DNA from: Phallusia mammillata
Lineage: Eukaryota
Assembly (NCBI GenBank): GCA_965637545.1
Contig: OZ281495.1
Coordinates: 22,444,001 to 22,508,000, forward strand
DNA: 64,000 nucleotides
Reading direction: 5' to 3'
The notes beneath the pieces are model-generated. The model was not told the origin of the DNA and ran no database searches. It worked only from the letters and a program-made list of their open reading frames with translations. The position numbers were made by a program, and so were the translations under genes. Below, piece by piece: positions 1 to 64,000 of the stretch. Numbering within the stretch: position 1 is the first letter of the stretch; every line of letters starts with the position of its first letter.

Positions 1-658
1 AAGTATTTATGTAGCAATTCGTTTCCAAAACAGGATGCAAAGTAAAATCTATTTTAGTTTAAAAAGCACGTTTCTGGGAGACATTGCGGAGCAGAGAAAC
101 ACTCTTATGGCGCCCCAAGTGTCAATTTTTTGGGGAAAGTCCGCAAATGGAAAAATGATTAACTTCCCAGGGACCAGTTTGCTCATAGCACTGGTCTCCA
201 GAAGGTCAGTTTTTAAAATAATATGTCATAGTGATTCAAACTGTTTTTACGACACAAAATTTTATTAATTGCATATTTTCGGTACAATCGGGCAGATGCC
301 TTGTTGGTTAGAAAATGGGACTGATCTGGTTTTTCACAAAATTTTTCTGATGTGATAAAAACGTCATACAGCAATAGTGAAGTCATAAAGGCATTTTAGT
401 CATTACATTTGGCAACCGGCAAGGAGGAAAAGATAGCGTGATCGATTTACGTCAACTCGCAACTTTTGAGTCAAAAGTGTATTTTTGTGATTCTGGATCG
501 GACTTAAATTACTATTGGTACACGAAGAAGCCTGTTTTGGTTTGTGGTCCTGATTTTAGAATGACATGGTCTGCTGTTAGGCGAAATAGTTTATAACTCT
601 GAGTTTAGTTGCTCAAAGTTCGGTTTAAAGATGTTAAATTAACATGATAGATACCATG

Positions 659-712
659 CAGTGGTGGGATTCAGCCGGCTCGCACCACCACTGTCTTTTA
701 ATCCCACCACTG
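659..712. repeat. 54-bp inverted-repeat element (miniature or collapsed hAT-type MITE)
   Basis: CAGTGGTGGGATT (659-671) and its exact reverse complement AATCCCACCACTG (700-712). Flanks ataccatg / tcatcatg match only partly, so there is no clean TSD. Confidence 0.5.
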
Positions 713-1229
713 TCATCATGTTGATATAGATTACGACCTCCCCTCTTAGTCCAAAACTTTTTTAATTATTAAAACGGATTGTAAATAGATTAATAAATCT
801 TTCTTGTAGTAAAAAGTGCGTTTTGGCTACCTAAACAGTTTTACAGGAAAAAAAATACTAGATTAACTGCTTTGGGTATAAAGAACAGTTTTGTTTGTTA
901 CGTTTTCGCTATACTTCGAAAACGAACAGATTATTTCTGGTGGAAGGTATTTCAGGTTTTGTAATCCAGAAGAAATTCGATAAATGGCAACACACAAATC
1001 CCACAACGCGAAAAAATGAACGAGGGCGGTAATGACGCACGAAAGATGCGTGCGTTCGAGGGGCCATTTAGAATAAGATTGAGCACTAAGCGGGAACGTA
1101 CCACCACGACGTCTGTAAGGAATTTGAGTCAATTCGTTTAGATCTTATTGTATTACCATTGATTTGGGCAACAAGTGGGGCGTCTTGCTAGCGAGCTCCA
1201 TTTCTGGATCTTTCGTCAATAGCATTCAA

Positions 1230-1280
1230 TGACGTGCCTTGTGTAATTATGTAACCGTCAGGCACCGGGTATATAAAAGG
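1230..1280 (+). promoter_or_regulatory. Proximal promoter of the chromogranin-like gene: CRE-like site, homeodomain core and TATA box
   Basis: TGACGTGC at 1230-1237, TAATTA at about 1245-1250, half-CRE CGTCA at 1256-1260, TATATAAAAGG at 1270-1280, about 160 nt upstream of the ATG at 1441. Confidence 0.6.
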
Positions 1281-1440
1281 GGGAACCTTGAATCCATTTG
1301 GTTAAAGTGTTAGTGTGCAGAGGGTTATCTTAGAGAGATGCGAAAAATGTCCTTGGATTGTGCTTAACAGTTTAGTATTCTCAGGTATTGAATAAAACAG
1401 GAATCATAACAATAGGCTGTTGATTAAAATTGTACAAAAA

Positions 1441-4400
1441 ATGGGTACTGGAATGTTTTTATATGTAATGTTATTGCTTGGAATCACCGCTGCAGGTAAA
1501 AAATGTGCCAAATATACCGATTTGGCTATCTTTGTTTTGTAAAATAGCGATGTGCTGAGAATGCGTGTTCAAAAGAAGCGCGGATTTGATGTTATACGGA
1601 ATTAATCCTCGTTAAATATTAATGGAGTTACGTGTTCCGAAAAGCAGTTTATCTCTTTTATCCATTAAACACTTTTCACAAGGCAGAGTTTATGATCGGA
1701 AATACTACATGTCATTAAAAGGATAAAAAACATTTCTGTATCCCAGAAAAACTTCGTCCGATTATCTGCGGCAAATTAAAATGGTTTTTACGCGTTGAAA
1801 AACATTTCGCAATATGATCAAACAAATTATTAATATGTACATTTCAGTTGTGTGTGTATGTGGTTCTCATGCTGTCTTAACCAAAGATGAAACAACATCG
1901 ATTTGAGGTTAAAGGTGGTGAAATATTTAAGGAGTTGCGCCGATGTCGCATATGTATTGGGTTTTAATCAACGCATAATCAGGAAAAAAATCAATATATC
2001 GCTACAAGGAGGGCTGCGTTCCACAGCTGCCGCTTGTGCCTGCTGTTGAAAAACTGACAACTTCAGACAAATAGGCCTAAAGATTTTTGTGTTTATTGTT
2101 TTTTAAAAGATTGTTTGATTTGTCCTTCTTTTGCCAGGTTTGCATGCCAGTCCTTTGCCAAAAGCTTCGGATGTCCCAACTACCGTAGCAAATGAAACGT
2201 TAGAAACTGAAAATGATGACACGCAAAAAACAAACAACGATGATGCGGTAAATCTGTGTGCGATGTTCAACCTATTTTGTTAAGACTTATTTCGTGGTTT
2301 ATCAAATGCTGTTTCATCAAAATGTCAAGTATTTCAAGAAAACTCACCATTTGCACTCGTTGTGCTCTTCAGCAATGCAACGCAAAAGCAAAAACGGTGT
2401 TAAAATTAAAAAATATAATAATTGGCATATCGACCAAACACGAATTATTTTTGGTGGAAAGAGAAATTCTTTCGGTGGCAGCAGGTGCGTTAATTTTTAT
2501 GCTGTGAGGTAATAACGGCAGCTGGAAAGCGCGGGATTAAGGTATAATTGTCGGAATTCTTTTATGACGCGATTGGACACATATAATAGAGTGCCTTGTG
2601 ACGCTCACACCGAAGTTATTTTCGAGACAATGTTTTCCTCAGTGACGCCAAACATGCTTTGTTGTACCTTATCCTAGTTTGGGTATCGTCGTGTTCATCC
2701 ATTTTTGTATTTTTATCAATAGACACTTGACTGCATCATGGAAGTAATCACAGTAATGGCATCGGGAAGTGACGAAGCAATGTCGGCCACGTGCAAAACG
2801 ATGCTGGGTTCGTTGCAAGAAGACAACATAAAGATTGGTAAGTGCACTTTAGGACTAAACTGAGCCACACGAAGCTTATTTTGTACACAAGCTATCCGAT
2901 CCTAGCCATGAATAAATCAATATCGGTATCGTGTTTCAAAGAACAACCAGCCACAAAGTTGCCGACAACCGAGAAGAGCAAAGTCGATCTACAAACCCAA
3001 CTTCTCGATCTTACGTCACAGTTGCAAGGTGCACAGGGCAACGATGCTCGATCTAAAAGTGCTGACGAAAATGCAGAAGATTTGATTGATGTTAAAAGAA
3101 ATATGCCTGTGGCCGTTGAAGGTATAAAATCCTAAAAATAAAAATCTCAAAAAGATGATCATATAATATCTCAACAAAACTGTTATAAGTTATGACGTCT
3201 TATTAATTGTAAAGTTTATGTCATATTTAGATGACGAAGGTGACAACACTCTACCCGAAAAGAAAGCACAAATCTCTCAAGGGTCTGGTAGGTGATAAAC
3301 AGCTTTGTGATTGTTGTTAGAAGATAAAGGTGTTTCGACAATGAATGCAATCGATTATTGTAATTACTTGGGTCGGTGATCGATTGTGATTTGAAGAGGG
3401 TTTTCGATCGTGTTGTTGGCATGACTATTTTCTAAACTCAACTAACGAAGAATAAAACAATTTCCATTTTTATTAAAAGTGCAAAGTTCATACTATCGCA
3501 TGAGTTTTTATACAATTGTTGTAATAGATAACTTTGACGAGGAAAAAGGCGACAGCAGATTGGATGAGGCTGAACCATTCATGACCTCTCTGAATTCGGA
3601 CAGCGACGAGTTTCTAATAATTCCACTAAAATACCTTCAAAAGCAAATGCTCTCAACAAGTGAACAACCAGAGGAAGCCACAAACGACCAAGAAGAGGAG
3701 TTCGATTCTGAAGTAGCTCCAGAAGGTCAGCCAAACATATTTTATGATGCAAAATTGACCTATTCGTCAAAATGTCTAGTGGTTGACATGGGGGTTACTC
3801 ATCGTTTTCAACATCATCTAGTTCATTAATTATGAAGCGCTTTTCATTACAGCGTCGGCAAAGTCAGGATCTAATGCACTTTTTTACAAGGATTGTGCAA
3901 AAAAGTCAAACAAACATTAAAACCGCCAATAGTAAACGACCGGTTCAAATAAAATCAGCCTTTTTAACCTTTGAGCTTAACAAAAATCTGAAGGTTTATA
4001 CATTATATACACAGCAAACATAGACGAGGGAAGGGAAATTAACAGCGCCGTTGACAATGAGAAAGCGGAGGAGATGGACGAAAATAACATTGATGAGGTA
4101 GGTCTCGGGGGTACTGTGGATCAATGCATCCATATAATTTATACATCTTGTTCCAGCAGGTCACTAATTAACCAGCCTGTGCGCGCCGATATTCGTGCAT
4201 AATTTAAGCGCAGTAAATCACTGTCCGTGACGTGCTACGTGCCAATGACCTGTGGCTGGTTACATTCCAATTTACTGGTCTGTCCCTTAAGTGGACCATA
4301 TGTCATGTACTTAAAAATTGCAAATACTACGCAAAGCTTTATGGGAAAAAAAGATGTGAGTGTATGGTTTGGTATTGTTGTATATTACGTTTCTCGGGTC

Positions 4401-5716
4401 GACAACAAGACAGATCTTTATTAACTTGAAACAGTAACGATTTTTGAAGAGCTAACTGCCAGTCATGCGTAGCATTGTCCACTTTCCATCGGACAATGGG
4501 AAACTTAAATTATTGATGTGTTTTGCGTTGGCCCGATGTGTTTGATACAAAGACGTCCCATCCTAATCGTAAAGTCGTTTCCACGTAATCTCGAAGTCAG
4601 TATGAAACATTGATTTGTCGAAAGTTGCTACCAGCTGGGATGTTTGCTTGATCATTACAATGACATTTTGGTCAATGTTCATTTCTTTTTGTTTGAAGGG
4701 AAATCCGCAATACTGCTGTCATCGACTTCGGTCGAAATTGATTTTTTGTCTGATATGTCGCATTAGATCAAATTCGTGGAGTAACATTAAATAATTAACT
4801 GCGTTATGAAGCCGAAACAGATCACGTTAGACGAGTACATTGTTTTCTATAGTTTAATGTCACGCCCTATCAGGGCTGCCACTCCTTGGGATTTTTCCCG
4901 AGATCTTGGGATTTCAGTGCTGAGCTTGGGATCTTGGGAAAAACTTTTTAAACCTTGGGATTTTTTGAAATTATCCGTTTAATACGTTTGAGATACAATT
5001 AATACTATTGTGGCGAACAAAAATTATCCTTTTGCAAAAATCATCTTTTTATGTAATTGCGTAACAGTGCTTCATCACATTTGTGTTTAAAGCCGTGTAA
5101 GTTTATTGAAATTCCCTGTCAAAACTAGTGAGTCAGGCCAGTACTACAGGCTTTTCGATGTGTCATGTGCCAGTAAAAACAAATGTCCAAAAAAAAATTT
5201 TTTTTTCTTTTGTATTTTTCTGGTATTTCTTATCGCCTTTTCAAAGGTTCGTGATGGCTGGGACCTGGTGTAACTATAAAGATTATGTTTGCCTGCTCCA
5301 GCTAGGATTTAAACTGTGTATTTGCCATTTTTTTGTTATCTTGGGATTTTGGACAAACCTTGGGATTTTTGGTGAGGGAACCTTGGGATATCTTAAAATT
5401 TTCAGTGGCAGCCCTGCGCCCTATTGATTGCTCTCAACGATTATTTTGCAAACAGTAGCCTACTCTTTAGTTCTATTTTAGTACATTAGTTCTCCTACGA
5501 AATTACAGATTATGCTATTTACAAAACCTGGAAATAGGGTTAAGTACAGACGTAATGTATTTCACCTCTCGCACGCCCTCATACGGATAACCAACTTTCA
5601 TGCATTGTCTTCAGGACCGCTTGGATGCATTATTTCGTGTTGAAATGGATATTTCGAGACTTAGTGAGGACCTAAACCGACTAAAGACCAACAAGCCAGA
5701 AGAATCGGCACATTAA
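1441..5716 (+). CDS. Chromogranin A/B-like (granin) acidic secretory precursor, 296 aa, 8 coding exons
   Basis: Exons 1441-1495, 2138-2247, 2723-2837, 2942-3121, 3231-3287, 3528-3725, 4024-4097, 5615-5716; all GT-AG, 891 nt, open frame. Signal peptide MGTGMFLYVMLLLGITAAGLHA. The only two Cys form a loop: TLDCIMEVITVMASGSDEAMSATCKTML (cf. CgA VMKCIVEVISDTLSKPSPMPVSQECFETL). 70/296 residues are D/E. KR and KK dibasic sites. C-terminal amphipathic helix DRLDALFRVEMDISRLSEDLNRLK (cf. CgA DQELESLSAIEAELEKVAHQLQALR). Gene model confidence is high; family call is somewhat lower. Confidence 0.82.
4871..5416. mobile_element. hAT-superfamily MITE, 546 bp, in intron 7 of the chromogranin-like gene
   Basis: 13-bp TIRs CAGGGCTGCCACT / AGTGGCAGCCCTG; perfect 8-bp TSD CGCCCTAT (4863-4870 and 5417-5424); repeated subterminal CTTGGGAT motifs at both ends. 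Confidence 0.92.
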
Positions 5717-7366
5717 TATAGACCTACATCAAATGTGTTGCTTTGTAAATTATCCATATTTCGCCGTTTGCAGTTTTTCTAGTCGCCCGCGTTTGTGGTT
5801 GTGTCGTACTGTGACCGTGGAATACAGTATTTGTGAATGCGCACGCAGATTTCTACACACTGCTGATGATTGCTTGTTTCTGTATTGTTCGTTGAAGGTT
5901 GCTCAATTTGATAAAACAGTTTTATTAGTGAAGATGAACATAAATTCATAACGGGTCAGCCCTGGAGCGTTCATGCAAATCAGCGATCACTTGCCGTATG
6001 GGAATTCTCGGTGACCGGTTGATTCGGTATGACGCCTTCAATGGGCTGACACACTATGAATTTTATTAGTGTTTATGCTTCATGGTTTGGTCACCCAAGG
6101 AAGAAAACCTCAAAGCTACATTAAGGTTTAAAAATAAGCACATTTTTCCTACCAATTGTGGTCTGACATACTAACACTCGCGAAGGCGTTAAAAGGGTTT
6201 TATTAAGAAAATTAGTAAACGAAGCGAAGCGCGATACCCTTGCAAGCGAAAGACGCAAAAAGTTTGTACACTTAAAAGTGGAGGAAATAACATGAGAACA
6301 AACGACGGCAACAACAATAGAACAAATGCAAAACGCAGCCACCCTGGGATGGGAAGCTGAAACTTGCAAAAGACCAAGTCGCCCAACTTTCAGCTAAAAA
6401 CAACGAAATCTCCGAAAGTAACTTTACAAAATAGGTAAGATTTTGGGTTTCCCCGTAGGACGGACATAAAAGGAGATACATTTGGCCAGTGGTGGCGGAC
6501 TTTGCATGCAGAAGGTAGATGTTGAACATTTATTTCGGGATATGTTTGCTTATTAAATTCGCTTAACGCGAGTAAGGTAAAAGGTATCGTTGATGGTTCG
6601 AGTTCAGAAGGTGGTTTGCAACAGGTTGACGGAGACAAACACGCTGGATTGCACGTGGCTGGACATGGCACTAATAGAATCGCTGGGCTTCCAACATAAA
6701 AAACTTCAATCGCATGTCTATCGAGCTCGGCATCTCACATTTCGTAAGGTGGCGCTGTACAAAAAAAGCAACACGGCGATCACGATGTAATGTAAGGGTA
6801 ATAATAGGGTACGTATGCGCGCGAAAGACGTCGACTACACTAGAACGTGTCAAGTTTCGGCATCACGCAGGCACTTTACGCAAAGTTCGTGATTGGCAGC
6901 GGCATAGGTCAGAAAACAACCACAGGTGTGACAGAAAAAGTACAAAATCAAATTTGAACTTAAATCGCGCGCGTCGGCCCTGGTCTGGCAAATTTGCATG
7001 GAAGCTGTGCTATGGTACAGAGTGGGAGGTAAACTGGTGTTTGTGTACTGCACTTAGTTCGTCTGTTCGCCACATTGGGTCAATGGCACTCGGACGAAAG
7101 CAGAGCGGGGAAATTTTGATTGACAGCCGAACTTAGGACCCGATCTGGCCGGGCGAGACTGCTTGGATTGTCGCATAAAACCAACGTGTACAAAAACGAA
7201 ATGAACTTTTAGTCGTAAAAAGCAAACGCCTGGATGGGGGCTGAGCGGCGAATTGGAGCAGCAAAATGAAAAGCAGTAGTATAAAAGTAACCAACGAGTA
7301 ATGCAATACAAAACGAAACCAGCCAAAAAACGAAATCAATTAAAACTTCAATATTCGCAGTAAAAA

Positions 7367-7394
7367 CACGTCACACGTCACACGTCACACGTCA
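7367..7394. repeat. Perfect tandem array (CACGTCA)x4, i.e. (TGACGTG)x4 on the minus strand, directly after the ERF stop codon
   Basis: Copies at 7367-7373, 7374-7380, 7381-7387, 7388-7394; the ERF TGA is at 7397-7395. Confidence 0.9.
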
Positions 7395-10300
7395 TCAGTC
7401 CCACAGCTGTTCTTCGTCATCAACGTCGACGTTAACATCTTCGTCAGAACTCAAATCCGACTGACGATTCGAAACTTCGGTCTTTGTGGAATCTTTTTCA
7501 CTGTCTGGCATCACCGAACCACTGTCCACACTCATTTGTTCGTCATCATCCTTCGATGACGAAGTTGTGACGTCACTTGTCGATTTGTCACCTTCCGGGG
7601 ACGAAGATGCCTCGGATTTGGATGCGTGCTGGCGTTCCTCTTCTTCTTCTTCTTCGTCGTCGCTGTTTCGACCCAGAATATCGCGGATGCTGTGACCGCT
7701 TTTCTTGGCGCGGGCTGGAGGTGGTGGGGGAGGCTGGAAGGGGAAGAATGGACGCGGCAGCAGAAAACCTGAAACAGTACAGTGATTGACATATGCGTGA
7801 CTGTAGAGACGGACCAAAACACTGTAAGTGTTCTGTCAAGCACTAAGCACCCTCTACAAAAACTTCTCTTAAGCTAATATTACGTCACAAATACTTAAAA
7901 TCAGGGTAGTGAGAGCGGCCGTATATTTCATCTTCTTGCCTATCATAAAGTAATGTCTGGAAGCTTTTCTGGCAACTACTAAGCTAGATATTGATACTTG
8001 GGCGAATATTTAGGTGCTAAGAAGCGGAATAAAATTGTAAAAAAATATTGGAAGAAAACTTTAAATAGTTGTTTTAAAGGTTAGCCCTTAAAGTTTTTAG
8101 TTCATTATAGTTCACTTGCCATTGTTTTCCTCACAAGTTGAGGATAGATTTGCTTTGATGAATGTTCAATTAAAGTAAGGCATACCTGGCGATGAGCTTG
8201 GATATGGAAAATTAAATGCCGATGGTGACTTGGCGATAGTGGAAGGCGAATTGAGGGAAAGACAGTTGCCGAATCTTTCACTCACAGCGTCGCTTTCATC
8301 TTGATTGTGAGACTGTAAAACAAAAAAGTCAAAATAATCAAACTAATCTGGACCTATGGCCCATGGCCCGCTGGTTGAGTAACACTGCCTTAGCGGAAGT
8401 AAACAATCTAGGAAGCGCAAGAACGTGCCAAAAGCAGCTGGGAAAGAGGGAGAGGTTACAGGTCGCTTCCCGGAAAAGTGCGATGTGTGGGTGAGATTTA
8501 TTGCCTACTGAAAGGTTTCTTAGCCGCGGTTTCGTTCCGTGCGCGACCGACGCTTGCTCATTTATTCATTCATTCATATGACGCGCTATAGGAACAATGA
8601 AATCGCCGACTGGTGAAATTCAATAGTCGCTTTAGTCGCTCAACTAACGTACACAATATGATATTAATTGAAATATGCGACCGTAAACATCCGAACCCAC
8701 ATTGTTATTTACGTATGACTAATATGCCGACACTAAACACGGATATATGAACGCATACCATGAATCGCAGTTTGGGAGGCTTTCCTTGTGGTGCCGGTTC
8801 CAGTGACAGTTTGCGGGAAGATGTTTTTCCGTCTTTACTTCCTTTTGCGCCATCGTCGTCGTCAAAGACGTTGTCGCACTTGCCGCTTGGCACCGTCTGT
8901 GCATCGTCCGACCTGCTTCTTTCGTTTTTCGATTCACCTTCCCGCCCTTCCGACTTGATTAGCTTGGATGTGCATCCGTGGTCAGAAATACTGCTACACC
9001 AAACAACAAAAGTATGTCAGATAGGCGTGTTAAATTCAGCAAATGCGAAGTATTTTTAAAGGACTACATATTTCACTTCAGAATAGTGAAACCAAAGGAA
9101 AAGGTCTTTATAAAACTGTTAGCATGCAACTGCGTTAGCTGCTTTGCTAGAACAATGTGAAACTTCGTATATATAACTTTTACAGCTATTCAACCAAACT
9201 TAGACAGTTTTCTATTTACTAGTTTGTTGTTGACACAAGTACGTTGTAGTGCACACATTTTTGCACAAACACACTTGCACGAAGCGCAGACGCCAAAAAA
9301 ACGGTAAACAAAGGTAATGCTTTTGCTTATTCACAGCATTATAAGCTTTCATTGATTCTCACCTTCGTTTCCTACTTAGCGGCGGCTTCTGCAACTTCAG
9401 CACGCTCGAGGGTTGATTGCTATCAGCATGGCGGTATGCGCCCGGAGACAGCAGCATCGATGGAGTATGGGGAGTTCCCGGGGTGTGCGGGGTAAGGAAC
9501 CCGTTCTGTGTGTTGCTCTTCACGTCGTTGGTCGGCGGCTTTGCTGCGGGTGCTTCGCTGGATTTTCCGTGCGAGTCAGATTGCGGCCTGGCAACGCAGA
9601 AAAACGGGAGTCAAGTGGGGGGAGCATCGACACGCGAGCAGCGAACCTGATACCTCATGCCAGCGCAATTCAGTTGCATGGACCGTTAAGTGCAGATTTT
9701 TTTGTACTCAGATAATAGATATATGCATACGTAGGTATGAATTATAAACGCCCCATCTGTGTATTGATTTGTATTTGTTAGCGGTAAAAAGGCTTTTGCC
9801 ACACGTCAGAGCCTATGCACGAGATATTGAGTTTCTGTCGGTAAGTTATCAACTCGGCTGCCCTATAAGCTCCATCCACGTCAAAGCTGGAAAAAAAACT
9901 CGTCACATTGATCATCAACTCCACGTGAGCCAGCAGGTGAGATTTATTATTGCCAATTTCTCTGCATCATCACCATACTGACCGTTTCGAAAATTCTCCC
10001 AAAGAGTGTATTTTTACATTTTAATTGCGTTTGCAATGTGGGAGAGATTTGCTTCAGCACATGAAAGCATATGCAGATGTCAAAAATTCAAATCTATTCC
10101 CAATCCATTTGATTAGCTCCAAACCCTAGCTTAATAAGGTGTAATAAGACTATGGTCCAATATACAGATCTGTTGATGCCAACACAACAATTGAACAGTG
10201 CAAGATTAAATCTTTAAAGAATAACGCAATGACAACAACATACCCGTGATACGCCTTTATATCATCCACGTCGAACGAAAAGAAGTGGCGTCGACGGTTT

Positions 10301-13116
10301 GGATTCAACAAACCCGGACTTGCGGTTTGAACGGGGCTGAAGGTGGGTGAAAAGGTGGGGCTGGGAACGTAGTTGATATATGTGGGAGTGGTGGGTAACG
10401 ATCCGGGGTACAGAGGCAGGGGGAAGCGGAACCCAGTGGGGGTCGAAGGGGCGACTCCCGACGGCGTGGCGCCTGAATGCGCACTTGGGCTGTCTGCGCA
10501 TAAACAATGATTAAGTGCGACGAACAAGGCAAATGTGTATTGCTAATGAATTTTAGGGCGGAGTGCGGTTAATTAAGCGATGTCAATCATATAAGTAGGT
10601 ACACATATATCCTTGTTTGACTCCAGCCTCAAAATTGTTTTGCTACCACATTAAGATACTAATGCAATAAAATATGGCAAAGTATAAACAGTACGTTTAA
10701 ATAAATAAGCTATTGCTACCAGGCATAATGTATAAACGAGTATCGCTCTTCCAGCAGATTGTATTATAATTGTCCTGCAAGATATGCCATTATTCTGATA
10801 AAGAAACGTCGATTATTTACAATAAAAACTGCTGGAAGAGCAATACTCGTTTATTACGTTCAAATTTTTAATTAAAATTCGGCTTTTAACAAAGTAGAAT
10901 TTTTAACATGCTAAACAAAAATACCACAGCCAATAAATTTTGTACCATGCAAGTTCTTCACATGCAATCAATAAATTTTTCATAACTTACTAGATACTTG
11001 AGAGAGAAGAGCAGCAACACTTGGTGGCATCACTCGGTGTCGGTAGTGACCTGGAATGACTGATGGGTGACATCTGTAGCGCACAGCACCCACTAGTGGA
11101 CTAATCGGTGCAGTCATCATTCGAGCAACATCTTCACTTTCTGATGTAGCTAGCGATTCTTCACTTCCATCACTTACAGAACCTCGAAGAAGTCGGGCGG
11201 CAGCTGCAAACATAGGGAATAGGAAATGAAACACTACAAAAAAAATTTGGAAAATATTTTGGGAAGCTTTTAGGTTTTACATTACATTTTGTTTTTGTTT
11301 GGTTTTGGAATATTCAAAGCAATGTAATGCTTGTATGGTCCCGAAATTAAGCCTGGATAAATCAATTCTAGCAGGGGAGACAATGCTTGAAATACTAATT
11401 TAATTTACCCAATCTGTGAGGAGCCACAACCACTGGTGATTGCAGAGGAGATTCTTGCAAGGTATTGAACACATCATCTTTGTTGTCAGAACGTGATGTT
11501 CCATCTGTTTATAAAAAATTTTTTTACTCAGTTGTTGATTTCAGTGTGTTGGTCTAATGAGGTCAATTGGAGTTTCAACTCTTTTTAACTTTCATTGCCA
11601 AACTGTATCAAACATTTTTGACATGTTTACTTACTTTGCCTGGCTACAGCCCCTGACAGCAAGAGTGACTGCTGCTGTTGGGCTCTCCTTGTTAGGTCAG
11701 CCATGTGAGCTGTCATTGCTGCAGCTGCTGCACTACCTTGTGACATCTATAGTAGCACAAAAGCGTGGTTTAGTCACTGAAATGCACATTCTTGTGTGCA
11801 CAGCAGTTTTATATCTTGAAGTGCTGTTGTTGACACCAGAAAGAGTTCGACACATAATTTCCCAGTGCAAAGATGTAAAACTATTAAGTGCACAAGTTAT
11901 AAGCAAAGACTCCATTGATTCACTAAACTTCAGTGAAATGTTGTTAAGTTACAAACAACAGACGAAATCTTAGGTAATTGTTTCTACAACTGATAATATA
12001 TTACATTTTACATGGTACAAAGTTGTTGGTATGGTTTAGTATGTTCTCTACCTGGTGATTAGGATGGGGTAATGGTGGTGTGAGGCCTATTGGTGCTGCT
12101 AATTCACGGAAGTTGAACTGGTAGGTGAACCTCTTCCCCTTGGTTTTGTACAGAATACGTTTGTTGTAGTAATACCTAAAATTGTAAGTTTAAATTCAGA
12201 TTCAATGTTGAAATGACTTAAAAACACAGGCGTTTTAGGACATCACACACAATAGTGAATGGAAAGGCAAATCTCCTTACCCCTTTCCAAGCAACAGTTT
12301 AAACAAACCTATAAAACTACAATCACCCTGAAGGCATTGGGAGAATACAATTTTAACATAAAGATGAATAGTTTTTAAACGCACTCAGCCAGCATACATG
12401 GGTTTAATTGTTAGTAATAGAACAAAGATCAAACTGGCAAACAAACCTTAATGCCCTACTGAGCTTGTCGTAATTCATGTGGGGTTTACATTTACGCATT
12501 CCCCACAGCTTGGCCACTTCATCTGGATCTTTAATCACAAACTCTCCATACTCTCCTTGCCAGGCAATTATATCCTGAAAAGCAAAGCAACCATGTTCCA
12601 TATCTCATTTTGTGCATGTTGTCCTCATAGACAAACAATTTTCTCCATCCAGACACATATGTATGGTACTAAACAGGTTTAATTTTCATGTTTTCTATAC
12701 CTGGTATTGTTCATCTTGCAGTAATTCAAGGATAAAATGCCATAACTGCACTTGTCGACTGCCAGGGGCTGATTCAGATTTAAAAGCCCACTCTGGAATA
12801 GTTTGGTTATTTCCTGAAAAAAAAAACAATTATCAGGTTTTACTACAAACAATCAAGGATGAACTTACTTTCTAAACAAACACTGTGTCCATATGCAGAA
12901 AGAGATAGCACATTTTGAAGAATTGAAGATATTAACTTATAAATTCAGTATGCCAAAAATCATGATTTATAATGTTTTAAGCACCAAATAGTAAATATAC
13001 TTTTTAACTTGAAAATTAAATGTTTAAACATGAACTATACCTCCTCTCCAAACATTAGAACCAGGTGGCCTTTGCTGTTTGCATGGATCTACATAAGCAC
13101 AATGCATTTTCAGCAT
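7395..13116 (-). CDS. ERF: ETS-domain transcriptional repressor of the ERF/ETV3 class, 700 aa, 12 coding exons
   Basis: Exons (minus) 13116-13041, 12813-12701, 12574-12447, 12175-12052, 11746-11635, 11504-11409, 11233-10991, 10493-10244, 9587-9363, 8993-8759, 8312-8186, 7768-7395; 2103 nt in frame. ETS domain [100 protein letters not shown]-specific blocks [50 protein letters not shown]. In-frame stop upstream of the ATG. Confidence 0.93.
8358..8387. mobile_element. Terminal fragment of the CAGTGGTTCTCAACC MITE family in an ERF intron
   Basis: GGCCCATGGCCCGCTGGTTGAGTAACACTG resembles the right end of the 36000-36300 element (GGGCCATGGGCCCTGGTTGAGAACCACT). Confidence 0.45.
10732..10854. repeat. 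26-bp inverted repeat with 71-nt spacer in an ERF intron
   Basis: ATAAACGAGTATCGCTCTTCCAGCAG (10732-10757) versus CTGCTGGAAGAGCAATACTCGTTTAT (10829-10854): 25/26 complementary. Confidence 0.85.
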
Positions 13117-14373
13117 TGGATTCTCTTGGCAAGGTGTTCTTCAGGTAATGTTTTCAATGTGATATTTCACTGAAGGTTACAACATAACTTCAAAACGAAA
13201 ATAATTGCCAACAGTTGCTGCCCTGGTTTTAAAAACTTATCCCAGCCTGCAAAAAAAAATCGGAATCATTGATGAAAGCAAAAAGATCCAACTGCAAAAT
13301 TTGACATCTGACTTCCAGCAAACCGTACAAACTCTGATAATCTTTATGAAGGTATGGAAATCTAACCACCTTTGTGACAGGAAAAAACTTGCAGTAACAG
13401 AACCTACCAATGACTATAGGGACTGAAACCAATGCCATGTTTTCAAAAATAGGCTGACCTCAAGTTGTGTCCTTTAAAACTATTTTTCCCTGGTGGCAAG
13501 TTTACATCCATCAAGTACATTGATCCTATCGTCATTTTAAGTGATGGGACGATTTGCGTACTTTCCCGGTGCCTATTCCCGGAAATGTGTGGTTTTCTCT
13601 GTTCCTCTGCCTGTCGAATCACTATCTTCCAGTCACATGGCAACAACGGGAAACACATTACTTCTGCTGCTGTTCTGTCCACAGGGCTAAAGTTTGCGCT
13701 TCAATGACCGCAGTTACGGCTGCGACAACGTTAAAGCACACGAGGCCCAAATTGGCACCAATGACAGACAACTGCGCGTGACGAGACACTCGTTCGCGCG
13801 CGGTAAAACCTGACACTAGTTAATGAAATCGGTACTGGAAAAAGCGCGAGATCTCGTCGCTCGATTACAATTCCTGATATCGCAACACGACCCTTTTCAG
13901 CGAGGGAGAAAATAGATCGCCCCAGCGGGCGAAGGCTTACCAAGCAAGATCAGGACAAGCGCGCTTGCGATGTACAAACAAGGCCTGCTTCCCCCTTTTG
14001 TTGCCAACACGGCTAAAGAGAGCTGTGTGCCGGTTTCCTAGTTCGCATTGCTACAACGACCTAACCTTATTTCCAGGCGACCCCGATTTCCGATTCTGTG
14101 TGATGGTTTGTGCCGCAGCGGGATATTGGAACACTACTCGCTCTGCGCGACCCCACGTCTGTTTGTTTATCTCCGCTCCAGGTCGGGTTACCATTGTGGC
14201 AGAGCTGAAGACTTTGCCAGAAAAATATTCCCACACCCGCACAAATTGTTTGTGATACCTGGCTAAATACATATCTACCAATATTATACCTCAACTGCTC
14301 AACCGCATAAACTAACTGCGGACATCGGTGCGCACGATGGTAGTTTGCCATAGAAAAATACAGGCGTCTGTCA

Positions 14374-14392
14374 GTCTGTCTGTCTGTCTGTC
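14374..14392. repeat. (GTCT)n microsatellite
   Basis: gtctgtctgtctgtctgtc, preceded by an imperfect unit. Confidence 0.6.
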
Positions 14393-17300
14393 ACGCAGCA
14401 TACAATGGACAGTCGCATATTAAACGGGAGCAAGTGCGCCACACGCAAGGTCATACTCGCTAGACATATTCGCTCGCCCGTAACCAAGCAACGGGTGGAA
14501 TGCGGCCGGAAACTTGACTGAGTTTCATTCACGCTAAATGCCCTAGCGGCGTTTCCCCTGGCCTTCCACTGAAGCTTTATTAGCAGGAAATAACTCTCTC
14601 CACTTGAGATCTTTTTACTGCGACTGAAATCGACAGCAACCATGTGTTGCCAAAATTACTAGCTCGTACAAAGGCGAGGGGGGAAGTTTCAATGTGCTGA
14701 ATCATGTGCGGCTTTGGCGACAAATCCTCGCTCTACTCAAAGTAAATACAGCCGCGCCAACTTTGAGGCAAAGGGCGAATGGATCCACACGATATCCGCG
14801 AACAAAAAAGGTAAGGAGCAGTATCGTCGAGAATCGGGGAATCACGCAATGTGACGTGTGTGTATATATTCATTGGCTGCCCTTCAAATAAAATTTGGGC
14901 CGTAGGAATATTTCAAACAAACATTGGGATCTATTTTAATCACGAGCGGTGGAAAAAAGCCACGCAACCGGGACCAAGCGTCGGCGACACCGAGGTGGCT
15001 CGCTTACTCTGCACTTGAAAGGTATCAGCCGATGGATCGCCTTGTTTTGAGTACATTATCGCGGTCGCTCGACGTCTAACCAAAATAGCAAGGCGTGTGA
15101 GAAACTTCAAAAAGACTATGCGACCCACTGCGCGTCCCATCTCCAACCCATGACATCCCATCGGCAGGACAGCCTTCGCAAGCAAATTCCTGTGGCGCGA
15201 AATCGTGCGCGCTAACGCTCCTCATCACAATGGCAAATGACTCACGCCGCAGCACAAAGCGATCGCGCGGCCCAACCAATCTGAAAACGCGGACAAGAGG
15301 GAGGGCAAACAAAGATTAAAGCGCGGAAGCTTTCGACGTTTGGTCAACAGCACAAGAATGGAGTGACCAAGCACTCGAGTCACTGCCTCTTCGACATATC
15401 CCACTTCCTTATATTGCGACATCCGCGAAACTGAAACTAAGGAGGCCAGTGCAAAACAGTTGATGATTAATAAAACCTATCACAATTTCGCGCCCTCATG
15501 TCATACCAACCGCTTGTGGAATTGCAAGTCGCGGATTCGGGTGTCTTAATTGGTAATTCCAACAGCAGTGAGACACCAGCGGCGCGATCGTAAAGTGAGA
15601 GTTGCAAGAAGCCGCCGCTCTCCGAACGCAGCAGATCAAACACTGTTAAGCGCCAATTGCGACAGATAGGAGCGCAGAAGGACAACAAGCCATGGTGCGC
15701 GGGCGTCTGGGAGAAATGGGTCAAGACGAGGGAAACGAGCCCTTTATGGCCAATCGGGGTTGTTTTCTTTTAGCCGAATGGGGTACTGCGAAAGCAAACA
15801 GCAAGTGTTGAAGTAGCGCATATCTGCTGCGACGAACTTTGAACGGGATAAAAGCCGCTGGAATTTCCAAAACAGGGCGTAGCTGTGTTTGCTTAGTTGT
15901 CACCTTTTGACACTTATTTTTTTGCCAGTGACCTTAGCGGTCGTTCGGTTTCTATAATCTGGTCTGACTTTAAGCGCGGTTCAAGTACAAGTTTCCGACG
16001 TTTAACAAATCACACTAACTAACATGCGAACCCAAACGTACAAACTACAGTTATCACTTATGAGCTTTCGTCCAATTAACGTTGACGCACAGCACGACAT
16101 TTACATTACCCAAAGCCAAGACAGCTGCGCACGAACGTGACCTGATATTTTTCAATACAACACAATATACATGGAAACCGAATTACGCCAACGGTAAATA
16201 CATCAAAACAGGTGACACAGTACGTGGGACATCGAAAATAACGAGTGGACCTCAGTTTCCACAGTCAAACCGGTGGCAATCAATTGTGCCTCTATCGTCT
16301 GACAAACGCTCAAAAACAAACAACCAACTTGCCAGCACACAGGCGCACGTTAAGCATAAGAATTCATGCCTAACACCCCACAGGGTCAACACTACAACAC
16401 GCCCGATAAATTAAAATGCGCCTACGCAGAAAAAGCGGAAAAAGTATTTGCTTGGCTAAGGGTAAAATCTTTTCAAGCTGCTTTTAAGCCCGGTTGGCTT
16501 GTGCAATCATATTTTGTGGTCAGTTCAATAGCAACATTAAAAAAAGACTAATAACAAGGACAAAATAGCTGTTAATCAAACGCACAGATAGCTTTCCAAT
16601 GTTCCCAATAATCTGACCTCGGAAATCTTAAAGATGGCTGGATGGTAACTTTCCAAGGGTTAAACAAAAGAATGTGTCCTTTGTTCTCGACATCTCACTT
16701 CTCTTTCTGGGCCACCAGAAAGTTAAGCTGTCTCCTGCGTGTGGTATTTCTGATTTGCATGTATGTCACTGCAGAAAATAGAATCTGTGACCAACAGGCC
16801 GCCGGATTCGTGATGGCATTGCAGAGCCGCCTTCTCGGAAACAGATTAAGAGTTGAGCCACACGCCAGAACGGCATCACGTACACTTGATAAGGGAACTG
16901 CACAGGGTCGTCCCTATCTCTGTCCATGATTGCCCTCACACATCTATAGCAAATAGTGGAAAAAGCAGCAGGTGTTGCTTTCGATGAACAGGTGGCATGC
17001 ATAATGGAGGATCAACGGCTTAACAAAGAGCTTCACTTTTGTCGTGTCAAATGAACGTATGCGTGTGATTTGCACTAAATTAGCACATGTGGTGAAAAGT
17101 GTTTCTCCACTGTACAAAACTAACACTCTTAGGGAGAAGAAAGTCTGAATTTCCTGTTTGAAAACATATGCCTGACCCTCTCATTTCATACTTTCTGATC
17201 TGAAAATAATAAACCAGAAGAGCTGCAAAGCTACTAGCTTAAAATCTTGCACAGATTTTAGATTCACTGTAAACGAAAATCAAAATCTTGGGATTTCGGC

Positions 17301-20300
17301 TAAAAAGGTGGCGTAAAAAGTCTCCACTATGTCTCTGTGCGTCATGTCCTGCTGGTTCTAGACAGAAGACGCGGAAAAGTTGTCTCAAAGCGATGCAGCA
17401 CATTGAGTTCATGAACCCGGCGACGAAACGAATTATTGCCGTGACGTGTCGTCTCGTGTTATGAAATGCTAATCAATTGTGTAATAAGTGGGGAAAGGGT
17501 CCACTGGCGGACGCCTGCGACGACCCTTGTAGCACTGCAATCCCGGGAAATGGATCTTTCCGCAAAGCAATACAAGAAGCGCGCAACGGCGGATGGCGCT
17601 TGTCGGTCGGAAATGGGATCGACTGCACATGACCACGGCGATGTCGGTGCAAGGTAAGAAGCGTTCGGAAGCAGCACGTGCTCAGGCGATGAGTTTAACG
17701 AAAATTGCCAATCAACAACGTCTGACCTTATTTGGCAACATTTGGATTTCCTAATGGTTTGACAGCGATGACGTAATTTCAATAGCATTGCCCTTTAAAC
17801 GGCTTATTCCAGTCACTGTGTACACAAGGCTGACAACCTGGTAGTTATTTTTAAATCTCTTAATAAAACGACACCTGCCGCTTTCAATATTGTTATGTTA
17901 ATATCTCTCATTGACAACTACACCTGTTACTATCGACAGATTAATTAATCCTACAAGATGCTTCCAAACCCTTACGGCTCCAAAGACGCAGCAAATAACA
18001 ACATATCGAAAGCAGGCGAGGACCTGTAACAACAGGCAGTCCTCTGTTGTTCACAGAAGACTCCCAGGCACCAACGCTCAAAAAACGGTGTGCTTGTTCC
18101 ACTTGCTGTGTTTTTTGAATTAGACTTGCAACAAGATCGCCAGCGTGGCAGTAACTTAAGGCGATCTGTCCCCTGTGAACGACATTCAAAATCGCCATGC
18201 GTGGCATTCTTGATATGCGCAACACTTTACCGCCGATAATATAATGCGATGCGAAAGCCATGAAAACAAGTTTGTTTTGCACACCTGGGCTTTGTGCGCT
18301 TGCAAGTGAACATATCGTGTTGCTAAGATCGCGAAGTTAAGCTCTAGTTTGCACTGCCGCTTTTGGTTAACCATTTGTCACAAAGCATAACACCACTGTA
18401 TCAATTTTACACGGGAAGGAAATGAACCCAATCATGGAAACGAAAAAAATCGTTTTCTATGAATAAATGTTGTTCAGAAGGAGCTGCATTTCTAATGTGG
18501 ACCATCACGGAAATCTTGTAGCGATTTCAATGACATATTACAAAAATACCGTTTGCAACCCAAAAAATGCAGTCTGAACTGTCAAGCACATGGATTGAAA
18601 TCAGACCCAGATTGAAACACACTTAGATCTGTCTAATTTACAAGTGGCAGCAACGTGTGAGATCACATGTAATCATTAAGGTTCCAACATCTACGAGTTT
18701 GGGTTTGCGCTTGGTGTCGTCTCTAATGCCCATCAGAACAACGACCTGACCACATTAGACCGTGATTGACAAGTTGTACGCACGTCACCGCTAATAATAC
18801 GTTCGGCGACAGCCACCAACGTGACGGAATTTATAAAACGAATTGGCCGTTGCTCGTTTGATGCTCCACCAACGACTTCTATATCTATACAAGCGATTAG
18901 GATCCCACATTTGCCCTGGTGACCGCCGCGTTTGAGAAAATGCCGTCGGGTTAGGGGTTAATAGCGTTCCGCCCTTTACTAACGTGTGATGTCGGATTAG
19001 TAAGGTGGTTAATGTACGAGTGAGTATGGAGAGTGTGTTACACACTAGGGACCGCTAATCTATTTTAACTTCTTTTGACTGTATGCAAACAAGTACTGCG
19101 GTTTCCCAAGAACACTTTGTCTTAAATTCAAATTCACATCGTGCATCGAAAGTTTTACATTGCCATCGAAACCGTAAAAACAATGTCCTTTTTTCTGTTT
19201 TTATTAAAACCAAATGAATCAACGTCACATTAAAATAACATACCGTAGATGTGTCGTGCAATCGATGTGAAAGTCGAAGAACAACCAAATTGCCGTGACA
19301 AGGTTTAATTTCGGCACAAGTTTACAATTTCCCTACAAATTCCTTCCTCGGGAGCAGGAAACCGCAGCATAGGGTCGGCACAGGTGAAGGTAATTGCCTT
19401 CTTATCATAATAAGCACATGGATGGTACCGAGACACGAAAATTGCTGCTTGCGCGAAGCATCGCGTGGTCAATTAAATCGCGACTTCGAAGTTGGCAAGG
19501 CAAAAACAATTGAGCAATGTTCGCGATCAACAAGCGGCTATCGCACAAATTACCCAAGCATAAACGACCGCCTTCGCGTTTCAACAGATCGGCGCGGTCG
19601 TAATTAGGCCAAACGCGAAAGTCCACGACACTTGCAATCAGACAATTTTCCTCAATTACACCACAAATAGTGACCGGTAAACACACGTTAAATCCGATTG
19701 CTCGCGCGCAAAACAACCACCAACTTGTCAACGTTTTGGGATGTTGGTGAAAACATGTGAAAGCAACCATTGATTACGAGCTATGCGTGGTTTAAGGATT
19801 ATCAAGCAGTGCAGCTTGCAACGGATTAGAATCATTTAGAGTGATCCTGTGAAGAATAAAAGATCGGAGAAAACGGTTAAAAAGATTAGTTCCAAAAGGT
19901 GCGAAGCCTCTTAAGACTAAACCGGATAAAACAAAGGAGCGGATCGAGGATAATCGGTGCTTGCCAAGAGATTTTGGCCTCTTCTAATACTCACCGTCGA
20001 TAATTTTTAATTCCATTATTGAGGACAAGTTGAAAGTATCCATGCTTAGATCAAGCCGTGTTGTCATGCGCTTACATTCAGGAGGGCAAAAATACCACAA
20101 GTATCGCATTTGAGCCCTACACAAAAACCACTTTACACCTGCATGTGTGACATGCGTTTTTTTTCGCATTTTTTTCGCATGTTTAACGTTTTTGTGGCTT
20201 TCAGTAAAGTGTCGCAGGTTAACAAGTGGATGCGCCTTACACGATGCGTTGTTTAGTTGACGCATCAGGGTGGAACACTGGAAAAAGTTGAATTTCGGGT

Positions 20301-23300
20301 TTCCCTTGACATTTGTGGCCACAAAGCGCGTAAAACACATTCGTAATACTGACTCTACTGAGTGCCTCGTATTTGGGCTGGAACAATTCTCAAATGCTGC
20401 TCTATTAATAAATGTAAAAAAACTCACCTCACCAATCACGCTAATGAGCGTTTGTGTTCTGACACAGTCATCAAATTTGTACAACACAATATATCTGAAT
20501 TATAATTCATACCTATTACCAATGATAAAAATTGCTTACGGGGAAGTCTGATTAATAAATACATCGCTTAGCAAACTCTCAGAAATTCTAAAATCAATTA
20601 TAATACAGCCATTCCTTTCCTGTGATACTGACGACAACACATCGGGTAAATCTTTCCATGAGACGCCGTGAGTTTGTCAGGCCCTATTATTTTCCATTTA
20701 ATGCGGACTCGCCACCATTTCTTCAGAGCCCGGGGCGATGCCGAACCTTCTTTGTTTTCGTTGCGGCGATGTCCGATACGCGAAGTCTTGTCAGGTCTAG
20801 ACGTTTACTGTCACGTTTTGATAGCGCTCCATTAAGTTTTATGGACACACAAACAAGCGGCGCGATGTGTATCCTGGATTGTTCACGAGCGCATGCAACC
20901 GCATATTGCTATGTCACTTCGAAGGTAAAAAACTGTTCTGACCTTTCTTAATCCGTCCTTTCAATCTTGATAAGTGTATGACGCAACTCCGATCGTTTCA
21001 GCAACGTATCAAATCGCAATACACCACGACATCCCGACGATCAGTAGAAGTAAATACCCAGTGATTGGTGATTGTCGGAGTGTGCTCATTAAATCCGGTG
21101 AAATACTTTTGATGAGCACGTTCCAACAAGGCCCGCGGAACGTTGTTGAGTGGCGCCAATCGCGATCGGAAAAACATTCGCTTTCCAGGAACGCCCGACT
21201 CGACTGAGCCCACGCTCGGTCGTCCTGTTTTTCGACGACTTCGTTGCCGTCGCAACAAGTGAACCGAAAAGCTCGCCAATACACACACAAACTTCTACAA
21301 AATGCTTATGGGGCATACATAAGGTCACCGACAGGTGGTAGCGGTTTTTCGCCGTAAGCCAACATTTTGATAAGCTTGAAAGCGGGTAAATGACGATCCG
21401 CGAGAGACCAAACCCAAAGCGAGGTGACGACAGGGCACACAAAGGCGAGCAACGGCGTGGATAAGGTCGTTTCTCCAAACAGCTTAAAATATCACATTTA
21501 CGGTCAAAGCCGCGTCGTTAGTTTTGATGCCAAAAAAGGAAGGCGGAACAAAAACCTCGCATTCCTCGATACGAATTGCGCGAATCAATGAACTGCCTGT
21601 CCGTATTTACTTGACAAATGCAGCGGCAACTAGCGACTATCGTATATATAATTCAGTTGTTGTCGTTTTGTTTGAAAAAAAGGTATTGTAAACAGCGCTA
21701 ACAAAAACTATTACCACAAATTATTAATTTCTAAAGGCAAATGAAAATATGTTTTTTGTGTAGGAAATACTACGCAATAACAGACATCGGCTACTGCAAG
21801 TTCAAAACTCCCATTATCGGAAAAGGCACAGGACGAAAACAATCTGACAGTCTCGTTGCCTTTCCCACACGGCTCTGGTTCGGGTTAATCTGTGTGTTCG
21901 GGATATAACAGTGCAGCTGCACTTCCTGCTAATAGAACGTCAAATGGCCAAAGCCCTTGTTATGCGCAGTCATCGTAAAATTCAACGATTTTCTCGCACG
22001 TTTTAAGCATAAAATCGCCAGCCAAGATCACTTCTCCTTAAAATAACTTCATAAAATTGCGACAATCCAACTGCTGGCGACCGCGTGAGTTGTTTTGGAG
22101 AAGTCCATTACACACTAACGCACTTGCCGCACGATCGTCAACAAGACGCAGTTGACAGCTTCGGATAACAGTTACCATGCAGATCACATCTTTTTGTGAT
22201 GTAAGCTTGTGCACTTAGTTGAACTGGAGAGCGGGCAGTTCCGCTGTGTGTTGACGCGTTGAAACGGACTTCCAGATCAAACACAATATCACCGCTCATA
22301 GAATATGTCTGTTACAGGCAATTAGCAATCAAAATATTACTGAAACATCCATGTGTACCGTAACAGCGGCGAAATACGGGATTGGGAAGGAAGCGATCCT
22401 CGCAAAAAAACGCTAAGCGCGCCCGGTTGATATCTACTTCCTGTCTGGACGCGTTCACTGTCTGAGTAGCATTTGCAATCTAACAAAAGCGCAGCACTGT
22501 ACCATTGGCATTTCCGACCATTATGCGCCCTGTTGTTGCGGATGTACGGCATCAACGGTAGTCACGCACTGGCCATTTGTACCACCTTACACCTACTACA
22601 TCGTCCCAATGTTTGTCACTATAAGCGGAAGTCCAAAACTGGAGAAAGTTGCCAGGTGCCTCTGCTTTGCCAAACCTGGCCAAATTCAATTGGGAATGAT
22701 GGTTAAATCATCAGAGTGGGCCAAGAATTTGAATTTTGATAGCATTTGATTACTTCCTATGGATGCGCGAATATGGAGTCATTTCGGTTGAATATTACTT
22801 ATGCTTCTTTGTTTGGGCACAATTCAGTGATTGGTCTGTTACAATAACACAAAGTTCAAATTTAAAATTTCAATCATTGAAATTCCAACATTCTTATTCC
22901 TCCATGGTAGTTTATGAATTATTTTTACAACCAGAAACCATACATTTAGCCAAAAAAATGCAGGCAAACACTAAGATGGTTAAAAGGCTACAAATGCAAC
23001 TTTTAAACTTAACATAGTTTTATGTAGATAAGTAAGTCTAGACTATAGAATCTATAGTATAGATCAACAATTTTCAGTCCTAATGACAACTGTCAAAAAT
23101 GGAATGCCATCGTTGCCCAAAATTAATCTGTATTACTCATTTTTGAACATAGCTCATAAGACCAGTTTTTTACCAAAATGTATTGCTTTTTGATGTTACC
23201 TAATGTAACAAATAGCTAGATAGCTACACAAACTACAATACTGATTTTGTTAGTATACTACAACTGCAGGGAATTGGTCCAACAAAACACACCATTTTAA

Positions 23301-25648
23301 CCAAGTTATCCAACGTTAGTTAATTATACTTAAAGTCACCAAGCAATAAAAAAGAAACAATATGATATTTTCTGACTCCATTTATACCAGCATGATAATG
23401 ACTTGAAGGGGATTACTTCACAAAGTATATGTGGATGAAAAGAAACATGTTTAGGACATGCATAAAAATTATCCATAGTAAATTTTAATACAAAACATTA
23501 CTACAATATAACAAAACCTAAACTATATTAAATCATTGGAAAGCATGTGATACAATGGTAGGCTTATAAAAAGCTTGGATTTACCTGGGCATAGTGCGAA
23601 AGTATATAGGACATAAAAACCAAAAAAATAGCTAAATGCTTTGAAATGATAATTTTTCTAATAAAAACAAACTAGAATTTTGATATGCAACAACAACATG
23701 ACACAACACACACATTAGATTGAAGTGGGACAGGTGTATCAAATGTTAAATGTCTGACTACTCATAAAAATACACTGCAACAAAACGCAAACCAGCTTCA
23801 AAAGCTTCTGAGTGTCAAGAATTCACCATTCAAGGTTCTGTGTTGAGAATACTCGGTCTATCATTAAACGTTATAAAATTCTCGGATAATTGTGGGTCAA
23901 CATTCAAAATCAGCAGTCAACACCAATCCCGCACACGGTTGGGAACAACAACTTACGTCGTCTAAGAATTAATGTTACACGCGTCAAAAACGTATATCAA
24001 ACGCAACATTACTAAACCCACGCGCCACAACAACACAATGGACGACACAACACAACATCAATGCCAGACTATAGACATGACAATGGCCTTTGCCCGTAAT
24101 TGAAACAAGTATATATTTGAAAAGCGGGTCATAGGACCTTGAACAAAAATAGTTTCTAATCAGGAATCGCATGACAACTCAACAAACAAAACATAACCTG
24201 CAAATTACAAAAGCAGAATATTTCTGTTTTCTGAAGTTTGGTAACGAGTTCTTTTACGATTTCTATGGCACAATTCTCGACATGTTTAAAATTAGTTGCA
24301 AAAATCAAAGGAAACAATGCAGAAATTCTACTGCTGATAGCAACAATTACTCAGGACGAAGTAAGGTATAAAAGTTTTTTTTATATATAACAATCTTTAA
24401 TATGTTATAGCATTTAAACCAGGGCGATAGTGACAATTTTAAGATTTGGGGTGCGATTTTACTTCCTAGGGGTGCGATTTTAAAATTACTGATTGTATAA
24501 AAATGTACAAGAATTGTGAGACTAGACTAACATACAAGCCGATTTTATTTGTCTTGCAAATACACAAGCCACATGGGGCACATAAGCTTCGCTGCTATTT
24601 GAATAAGTTGCATTTGGCGATTTGTTTTTGTTTTTGTGATCTCGAGAGCAAGGTTGGGCTGTTTATTTAGCCAGAGGGGACGCTTTGTCAAGGCTATGTA
24701 TGGTGACCGGCTATACCTTTTTTAATATAACGGTAAGCTTTTCCTCCAACTTGTTTTACTTTACACTTTCTATAGGCCTACAAGCGCTTTAAAAGTTTTT
24801 GTGTCATTTAATTTGATAAATCTAGTGTAATTTTATAATGTGGAATGTATAGGTTTCTCTTCTACCGAGTATGCCCCATTATTTTCAATCAAAACAACAA
24901 AAACGGCTAGCCTATTGTTTGGGCATATAATCGTATAACGTTATCTTGTCTATGACGTCAGAAACTTTGCATGGATGCGTTAGAATTGAGTGAATTTGAC
25001 CCTCAGTGTCTTTGTTGCAATTAAATTTGGTTTTAACTGTTAACATAAGCATTGGTGGTTCTGGGTAAATCTTATTGCACGCACAAGCTCAACAACTTTA
25101 AAAAAATAACAAAATAATGGGGGCGATATTGAGCCAGTGCCCTAGCAAGAGGACGATTTCGCTGAAAAGATTGAAGACCACTGATTTTAACCGTCTACAA
25201 TACAAACACATGGACGCTGGTGAACCTATTTGTAGTGTCATGGCAGGTAAAAACTTTGTTTGTAGAAATTGTCTGTAACTACCAATAGTTTGTGACACAA
25301 ATCCACTAAAACCCACAAATCGTTTACCCGTAACTCAAAACTGTTTTTCGTTCATATTGCCATCGAGAAAATTGCCAATTGCTGTATCTTAAATATTTTG
25401 GGAAACACTGTCGCTGAAATTTTTTAGAATTTTAGTCAAACAAATCTAACAAGTGGTCCAAGTCCAAGTAGAAGTCCAATTTCATGTCAACTGTCAAGTT
25501 TTGTAATTGGCCCAAAAAGAATGTTGCAAAGACACAAAAAATACTAAATTTGCATTATTTTAAATTATTTCCTGTGGAGTGTTGTTGTGCCACTGTAAAA
25601 CTGTACTGTGCTGCTGATTTTTAGAGAGCCTTCTGAAATTTATGAATT

Positions 25649-28191
25649 ATGTCAGATACAGATTTGCTTGTTGATGACCGTGTATCTGTGGATGGATATG
25701 TCGGAACAGTCAAGTTTATTGGTCTAGTTCCACCTAGTGAAGGTAAGCTATTTTTTACCAATTATCTTAACTCAATAGTAAAACAATTTTTTTTAAAAAC
25801 AATTTTTTTAGCACAGACTTATTCACCGAAACATTCAGATTTTTATAAACTAACAAAATACATTAACAGGAGTTTGGATTGGAATTGAATGGGATGACTC
25901 TACCAGGGGAAAACATGATGGATCAAAAAATGGAGTTGTATACTTTACGTGCAAGTAAGCAAGGTAATGAAAATATTTACTGATGGTAGTATTAGGATAA
26001 TACTTTTTTCACAGAAACTCTAAAAATGGATCATTTGTCCGAATAACTAAGATAAATCGGGGCATTACAATTTGTGAAGCAATTCAAGATCGATACCAAG
26101 TTCCAGCTGGTGTTAATGTTTGTGGTGAAAGAGAAATGTTTATGATTACCAATACAGGGCAACACAAAAAAGTGGATACAGTTGGTCTTGATAAAGTTCA
26201 AAAGCAATTTAGGTACTTATCATTTACTTTTTACCCCTGCAAAAAATGATGTAACTTAACATGATTATTTTTGTTTGTAGTGTTCTAACAAACTTAAAAA
26301 TAATTGGTTTGCGTGATCTAATGATATCTTCATCTGGGCCTGCTGGAGAACTTTCATCTCTTGCACCAAGTAAATAATTTTACCTATGACCAGTTATACT
26401 TTTATCTTGACATACAATTTTTACCAGACATCACTACCTTGGACTTGTCAAAGAATTTATTGTCAACTTGGATGTCAGTTTGTAATATTGTGTCCCAGTT
26501 GACTCAACTAAAAATTCTCAATCTAAGTGAAAACTTACTGTCATTCAATGATGAATGTTTGAAACACACAGCTGCATTTTCATCTGTAAAAACACTTATT
26601 TTAAACAAATGCAAACTTACTTGGAATAATGTAAGTTTAAAGCTTGTATATTTTAGTGATAAGTGTTGAAAATCTCGATTTAATGATTGTGTATTTCAAT
26701 AAATGAACTGCTTGTGTCAACAAAGAATATATATATATGTTGTACAAAATGTTTTTATTTTTGACAAAGATTGTTCTTTTATCTTAGGCTTTTGTTGTTT
26801 ATACATGCAGGTTGCACAGTATGCACAGATATGGCCAGATGTAGAAGAACTTCACCTGGTTGGCAACTTGATTTCCGCCATGTCACCACCTGCAGAAAAT
26901 GTTTTGCAAAATATAACATTTTTAAACCTATCAGAAAACAAATTTGATGAATGGGGGCAGATAACCAAGATTTCCAATTTACCAAAGTGGGTTATAGATT
27001 TAACCCTAAAATCATGGCATTTTGTCTTAATTATATTGTATGCAAACAGATTAAAGAAACTGTTTCTTAATGGTTGTGGGTTATTTGAGATTTGCTGCAA
27101 TGAAAACCTCTTTCCACATGTAGAGGAAATGTCAATTGCTGAAAACAAATTTGTAACAGTAAGTTTGCACTATTTCTAATCTATTTTTTCATGAGAAGTT
27201 TTGGAGTTTTATACATAAATAAGTAATTTGATTTTCAGCATCAAGTTTTCAATGAGCTGCACAAGTTGCCAGCATTAGGTGACCTTATCTTTCGCAAAAA
27301 TACCATCAATGAAAAGGAAAATTATGAGGATACACGGGAAATAATAGTGGCAAAAATGAAACATCTGATAAGGCTTAATAACAGTGTGGTACTAATGTGT
27401 TTTATTTTCTACAACTTCATGTTTGCCTGGCAAGCCAAACAGTCAGATATTTTTTTAGATCACTGATAGGGAAAGAGACAGTGCAGAAATGGATTATCTT
27501 AAAAAGTTTGGCCTGGCATGGCTTGAGTCTGGTGGACACCAAGATCCCGACAAAAACAATCCATCCCAGGAGTTTTTTCTCAATCACCCAAGGTATATGG
27601 AGCTGGTGAAAGGTATGTAACGAATTTCAGTTTAAAATAAAGTCAACGTACTTAATAAACCTTTCGTTAAAGAATACGGAGCACCTGCCGACCACGAGCT
27701 TGTTAAGAAGTCAAGCGCCCTTAAAGGCAACCTCATCGGTAAGATAAACGATGTGAATTAGCTAGGTACTTACTGACCGTACTGACATTTATCACAAACA
27801 TTTGCAGAGGTGAATATAGAAGCTCCTATCAAAGACAACTTTAAACCAGTGTCCCGTCGTCTTCCGCTATCTATGACCGTTGCAAACCTGAAGATGCTTG
27901 TTCAACGATTGACAAAAATCGAAGTTCGAAAACAACGGCTTGTATATGTAAGCAAAGAGGTGAGTATATTATTTTTATTGCCGAGTCTTAGGACCGTGGA
28001 AATGCCCCACGATTTTATCCTCGTGTGTGTTTTAGAATCCTGAACACGTGGTGGCGCTAGATCGCGATCAAGAGACCTTACACGACGTGTCGATCGAACC
28101 TGGTGACACTGTGCAGGTTCAAAAACCAACGGAATTTGATCTGGCGAAATACATTGCTAGCAGAAAAAGGACGCGCATGTTTCACCAATGA
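25649..28191 (+). CDS. TBCE: Tubulin-specific chaperone E (CAP-Gly, LRR, ubiquitin-like), 543 aa, 12 coding exons
   Basis: Exons 25649-25742, 25870-25954, 26015-26212, 26281-26369, 26428-26630, 26811-26986, 27050-27158, 27239-27388, 27459-27612, 27673-27738, 27808-27959, 28036-28191; 1632 nt in frame. CAP-Gly GVWIGIEWDDSTRGKHDG; LRRs LDLSKNLL, LNLSENLL, LHLVGNLI; TBCE block ERDSAEMDYLKKFGLAWLESGGHQDPDKN...HPRYMELVKEYGAP; UBL RLPLSMTVANLKMLVQRL...LDRDQETL. Confidence 0.95.
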
Positions 28192-29470
28192 AAGTTTGTT
28201 GTTAAATTTGCTGCTTAAACTTTAGTCGTTATGTGGACGATTCGCTTTTCGTTTTACTGTGATGCATAACTTTTTTAGTCCCGATTTTAAACAACACGCA
28301 AAAAAGATTTCTGAAAGCAAACCAATCTGTGCTGACTTGTTCAAGCACCACTGAACGTGTTAGTTGTTAACTGTTTATCGTCAGTGTTTTTACTATAATT
28401 TTTTGTCAGGCAAAGGTGGCTGTGTAATTACGTTGTCGCACTTGCTTCATGTTGCTTTTATCACCCTTCTGTATGCCTATGGCTGACCATGTAGCAATTC
28501 TGAATAAACAGTCTTTGGCTTTTCTTGCGCAATCTGAGTACCATTTCTCCCCTAAGTGTCCGTGTATTTTACTTAATTCGATATATTCGTGATCAATATT
28601 GATGTGCCTCAACAATTGTTTCAATGAGTTTTCGTTGTGGCTTTATTGTCTCCACTACCTGTTTTTTTATATAGGAAGGTGATTTTAGCGTGAAGCCAAA
28701 AGTCATGTGCTATATATAATGGCATGAAGTGACTTTTGGACAATCAGTAATCCCATGATAACCCTGTATCGTCATTGCGACCTATGACATTACCTAACAA
28801 GAGACCAGCCGTTCTATCCGTTTTTAAGTTACCAGGCGTGATAACTATGTGATTCAGCTTTCAGTCTTATTACGTACAACTCGACGTAGTGCTGTACGTC
28901 ACTGCAGAACGCATATTGTTTTCCTGTGGTGACCGACCGCTGACCAACAATTGTTTCAGGTAAGATGACTGGGTAACCATTATAACCAGCAGTAACTACA
29001 AGAACGGCCTCTTTCGCATTGGCATATTCGCTTTGTCTTTAAAAATTTAAAGTGAAGGAAATGTACGCAAGGGTGTCTGCTTTGAACAACATACTGCTTG
29101 CTATTATAGCGACAGCCCTTTCACACGAAAATCGTACAAACTTTTGATAACGCAAATGACAACTTTTAAAGTTGATAGTCTCATTGACTGCAAAACGCGC
29201 TTTCACATTTAAAAACATACAGTGGGGTAGGACAAAAAATCGTTTTTTATAAACGCATAATCACGGACGTACGTGGGAAAAACAAAATTTCGCTCGATCA
29301 ACGGGCGTATATGTCGACATTGTAACTATAAGAACAAGTTTAAAACTATGTGGTACTTGATAATAGTCAATAACGGAAAAAAAACACTGCACTGTTATCG
29401 AGAAAATGAATGGGAATAACAGACATACAGCAAGGAATGTTCGTGTTCCATCGATTTTCTGTTTTCCATT

Positions 29471-32400
29471 TTACGTTCCTGACAATTCAGTGCCTTGACT
29501 CTGTTTTCGCTTGTTTCTGCCATTTTGTGATGCGTTTTTGTTTTTGATAAATTTTGACAAAGTGTTCATGGCTTCCGAAACACCCTTGCCTTTGATAGCA
29601 CAACATTCCTGAAACAAAATAGGTACATTGTTTACCACAATCATTTTGCAAAATTAATAAATGTTCAACAAATTTGACATATTCAAATGCATTTATTTAG
29701 AAGAGATGACAAAACTTGCGCTGAAATTTCTAACGCCAATTCTGTGCGCATATTTAGCAACGTTTTACATATCTGCTTCCCACATTGCAAGAGGTTAATC
29801 AGGACATTTGCTCCACAACATTCACAAACCGTTTTTCCGTGTAAATGACGTGGAAAGCCATTTGTATTTTTATGAATGGCCCGAAGAACGCACGAAAAAT
29901 ACGAAATGGTTTAAATTATGTAAACAACTTTAACCAAACTAGGACATGATTTGTAGCACAATTATAACAGCTACAAGTGTATACCTGGACATGCCAGTTA
30001 TGATCTGGAGGCAAGTCGTGGAGTTGTAACACTCCTTCCATTTCTGCCACATTAATCGCACCCGGTAAATCCTGTTTGTTGGCGAGCACCACCAGTGGTA
30101 TCTAGAAAATAAAATCATACATTCACACCCAGAAGCAAATATAATACATCTTCATCTAAAATAAGATAATACATCTACATTAGGGTTGCCATTCGTCAGG
30201 ATTTTCCCTGACATGCCAGGGAATTTAGTGTTTAAATCTGCGTCAGGGAGAAATGTTAAAATGTACCTAAAAGTCCGGAATTCAAGAAAAAATATTTGTA
30301 TATTTTATGAAATTAATGTACCGACGGAGAAAGTTTCTATAAGTAGATAGCTACAACCGCGTCTAAACCATGAAACGTAAAGAGGTAAACTGGCGGCGCG
30401 CAGGTCAACGTACAAGTTACTGTATGATGTGTGTGCGCGCGTAACAATACCTGTTTGTTACTAGATGTTTAACAATAGGCGTTAAATACACAAATAAAAA
30501 TCCGCGTCTCAAGAAAACACAGCATTCGATGCTACATGAGATCGTGGGAAATTTCATTTCCTTAACTGTGTACCTATTATGCAGGGACCTAACTAACAAC
30601 TAAAAGTCGAATGCGTGAGACATCAGAACATTTTTACAGTGGCATTTTTCTTCAAATTTAAAAAGGTCCTTGTGACTCCCATCGTTTAATTTTTTTGGTT
30701 CAAAAAAAAAACTTAACTAAACAGAAGCCTGCCCAGAAAGTTAATTGACAAGGATCAGAGTATCGTATGTAACGTTTCTTGTGTCGCCGTCCGTGTGACT
30801 TCCCAATATTCTAATTTATTCCGGAATAGAAGTGTTTGGATCGCAAAAATGGTTAACGCAGCGGTTCTCAGACTGGGGTCCGCGGTCCTTTAGGGCATTT
30901 TGCGGGGACCTCGAAAAGGTGGAAGTAATTCTATATCCTTATTTGGCGTCAGTTTGTGCAACTGGATAAGTTGAATTCAAAGTGAAAGTGAAAATCGACC
31001 GTCTCCATTGTTAAACAATAGGCTTTATTGCATGACAACTAACAAAAATGCAATTGTTCGCGCACAATTGTAATGTTTTTGTCTTGTCTGTGATGTCAGA
31101 TTTGGATCATTGTTATGCGCAATTTTGCATAACTAGCTAAAATCCTGCAATCAACTTTCGTTTTTCTGAAATAGACATTCAGACTTACGTCAACACATTT
31201 AGACTTAAAGTTTGAGAAAAACTGTGTTCCCGCAACCCAGATAAATTTTGTCAGGGATTGTGTTTCATAAAATATGGCAACCCTAATCTACATCATCTCT
31301 TTCAAAACAAGCAAATCATGACGTTGGTTTAAGAATAAATATACACGTGAAGACATAGGCTATAGTTCCGTCCTTGCCACATACAAGTACAAAAGTTAAT
31401 GGAAACTTAAATTAATTCATTAGTATTTCACCTTAGCCATGTTATCCTCGTTAAGAATGGCGTTAAGTTCGCTCGCGGCTTCCCCAAACCGACTTGAATC
31501 TGCACTGTCCACCACATATATAATACCTGGAAATCGAAACAATATTCATTTAATTTAGTCTTACACGCGAGTTTCTTTTAATGTAATCTTATAGGCCTAT
31601 ATATAAGTTTCATGTTAAAGTTCCAATATCTTCTTGTGACCAAACTGATCGGAATAGAATGTTAAAAAATAATGAATGCCAAAGTTCAAACCATTTGCTG
31701 CATTGTGTCGCCGCAACAATGTGGGAAATGCACTATACAAAAATCTTTATTACAATTTACGCATTAAAATGTCATAGAAGTAGAAGTTTTTTTAACATGC
31801 CTATATAAGTATTTTTCAGGTTGGACAAAAAGCCGCACAGGGACACAGAAGACCTTAGTCTGCCCTGCTTATACGTCACAATAACTTATATTAACTATAC
31901 GTTATTTTAGTTCGTTGGTCGAAGTCGTTCCAGCAACTGGGTTGAAATGTGCGTAATATATAATGGTCCTATATGTCACGAGAGAACTGAACATAAAATT
32001 ACGTCACCCTTCGTGTGGTGACCCATGGACGTGTGTGTTAAAGTCCAAACTACACGATAAGGAAGTTAAAATCCAATATAGGCCACAAGGATTATTATTT
32101 GCAACAATTCAATTGTGTACTGGTAAAATTGTTTCCATGAAATGGCTGATGGTAAGTGAATTGCTTTAGAGCTATCCTCATAAGACATTTAACCACCCTT
32201 TACGCAACATATTTTAGACACCGATTTTTTAAGTAATCTTTTTAGACTCCGATTTTACTGGTATATTGTCCAACACACCTTCCGTAGTAGTGTAGTAATG
32301 TTTCCACAGTTGTCTGATTTTGTCTTGGCCCCCAATGTCCCATATCGTTAAAGTTAGCCCCTTGAACGGGGTAACAGTTTCAACATTGAAGCCGATTGTT

Positions 32401-33187
32401 GGAAGTGTTCTAGTACATTCCTTCAATTTTAGTCGTTGTAAAACGGTGGTTTTTCCTGTAAATATCAATTTCAGAAAAGCATTTGAAATATTCATGCGTT
32501 TTGGTTTATTCAAAGCTGTTTACGATGTTGGTCACGTTCATTAGTCTAAAAGGGAAAAGCGTTCAGAGATGAAACGCTCTTCGTAGAAAAAACAGCGGAG
32601 AAACGCATAGGTATTATCAATGCAACAAACTTTCACAACATATGATACATGAATATGTTAAGTTTTTCATAGTGCTTATGGGAACACTACCTATCAAAAG
32701 AATTAAGTTAATAAACACTTTTTTACAATCAATCTGTATAGTTAACAAATATGCAAATATGCATGTCCGTCATTTCAATTACTTCCTAGTTTGCTGGCAT
32801 TAATTCATGTTCGAGTTTGGACGTGAAAAAAATCATGGGACTATATGCGAAGTTGTCCAAGTCAGCTATTTAAATGTGTCGTTGTCCAAAATAAAACACT
32901 GTTGCTTAATGACTCAAAATTTTGCACAATGTAGTCTATTTAGCAGCCAAGTTGATAACATAACTTTAATAAATACGGTCAGAGCTGGAACAAACAAGAC
33001 CAAATGCCCGAAATTTCACTAAAACTCGTGTCAATGTTTCATGAGGCTTCTTAGCTACGATGTAAACGTTATTGCGGCATAAGGCAATAAAGTTGGCAAC
33101 CTTACCAGCCGCATCAAGTCCCAGCATACAGACTCGTATTGGTTCTCCTTTGTTGGTCGACAGAAACTTTCCAAACATACTTCCCAT
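29471..33187 (-). CDS. ARF-family small GTPase, ARL11/ARL14-like, paralogue A, 202 aa, 5 coding exons
   Basis: Exons (minus) 33187-33106, 32455-32279, 31526-31432, 30101-29985, 29608-29471; 609 nt. N-terminal MG; G1 GLDAAGKTT; PTIGFNVET; G3 WDIGGQDK; G4 NKQD; [15 protein letters not shown]; basic tail NGRNKRKQ. Confidence 0.92.
30181..31285. mobile_element. Non-autonomous hAT element, 1105 bp, in intron 3 of ARL paralogue A
   Basis: TIRs TAGGGTTGCCAT / ATGGCAACCCTA; perfect 8-bp TSD ATCTACAT (30173-30180 and 31286-31293). Confidence 0.9.
30859..31185 (-). mobile_element. Truncated copy of the 420-bp hAT MITE family nested in the 30181-31285 element
   Basis: Starts CAGCGGTTCTCAGACTGGGGTCCGCGGTCC and follows the 51593-52012 copy for about 320 bp; the other end is missing. 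Confidence 0.85.
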
Positions 33188-35277
33188 GATGATTAGCTCG
33201 TGTTCGCTCAGTTTCTAAATTAACAGTAAGCTGGAACTGAGTCTACAAATCAACATAGTTAAATCGAATAAGTACACTGCCCAGTTAAAGGAAACTGTTT
33301 TCCATTGTTAACGTTTAAGCGCTTGTATTTTAATTGGCACTTCGCCTAATTGTATTTCACATAGAAAATTATAAATAAGAACGCCTCCATTTGACCCTGA
33401 CTCTCGAATTCACTACTGCGTGCGACCTTATTGTTGACGCTTTATTGCCTGTAGTTTAAGGCTTCTCCGTTGCACCGCATCCCAACAGTGGCGGAAACAC
33501 AGAGACTGACTTCAGTTGATTAGGGACAATGCCACACACTGCGGGTGACCCGAACGCCGATGCACATAAAACGTAAAACTGTTAAAACGTCACATCACGC
33601 GGATTGGGGTATTCTGGGAAGCCGCCGTTTGACGTATTTAACCAAGTGCCAAAATTTCCCATATAATTTCAACAAGGAAAATGTTTGTACTAAATAAGCG
33701 AGGTAAGCGCTGTCTCCTTGTGAGAACGCGACGTTTTCGCATCAGTTGCTTCGTTCTTTCTTCGTTTCGAAACCCGAAGGCAAATAGGAAGCGTTTGTGT
33801 TTACTGCAATCCGGTTACGTATTGTTGCCTTACACTTTGCCTATATCTGTGTTTAAGTATTCTCACGTAGAAGTAAAACTCCCAACACTGCTACGTTAAC
33901 GACTCCACGTTCAGAGGAAAAACACTGTTCAACTTCCAGTCTGCGATTTCGTTTATGTTGATGTGAAATGATATGAACAAAATACCGGAATTAAACGCGT
34001 CACGCTCACTCACACCTAATGTCTGCTGATGCATCGACGCCGAATCACACTGTGTACATCTCCTCTGCGAACCGGCTCGGTTCCTTTCTAATACTGTGCA
34101 CTGCATGTAGCGGCCTGACTCAGTGACTAACGAAGAAACGCGTTTTGTCAAGCTGATGCTGATGTGTTGTAATGCGATAGAGAAACAACTGACGATGCCA
34201 ATAGACGGTTCGAGGTTAAACTGCATCACGGGGCAAATGCATTGTATATGTGTGTGTAATGCCTGCGCATTTTGTGCGTTTACTTTTCTGGCACGTGCAC
34301 TCTTATGAACTACACACTTTTGCGACTTGGGATTACGTGGCACACCAATGCGTTGACGTTAAATGAACAAAACTAGGTTATTATTTTGACTCGCAGTCAA
34401 TGACTCAGTAATACCTGGGTTGTATATATAACTAAAGGTATCCCTTCATCTACGTAGCGCAGTAGACGCAAATAGCTCATCTGCTCGACAACTGTATCGA
34501 ATAAAAGTATTTACAGTTTTTACACGTTTAATTTCCTTGGAGATTTGAAGCAAATATAGTACTTCCACCACGTGGACTATATAGTCTCCATGAGGCAATG
34601 CCTATTAGGGCTGAACATCGGCTTCACTTATCAATATTTGCGATGTATTTTTTTCTTTTATAGGAATCACCACCACAGCAATCATCGGACACTGCCTTAT
34701 GGTGCATTTTAATTTTATACATAGCCGGAATGCAATATGTTTCCTTTGTCACCTTATACCTGTCAATCTGCAGAAATATATTGCTAGGCAAACGCTTTCT
34801 TCTCTATAGTCAATACATTGACGTGCTCAGTCTTGAGTTGTGTAACTTGCGCAATTCTTGCAGGAAGACAACAACTTTTACGTTAGTGTTTTTTAACGGT
34901 ATCGATAAGTCAGACTAAATGGGCATGATGAAAGTAATTAATTTTTAAATTCTACTGTGCAATGAAGTAAATTCTCACATTATAAACAATTGAGCTACAT
35001 AGATATACTCAAGTCAGCGAATTTTTGGGCTATAAATAAAGGTAGCGAAATATATTTGTCACCTGTATTCTCACAGGTCGGCCGAAATCAGGGGTGCACA
35101 ACCTGAGAGCATACGGCCATACGGATGCGGCCTCCATGATGAACTTGTGCAGCCATAAACATGTGCATTAAAATACACGTACTCGCGGCCATGAATTAAA
35201 TATAACTTTTTTACTAGACATTTGGCTTTTAAATCTGGCTTGAACGGATTTTTCTGGGATGGAAACATATATTATAC

Positions 35278-35697
35278 CAGTGGTTCCCAAACGTTTTCAT
35301 ATTTTTTTCAAAACGGTCCCTTTGCCATTTTTTCGAGGGCTCGCGGTCCTTAAGCCTAAATGTGTATTACATAAAAACGAAAGTTGATTGCAGGATTTTA
35401 GCTAGTTATGCAAAATTGCGCATAACAATCATCCAAAGACAGCATGTGACATCACAAACAGGACAAAAACATTACGATTGTGCGCAAACAATTGCATTTT
35501 TGATAGTTGTCATTTAATAAAGGCCATTGTTTAGCAATGGAGACAGTCGATTCTCAATTCTACTTTGATTTAAACTTATTTAGTGGCACAAACTGACGCC
35601 AAATAAGATTATAGAATTACTTCAACCGCTTCGCGGTCCCCTCAAAATTGCCTCACGGACCCCTAAGGGACCGCGGACCCCAGTTTGGGAACCGCTG
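35278..35697 (+). mobile_element. 420-bp hAT (Charlie/Buster-like) MITE, full length
   Basis: TIRs CAGTGGTTCCCAAAC / GTTTGGGAACCGCTG; perfect TSD TATTATAC (35270-35277 and 35698-35705); near-identical copies at 51593 and 58509. Confidence 0.93.
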
Positions 35698-35999
35698 TAT
35701 TATACCGACTCAGAAGCCATAACCGCCAGACTTGTACGCATATGATGTACAAACAATTGAATAAACAAGGAAACAAACAACGTTACAATACAGAAAGAGA
35801 CGTCATTTATACAGTTAAGATTGATTGTCAAATCGTTTAGCTAAACTAAATCAACGGATAAAGTAAAAATCTATCTGGATTTTTAGGCACCAGTAGATGG
35901 GATATTATGACATCTAGCCTACATCTTTAAATCATACGCATGGCGGCCGTTGGTAAAATAAGGATTTGTGGTCGACATAACGAAAAGGTACCCCTAGCC

Positions 36000-36300
36000 C
36001 AGTGGTTCTCAACCTTTCGTGGACCGTGGTCCCCTAAAAGTGTCATTTTTTGCCTCGTGGCCGCCTTCATGTAACCTTCATGTAAAACTCGTGTTGGAAT
36101 TCGGTACTAATATCGGCTTTAAACAGGTCGATCAGAGTAAATAAGAATCCGTAATCGGAAAAAACCTCAATATAGACAAATAGTATGCGAAATAGTCGAT
36201 TGAATTAGGGAATTTTAGTGGGTGTTTCTGGTAAATCTACACCCGTCGCCCCCCGGAACACAGCTCCTGGGGGGCCATGGGCCCTGGTTGAGAACCACTT
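36000..36300. mobile_element. 301-bp hAT MITE
   Basis: TIRs CAGTGGTTCTCAACC / GGTTGAGAACCACTT (last base mutated); perfect TSD CCCTAGCC (35992-35999 and 36301-36308). Confidence 0.9.
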
Positions 36301-36441
36301 CCCTAGCCTAAATGATAAATATTTGCGATAACAGCAACTTAGTTACAAGATTTTCAACACACAAGTATAAAATAACAATAGAAACAACATAAATTTCGAG
36401 AGCTATATGCAGTTTGCAGCCAAACACTTTCAGAATTAGCG

Positions 36442-38043
36442 TCAAGTTTTATTCTGTTTCTTGTATTCCTTGACCATTCGAGAAAAACATTGCAGGCCTT
36501 CGATGATGCCATCGTTCTTAGTGGCTGAGCACCCCTGGATGTTCCACTTTTGCCAAGCGGGAATATCGGACAAGCCAAGTTGCGGAACAAGGTCCTCAAC
36601 GGAATGAGCGATGCTAATGTCTTGCTTGTTGGCCAACACGAGGATGGGAATTCGTGACATTTCCACGTTAGATATAATGCTGAATAGTTCGTCCTTTGCC
36701 TCACTAAACCGAGAAGGATCAGCACTGTCCACAACGAATATCAAGCCTAAAAGAATGCGCATGTGATTACTGACTCAGTATAATCAAAGTATATATAAAA
36801 CACAAGTAGTCCAACCCATTGTTGCGCGTAGAGCCGCATGGACGTCAAATTAATACAGCAGGTATAGGGAAAAACACATGAATTGTCTGATTTTTGCAAA
36901 CTGGTGGGCTTTAACGCGAAATTAATAGGCAAAATCGAATAAAACTTTTGGTTTCTAACATTTGAGCGTGATAATGCACGCTGAATGCAAATATTTTAAA
37001 TTTTCAAGAAAAATAAGCGGCAAAATTTACATGAAACAAAGCAATTTAGCTTTTAATATTACGGTGAAATCTTAGAACCCGAAATTTTCATTCTATTTGG
37101 CGAATCAAATTCGCGTTTTAGCTCTTCAGTTTGTAAATATCAGACAATTTATGTGTTATTTTCCTCTACCCACAGTTCCATAGGCTTTATTGCGTAATTT
37201 ATGTGTTATTTTCCTCCACCCATAGCTCCATAGGCTTTATTGCGTAACAATAGGTTGGACGACTTGCGTTTTATACGGAGTACAATAATTTGTGCCGAAT
37301 CTGAATTTTCGCCATTTGGTAACGAAGATGTTAATCGCAAATAGAAAGTGAATGCTGCACAGAAACTCTAGATTGTTATCCGCTGTGTTTAAGTAATATA
37401 GAGTCCATCGAAAACAGGAATTGTGATAATCTGAATATAATTAAAACAATTGAACATTTGTGGAAATACACAATGTTGCTTTGTGACGTTAAAGACGACA
37501 GAATAATAATAATTGCAAAATCCATTGTTATTTTGCTATTCATTTTTAGCAAAACGTTTTTACCACCTGTGACAGGCATGTTAACCGGTGTTATACGAAG
37601 TTTCAGCACGAAAAAGGGACTAATAAACGTGATGACGTTTTATTGTTAAGCAGATCAGCTCACCTCCCGCCCCCTGATAGTAATGTCTCCACAGCTGACG
37701 TAGCTTGTTTTGGCCGCCCACGTCCCAAACCGTAAAGGTAAGGCCTTTGCATGGTGTTATTGTTTCCACATTAAAACCGATAGTTGGAATCGTTTTAACA
37801 ACTTGATCCATCTTCAGTCGGTACAAGATAGTTGTTTTGCCTGCAGAAATTAAGGTTACAAAACGCAGGAAAATTTATGTGGAATATTTCACTTTCGATT
37901 AAACGTTTAGCTTTTAACTGAGCGGTTTATGAAGTAGTCACTTTTTACCCACCTGCTGCATCAAGACCTAACATAAGTATCCGAACCGGGTCCGAATCGA
38001 AGGTCTTGAAAATATTTTCAAGTTTTGAGGCCAATGCCCCCAT
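36442..38043 (-). CDS. ARF-family small GTPase, ARL11/ARL14-like, paralogue B, 190 aa, 3 coding exons
   Basis: Exons (minus) 38043-37953, 37840-37664, 36746-36442; 573 nt. [15 protein letters not shown]; [15 protein letters not shown]; PTIGFNVET; WDVGGQNK; [10 protein letters not shown]; NKQD; WNIQGCSAT. Confidence 0.93.
36960..37280. mobile_element. Degenerate internal fragment of the 56894-57490 MITE family, with a local 50-bp tandem duplication
   Basis: Collinear with about 56990-57260 (AAAATAAGCGG, GCAATTTAGC, AATATTACG.TGAAAT, TAGGCTTTAT.GC.TAACAAT); the unit AATTTATGTGTTATTTTCCTC...TAGGCTTTATTGCGT occurs at 37146 and again at 37196. Confidence 0.7.
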
Positions 38044-39724
38044 TGGCGTCTTAATTACAGTTTGCTTATATAATTTACCTGCTTGCCTAACATAACAAAG
38101 AAATTTGTTAAACATTACCAACTGCTTCACCCTGCTGCATTTTATACATATATAGTAGCCTACGGATGCACTTTTGTGAAGTTGATAACTGGTCAATTTT
38201 GTCGGTCGAGAACTCTTTGGCGACATTCAAACCGTAAATCGCTTGTTGTCAAATTAATGCTCAGAAAACTAACATAGGCTAAACAATTTTAACACTCAGA
38301 ACGAAGGTTGGCTACAGCTTACAGAACTATAAAGTAAAAGCGGGATATCACAGCCAACATCACGCTGGATAATTCCAGTTATATCATTACTTGACTTACC
38401 ACTAAAACGAGTCAGATTTGCGGTTTTGACATTCTAAAACATTTTACGCTATGTCAAAGAACTTGTAATCGGGGTCACATCTAGAGCATTGCGAAATGTC
38501 AGCTAACCATGCAAAAACCAACAAACCTCATCAGCACTCACAGTTCGACAATTAGTTTAATTATAAAGCAAACTTAACAACCAGCATGCAAATCATGCGT
38601 AATTGTGTTGATTGTGCCAATAGACACTGCCTTCCCGTTCTGACTCATTCCTATCACCACTCACAGTTGGACCGCACAAGTGACGTATGGGTGGTGGCAA
38701 CTAGAACCACACCAACCCACACGAATGTAACTTTCTGGATGTGCCTTTTTTAGACATAACTATAGAAACATGTCAAGTAAGTTAGTTAAAATATGTGGCA
38801 AGCCACTAAGCAAAGTTATGAGAAAAATAGCTTGCCATTTTCCAAATTTTATTGTACCGCTTAAGGAGATTTCAAACGATATGACATTTATAAGCTCTTG
38901 TAAAATTATCCCTAGAATTTGGCTGAAAAATTGACAGTGTGGCATTTTTTGTTGACTCACGTTAAGTAAGTTTCGCAACGCCGGAACGAGTTAAGTTTTT
39001 GAACAGTCTGTAATCAAAAAACATTTCTATGTTTTAACCGCATGACTGCACACACTTCCCTGTGTTTCTTGGCGATTGTTTTCTTTCTATTTTAGCGAGA
39101 TGTATCAAAATTTTCGCGTTTAAGAATTCTGTTGTGCTATAATATCACTTTACTTTATTATCTGAAGTCTGGTTCAGGCAATATACACCCGCTGTGTCTT
39201 ATTGTTTGTTTAGAAATTCTCTTAAAACTGCCTCAACTGAAGTGGTGTTGCTTAAAACATCTGTCGACCGTTTTGAAAGTACATTGCACTTTGTTGCAAT
39301 ATATTTGGTGGATAAACATTTTAGTTTTTAGTTTAAACGTAGAAAAAGCAACATACCAGGGGACATGAGGTGTTCAAGTTACCTCAAAAAAGTTTAAAGC
39401 TTCATTAGTAAAAGTATATACCTTACCCTTAAATAAATTAGTTAAAAACATATACCTAAATAAACCAATAATGGTAGTTGCTCAAAAACCTTGAAACCTG
39501 GTTAAAGGAACCACCTAAGCTACAAAATGGCTGCATTCTATTTCTTTAAACACTGCTATGTAAACATAGTGGAGGATGTGTACCATGTAAAGAATGATTG
39601 TTTGGCAAACAAACCTCATATTTACAGTAGTTGATTGTATTTACAGGAAAGGGGCACATTATATTAATTTTTGTTTCATTGCCGAACACTGAAAATCTTT
39701 TTGCACTATTCACTGTTGTTTAAT

Positions 39725-40174
39725 ATGGATGAGACAAAGTCAGGAGCTGACCAGTTAAAAGAAAAATACTTGGAGCTCAAATGCTCAATACTGCACAAAA
39801 AATGCAATGAAATACAAGGCAAAAACAATGCAACCATAGAACACTTATGTCAACTGCAAAAAGTGGTCAAGCGACAACAAAGAAAAAGGGGAATGCTGTT
39901 AAAACGTCTTCTCCTGCATGGCGACAAACTCAGAATGGCCAAACTAAGATTTATGCTAGATGATAGAAGTGATCCAACAATGGTTGAAATTAGTGACTTT
40001 ATCAAGCAGAGACAGTTGTTACAAAAAGGCACTGTTAGTCATGTGTCAAAGCAAAGTAAAGACTTTAAATTAATAGCAAATGAAAAAGAACCCAGGGTTT
40101 CTATTATTAAGGTAGAACAATCTCCTAAAGATGATGGTTCTCCACCAGAAAACGTGGTAGATCACTCATTATGA
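39725..40174 (+). CDS. TFPT: TCF3 fusion partner / INO80 subunit F-like coiled-coil protein, 149 aa, single coding exon
   Basis: KYLELKCSILHKKCNEIQGKNNATIEHLCQLQKVVKRQQRKRGMLLKRLLLHGDKLRMAKLRFMLDD aligns with the TFPT core [62 protein letters not shown]. Acceptor ttacag ends at 39646; first ATG at 39725. Confidence 0.75.
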   Translation: MDETKSGADQLKEKYLELKCSILHKKCNEIQGKNNATIEHLCQLQKVVKRQQRKRGMLLKRLLLHGDKLRMAKLRFMLDDRSDPTMVEISDFIKQRQLLQKGTVSHVSKQSKDFKLIANEKEPRVSIIKVEQSPKDDGSPPENVVDHSL

Positions 40175-40345
40175 TGCATTGAATTTCCCGGTTTCAACAC
40201 GTCAGCATGTATATATATTTTCGAAGCAACAATTTTTTAGCCACTTTTCTACAGGCTACAAAAGTTATCATCTTATTAGATTGCTAGGAATAAACTTCAA
40301 AAACATTTTGATCAACAGATTTTGAAATCCTTGTTAAGCTGAACA

Positions 40346-43300
40346 ATGCCATTGTCATCTGTTGCAGTTATTATTTCCTCTTTTTTGTTCTACTGTTGGT
40401 ACTACTTCCTTCACTATGGAAAGGTATCAAATTGTGTGGTTTTGTATTTTTTCTGCTTTACTAATTGTGTTGTGTTCATGAAATGCTTTAATAGCAACAT
40501 AAACAAAAAAAGATATTCAACTTTGAAGGTTGAAATGTGTTTGTACCAAGTGGGTTTTAAAAGAAAGGTTTATACAAAAGAGTTTCGTCCCCAGTTTACA
40601 TAAAAAGTAAAACAGTTGAAAATGTTGTTTCAGAGTTTCTGAACAACATGTAGAGCTTTTTAACCGAGCATTTAATAAATTCTTGCGACTACGTTCTTTG
40701 GTCATTGAGTTAGAATTGGTTTGTCAAAAACTTTACAGAAGCCGGAAGTTTATAAAAAGCAATCGTCCAAGTTTTCAGCGTTCCTAGAAAACCATGTCAA
40801 GTCGGTTTCGAAACCGTATTGGTCACTTTTCTGGAGCCCAGGAGGAAAGTTACAAACCATTGTTGCCGCAATTTTGCCTCGTTTCTACAATGAAATATAT
40901 TACTGGTTCGTGCCTGAGAGTGCTTTTATGACACATTTGCTTTTTTTAAAAAAGGTAACAGCTGCTGGACGTAATTGTTAAAAAGTGTGTTTACGTTTAA
41001 AATCAATATATCGATTTTTCTAACACAGATCGTTGGAGAGTACTTGTGTAATTAACGCAACGTATTTGCAGGAAAGAAACGGTCGAAACGCCAGACGGGG
41101 GCAAGTTTGGTTTGGCCTGGGCTAGTAATTCGAGAACGGACAATGTCTGCGAACCTCTGGTGGTAATATTTCCAGGATTGGTTTCAAGTTCCACAACGGG
41201 CTACGTCCAGTTGATGGTTCAAGAAATAATAAACAAAGGATTTTCTGCTGTGGTTATGGTTAACCGTGGAATTGAAATTCCCTGCCAGGTTGGAACATAT
41301 AGTTTTAATACAAATACACATATGATTACCACTAATTTGACTGTTCTTGCACAATTCCCAGAATTCGACATTTTTTTGTGCAACCTACACCACAGACATG
41401 GAATTGGCAATTAACACAATTAAAAAGAGGTTTCCCAAACGTCCAGTTGCCGCGGCTGGCGTGTCGTTTGGCGGGTAGGTATAATTTAAACTCGTTACTA
41501 TAGGCCAGGGGTCACCAAACTACGGCCCGCGAGGTCATTTCATCCGGCCCTCCACCACATTTTTTGATTTGTCAAATCGTATTCATAACTTTGTATCATT
41601 CAAAAATTAATCTACTTGTTACGAAAAATGTAATAATATTACCCAGTTTAATAGGATTACAACGCCCAGGATTGATCCAAAGTCAGTTTGTTACGTCACA
41701 GACAAGACTACTATAGTGTCAATTGTGCGCAAACAAATTCCTTTACTTGTGACGTAACATACAAGCATTGCTTGTAAGAGACGACCTATACAATTAACAG
41801 TCGCATCACCAGATAATAAATGGGATTGTAGCAAGGCTAAATCTTGGCGCACCTAGAAAAATCGCCTCGCGGGCTAAGTTTTGAAAGGCGGCGGTAGGAC
41901 ATGTAAACTATGTGGCCCGCGCGAATTATTTTTACACTTATCCGGCCCGAAGTCAAAAAAGTTTGGTGACCCCTGCTATAGGCATACTAAATTGACACAA
42001 TGCCTAAATTCATTACCTGTTAGGTTAGTTTTTAAATTTGCACACAGTTTTATGAGAAGAAAAATTATGTGTTCAGATTGCTGTTGAGTCGATATCTGGC
42101 CCTTAAGGGCGAGAGCAGTAAACTTCAAGCGGCATTTGTCTACTCATGTCCTTATAGTCCGGTGGAGTGCTCGATTAGCATGGAAAAGTGGAACCATTGG
42201 CTACTGATGAACGTATCCGTCACCAGTGGCCTTATGTCCGTTTACAGAAAGTAAGACATGTATTGCTATCAAGTATTGAAAATGGCATACAGGGGCTCTG
42301 TACACGCGTGTTGACGTAACAAAACAAGCACAATCAAGGTTTACTGGCATTGGTCTGATGATGTTCTGATAAACCTTGGCTAGTCAATTCCTAAACTTTT
42401 TGTAGCACCATGGTTATATTTGCTGTTTAAATATTTGTTTGTTGATTTTCACGCAGATCCAAGGACAAATTCGATGGTTTGGTCGATCACCACACGATAA
42501 AAAGAGTATGCAGCGTTCGACAGTTCGACAGCGAAATGACTGCAAAGTTGGTTTACATACCTTACCTCTTAAGTTAAACAGTGCTTGTGCGTGTAGGCTG
42601 TTTAACTTAAGAAAGTATATAGACCTATATACAAATCACAACAGATAAAACCAAATTGAAACTATAATCGCTGAAATATATATCCACCTATGCCTTTTCG
42701 TAAAACATTTTTACATATACATTGCTTACTGTAGAACAAAGCACTTCAAAAAACTGGAATTATTTTTCCTTTAATGGAGCATTAGTGCTCAGACTAACGC
42801 AAAAGATTCTTTTTATAATTATATTTCTTGTACTTTTTCCGCTTTAAAATGTTTCATGGTAAAGAAGTTTTATACTTAAAACAGAAGTGTAACACCAGTG
42901 CCAATGTATCAAAAAGTAAAACTTTTTTTAGGGTGTTTGGATACAAAACAGTGGATCATTACTACAAAGACGGTGTAATCACAAGCAAGTTTATACACTC
43001 CATCCGAACTCCTACCCTTTGTTTGTGTGCTAATGATGACGCCTTTGTTCCAGTGAAAAGTGAGTGTTTGGTTTCAACGAATGCTGAAAGATAGTTGAAA
43101 AGTCAAACGTATTGTGTGGATAACCTTAATTGGTAGCACGTAGGGTGTAGTTGCTTTGGTGTACATGTAAACTTGCTGGTATTTTATACTTCGTAAATAC
43201 TCCAGGTGTTTTTTTAGGTATTCCCTGCTCTGACATATCGCAAACAGATTACGTTGCCATGATGATAACAAATGGTGGAGGTCACGTAGGTCATCTGCAA

Positions 43301-43405
43301 GGCATTAACCCCTATTCAACTCCCTACTTTGTTGATGTTTTGACAGACTATTTCTCTGCAGTGTTTAACTACTCAGAGGCATTGCCAACAACCGGATGTA
43401 CCTGA
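40346..43405 (+). CDS. ABHD3: ABHD1/ABHD3-like alpha/beta hydrolase (phospholipase-type), copy 1, 384 aa, 8 exons
   Basis: Exons 40346-40423, 40739-40905, 41072-41288, 41362-41474, 42077-42250, 42457-42546, 42932-43059, 43218-43405. N-terminal TM anchor; TPDGG; PGLVSSS; NRG; nucleophile GVSFGG; acid ANDDAF; base GGGHVG; FGYKTVDHYY. Confidence 0.88.
41506..41975. mobile_element. 470-bp hAT MITE in intron 4 of ABHD copy 1
   Basis: TIRs CAGGGGTCACCAAAC / GTTTGGTGACCCCTG; perfect TSD CTATAGGC (41498-41505 and 41976-41983); subterminal CGGCCCGCG motifs. Confidence 0.93.
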
Positions 43406-44780
43406 TAAAATTGATTTTCGTTTCGGCATCAAAATATGTCTAAGTTATTTAGTTGAATTTGTCACTGTTTAGTTTACACTTTTCGTCTACGCTTACTGTG
43501 GTTCTTTGTGTTGTTCGATTTTTTGCCGCTTTTCCCCCTTGTAAATACAAAGTGAGATCGATTTGAATAATTGTCCACGTTTGATTTCACACTGTTACAA
43601 CAGTTTTCAAACAAAAAAGAAAACAAAAAAATTGTTTGTGTCAGTTTGTTTTCAGTTGAAAGCGTCGCCATATGCAAGGGCTTGCTCTTCCACTGACAAT
43701 CTCACTTTCGAATAATATCTCCTTTAGTTACATGAATATACTTTGGGGCAAGTGTGTTCCTACTAAATATTTCGTTTAAGAGGGTTACAAACCACACTTT
43801 TTTCGTCACTTTTGGTTTCACCAATGGTAAATTCGATTTGATGGAAATATACGAATGCTGATAGTATCAGAATTGTTTGAAAGGAAATTAAGGAATGAAA
43901 TTAAAATATTTCTCCATAAACTTGTTTTGTTGGATTTAGGCAAATCATGTTGTTACGGTTTATTACATAACTTTAAATAATGGCCCGGAAGGCCAGAATG
44001 GGAAAAACTCGAGTGCCTTTTTTTAAAGACTCAAATTAAGTCGAGTCTAGTTGTGAAAAGACTTGGCCTTATTTGGACTCGGCACACCATGCCACTTTTT
44101 GTAGTATATAATTTTTTTTGTACTAAACCTGTTTAGTTGGCTTTAATCATACAGTAGCAACACTTAACTGTTGCGATGTGTAGTCGTTTTTTGCTTAATC
44201 TTTACATGATTGCCCATGTGTAACGTCACAACTGCATGCAACTATTTTGTGTCAGGGTTGACGTTTCTGTCTACGCGGTATATTGTCAAATATAAAAGTT
44301 GGCTTTGAAATGGGTACAACATGGTAGAGCTAGTAAACTGCCGAAACGTTGTGATGTTTGAAACTTAAAGACTGGCTTAATATCATTTTAAATCAGATTA
44401 TTTTTAATAACTTTTAAAAATTAGCTTGACTTATTTAGGATGGGACTCGTTAATCAACCCTGAGATTAGGACCCTTGCAACTCATTCGGCCCCATATTGT
44501 ACTTTCGGGACGCGTGATCTAGTTCTAGTAGGAGATTAGGTAAAAAAATGTGCTGTAATAATGATTGAAGCGAAAAAATTCGTTTGGGTTAATCGGAATT
44601 GATTCATCAGTAAATCAAAGAATGATTACGATACCAAGTGAAAAACAATAGCCAAACGGTATTGTGGTATTGTAGAGAATAACAGTTGCATATTAGGTAC
44701 TTTCCCAGCATGAAAACGGTTCGGGTTTGGTAAACTCTGTTAGTCAAGAGTTTTTTTGCAGATTGTGTTACTGCAGCTGA

Positions 44781-44821
44781 CTTCCGTTTCCTGTTCGTGT
44801 TCAGTGTTTTGACAGGTAGTT
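44781..44821 (+). promoter_or_regulatory. Putative promoter and non-coding first-exon donor of ABHD copy 2
   Basis: Tandem ETS/GABP-type cores CTTCCG-TTTCCTG at 44781-44793, then CAG|GTAGT donor at 44816; matching acceptor ttatcgcag ends at 45429, 67 nt before the ATG. Confidence 0.4.
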
Positions 44822-45496
44822 TTTCCATATGGGTTTACCATACGCCCTTTTAGCAGGGACAGTTCATTGCCGCGTCCTAGTTTGGCATTAGTTTTTTGTA
44901 ACTGTGGCAAAAATTGCATTGTTACATCACAGAGGAAATGTGAGCTGATTGTTTCTGTAATTGCTAAAAAGTGTGGTTTGCTAGATTTGTGGTGCTGTAA
45001 GTGTGAGAGTCAACATGCTAAATTAAAAATGCATAAAAAATGCAGTTTAAATAATGAGATTAAAAAATATCACCTAAATATAAACTAAACAATTGATTTA
45101 AAATTTATAATGCATTTGTTGTCGACCTATTAATCATATACTTTGTTTTTCTGCTTGTTTAAAAGTAACTTAGTTAAATATGAAAAGTATGGTATGCCGC
45201 TATGCTTACATATGGTCCGCAGGTACAATATTTTTAGCAAATGAATATATGGATATAGCTTTTGGGGTATGGTCAAAGTAGAGCATGCACAAATATGTCT
45301 GTATTTCAGTGCTATTACTGATTTTTGGGAATGGTGTAGAACATAACTATGGAGATATTGAGGGGTCTCGTTTTTGAGGTGATTTGGCTAGTTATCAATT
45401 TGTCAATGGTTTGTTTTTTGTTATCGCAGACTACAGTTATCCAGACTGTTTATTGCTTTGGATTCCCAGTAGTTCTGTTTTCTGCACACTAAAGAA

Positions 45497-48400
45497 ATGG
45501 CCCTGTCGCCAACTGCTGTGCTTGTTTCTTCATTTTTGTTTTACTGTGGATATTACTTTATGCATTATGGAAAGGTGAGGAAATGATTTATACATGTAAA
45601 TACAAAAACTTTAACTGTTAAAATTATTTTATTTATGTTGTTGACAGCAACCACAGGTGTACAAAAAGAAAACATCCAAGTTCTCTCATTTCCTGGATAA
45701 CTATGTGACAACTCTAGTGAAACCATTTTGGTCTTTCTTTGTTGTGCCTGGTGGAAGGTTTCAAACAATAGTTGCAGCTCTTTTACCCAGGGATTACAAA
45801 GTCTCATACTATAGGTAATCTGGGAGAAAGAGTTTTAATCTTGTAGGATATTTATGTCTGTAAAGCTTTTTTGTCATTAAAGATGCCTTTATGCCACAAT
45901 TGTCCCAAAACATGCTTGCTTAATACAGACTCTTCCACTTTCGGTTTCATATATTTAGTAAAACAACTAAAACTTCCAGCCCACTTTAATCAGTGTGTAA
46001 GTTTTAGCTGTGTCACCAATTTTTAATATATAATGGTTTACAGTTTATTTTAACGGTTTTTGTACAGCATTATAATGTGATAAATAGATGATTTGACTTT
46101 TTCACTGTTTCAGGAAAGAAAACATTTCAACACCTGATGGGGGTGAGTTTCTTTTAGCATGGGCAAGTCCAGGTAACAAAGATGAACCAACCAAACCACT
46201 TGTTGTGATATTTCCTGGTCTAGTTTCCAGATCAACATCTGGTTATGTGCAGATCATTGTTAAGGAACTTATTAAATTAGGGTTTTCAGCTGTTGTTATG
46301 GGCAACCGGGGCATAGAAATACCATGTCAGGTATGTTGTATGCTAACATGTAGCTTTAACCTTTCAAATTAACTTCCAATTGTGTTACAGACTGGCAAAG
46401 CTTTTTGTGCAGCTGACACTAATGACATGCAACTAGCAGTGAACACAATTAGGGAAAGGTATCCAAACCGTCTCATTGCTGGTGTGGGTATTTCATTTGG
46501 AGGGTAAGTTTCAATGTAACAACTCTTGTTAAGGATTTGTTCTTTCTGGGTAGTAGCTTATATTAGATTTTTTGTTTAATTGCAGTTCAAAATGTGAAAA
46601 CACATTTAGTTGTGAATTGTGATGTTTTGTGTGTATCTTACCATTAAGTTTGACATGAAACTATGTCTTTTCTATGCATTTTTTAGCAGCTTGTCCAATT
46701 GTAATGTTTGAATGACTTTTATTTAGATTACTTCTATCTCGCTACTTGGCCCAAAAAGGTGAAAATAGCAAATTACAAGCTGCTTTTGTCTACTGCTGTC
46801 CTTTCAACCCTGTTGCTGGATCTGTAAACCTGGAAAAATGGGACAACTGGCTGCTTTACAATGTTTTTCTTACAAATGATCTGCTAAAAATTTATGACAG
46901 GTGTTATTTGTGTGTTAAAAAGTTGTTTGTGATCTTGTTTAACATTAAAATAAGAAGAAGGTTCGTCTTTTAATTTTTTTATGTGTGTATAAAAATGATT
47001 AAATACTGTAAATTGTCTCACAATAGACCGTCACACATAAAACGTTTTTGTTTCTTCAACCAAACTGATTACACAAAAATTTTCTTCAGAAACAACAAGC
47101 TTATCTTAAAAATTGGATTTAACATTCATTTATCGCTGTTCGCTGATTGACCTCTGAAGCAACGTCATTTACTGTACTTTGGACTTTGTCTTACCACCTA
47201 TATTTGTTTTGACGTAGGTCTCGAGAAAAATTTGTTGGCGTTGTCGACCACCAAAAGTTGAAGCGAGTGCGGAGTATCAGAGAGTTTGACATTCATATGA
47301 CGGCCAAGTATGTCCTCTGTTTGTTGCGTTGTATGGCTTTTTGAGGTTAATGATTTCAAATTCAAGCATCATATTTGTCACCGTCAGGTTCACGGGCTCG
47401 GAGCTACTAACCCTGTAATATCACCCTCATTACAGCACGGGCCGAAAAACACTTGAATAACAAATTGTCATGCATTGAATTATGTATGGAAATTGGTGTT
47501 TTTGCCTGAGGTTTAGTTGTAAATTTTCGGGGAAACGAGGATGTTTCATCGTATCCATGGCATTTGAAACCCGTTTAATATTTAATCGACCAACGCATGA
47601 CACTTTGTTAAGTTCTTCTTGATAACAACACAAACAGTTACCTTTACCTAGAATTCGTAACCTCCACACATGTTTTAATAATACAGCATTTGTTTTTTTG
47701 CACTAGATTTTGAATTGTATTAATGTATAGTACGCAAATTGTGTTTACAAAACTTAAAAATTGATTTACATTGATTTCAATTCAAACAAGACCAATAAAT
47801 ATTTTGTGAGAAATATTAATTTCACTCACGCCATAAAGTAGTGAACACAAACACTTGAACATACATTTGGTTTATTGTTGTTCCACATGTTTTTTACCAA
47901 CTTCATTTTTTCAGAGTGTTTGGTTACGAATCGGTTGATCACTATTACAAGGATAGCGTGATAACCACCAAATTCCTGCACTCCATCAAAACACCAACTT
48001 TGTGTTTATGCGCCGATGACGACGCGTTTGTCCCCATCAAAAGTAAGTTACTGAGGTACTGAAAAATGAGTCAAATACTTTTTAATATAGTTCCGAAACG
48101 TTGACGCTTAAATCCCTGATCGTCGTTTTTGTCTTCTTAACTTCTGTTTTTCCTTTTTGTTAAATACATAAGGGGTGTTAGGGGTACCAATTTTTTAATT
48201 TTAATTACAATGTCTGTCAATTACAAGGTTTAAAACTTGATTGGCGTAAATAATGAGTTGAGTGTTGAAATACAGTGGTTTAAATACCTATTTTCAAGAT
48301 AAAAACACTAACATATACCTTTAAGTTAACTGTCATTAATTGGAAACGCAACCGTTAATCTGTAAATTTATAGATTTTGCCTACTTCTTAAAAACATCAT

Positions 48401-49101
48401 GGAAGTAACGTTGGGGACTGGTTTGTGTCATTGTCCTGTTTGACGTTGTACAGCCTGTAATATTCTTTGTTTTCCTCAAAACCACCCTCTTTTCCCCAAC
48501 ACTTTTAAGACACCTTTGACTGGTTCCACCAACGTTACCTTTCCGGTTGTGTTTACTTACCGTGCACCAAACTCACTTTCTTGTGAGCTCCCGTTAAGTA
48601 ACGCTGTATAATTCGGTGTAGCTGCAACCCATTAAACACCAAGTACGCCTTCCATATTTTTGCGCTACTTAACGTTTCTACGTTGAGCGGCTATTTTCGG
48701 CTCTGTGATTTTTTGGTACGATTGTGTCGCTATGGTTTTCACCATACCAAAGTAAACTGATATCAAATGTCTGTACGCCAAACGACCTTCAAATGTTGTT
48801 TGTGGAAGTGTCCGCGTCCACAATTTCGTCCTTTTTTGTCATAAGTTCAACAAAACCTTGACAGTATCTAATTTGTTTGCATTTTATATTGCTTACAGGC
48901 CTTCCCTACCAGGAAATGGCACAGACCGATTACATTGCCATAGCAATCACCCACGGCGGGGGTCATGTTGGGCATCTGCAAGGAATAAATCCCCTTTCCA
49001 CCCCATATTTTGTGGAGATGATGATGGATTACTTCACAGCGGTGTTTAACCACTCTGACGAGTTGCCTGAAATAGAGAAACCAACTTATTCTGTGCAATG
49101 A
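45497..49101 (+). CDS. ABHD3: ABHD1/ABHD3-like alpha/beta hydrolase, copy 2, 389 aa, 8 exons
   Basis: Exons 45497-45574, 45648-45814, 46114-46330, 46391-46503, 46727-46900, 47218-47307, 47915-48042, 48899-49101. The first seven exon lengths equal those of copy 1 (78,167,217,113,174,90,128). Triad GISFGG / ADDDAF / GGGHVG intact. Confidence 0.88.
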
Positions 49102-51592
49102 ATTACCTGTGCACTTTTATGTTTAATTGAATTTAATGTTGTTACGTTGAACACTGTATGTAATTTTTCTTGACTAATTTTTTGCTGCGATCATTTACAC
49201 AATAATTTAGTTCCCATTGCCTTGCAGTATGTTTTCGAACTGTTCCACCCGTCCCTACCGCTTGTGTATTATTTCTCTACGCAGTGTTTTGTCTGAAGTT
49301 TTTCCTCTTTGTTAAACTTGCGAAGTACAGATCCGTGTCAATACGCTATTTCAGTTCTATGAGTAAACTTGACAAGAAATTCCAGTATTTTTATGTCAGT
49401 TAAAAACAGCTTGACGTTTTCGCTTTTGAACTCTGAAGTTGATATAATAAATGCTTGTGCAACTCCGTATTCGATTTTAGGATCTATGTTTGACCGCCCC
49501 GGTTTGGCAAAATAACTTTGGCGGCATGCCTGCAAGAATGTACAATGGTTGTCTCTGTTTGGAGTACGGTTTTATACACTGGGTTTTGGATTATGCCGGC
49601 TAGAGAAACACTTCATAGTTAATACCAATACCGTAAGCCGGTTGCAAGCCCAAGACAACAGTTTAAGGATAAACACCCCAGCGAAGAGGGCTTTGGACTT
49701 GGACTTGTTCTACTCATATACTTTTTCTTTTAGAACATATCAAAACATGTTTTTTGTTTTGACATGTCTGTTGCGAATATTTTAATTTCGTAAAAGACAA
49801 AACTTTTAAAATTATACATCAGGGTTCGTAAATCTTTTAAAAGCCATGTGCAAAGTTACTCTTTTAAAATGATAATGACTTGGCGTATCACATTTTTGTG
49901 TGAAATAGTGGTTGATTTTGCCAGCTATTAAAAATAAAATCTCAAAAACAGGCAAAATCGTCCGTAATTGAGGCTGAATTTTAAGACTTGCATAAAAACG
50001 AGCAGTTTTATTGTTATACTACAGCATATGACTCACCACCACATATACCTTAAGTTGCACAGCAACACTTATAACTTTATGTCAATCCATTTTGGAATGT
50101 GAACATTTCGATGGATTGATGGCATTTCGTTTCTACATATTTACTTTGAAGTCTACAGTACCTGGAGTTTCGGACATGATTTTTTCATGTCAGAGTTCTA
50201 GTTTTGACTTTTTGACAAAACAAGGTAGATGAACATGAATTAGCAAATCGTTTGGCGTGCCATAAAAAAATCCCCTCGCATGCCAACATTGGCACTTGCC
50301 AGGTGTTGCCGACCCTGTCCTACATATTGCTTTTTCATGGATGATTGTGGGTTTACCGATACGAAATGGCAAAATCTGATTTGTGTTCTGTTGCACTTAG
50401 ACTTCTACAATAATGTCGCACTTGGACCTGAAACCAAACATATACTAATGCCCTGCTCGCAAATCTCACCACGAGAAGTAGTGTAAACCAACCCCTATCG
50501 AGAAGTTATAAGTTTAGGGTAAAACGACTTGCTTTTTTATAACTTTCAAGTAGCAGGTCGTTGATTTCAGCAGGCCACGCGTTTATCTAACTTATGTTTT
50601 GATGCACAAAATTCTTGCAACCTTATACACGTGTGATTCAATTAAACACTTTTCAATTATTTTTCAATCTTTTATTTGTGTTGTGTATTTATAATCGCCG
50701 AAAAACCAAAACAATTTGAATCGATAGTTATTTCATGAGAGATGAGTTATCTTTCGGGTCGTTATCTTCATCGGAATATAAAAACAACCACTGAAAGATA
50801 AATATGTTCAGCACGACGTTCTTCACATGCACCAGAGGATTAGTTTATTAGTAATCCAAGCATAAATGTATGGGACTCTGATTCTCTTGGCTTACTACTT
50901 TTCAACTGACGTTTTATCGTATTTCAAACATACGAACTAATTTTTAAAAGGGATATTATATACTGCTGTTTTTGCCAATACTGCTTACAAAAGTACAGTC
51001 ATCCTATCATATGTGCGTAATTCAACTCTTTAGGGGAAGTTGTGAAAAGTTATAAATATTTAAATATCTTCTCGATTGCACGAAATTCCGGATATACAAC
51101 ATGACTATTTCATTTAAGCTAAGATTTCCATCAAGACAAATGCGTGTCGCTTACTTACATAATACTCACAGTATAGACCGCATGGGGCAGTTTACCGGAT
51201 GCTGACGGCAAATCGTTGGACATTATCAGCCGAGTGTTCCGTCACGATCGTCTTGTCATCCTGATCAAGGGTGGTGAAAAACACCGCAATCACCCTACTC
51301 ATGTATTATGCAGCACAGCTGTGGTTTTTGGCATTGTCACAGTTGGACCTATTGGCTTTCCGGCAATCGCAATTAGCCCCGTTTTCTGAAGTCAGAAATC
51401 GAATTAGGCCCTTGGCGACGCGAAATTGAGTTGTATAACAATCAGCTTGTCCCCAAAGACCCTAAACTCCGATTCCTGATTATTTTAAAGAATTTTATTG
51501 ACATCTGTCGGTGTCAGATGTGTAAGCTAAGCTGTTTGGAACAGATCCAAAAAAATGTTTTTTGTTTAAACGTAAGGTACCAGCGTGTAGAT

Positions 51593-52012
51593 CAGCGGTT
51601 CCCAAACTGGGGTCCGCGGTCCTTTAGGGGTCCGTGAGGCAATTTTTGGGGGACCGCGAAGCGGTTGAAGTAATGCTATAATCTTATTTGGCGTCAGTTT
51701 GTGCCACTAAATAAGTTTAAATCAAAGTAGAATTAAGAATCGACTGTCTCCATTGCTAAATAATGGCCTTTATTGAATGACAACTAAAAAAAATGCAATT
51801 GTTCGCGCACAATCGTAATGTTTTTGTCCTGTTTGTGATGTCACATGCTGTCTTTGGATGATTATTATGCGCAATTTTGCACAACTAGCTAAAATCCTGC
51901 AATAAACTTTCGTTTTTATGAAATACACATTTAGGCTTAAGGACCGCGAGCCCTTGAAATAATGGCAAGGGGACCGTTTAGAAAAAAATATGAAAAAGTT
52001 TGGGAACCACTG
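51593..52012 (-). mobile_element. 420-bp hAT MITE, full length, reverse orientation to the 35278 copy
   Basis: TIRs CAGCGGTTCCCAAAC / GTTTGGGAACCACTG; perfect TSD GTGTAGAT (51585-51592 and 52013-52020). Confidence 0.93.
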
Positions 52013-53395
52013 GTGTAGATTAATGAAAAATGTTCGTTTGAGGGAGTTATTTCAGAAGCAAATCAATAATTGTTCATTGCGTTCTATCGTAATTGCAAAC
52101 CAGATGAGCCCTCAGCGAAATATAAGTTTATATTTTAAATAGTTTTATATTTTCTAAACTATCTGTTACATATTTTTTCAATTTTTAAGCCAAATCGGTC
52201 ACGGTTGCTTAACATATTTTGTATGTTACGTACGGTGCGTACAAGTATTAGGACCCTCTGCTCCATATAAAGTATGAGAAAAAATATATCCGATTTTAAA
52301 TAAGCTTATATAGGTTACATACTCACGAATTTTGGTACCTATTGTTTTTTGTTGTTGTGAATGATTTGAAGGTGAGTCAAAATACCTCCAGGTACTTTAG
52401 GTATAGCTTACTTTAGGGTGACTTCTACTTCAAAAATCCAGGATGTCTTTCAAAACTGGATAAAAAAAACTTTGAATGCTTCACTTCAGAATTTTGTGAA
52501 ACATTAGAAAAATATTGTACAGATAAGGTAATCATAGTTCTTGTCAAGTTCAGAAGTCTCAAAGTTGCAGTAACGATATATAAAAGCTACAATCTGTGAA
52601 GGTGAATAAGTTAAACCAATTAATTGTATCAGTGTAATAAAAGGTATCTCGTCTTTACGCATGTTTTGCTAAAGCGTTAATGAGCTATTTCATTGGGCAT
52701 TAAAACTCATTTATACATCCTGTCCGAAATCCCTATCAATATTTTATTTATACCTAATCTAAAATGCAATTACGTGCCACAGCTTCAGGTTTTATTTTTC
52801 ATGGTTTCCCATTTATCACAATTATCGGATTCGCGCAGCGTTTTTGTCCTCAGCGGTCGTTAAGTAGACGGTGGCGGGTAAGCAAAGCGGAATAATACGC
52901 GGCTGAGACTGAGAATCGCACGCATTCTTGCATGTGTTATCGTCTGGAATATGTTTATGAGCCAATGAATTAAACATAGTTTATCCGCAGCGAGTGGGAA
53001 AGTCTGAAACTACGAGTGTCTTGTTGCTTACGCATTTTCTTCTGTTGAATTATTGATGACAATGGCGCGCATATACACCTATAGACATTTCGTTATGACG
53101 GCGTGTCGAGTTGTATCCCACGCTAAGCTACATCTCTTCCGTAAACCGCCGGGTGTTTGGAAATGGTTTACCGAGCTTGGAGGTCGATTGCGGCAAATTT
53201 AGTACGCCAAATTGTTTCTGCAGCGGTTTTTGCTTTTTAGGCGCGAGTTTGCTTTTTTTATCGTGAAACGAACATAAAAATGTCAAAATCAAATTTTCAG
53301 CAAAAAAAGTAAAATTAATCATTTGCAATGTCGTAATAGCAGTGTAAAACTTGTTCTGTTTTAAAGGTGTGTAATCAAGCTTTAGGTTAGACGCT

Positions 53396-56300
53396 ATGGA
53401 TTACTTAATCAACATCGTTGTGAGTCTGATTTGTCTGTTTATTTTGTGTTGTTGCTCCGATGCCCAGCTAATGCAATGTCTTCATCATCAGTGCGAAGTT
53501 CCTGCAATTAAAACAGGAAGAGAACAATCAGGTATGTGTTAACTTGTTTTGTATTGAAAACTTGCTTTACCGTAGAAACTGTAAAAATGGCAATGTAAAA
53601 TCCACATGTTGAAAATTAAAAGTGGCAGTTAAAATTCCGTCAAAAATCTGGAAATTTTTTTGGTTTGAGGTATTTCGTGACACGAATAAATACCGTAAGA
53701 ATGTCCAGCAAAATAGATTGTTTTTTATATATACAGGCAAGGTTTTGACGTCCCATTGTTTCTACTATTATTATCCTTTTTCTTAAAAAAAAAACGATGC
53801 AGTAAAACCTAATAGTATGATATTCATTTGTATTTGCAAGACAAATAAAAATTGCTGTTATTGCTGCGGATTGCATAATACTTTTTCAATATTACGTTAC
53901 AGCGTATATGAGAGTAATATGAGTTTTGTCTTGGTTTGAGTCGACAGGCACTGCAAAAAACAAAAATATTATTTAAAAATATCATAACTTCTGCATTGGT
54001 CTATGGAAACTTAAAATAAATGAGCATTTCAAAATATTTTCAGACATGGCAACTTTCATTAAATATTAAAGGACAAAACTTTTTGGCTGGGTGGACCCAG
54101 TACACACTCATGTGAAAAAAAAATCACATTTAAAAAAATATTCATCACATTTTACATAGATCAGAGTTTGACGCATCTGGCAGCGTGCGAGCCAAGAAAT
54201 AATGGTGCTGACGTTGCTCCGCTGGGAAACATTAGCGTCTCGCCTGCAAATGCTACATGCCGTACACCAGACGTGCAAATCTGCAGCCTAGTAAGTACAA
54301 ACCTAGTAAAAGTGACATTCACAAATTAGCAAATATCGAATACAAGATGCAGCAGAATTTCACTGTTTTGCCCTTTTGCTGTTGATTTTTAGTCTCATTT
54401 CATCTAAAATATGCAGGGAAGAGTGCCTATTTGAATGAATACATTACGTTTACTAGCCTTCATACGTAACCTATGTTGTGTAGGCAAGTCCTGTTGTGCA
54501 AATCGATTGTGCTTACCTTACATAACGAAATATCTTGTTGCATCGCGTTGCAGAAAAACCGTATCTCGTGTTTGACGTGTGACGCCAGTCGCATCGATAA
54601 ACGTCACGAGCCAAGTCACATGACCGACGGGATAAAATGGACGTGGTGGCAAAGTGTCACGTGGCCAGGTCCCCGGGATAACCCACTGTCAGTGAATATT
54701 ACCCTGCAACTGCCAAAGGTTTTTATATTGACTGGTAAATACAATTTGCTGTATAATTTTTGCTTTATTCAACCCGTGACTAACTCTGTGTCGAACAAAG
54801 GTTGAAATATTTTTTTATGTTTCAATACGCGGATTTGGCATTTGTTTAAGAAATGCCAACGGACATTTGCTGTTTTAATACATTTCATAAATAAAAAATA
54901 TTGTAGGGAACACTATGCAAAATACTATTGCTTTTCAATCAGTTTTATGGCAAAGAAACCAATGTTTTGACATCCTTTGTGAGACGCCTTTCTCAACACA
55001 ATCGCTTTTTTCACCCTAGAAAACATTGATAAACAACCTCAGACCACAGACTGGCACCGACGAAATGATGAAATGACGTGCATCAAAATGTTTTGTAGTT
55101 TATGGGATCGGTTGCGTTTCTATCCGAAAAAGGGCGTCTCGAAAATAATTTCGAAACGTCGGTTTCTTTGTCAGTAAATGTTTAAAAAGCAAGATTTGTA
55201 AATATACATAAAATTACCGATAAAAATTGTTTTTTCTTGTGACAATCCTGCAGATGACATTAAGATAGAATTTTACGATGGCCGACCACAAGTAATGATT
55301 GTTGAGAAATCATCAAACTACGGCGCAACCTGGGAACCAATGGAATATTTTGCGGACGATTGTCTCAAAGCTTTTGATATCGAACCAACGTAAGCAAAAA
55401 TACCGAACTAAACTGTTCCGTACCATCAACATTGATTAGCCTTACAAAACATTGTATGATAGAAATGAGAGGTTTCATGCATACATTACAAGAAAGGTCG
55501 ATCTGCCAGTTTTAAACAAAAACAAAATCTCGTAGACGATTTTTTGTCCTTAGAATCTGGTGTTTCAGTTTTTGTTGAGGAAAAACTATAAATGAAATGC
55601 GAGTGAAATATGCTTTGTTCACGTAAAGCAATTGCTGTTTCATTATATTTAATTTCTTTCAACAGCATGTTGCAATATTTCGTACACTTAAAACGGAGTG
55701 TTTGTGTAATCCTGAATTCACGCAGGTCTTCTTTCATTTGCTTAATGATAGCTAAACATGACTTTATGTGGTTTGCAGTGATATTACCAAGGCGCCGGCG
55801 ACAGTAGAAGAAGCCCTGGCCCCATTTTGCTCCGAGGATTATAGTATTAACTACAGATGGGATATGAGCGGTGTTGTTCCAGTTGCGGTTGCCAAAAGAC
55901 TTAACGCTTTGACGTCTTTGGGTCTTGGAAAGGTATGATGACACGATTTGGTTGCCAATTATGTTCATTGTGTAAATACGCCGAACGCATTCAGCGTATT
56001 CATTGTGAGGTTTAACTTTTGTTTTATATATATACAAACCTATAACCCAATAAATACCCGAAAATGCTTTTCTATTAACCACATTATACCATTATGTACG
56101 AAGTGGCAGTGTTTTTTTAAGGTGTTTTGCCAGCGGTTTCTCCAGCGGTTTCCCAAAATTTGGAAATGGCTATTTTTTGGTATTTAAATGAAACACTTGC
56201 GGTCTCTTAAAACTACTTAGCGGTCACCCAAACCAAACCTTAAAAAAAACCTGCGAAGTGGCATACGTCTAACATACGGAAAACTTTTTCCTCCCATCTT

Positions 56301-59300
56301 TTTTATCTAATTACTTTCATTCAAATTTAATTTTGCGGTTTTTACTCGTTTGTGAAACACGCTTTATAATTTATGCATGGTCCTCACCTCCACTAACAAG
56401 TTTGCCCCCAGGCCGAAGTGTGCACCTCCCTGTGGAATGACACATTGGGTCTCAAGTCTTTCCTGGAGATTACCAGCCTTCGAATTCGACTTCTAAGTCC
56501 AGCTGTCCTATACCCATCGGGTAAAGATTCGCGAGATGACCCAGATTCGCAACCGACTCGATCTGAGCACTATGGAATCAAAAAGATCGAGATATCAGCC
56601 AGGTATTATAACAAACCTCATCAAACAAAATATTTTGTTTTTTTCGATTAAGGCGGTTGCCTCTGTGTGACTTTTGTCCGGTTTTTTCTGTGTATTTTGC
56701 ATTCCTACCTTTGACATTCTGTGTTGATCGTAAACAACCTAAAGGACACCGACTTATACTTTGTTAATACTTGTTGAATTATTTTTCACCATCAAATGTT
56801 TTGCATTTTCCACTTCTGTTTTTAAAACAAAACCCAGCGAATCGTATGGTAGTTTAATAACGTAGCGTTGAGTTCATTTTGCACGGCTTTGGGCAGGGGT
56901 GGGCAATTAATTTTTAAAACGGGCCACATAAGAAACCTGACTTATGTCCGAGGGCCAAACCAACGATTACTTGGTTAAACTTTATTCTACATTTGAGCGT
57001 TGTAATGCAAATATTTATAGTTTGCATAAAAAATAAGCGGGCAAATTGACATGAAAAATAGCAATTTAGCTTGCAATATTACGCTGAAATGTTAAAACCC
57101 AAAGTTTTTATTCAATTAGGTTGATCAAATTTGCGTTTAAGCTTTCCACTTTGTAAAAATCAGATTTTTGTGTTTTTCCCATCCCCGCTGTATTACTTTG
57201 ACACAAAAGAGCACTGTAGGCTTTATCGCATAACAATGGGTTGAACAACTTGTGTTTTATGACGATTTTGACCAGCATCACACGCAGCTGTTCGCCTACG
57301 CACGTGCATCACTACGTATCATATATAACAAATGGATTTTTAAAATAACAGCAAAATTGCCATATTTCATGCACAGCATAAATAGACCTATATTGGATTG
57401 ATGTTTTAATTTACTTAAACCTCACGCGGGCCGGACAGGGACAGCCAACGGGCCGGATGTGGCCCGCGGGCCGTAAAATGTCCAGGTCTGCCTTTGGGTG
57501 TGTTTTTACATGTGTAAGTAGTTTCTGAACTATATATTAAACTCTTACCTACCGTAGATGCCAGTGCAACGGTCATGCCAGCATTTGTACTTTGGGAAGA
57601 AAGTCGGCCACATGCGAATGCAAACACGACACGATGGGAAGCGAATGTCAGCAATGTCGTTCTTTGTTTTGGATAGAGAAGTGGAAACCAGGAATGTATG
57701 TGCCTGGCAAACAGCGTGGAATGGCGAACCCATGTAATAAGTGTTATTTTTTTATTTTTCCGATGCGTTATAATCCGGTTTTGAAAGAATTTGAGCAATG
57801 AAACTAGTAAAATAATTGATAATAACACAGCCAATTCGTTTAAGAAAAAATTATGATGTACTGGTGTTTATCTACCAAATTGGTTTGGACCGCTCCGCAA
57901 GTTGCTTACTCAACACAGAATATAACTTAGTTGCACTTCATATAAAATCAAGGCACATTTGCATTAAATCACCTTCTCCAACTTACTTCTAGACCGTTAT
58001 TTGTTACAGGTTTATCCTATTTCTCAAAGTGGTACCGGAAGAAACTGATTTCGCAAGGGCGCCACAATAAATCTGATGTCATAAGTCGCACCCCCTTTCC
58101 AGCACCATGTCAATGCAACAAACATAGTCACCGGTGCGAGATTATTCCCACTCTAGGAATAACTTGCGTCGATTGTCGTCACAACACGGAGGGACAGAAC
58201 TGCCACAACTGTCGGCTCAACTATTTCAAAAGTCCTGGACGAAGGTTGCAAGATCGTAACGTTTGTCAAGGTAAGATTTTCAGAAACAAGCTTAAACACA
58301 AAAACAACACAATTTTCGCATTATCACGTTTGTTAGAGGGAATAAAATTTAGAAAAAAAACAGTAGCTAATACAACCTATACGTACAGTAAACTTCGGCT
58401 AATTCGGACCAGTTTGAATTCAAAAATTGTCCGGGTTAAAGATCTGGATTAACCGACGTCCATTAGAGTAAGCTTAACCACATTACAATTCATTTGTACT
58501 TCAAGTTCCAGTGGTTCCCAAACTTTTTCATATTTTTTCAAAACGGTCCCTTTGCCATTATTTCGGAAGCTCGCGGTCCTTAAGACTAAATGACAATCAT
58601 CCAAAGACAGCATGTGACATCACAAACAGAACAAAAACATTACGATTGTGCGCGAACAATTGCATTTTTGATAGTTGTCATTCAATAAAGGCCATTGTTT
58701 AGCAATGGAGACAATCGATTCTCAATTCTACTTTGATTTAAACTTATTTAGTGGCACAAACTGAAGCCAAATAAGATTAAAGAATTACTTTAACCGCTTC
58801 GCGGTCCCCCCAAAATTGCCTCACGGACCCCTAAAGGCCCGCGGACCCCAGTTTGGGAGCCGCTGGATTAGGCGAAGGTCCGGATTAACCGAATGTGGGT
58901 TAACCGGGGTTTACTGTAGTAGTATTTATCCTGGGAAAATTATTATTAGCACCAAAAAATACAGATTTGAGGCACTTGTAACATCGCATGCTCTTGGCAA
59001 TGTTGTGTGCTACGCGATGCGTTAATTCTGTCAACAATACCCAATTCATAATCCAAACCAATTGCAACATATGAAACCGCCACCTCAAAAAAGTTTAGCG
59101 TGCTTTCAATAAAATATGGGATTAAGTTTTCATATGTTCTGCTGTCAGTGTGTATGATGCAACATCTCATTGCTACTTGTGTTTTGACAGCGTGCAACTG
59201 TAGTCCCTTGGGTTCATACAGCCGATGGTGTGGAACAAACGGACAATGCCACTGCAAACCCGGATTCGGTGGACGGAGGTGTGATAAATGCAAAAACGGA

Positions 59301-60144
59301 TATTACATGTTCCAAAATGATTGCTACGGTAGGTTGTCAATTTCTTTCGAAGTTTTCAATTTTGAAAGTTCAATTTCGAAGTTTGTCACCTATTCCATTG
59401 TAATTCGAACAGTGATCCAGTGTGTCGTTTATTGAAAACTGACTCTTGCCCAAATGATCACAAAACGTCCGCAAAGATGCTAGTAAGGCGATATATATAT
59501 ATATACAGGTTTTTTTTAAGGTTTGGTTTGGGTGACCGCTAAGTAGTTTTAAGAGACCGCAAGTGTTTCATTTAAATACCAAAAAATAGCCATATTTGCT
59601 TAAACGAAATATTTATTAGGCTACTGGCAAATTTTGGGAAACAGCTGGAGAAATTTGGGGGACCGTTTCGGTCTGTGTTCATATACAAGCTAGCTGAGGC
59701 AGTTGTTTTCAATTACTTTCCAAAGCCGTTCATAGAGTTACCGGGTCAAATATGTTCAAAGCTGAGGAATATAAATCGTATAGTCAGTACGCACTAAAAC
59801 AGTGGATTGCCCTAAAAACGCTCATAGCTAAATTCATTTAACAAATTGTTTTGTGCATTCAAATTACAGAAGTTGATAGGCGTTGCATTGATTCCATTAC
59901 TAATCGTTGTGTGGAATTCTCGCCGGACAAAAGCTCATGCAACACGACCGCCACCAAGTGGTGCGTCTGCTCAACTTACAATATTGGCGATTGCAAGTCG
60001 TCCTTACCCAACTACACGAAGAAGGTTCAGGCCAGAAAAGTCAGCAGCCCACAGCCACCAGATGGCGCTGCTCATCAAATCAGTGGATCTTTGACATTTT
60101 GTGGGTTGTTAATCGGCTTGCTTTATATTGTAAGTGTGAACTGA
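53396..60144 (+). CDS. NTNG: Netrin-G-like GPI-anchored laminin N-terminal protein (signal, LN, 3 LE, EGF, GPI signal), 592 aa, 10 exons
   Basis: Exons 53396-53531, 54160-54290, 54554-54734, 55254-55389, 55779-55932, 56412-56602, 57558-57733, 58010-58270, 59191-59328, 59870-60144; 1779 nt in frame. LN blocks AACEP...ATC...C, CDAS...HEPSHM, WWQSVTW...[68 protein letters not shown]1 ends [16 protein letters not shown] (cf. NTNG1 PGSYLPIPKGTANTC). No NTR/C345C domain; hydrophobic tail [19 protein letters not shown]. Confidence 0.88.
56166..56253 (+). repeat. 88-bp repeat copy A (netrin-G intron 5), exact reverse complement of 59506-59593
   Basis: ATGGCTATTTTTTGGTATTTAAATGAAACACTTGCGGTCTCTTAAAACTACTTAGCGGTCACCCAAACCAAACCTTAAAAAAAACCTG; weaker similarity extends to about 56137. 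Confidence 0.9.
56894..57490. mobile_element. About 597-bp older hAT MITE in netrin-G intron 6
   Basis: Left end CAGGGGTGGGCAA; right subterminal GTGGCCCGCGGGCCG; degenerate right TIR ending TCTG; TSD GCTTTGGG / CCTTTGGG (7/8). Confidence 0.75.
58386..58917. mobile_element. Tc1/mariner (pogo/Tigger-like) MITE with TA target duplication in netrin-G intron 8
   Basis: TA|CAGTAAACTTCGGCTAA ... TTAACCGGGGTTTACTG|TA; repeated GGATTAACCGA subterminal motifs. Confidence 0.8.
58509..58865 (+). mobile_element. Internally deleted copy (357 bp) of the 420-bp hAT MITE nested in the Tigger-like element
   Basis: Both TIRs present (CAGTGGTTCCCAAAC ... GTTTGGGAGCCGCTG); about 63 bp shorter than the 35278 copy; no TSD retained. 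Confidence 0.88.
59506..59593 (-). repeat. 88-bp repeat copy B (netrin-G intron 9), preceded by a (TA)n run
   Basis: Exact reverse complement of 56166-56253; (AT)n at 59491-59505. Confidence 0.9.
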
Positions 60145-63100
60145 AGAGGTACATAAAACAGAGTAATCGCACTTATGTTAAATAGAAAACTGCAGGAATG
60201 ATAGAAAAAAAGCTTTAAAACAGTACTTTTATTTGACAAATATTTTTTCTTTTCATACGTGGAAAATAGAAAACGTGTTATTTTCCTATGTTACTTTTAA
60301 CGTTTAGAAAAATTGTATGACGACTTTATATTGGTGGCCCTCGTATAAATTTGTTTTGAAAACAAGGAAAGTAACTCATTACGCTGTTACACATGGACAG
60401 TTTTGCCATCAAATTATTTATTATGCCTTTGTATAACGCTCCCCTTATTTTGTGTGTATCAGTTATTGCATATAAATCGCATAGAAAGTATAATAACTTA
60501 TGACTATTGTTAAGTTTCAGCTTTACGCAAGTCAAGTTTGTTTACCAAAAAAAGGTCAAGCTCAAAACATTCTACATACTGTGTTGTAACGTTTTGATGC
60601 AATTTTCGAATTGTTTTTTTTTTCTGTTAGGCTTGTAATTTGTTCACCGCTGTGTGTCGCTAATGTGCCTATGCGCGCTTTTTGTTCTTTTAAATAAACG
60701 CAAATTTTCGTTTTTGTCCGACTGATTCAACAACAAAATTGTATTTATGGCTGGGAAATATTCCTTCCAAAATCAATTTATTTGTAGAGTTAAATAGTAC
60801 TCGAGAAAATTTGAGACACAGATTACAAATTTAAGCCCACTTGACCCCACATGGCATTGATTTCTACACATTGAATCATAGGTCAGTACAGTTACACCTT
60901 GCTTGAATAAAATGGCCTTTTGCACGAAGCCTGTAATCGGAGAAGCATTAAATTAGAACAAGGTTTAATTGTCGTTGATGCGGGCTGCCATCGGTCATGG
61001 CACTTTTTAGCGTTTAATGGAAGGGGATCGATTTGTGTTGCGTAATTGCCCAGGTGATTTCCTTGTGCAGAAAGCTATGAGAAAAAACATTTTGGCCCAA
61101 CAAACGTTCTTTGAGATCGCGGACCCCTGTCTTCTAATCAAATTAGGATCGCCGTTTGCTGGAGCCATTTGGATAGCCTGTGAAGAAAATGTATTGGAAT
61201 AAGAAGTGGGATGATTGATATTGAGAGCTAACCTGCATCGATGGTGGACTCAGCAAAATGTCGGTGAGGAGAGAACGTTTACGGCGGTTCCTTCAAATTA
61301 TGCCCGAAACCAAGGTGTGATTTACATGTATGTCTAACCTAGACTTATACAGAAACATGTTTTCAGTTGCCAAATTCAACAGAGTTTAGCCTAGGTCTTT
61401 TATTTGACCGTTTTACTTCTAGCTTTTAGAAGACGCAGTATGTGCAGAAAGAGACAAACCTTTTTACTTAACAGCAATACACTGTAGTTGACGTCAAATC
61501 ACATTCATTTTTTTGGCCAATAGTTTCCTTTTGAGTTGGAATTGTTTACGGCAAACAAAAACTTTCATAAGTTTTCTTTCTAATTTAGAAAAATAAGTGA
61601 AATGTGGTAGACTGACTTGACTTGGTATAAATCACTTTAGATTGCGTATTATTTGTTATTTTTAAACAATTCATCTGTTTCAAATTACATTTGTACAAAC
61701 ACTCTCATTCATGTAACCTAAAATTCTACAATACAAGGTCTGTGGGGGGATAAAGTCGTCGATGTCATCTTTACTCGCAATAATCGCAAACATAAGTCTC
61801 ACTAAATGTTGCAAACAAAAGTTAACTATAACATCCTGCACATCGAAAATCCCTTCCGAATAAAAAAAGTTAAACCACTTCCCCCTTGACTACGGTTAAG
61901 AACTCTAAATGTTAATATCAGTCACTGAAATGAAATCTGTACACTTATCCTGCCGATGCAGAGGCGACTATTGATCTGACACGTTGGCTTGTCGTCAAAA
62001 TATCACGGCCCAAGACGACTATTATACACATTAGCAGGGAAAAGCAGGACGCAGTGCGGTATGGCAGCGACGGTCTATTATACTTGGTGCACTTTGCGAG
62101 ATATTAGCGTGAGAACAGCAAGGTGTGTACAGGGCGTGGTCTGCTGTCAAGTTTTAGTAGTGATTCTGGAAAATATCAAGATTTCAAAGTGGCTCAACCG
62201 TTTTTTATTCCCGGATTTATTGTTTTTTATGTTAGTTATCAATTTTTGATTGATTCGATTTGAATTGTTTTCAATTGTAAGAAAAATTTGGCTTATTTGG
62301 TGTTTAAAGTATTGTTTTTCTACATCTTGGATTGGGTAAAAAATGTGCGTTGTGTGTGTTTTAATGCATGGGCATTCGCGATTATCGACAATTGATCGAT
62401 TGTTTCCAAGCGCCGTTCAACGGTAATAATTTATAGATGGCTATCATTGCATGTTATTCCCAGGTGAATACGAATTAATTGTTGTTGTCTTAACACCCAA
62501 ATGTGTTTTCTAAACGGTAATAGTGTGAGTTACTAAAATAGCGTTATTTAAATCAGTGTGATTTTAGTCTAAATATTTTACTTCAAGTATTTGTTGTTGC
62601 CAGACAGGATAATAGTTTTGATCAAAGCACTTTTTGTAAATCGCTGCTGCCTGTGAAATATTTACGAGAAAATATTCAACTCGTCCTTTTTCGGGTATCA
62701 ATTTTTCATGCGGCTTCACCCGCTTGTGGCCACAACGCCGTTTAAGGCTTCTCTTAAAACTGTGTCAGGGCAAGGTGCGAATGTAGACAAACTTGCAGCA
62801 GCTGATTGGGCCACTATTACGCCAATGGGTTTGTTTATTATTATTCTTTGTTTCGAAACGACCTATGTTTCTTAGCAGATTTTCCAGGCAAAAAGAAATT
62901 TTAACCTTATGTTTGATTTTGCAAATATTGAGAACGATAGGCAGCGTGACATAGAGTAACAAAGCAAGTACAACCAAGTATAATAAAAGCTCTTGGTGCT
63001 TTTTAAAATCAATTCTAACAGGTTTAACCTTGTAGTTGTTAACGGCGGGTTGTCATTGTCTTATAAATCTGCACCCAAAAGTGCAGTTGTGGTTGATTGT

Positions 63101-63597
63101 CGATGACCCTCCTGATTATGTTAAATGTTTGCATTTTCTGAATATTACTAAAATGCGAAGTGAATTCATCTAATAATTCAAACCAGCGTTTGTCGCCTAT
63201 TGACGGACATCCAGGACTCCAAAGAATCAATAGCAATTTAATAAATGTAGCGTAGACGTTGTTGAGGGCCATTCCTGTCAAGGCATATGTGGGATTACAT
63301 AGAAGATTGACGTGTGGATGAGCAACGACACAATAAAATAAACTATTTACTCTTTCAGAAGCTGTTACACGATTATAGGTAATCTTTGTAAAACTAGTGA
63401 ATCGCTGACCGTTTCATCGGGTAACGAAGTCCAAACTTTGTAACCATTTTGATGCGAGATAGTGCACGAAGAAATGCCCTACTTTAATCTGGGACTTAGG
63501 ATTTAGAAGGCACGATGTGTACGGCGTGTCCCATGTAAAGACCTACAATCGCACGGAAATTGCAAAAACTGCACAGGAATACACGTAACGTTTCACC

Positions 63598-63669
63598 ATG
63601 GCGATGATAAGGGGACGCAAAATGAAAGCGACCGAAACGAAGCAACTAGCTGACTCTACAAACTCCAAG
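63598..63669 (+). CDS. Possible first coding exon of a gene continuing beyond the window (MAMIRGRKMKATETKQLADSTNSK)
   Basis: caccATGG start context, 24 open codons, AAG|GTAGG donor. No recognisable homology and no in-phase downstream exon found inside the window. Confidence 0.3.
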
Positions 63670-64000
63670 GTAGGACGTGTCCACTTTGATGTTTACAAGA
63701 TTGAGTCCAAGGCTTAAGCTTGTGTTAAACGACTTGAAGAGGCTAAATTATTTAAAGCATCCCTCGCTTAAGTTCCATAAGCGTAAGAGTATTGCCTACT
63801 ACAAAAAACACACAATGTTTATTTTGGGGGTCAAAGGGGACTTTCGCGTTTTTTTACTCTCTCAGTGTTAATTGGAAGCATGCTGAATTTGCTAGTTCAC
63901 AGGACACCGAAGCATGGTGTTTCTAAACAGTTACGTTTAGGAAGGAGAAATACGTAATTTTGGGGTGTAGCATTAACTTTTTTCTAACATTTTGTATTTA

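Follow-up and report, generated by a model that had tools for sequence, protein, structure and literature searches.

A gene of the tunicate Phallusia mammillata probably encodes a divergent homologue of chromogranins A and B (CHGA and CHGB), and is read most simply as the single gene from before the CHGA/CHGB split. This assignment draws on the architecture of the gene together with the motif that opens a two-cysteine loop near the N-terminus of the encoded protein. That the gene is a single tunicate pro-orthologue of both vertebrate genes appears likely to us as well, with somewhat less assurance. Reviews assign both chromogranins to the vertebrates, and no report of a tunicate or amphioxus chromogranin was found in the literature searched. 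The chromogranin family of the hormone granule is probably older than the vertebrates.

A spliced gene with eight coding exons

We rebuilt the exon–intron model from the DNA of the window, i.e., the whole stretch of 64,000 nucleotides that was analysed. The gene comprises 8 coding exons on the + strand (1441-5716), all introns are GT..AG, and the intron phases are 1,0,1,1,1,1,0 (Table 1). Exon number and phase series agree with those of the initial annotation, whereas the protein length of 296 aa given there does not, as the CDS of 900 nt encodes 299 aa. All seven junctions (7/7) were found in assembled spliced contigs from runs X6, X4 and X11, and part of them in contigs from run X1. The contigs that carry these junctions come from three studies, are 1045-1082 nt long and span ~1385-5842. 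The presence of the joints in transcript contigs shows that the eight exons are indeed spliced together, as the eight-exon proposal had implied, and that the gene yields a real and well-represented mRNA.

Upstream of the gene, three TGACG/CGTCA motifs (CRE half-sites) lie at 1214, 1230 and 1256 and are followed by a TATA box (TATATAA) at 1270. The cluster is one of four such clusters within the window, and the reading of this region as a putative core promoter is therefore only suggestive. The longest transcript contig begins immediately 3' of an AG at 1383-1384. This dinucleotide may serve as acceptor of a spliced leader and would in that case point to trans-splicing of the mRNA.

Table 1 Features of the candidate chromogranin gene and its flanks, in positions of the window
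Feature	Position	Strand	Description	Evidence
Putative core promoter	1214..1276	+	TGACG/CGTCA motifs and TATA box	
5' untranslated leader	1385..1440	+		Transcript contigs starting at 1385, 1393 and 1402
Exon 1	1441..1495	+	Most of signal peptide; ends in phase 1	Rebuilt model and transcript contigs
Exon 2	2138..2247	+	End of signal peptide, acidic N-terminal stretch, one N-x-T site	Model and contigs
Exon 3	2723..2837	+	Two-cysteine loop CIMEVI...CKTML; ends in phase 1	Model and contigs
Exon 4	2942..3121	+	Hydrophilic, Leu/Gln-rich stretch; phase 1 to 1	Model and contigs
Exon 5	3231..3287	+	Short, acidic; phase 1 to 1	Model and contigs
Exon 6	3528..3725	+	Acidic middle region; phase 1 to 1	Model and contigs
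Exon 7	4015..4097	+	Acidic; ends in phase 0	Model and contigs
Exon 8, coding part	5615..5716	+	33 codons and stop; helix ~5615-5686, then short tail	Model and contigs
3' untranslated region	5717..5842	+		Transcript contigs ending at 5821-5842

An acidic protein with a cysteine loop and a terminal helix

Asp and Glu make up 23.4% of the 299-aa protein and Lys and Arg 8.4%, with a pI of 4.05 and a GRAVY of -0.91, and the N-terminus carries a hydrophobic leader. There are exactly two Cys, at residues 59 and 79 with 19 residues between them; their codons (2732-2734 and 2792-2794) start the sequences CIMEVI and CKTML, respectively. Both the acidity (given as ~24% Asp/Glu) and the position, spacing and sequence context of the two Cys had been described correctly in the initial annotation. 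Chromogranins are secreted, heat-stable proteins, and a leader followed by a very acidic, hydrophilic chain whose only Cys are the two of the loop is one of their traits. Two dibasic sites occur in the protein, Lys-Arg 145-146 in exon 4 (KR145; 3094-3099) and Lys-Lys 164-165 in exon 5 (KK164; 3260-3265), versus six in bonefish CHGA as rebuilt below.

In a six-frame reading of the window (127,996 codons), the motif C-[LIVM]2-E-[LIVM]2, which starts the loop, has a single occurrence, namely the one in this gene. We compared the loop with PROSITE granins signature 2, C-[LIVM]2-E-[LIVM]2-S-[DN]-[STA]-L-x-K-x-S-x3-[LIVM]-[STA]-x-E-C. The first six positions (CIMEVI) agree with this signature, as does M-S, which stands for its [LIVM]-[STA] pair ahead of the second Cys; the middle positions do not match, and the loop falls one residue short.

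Of all 18-residue segments of the protein, the most strongly amphipathic one lies in exon 8 (residues 271-289, hydrophobic moment 0.62), which bears out the claim of a separate amphipathic helix in the last exon. When the ostrich C-terminal peptide is aligned without gaps along the protein, it likewise matches best in exon 8, in the same hydrophobic register, at a score reached by 7-9% of shuffles. A C-terminal profile built from two sequences, ostrich and bonefish, gave no signal against the protein. The strict pattern of PROSITE granins signature 1, [DE]-[SN]-L-[SAN]-x2-[DE]-x-E-L in a terminal helix, does not occur in it either. The exon 8 helix is thus without significant sequence similarity to the C-terminal helix of CHGA.

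Gene structure shared with vertebrate CHGA

The structure of CHGA was read from vertebrate DNA, i.e., from a bonefish locus (L005) and from bovine-identical contigs (L001-L004, reached via P0012). In the literature searched we found neither a statement of CHGA intron phases nor the CHGB loop sequence. Bonefish CHGA was rebuilt as 8 coding exons with an open frame of 410 aa (30% Asp/Glu) and phases 1,0,1,1,1,1,0, where exons 6 and 7 are inferred from open frames and splice consensus. The exon number and phase series that the initial annotation had given for CHGA are thereby reproduced at this locus, and the ruminant-type contig L001 gives phases 0,1,1,1 for introns 2-5. Exon 1 of bonefish CHGA consists of 15 codons plus 1 nt. 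It ends within the signal peptide and in phase 1, as exon 1 of the window gene does.

Both in bonefish and in contig L001, CHGA exon 3 opens in phase 0, with exactly three codons ahead of the first Cys, and exon 2 of the window gene ends in phase 0 three codons upstream of its first Cys. The last exon of bonefish CHGA (27 codons, phase 0, Asp first) encodes only the C-terminal helix; this is the layout of the window gene as well, with the hydrophobic register one codon off. The start of the loop exon and the helix-only last exon, both attributed to CHGA in the initial annotation, are consequently seen in vertebrate DNA. In exon number, phases, start of the loop exon and helix-only last exon, the window gene has the gene structure of CHGA. 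Of its introns, only 1, 2 and 7 can be assigned a position relative to CHGA; intron 3 is shifted by ~eight codons from that of CHGA, and introns 4-6 sit in unalignable regions.

The comparison left out P0004 as well as the mammalian exon-3 ORFs P0006, P0008-P0011 and P0015-P0018. P0004 carries the label of a Mycobacterium tuberculosis protein, yet it resembles a CHGA cDNA fragment of a primate, possibly human; the mammalian exon-3 ORFs are possibly human DNA.

Bonefish CHGA adjoins an Ins134_P3_kin (ITPK1-type) gene, and human CHGA presumably adjoins ITPK1. Among the ORFs of at least 110 aa in the window, no neighbour of CHGA or CHGB was recognised, and the only Pfam match was that of an LRR ORF. 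We give little weight to the missing synteny, since little conservation of gene order is expected between tunicates and vertebrates.

Sequence searches

Plain sequence searches cannot show the chromogranin kinship of the window gene. An HMM of the CHGA N-terminus, built from bovine (PMC9452953), ostrich (P0003) and bonefish (P0005) sequences, found its best match in the whole protein at the loop (5.9 bits, both Cys aligned, one gap). This score was equalled by 11 of 5000 composition-preserving shuffles (empirical p ~0.002), a similarity that alone would not survive a proteome-wide search. When each exon peptide was scanned singly against Pfam at E up to 10, no family matched, including PF01271 Granin, and none of the peptides scanned one by one reached the Granin gathering score (25 bits). 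As a control, bonefish CHGA scored 24.2 bits with exon 3 and 19.3 bits with exon 8 on Pfam Granin, and exons 5-7 gave nothing. As the exons of bonefish itself barely score, a blank is expected for a tunicate, and the Pfam test has low power here.

Other searches were blank as well. HMMER with the exon 3 peptide against 1.84 billion protein representatives returned no granin, nor the product of the window gene itself; two bacterial repeat proteins that came up in this search were rejected as spurious, their scores being summed repeats. Exons 3, 4 and 6 gave nothing meaningful when searched by sequence against PDB, and a metagenome scan with exon 6 found no relative. In a word-indexed protein search, bovine CgA1-76 was a useful query, and CHGA C-terminal fragments had no matches. 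A full-length phmmer comparison of the protein with rebuilt bonefish CHGA yielded no signal and was dominated by acidic low complexity. Of the profile searches proposed in the initial annotation, those with the peptides of exons 3 and 8 did not see Granin in Pfam, and no other family was favoured. Three of the four refuting conditions named there were examined (exons not joined in transcripts, profiles favouring an unrelated family, other CHGA intron phases), and none of the three came true. The claim of a chromogranin orthologue consequently stands on the architecture and the start of the loop, and finds no backing from Pfam Granin or from the similarity of the C-terminal helix, which is not significant.

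Alternative origins

If the gene encoded a lineage-specific acidic secreted protein without granin kinship, e.g., a calcium-binding matrix, tunic or luminal protein, its likeness to CHGA would be due to chance and to the habits of secreted disordered proteins, namely a signal-peptide exon that ends in phase 1, exons of phase 1-1 and a last exon that is short. Secreted proteins often have phase 1 introns. Such an origin agrees with the lack of a significant granin match by Pfam, phmmer and HMM at database scale, as well as with the non-significant C-terminal similarity, the unalignable middle and the displaced intron 3. The last of these also speaks against homology in general, as do the size of the protein, which is smaller than vertebrate granins, and the presence of only two dibasic sites. 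However, the traits that coincide here are those that define the granin family (secreted, very acidic, only two Cys), and they include a loop of ~20 residues near the N-terminus that starts with C-[IV]-x-E-V-I. Added to them are three independent matches of gene structure, each checked on CHGA DNA: a phase 0 intron placed exactly three codons upstream of the first Cys, an equal count of coding exons whose seven intron phases also agree, and a phase 0 last exon reserved for the terminal amphipathic helix. By a rough estimate, chance would produce fewer than about 1e-5 such genes per proteome, and we consider a lineage-specific origin unlikely.

An independently arisen functional analogue, in the sense of an acidic, aggregating protein of the granule matrix that has a sorting loop and no CHGA/CHGB ancestry, would account for a composition and architecture that fit the working mode of granins and for a sequence similarity near noise. 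Convergence leaves unexplained, however, why intron positions and phases are shared around the loop and the terminal helix and why the loop starts with C-I-x-E-V-I, and we regard it as very improbable. The acidic, secreted protein with its two dibasic sites might instead belong to another granule or prohormone family, such as secretogranin II, III or V, VGF, proSAAS, or a neuropeptide precursor. This we would hardly expect: none of the Pfam families, those of secretogranin III and 7B2 among them, was found on any exon, there was no PDB match, and the dibasic sites do not separate repeated peptide units, unlike those of neuropeptide precursors. Moreover, no other granin is known to have such an N-terminal two-cysteine loop. 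Homology with chromogranins A and B remains our preferred reading of the gene.

Proposed role and implications

Following what is described for vertebrate granins, the protein would enter the secretory pathway, and its acidic body would bind calcium, which chromogranins do with low affinity and high capacity, and aggregate in the trans-Golgi, where the pH is low and calcium abundant. Membrane association and self-association would be mediated by the disulfide loop together with the terminal helix, and could steer the aggregate and the hormones packed with it into the dense-core granules of neurons and endocrine cells. Cleavage by prohormone convertases may take place at Lys-Arg 145 and Lys-Lys 164.

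If the assignment is true, the origin of the family moves before the vertebrate genome duplications, and the common ancestor of tunicates and vertebrates had a chromogranin gene with 8 exons, a sorting loop and a C-terminal helix. Granin-based formation of dense-core granules would then be no vertebrate invention, and the few-exon structure of CHGB would be derived. Ascidian cell atlases would also gain a candidate pan-neuroendocrine marker. With 299 aa and two dibasic sites, its product could serve as a small, tractable version in which to dissect whether loop, acidity or helix accounts for sorting and granule formation. More generally, the gene may provide a worked example of homology that is kept in intron positions once sequence similarity has fallen below profile detection.

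Comparison with known granins

The window gene is like vertebrate CHGA in a signal peptide encoded mostly by exon 1, which ends in phase 1, in its 8 coding exons with phases 1,0,1,1,1,1,0, in a loop that starts with C-I-[VM]-E-V-I and holds the only two Cys of the mature chain, and in a very acidic, hydrophilic middle, which is unalignable between the two. It differs in size, as the protein has 299 aa versus 410 aa (bonefish) to ~457 aa in human CHGA, a gene that likewise has eight exons (PMC5395093). The loop contains 19 residues instead of the 20 in CHGA, its middle is not conserved, and the likeness is confined to the first six and the last few positions. Exon 2 is 20 codons longer, which places the loop ~20 residues farther from the N-terminus. 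The helix of CHGA exon 4 (chromofungin region) is not clearly recognisable in the window protein, and the C-terminal helix lacks an Arg-Arg before or after it.

CHGB (secretogranin I) is described as having two terminal domains homologous to those of CHGA, with a loop that starts with C-I-I-E-V-L and reads C-R-Q-V-L from the second Cys; C-K-T-M-L of the window protein would thus resemble CHGB at least as well as it resembles C-F-E-T-L of CHGA. The window gene would differ from CHGB in its structure, as CHGB is described with 5 exons, a single one of which holds the whole middle, and with a protein of ~650-680 aa. Secretogranin V/7B2 occurs outside the vertebrates, e.g., as Sp-SecV of the sea urchin (PMC6209648). 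Although the two belong to unrelated sequence families and the window exons had no Pfam match, secretogranin V/7B2 is a marker of the regulated secretory pathway that is older than the vertebrates, and in this it is like the role proposed here for the tunicate protein.

Gene structure and transcripts of the window gene

The candidate tunicate homologue of chromogranin A/B (CHGA/CHGB), here called the window gene, was modeled by reading the sequence of positions 1–7000 and then rebuilding the exons by script. Eight coding exons were recovered on the + strand, every intron being GT..AG, and both the exon count and the intron phase series (1,0,1,1,1,1,0) are those of the initial annotation. The protein had been given as 296 aa and is in fact 299 aa long, as follows from a CDS of 900 nt. 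Asp and Glu account for 23.4% of its residues, close to the ~24% first estimated, and Lys and Arg for 8.4%; the mature form has a pI of 4.05 and a GRAVY of -0.91. Exactly two Cys are present, as claimed, at residues 59 and 79 (codons 2732–2734 and 2792–2794, 19 residues between), opening CIMEVI and CKTML, respectively. Dibasic pairs occur at two places, KR145 and KK164, and the sequence also has a single N-x-T site and two S-x-E sites. Its strongest amphipathic 18-residue segment (hydrophobic moment 0.62, residues 271–289) lies in exon 8, in line with the proposal that the last exon forms an amphipathic helix.

Coding exons of the window gene (positions within the window)
Feature	Position	Strand	Basis
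Exon 1	1441-1495	+	rebuilt model, GT..AG
Exon 2	2138-2247	+	rebuilt model, GT..AG
Exon 3	2723-2837	+	rebuilt model, GT..AG
Exon 4	2942-3121	+	rebuilt model, GT..AG
Exon 5	3231-3287	+	rebuilt model, GT..AG
Exon 6	3528-3725	+	rebuilt model, GT..AG
Exon 7	4015-4097	+	rebuilt model, GT..AG
Exon 8 (coding)	5615-5716	+	rebuilt model, GT..AG

Eleven runs from one organism cover part of the window. Assembled contigs of four runs from three studies were compared over 1100–6100, and transcripts join the exons as proposed: all seven joints fall exactly at the model junctions, with GT..AG ends, within single contigs of 1045–1082 nt (X4, X6 and X11) that span ~1385 to ~5842. Low-depth contigs of the X1 run extend across introns and look like unspliced precursor.

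The longest transcript contig begins at 1385, right behind an AG (ttctcag/gtattg; region 1383–1402), whereas a TATA box at 1270 predicts transcription to start near 1300. Spliced-leader trans-splicing is known in tunicates, and this offset fits it; contigs would then break at the beginning of the shared leader. No spliced-leader letters were seen. Directly 5' of the TATA box, three CRE half-site motifs (TGACG/CGTCA) occur within 47 bp (1214–1276), an arrangement reminiscent of vertebrate granin promoters, which are cAMP-responsive. With four such clusters in the 64-kb window they are not rare enough, and the arrangement was therefore not counted as evidence.

Other features of the window

Intron 7 contains a repeat-rich insert (4866–5420) with many copies of the motif CTTGGGAT(T/C)TT, which form two blocks ~400 bp apart. 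By eye, it is flanked by a 13-nt inverted repeat (CAGGGCTGCCACT / AGTGGCAGCCCTG); a repeat finder set to 14 nt reported no inverted pair. Low-depth contigs of two runs match it only in part and continue into unrelated sequence, and the insert is a probable MITE-like dispersed element. G+C rises to 0.44–0.45 over 6001–10000, a stretch whose long ORFs gave no Pfam match and which includes a perfect (ACACGTC)x4 tandem repeat (7366–7394) and a dense CGTCA cluster (7369–7571). Among ten ORFs scanned, the only one with a Pfam match was a 158-aa ORF at 26703–27179 with leucine-rich repeats (LRR_4, LRR_8).

Reference chromogranin A loci

A protein database search with the bovine CgA1-76 sequence (Table 1 of PMC9452953) matched 16 CHGA fragments. 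These included ostrich N- and C-terminal fragments (P0003) and an N-terminal gene model of bonefish, Albula glossodonta (P0005), and many were open frames from mammalian genomic contigs, running uninterrupted through exon 3. The DNA retrieved for comparison comprised the bonefish genome record (L005) and the contigs on which P0012 lies (L001–L004); the product of P0012 matches the bovine sequence without a difference. P0004 and several mammalian ORFs of possible human origin were left out of the comparisons. P0004, an 83-aa entry, bears the name of a hypothetical Mycobacterium tuberculosis protein and matches Pfam Granin; it resembles a mammalian, primate-like (possibly human) chromogranin A cDNA fragment and is almost certainly host contamination in the M. 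tuberculosis assembly.

For bonefish, its own annotated N-terminus and, for the other end, the C-terminus of ostrich were mapped onto the locus, junctions were read and exons were assembled. Exons 1–5 and 8 were placed by their resemblance to known CHGA sequence, while exons 6 and 7 come solely from open frames and splice consensus. The result is eight coding exons (46, 50, 94, 69, 105, 348, 437 and 81+stop nt) with GT-AG introns throughout, an open 410-aa frame with 30% Asp+Glu, and phases 1,0,1,1,1,1,0, so that the CHGA structure given in the initial annotation is borne out, with exons 6–7 as predicted above. Public annotation apparently splits this locus (L005 10001–21935, GCA_019788955.1) into a 105-aa N-terminal product extending into intron 4 and a separate 312-aa product starting within exon 6; one 8-exon, 410-aa model fits the DNA. 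An ITPK1-type gene adjoins the locus, and ITPK1 is also the neighbor of human CHGA. The human gene likewise has eight exons, exon I holding most of the signal peptide (PMC5395093). In the ruminant-type contig L001, exon 3 (94 nt, preceded by ...cccag) opens GTG ATG AAG TGC, starting in phase 0 three codons 5' of the first loop cysteine (Cys1) and ending in phase 1; exons 4 (69 nt) and 5 (96 nt) each run from phase 1 to phase 1.

Database searches and similarity at the two ends

No search supports a granin by itself, and none favored another family. Pfam hmmscan of each exon peptide alone returned no family, even at E up to 10; HMMER of the exon 3 peptide, run on a set of 1.84 billion representative proteins, recovered no granin and did not recover the gene's own product either; exons 3, 4 and 6 matched nothing in the PDB, nor did exon 6 in a metagenome scan. 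The sole HMMER matches of the exon 3 peptide, two bacterial repeat proteins, were judged spurious. As controls on Pfam Granin (PF01271), exon 3 scores 48 bits in the ruminant-type sequence and 24.2 bits in bonefish, where exon 8 scores 19.3 bits and exons 5–7 score nothing on Pfam. Even among vertebrates, then, the profile is left with little of its power, and the tunicate blank is accordingly weak evidence against a granin.

In phmmer comparisons of the ostrich and bonefish N-termini with the spliced protein, the best alignment was the two-Cys loop, both cysteines being paired with one gap. A three-sequence CHGA N-terminal profile scored 5.9 bits, a value reached by 11 of 5000 composition-preserving shuffles (p about 0.002); this similarity is suggestive, although far from significant at proteome scale. 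Across the window (127,996 codons in six frames), the loop-core motif C-[LIVM]2-E-[LIVM]2 has a single occurrence, which lies in the window gene. At the other end, the 26-residue ostrich C-terminus finds its best ungapped match in exon 8 (residues 265–289), with agreement of hydrophobic residues at each heptad position. Since 7–9% of shuffles equal this score and an ostrich+bonefish C-terminal profile gave no signal against the protein, the likeness is structural, that of a terminal amphipathic helix, and not demonstrable sequence similarity. Full-length comparison with bonefish CHGA was swamped by acidic low complexity.

Discussion

A lineage-specific acidic secreted protein could have come to look like a granin by chance. 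Similarity to CHGA, judged on the residues alone, scarcely rises above noise, and secreted proteins often have phase 1 introns. Yet the features that coincide are those that define the chromogranin family: secretion, high acidity, no Cys beyond the two of a ~20-residue loop that lies near the N-terminus and opens C-I-x-E-V-I, and a terminal helix. Evidence from the introns does not depend on protein similarity. By rough estimate, the loop-core motif with a second Cys at proper spacing is expected a few times per proteome; if the protein must also be secreted and extremely acidic, carry the loop near its N-terminus and have a phase 0 intron exactly three codons 5', the expectation falls to ~1e-5 per proteome, a figure reached before exon number and phase series, both the same as in CHGA, and the last exon confined to the helix are taken into account. 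From these points we consider common ancestry with CHGA/CHGB the best explanation and a distinctly probable one, with chance resemblance taking the main share of the remainder.

The spliced mRNA codes for a protein that has a leader and a loop with two Cys; its body is acidic, and an amphipathic helix lies at its terminus. By analogy with vertebrate chromogranins, the leader would direct the protein into the ER, with cleavage near residues 19–22, and the two Cys would form a disulfide loop. The acidic body may bind calcium and aggregate in the acidic, calcium-rich trans-Golgi, while loop and helix would mediate membrane association and self-association and so direct the aggregate, along with the hormones and amines packed with it, to dense-core granules. 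Convertases might cut at KR145 and KK164; the former cut would free a loop-containing N-terminal fragment comparable to the vasostatin/beta-granin fragments of CgA.

Among the papers searched on chromogranin in Ciona, ascidians, tunicates and amphioxus, none describes a chromogranin A/B from outside the vertebrates. Those that touch upon distribution discuss it in terms of vertebrates (e.g., PMC10330821), and the only granin they cite outside them is secretogranin V/7B2 (PMC6209648). Lying below Pfam detection, the window gene would probably be named 'uncharacterized protein' automatically. We regard it as a probable new and highly divergent member of the chromogranin family, whose range would then include tunicates.

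The window gene and CHGA can be compared at the positions of three introns. Intron 1 lies in phase 1 within the signal peptide in both the window gene and bonefish. At intron 2, the window gene, bonefish and the ruminant-type contig agree, with phase 0 and a site exactly three codons 5' of Cys1, as the initial annotation gave for CHGA exon 3. The last intron, in phase 0, immediately precedes the terminal helix in the window gene and bonefish, and the helix-only last exon given for CHGA in the initial annotation holds for bonefish: in both genes this exon begins with Asp and encodes only helix and short tail, although it has 27 codons in bonefish and 33 in the window gene and the hydrophobic register is shifted by one codon. 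Intron 3 is of equal phase but lies ~eight codons farther from the second loop cysteine in the window gene, and introns 4–6 are located in unalignable sequence.
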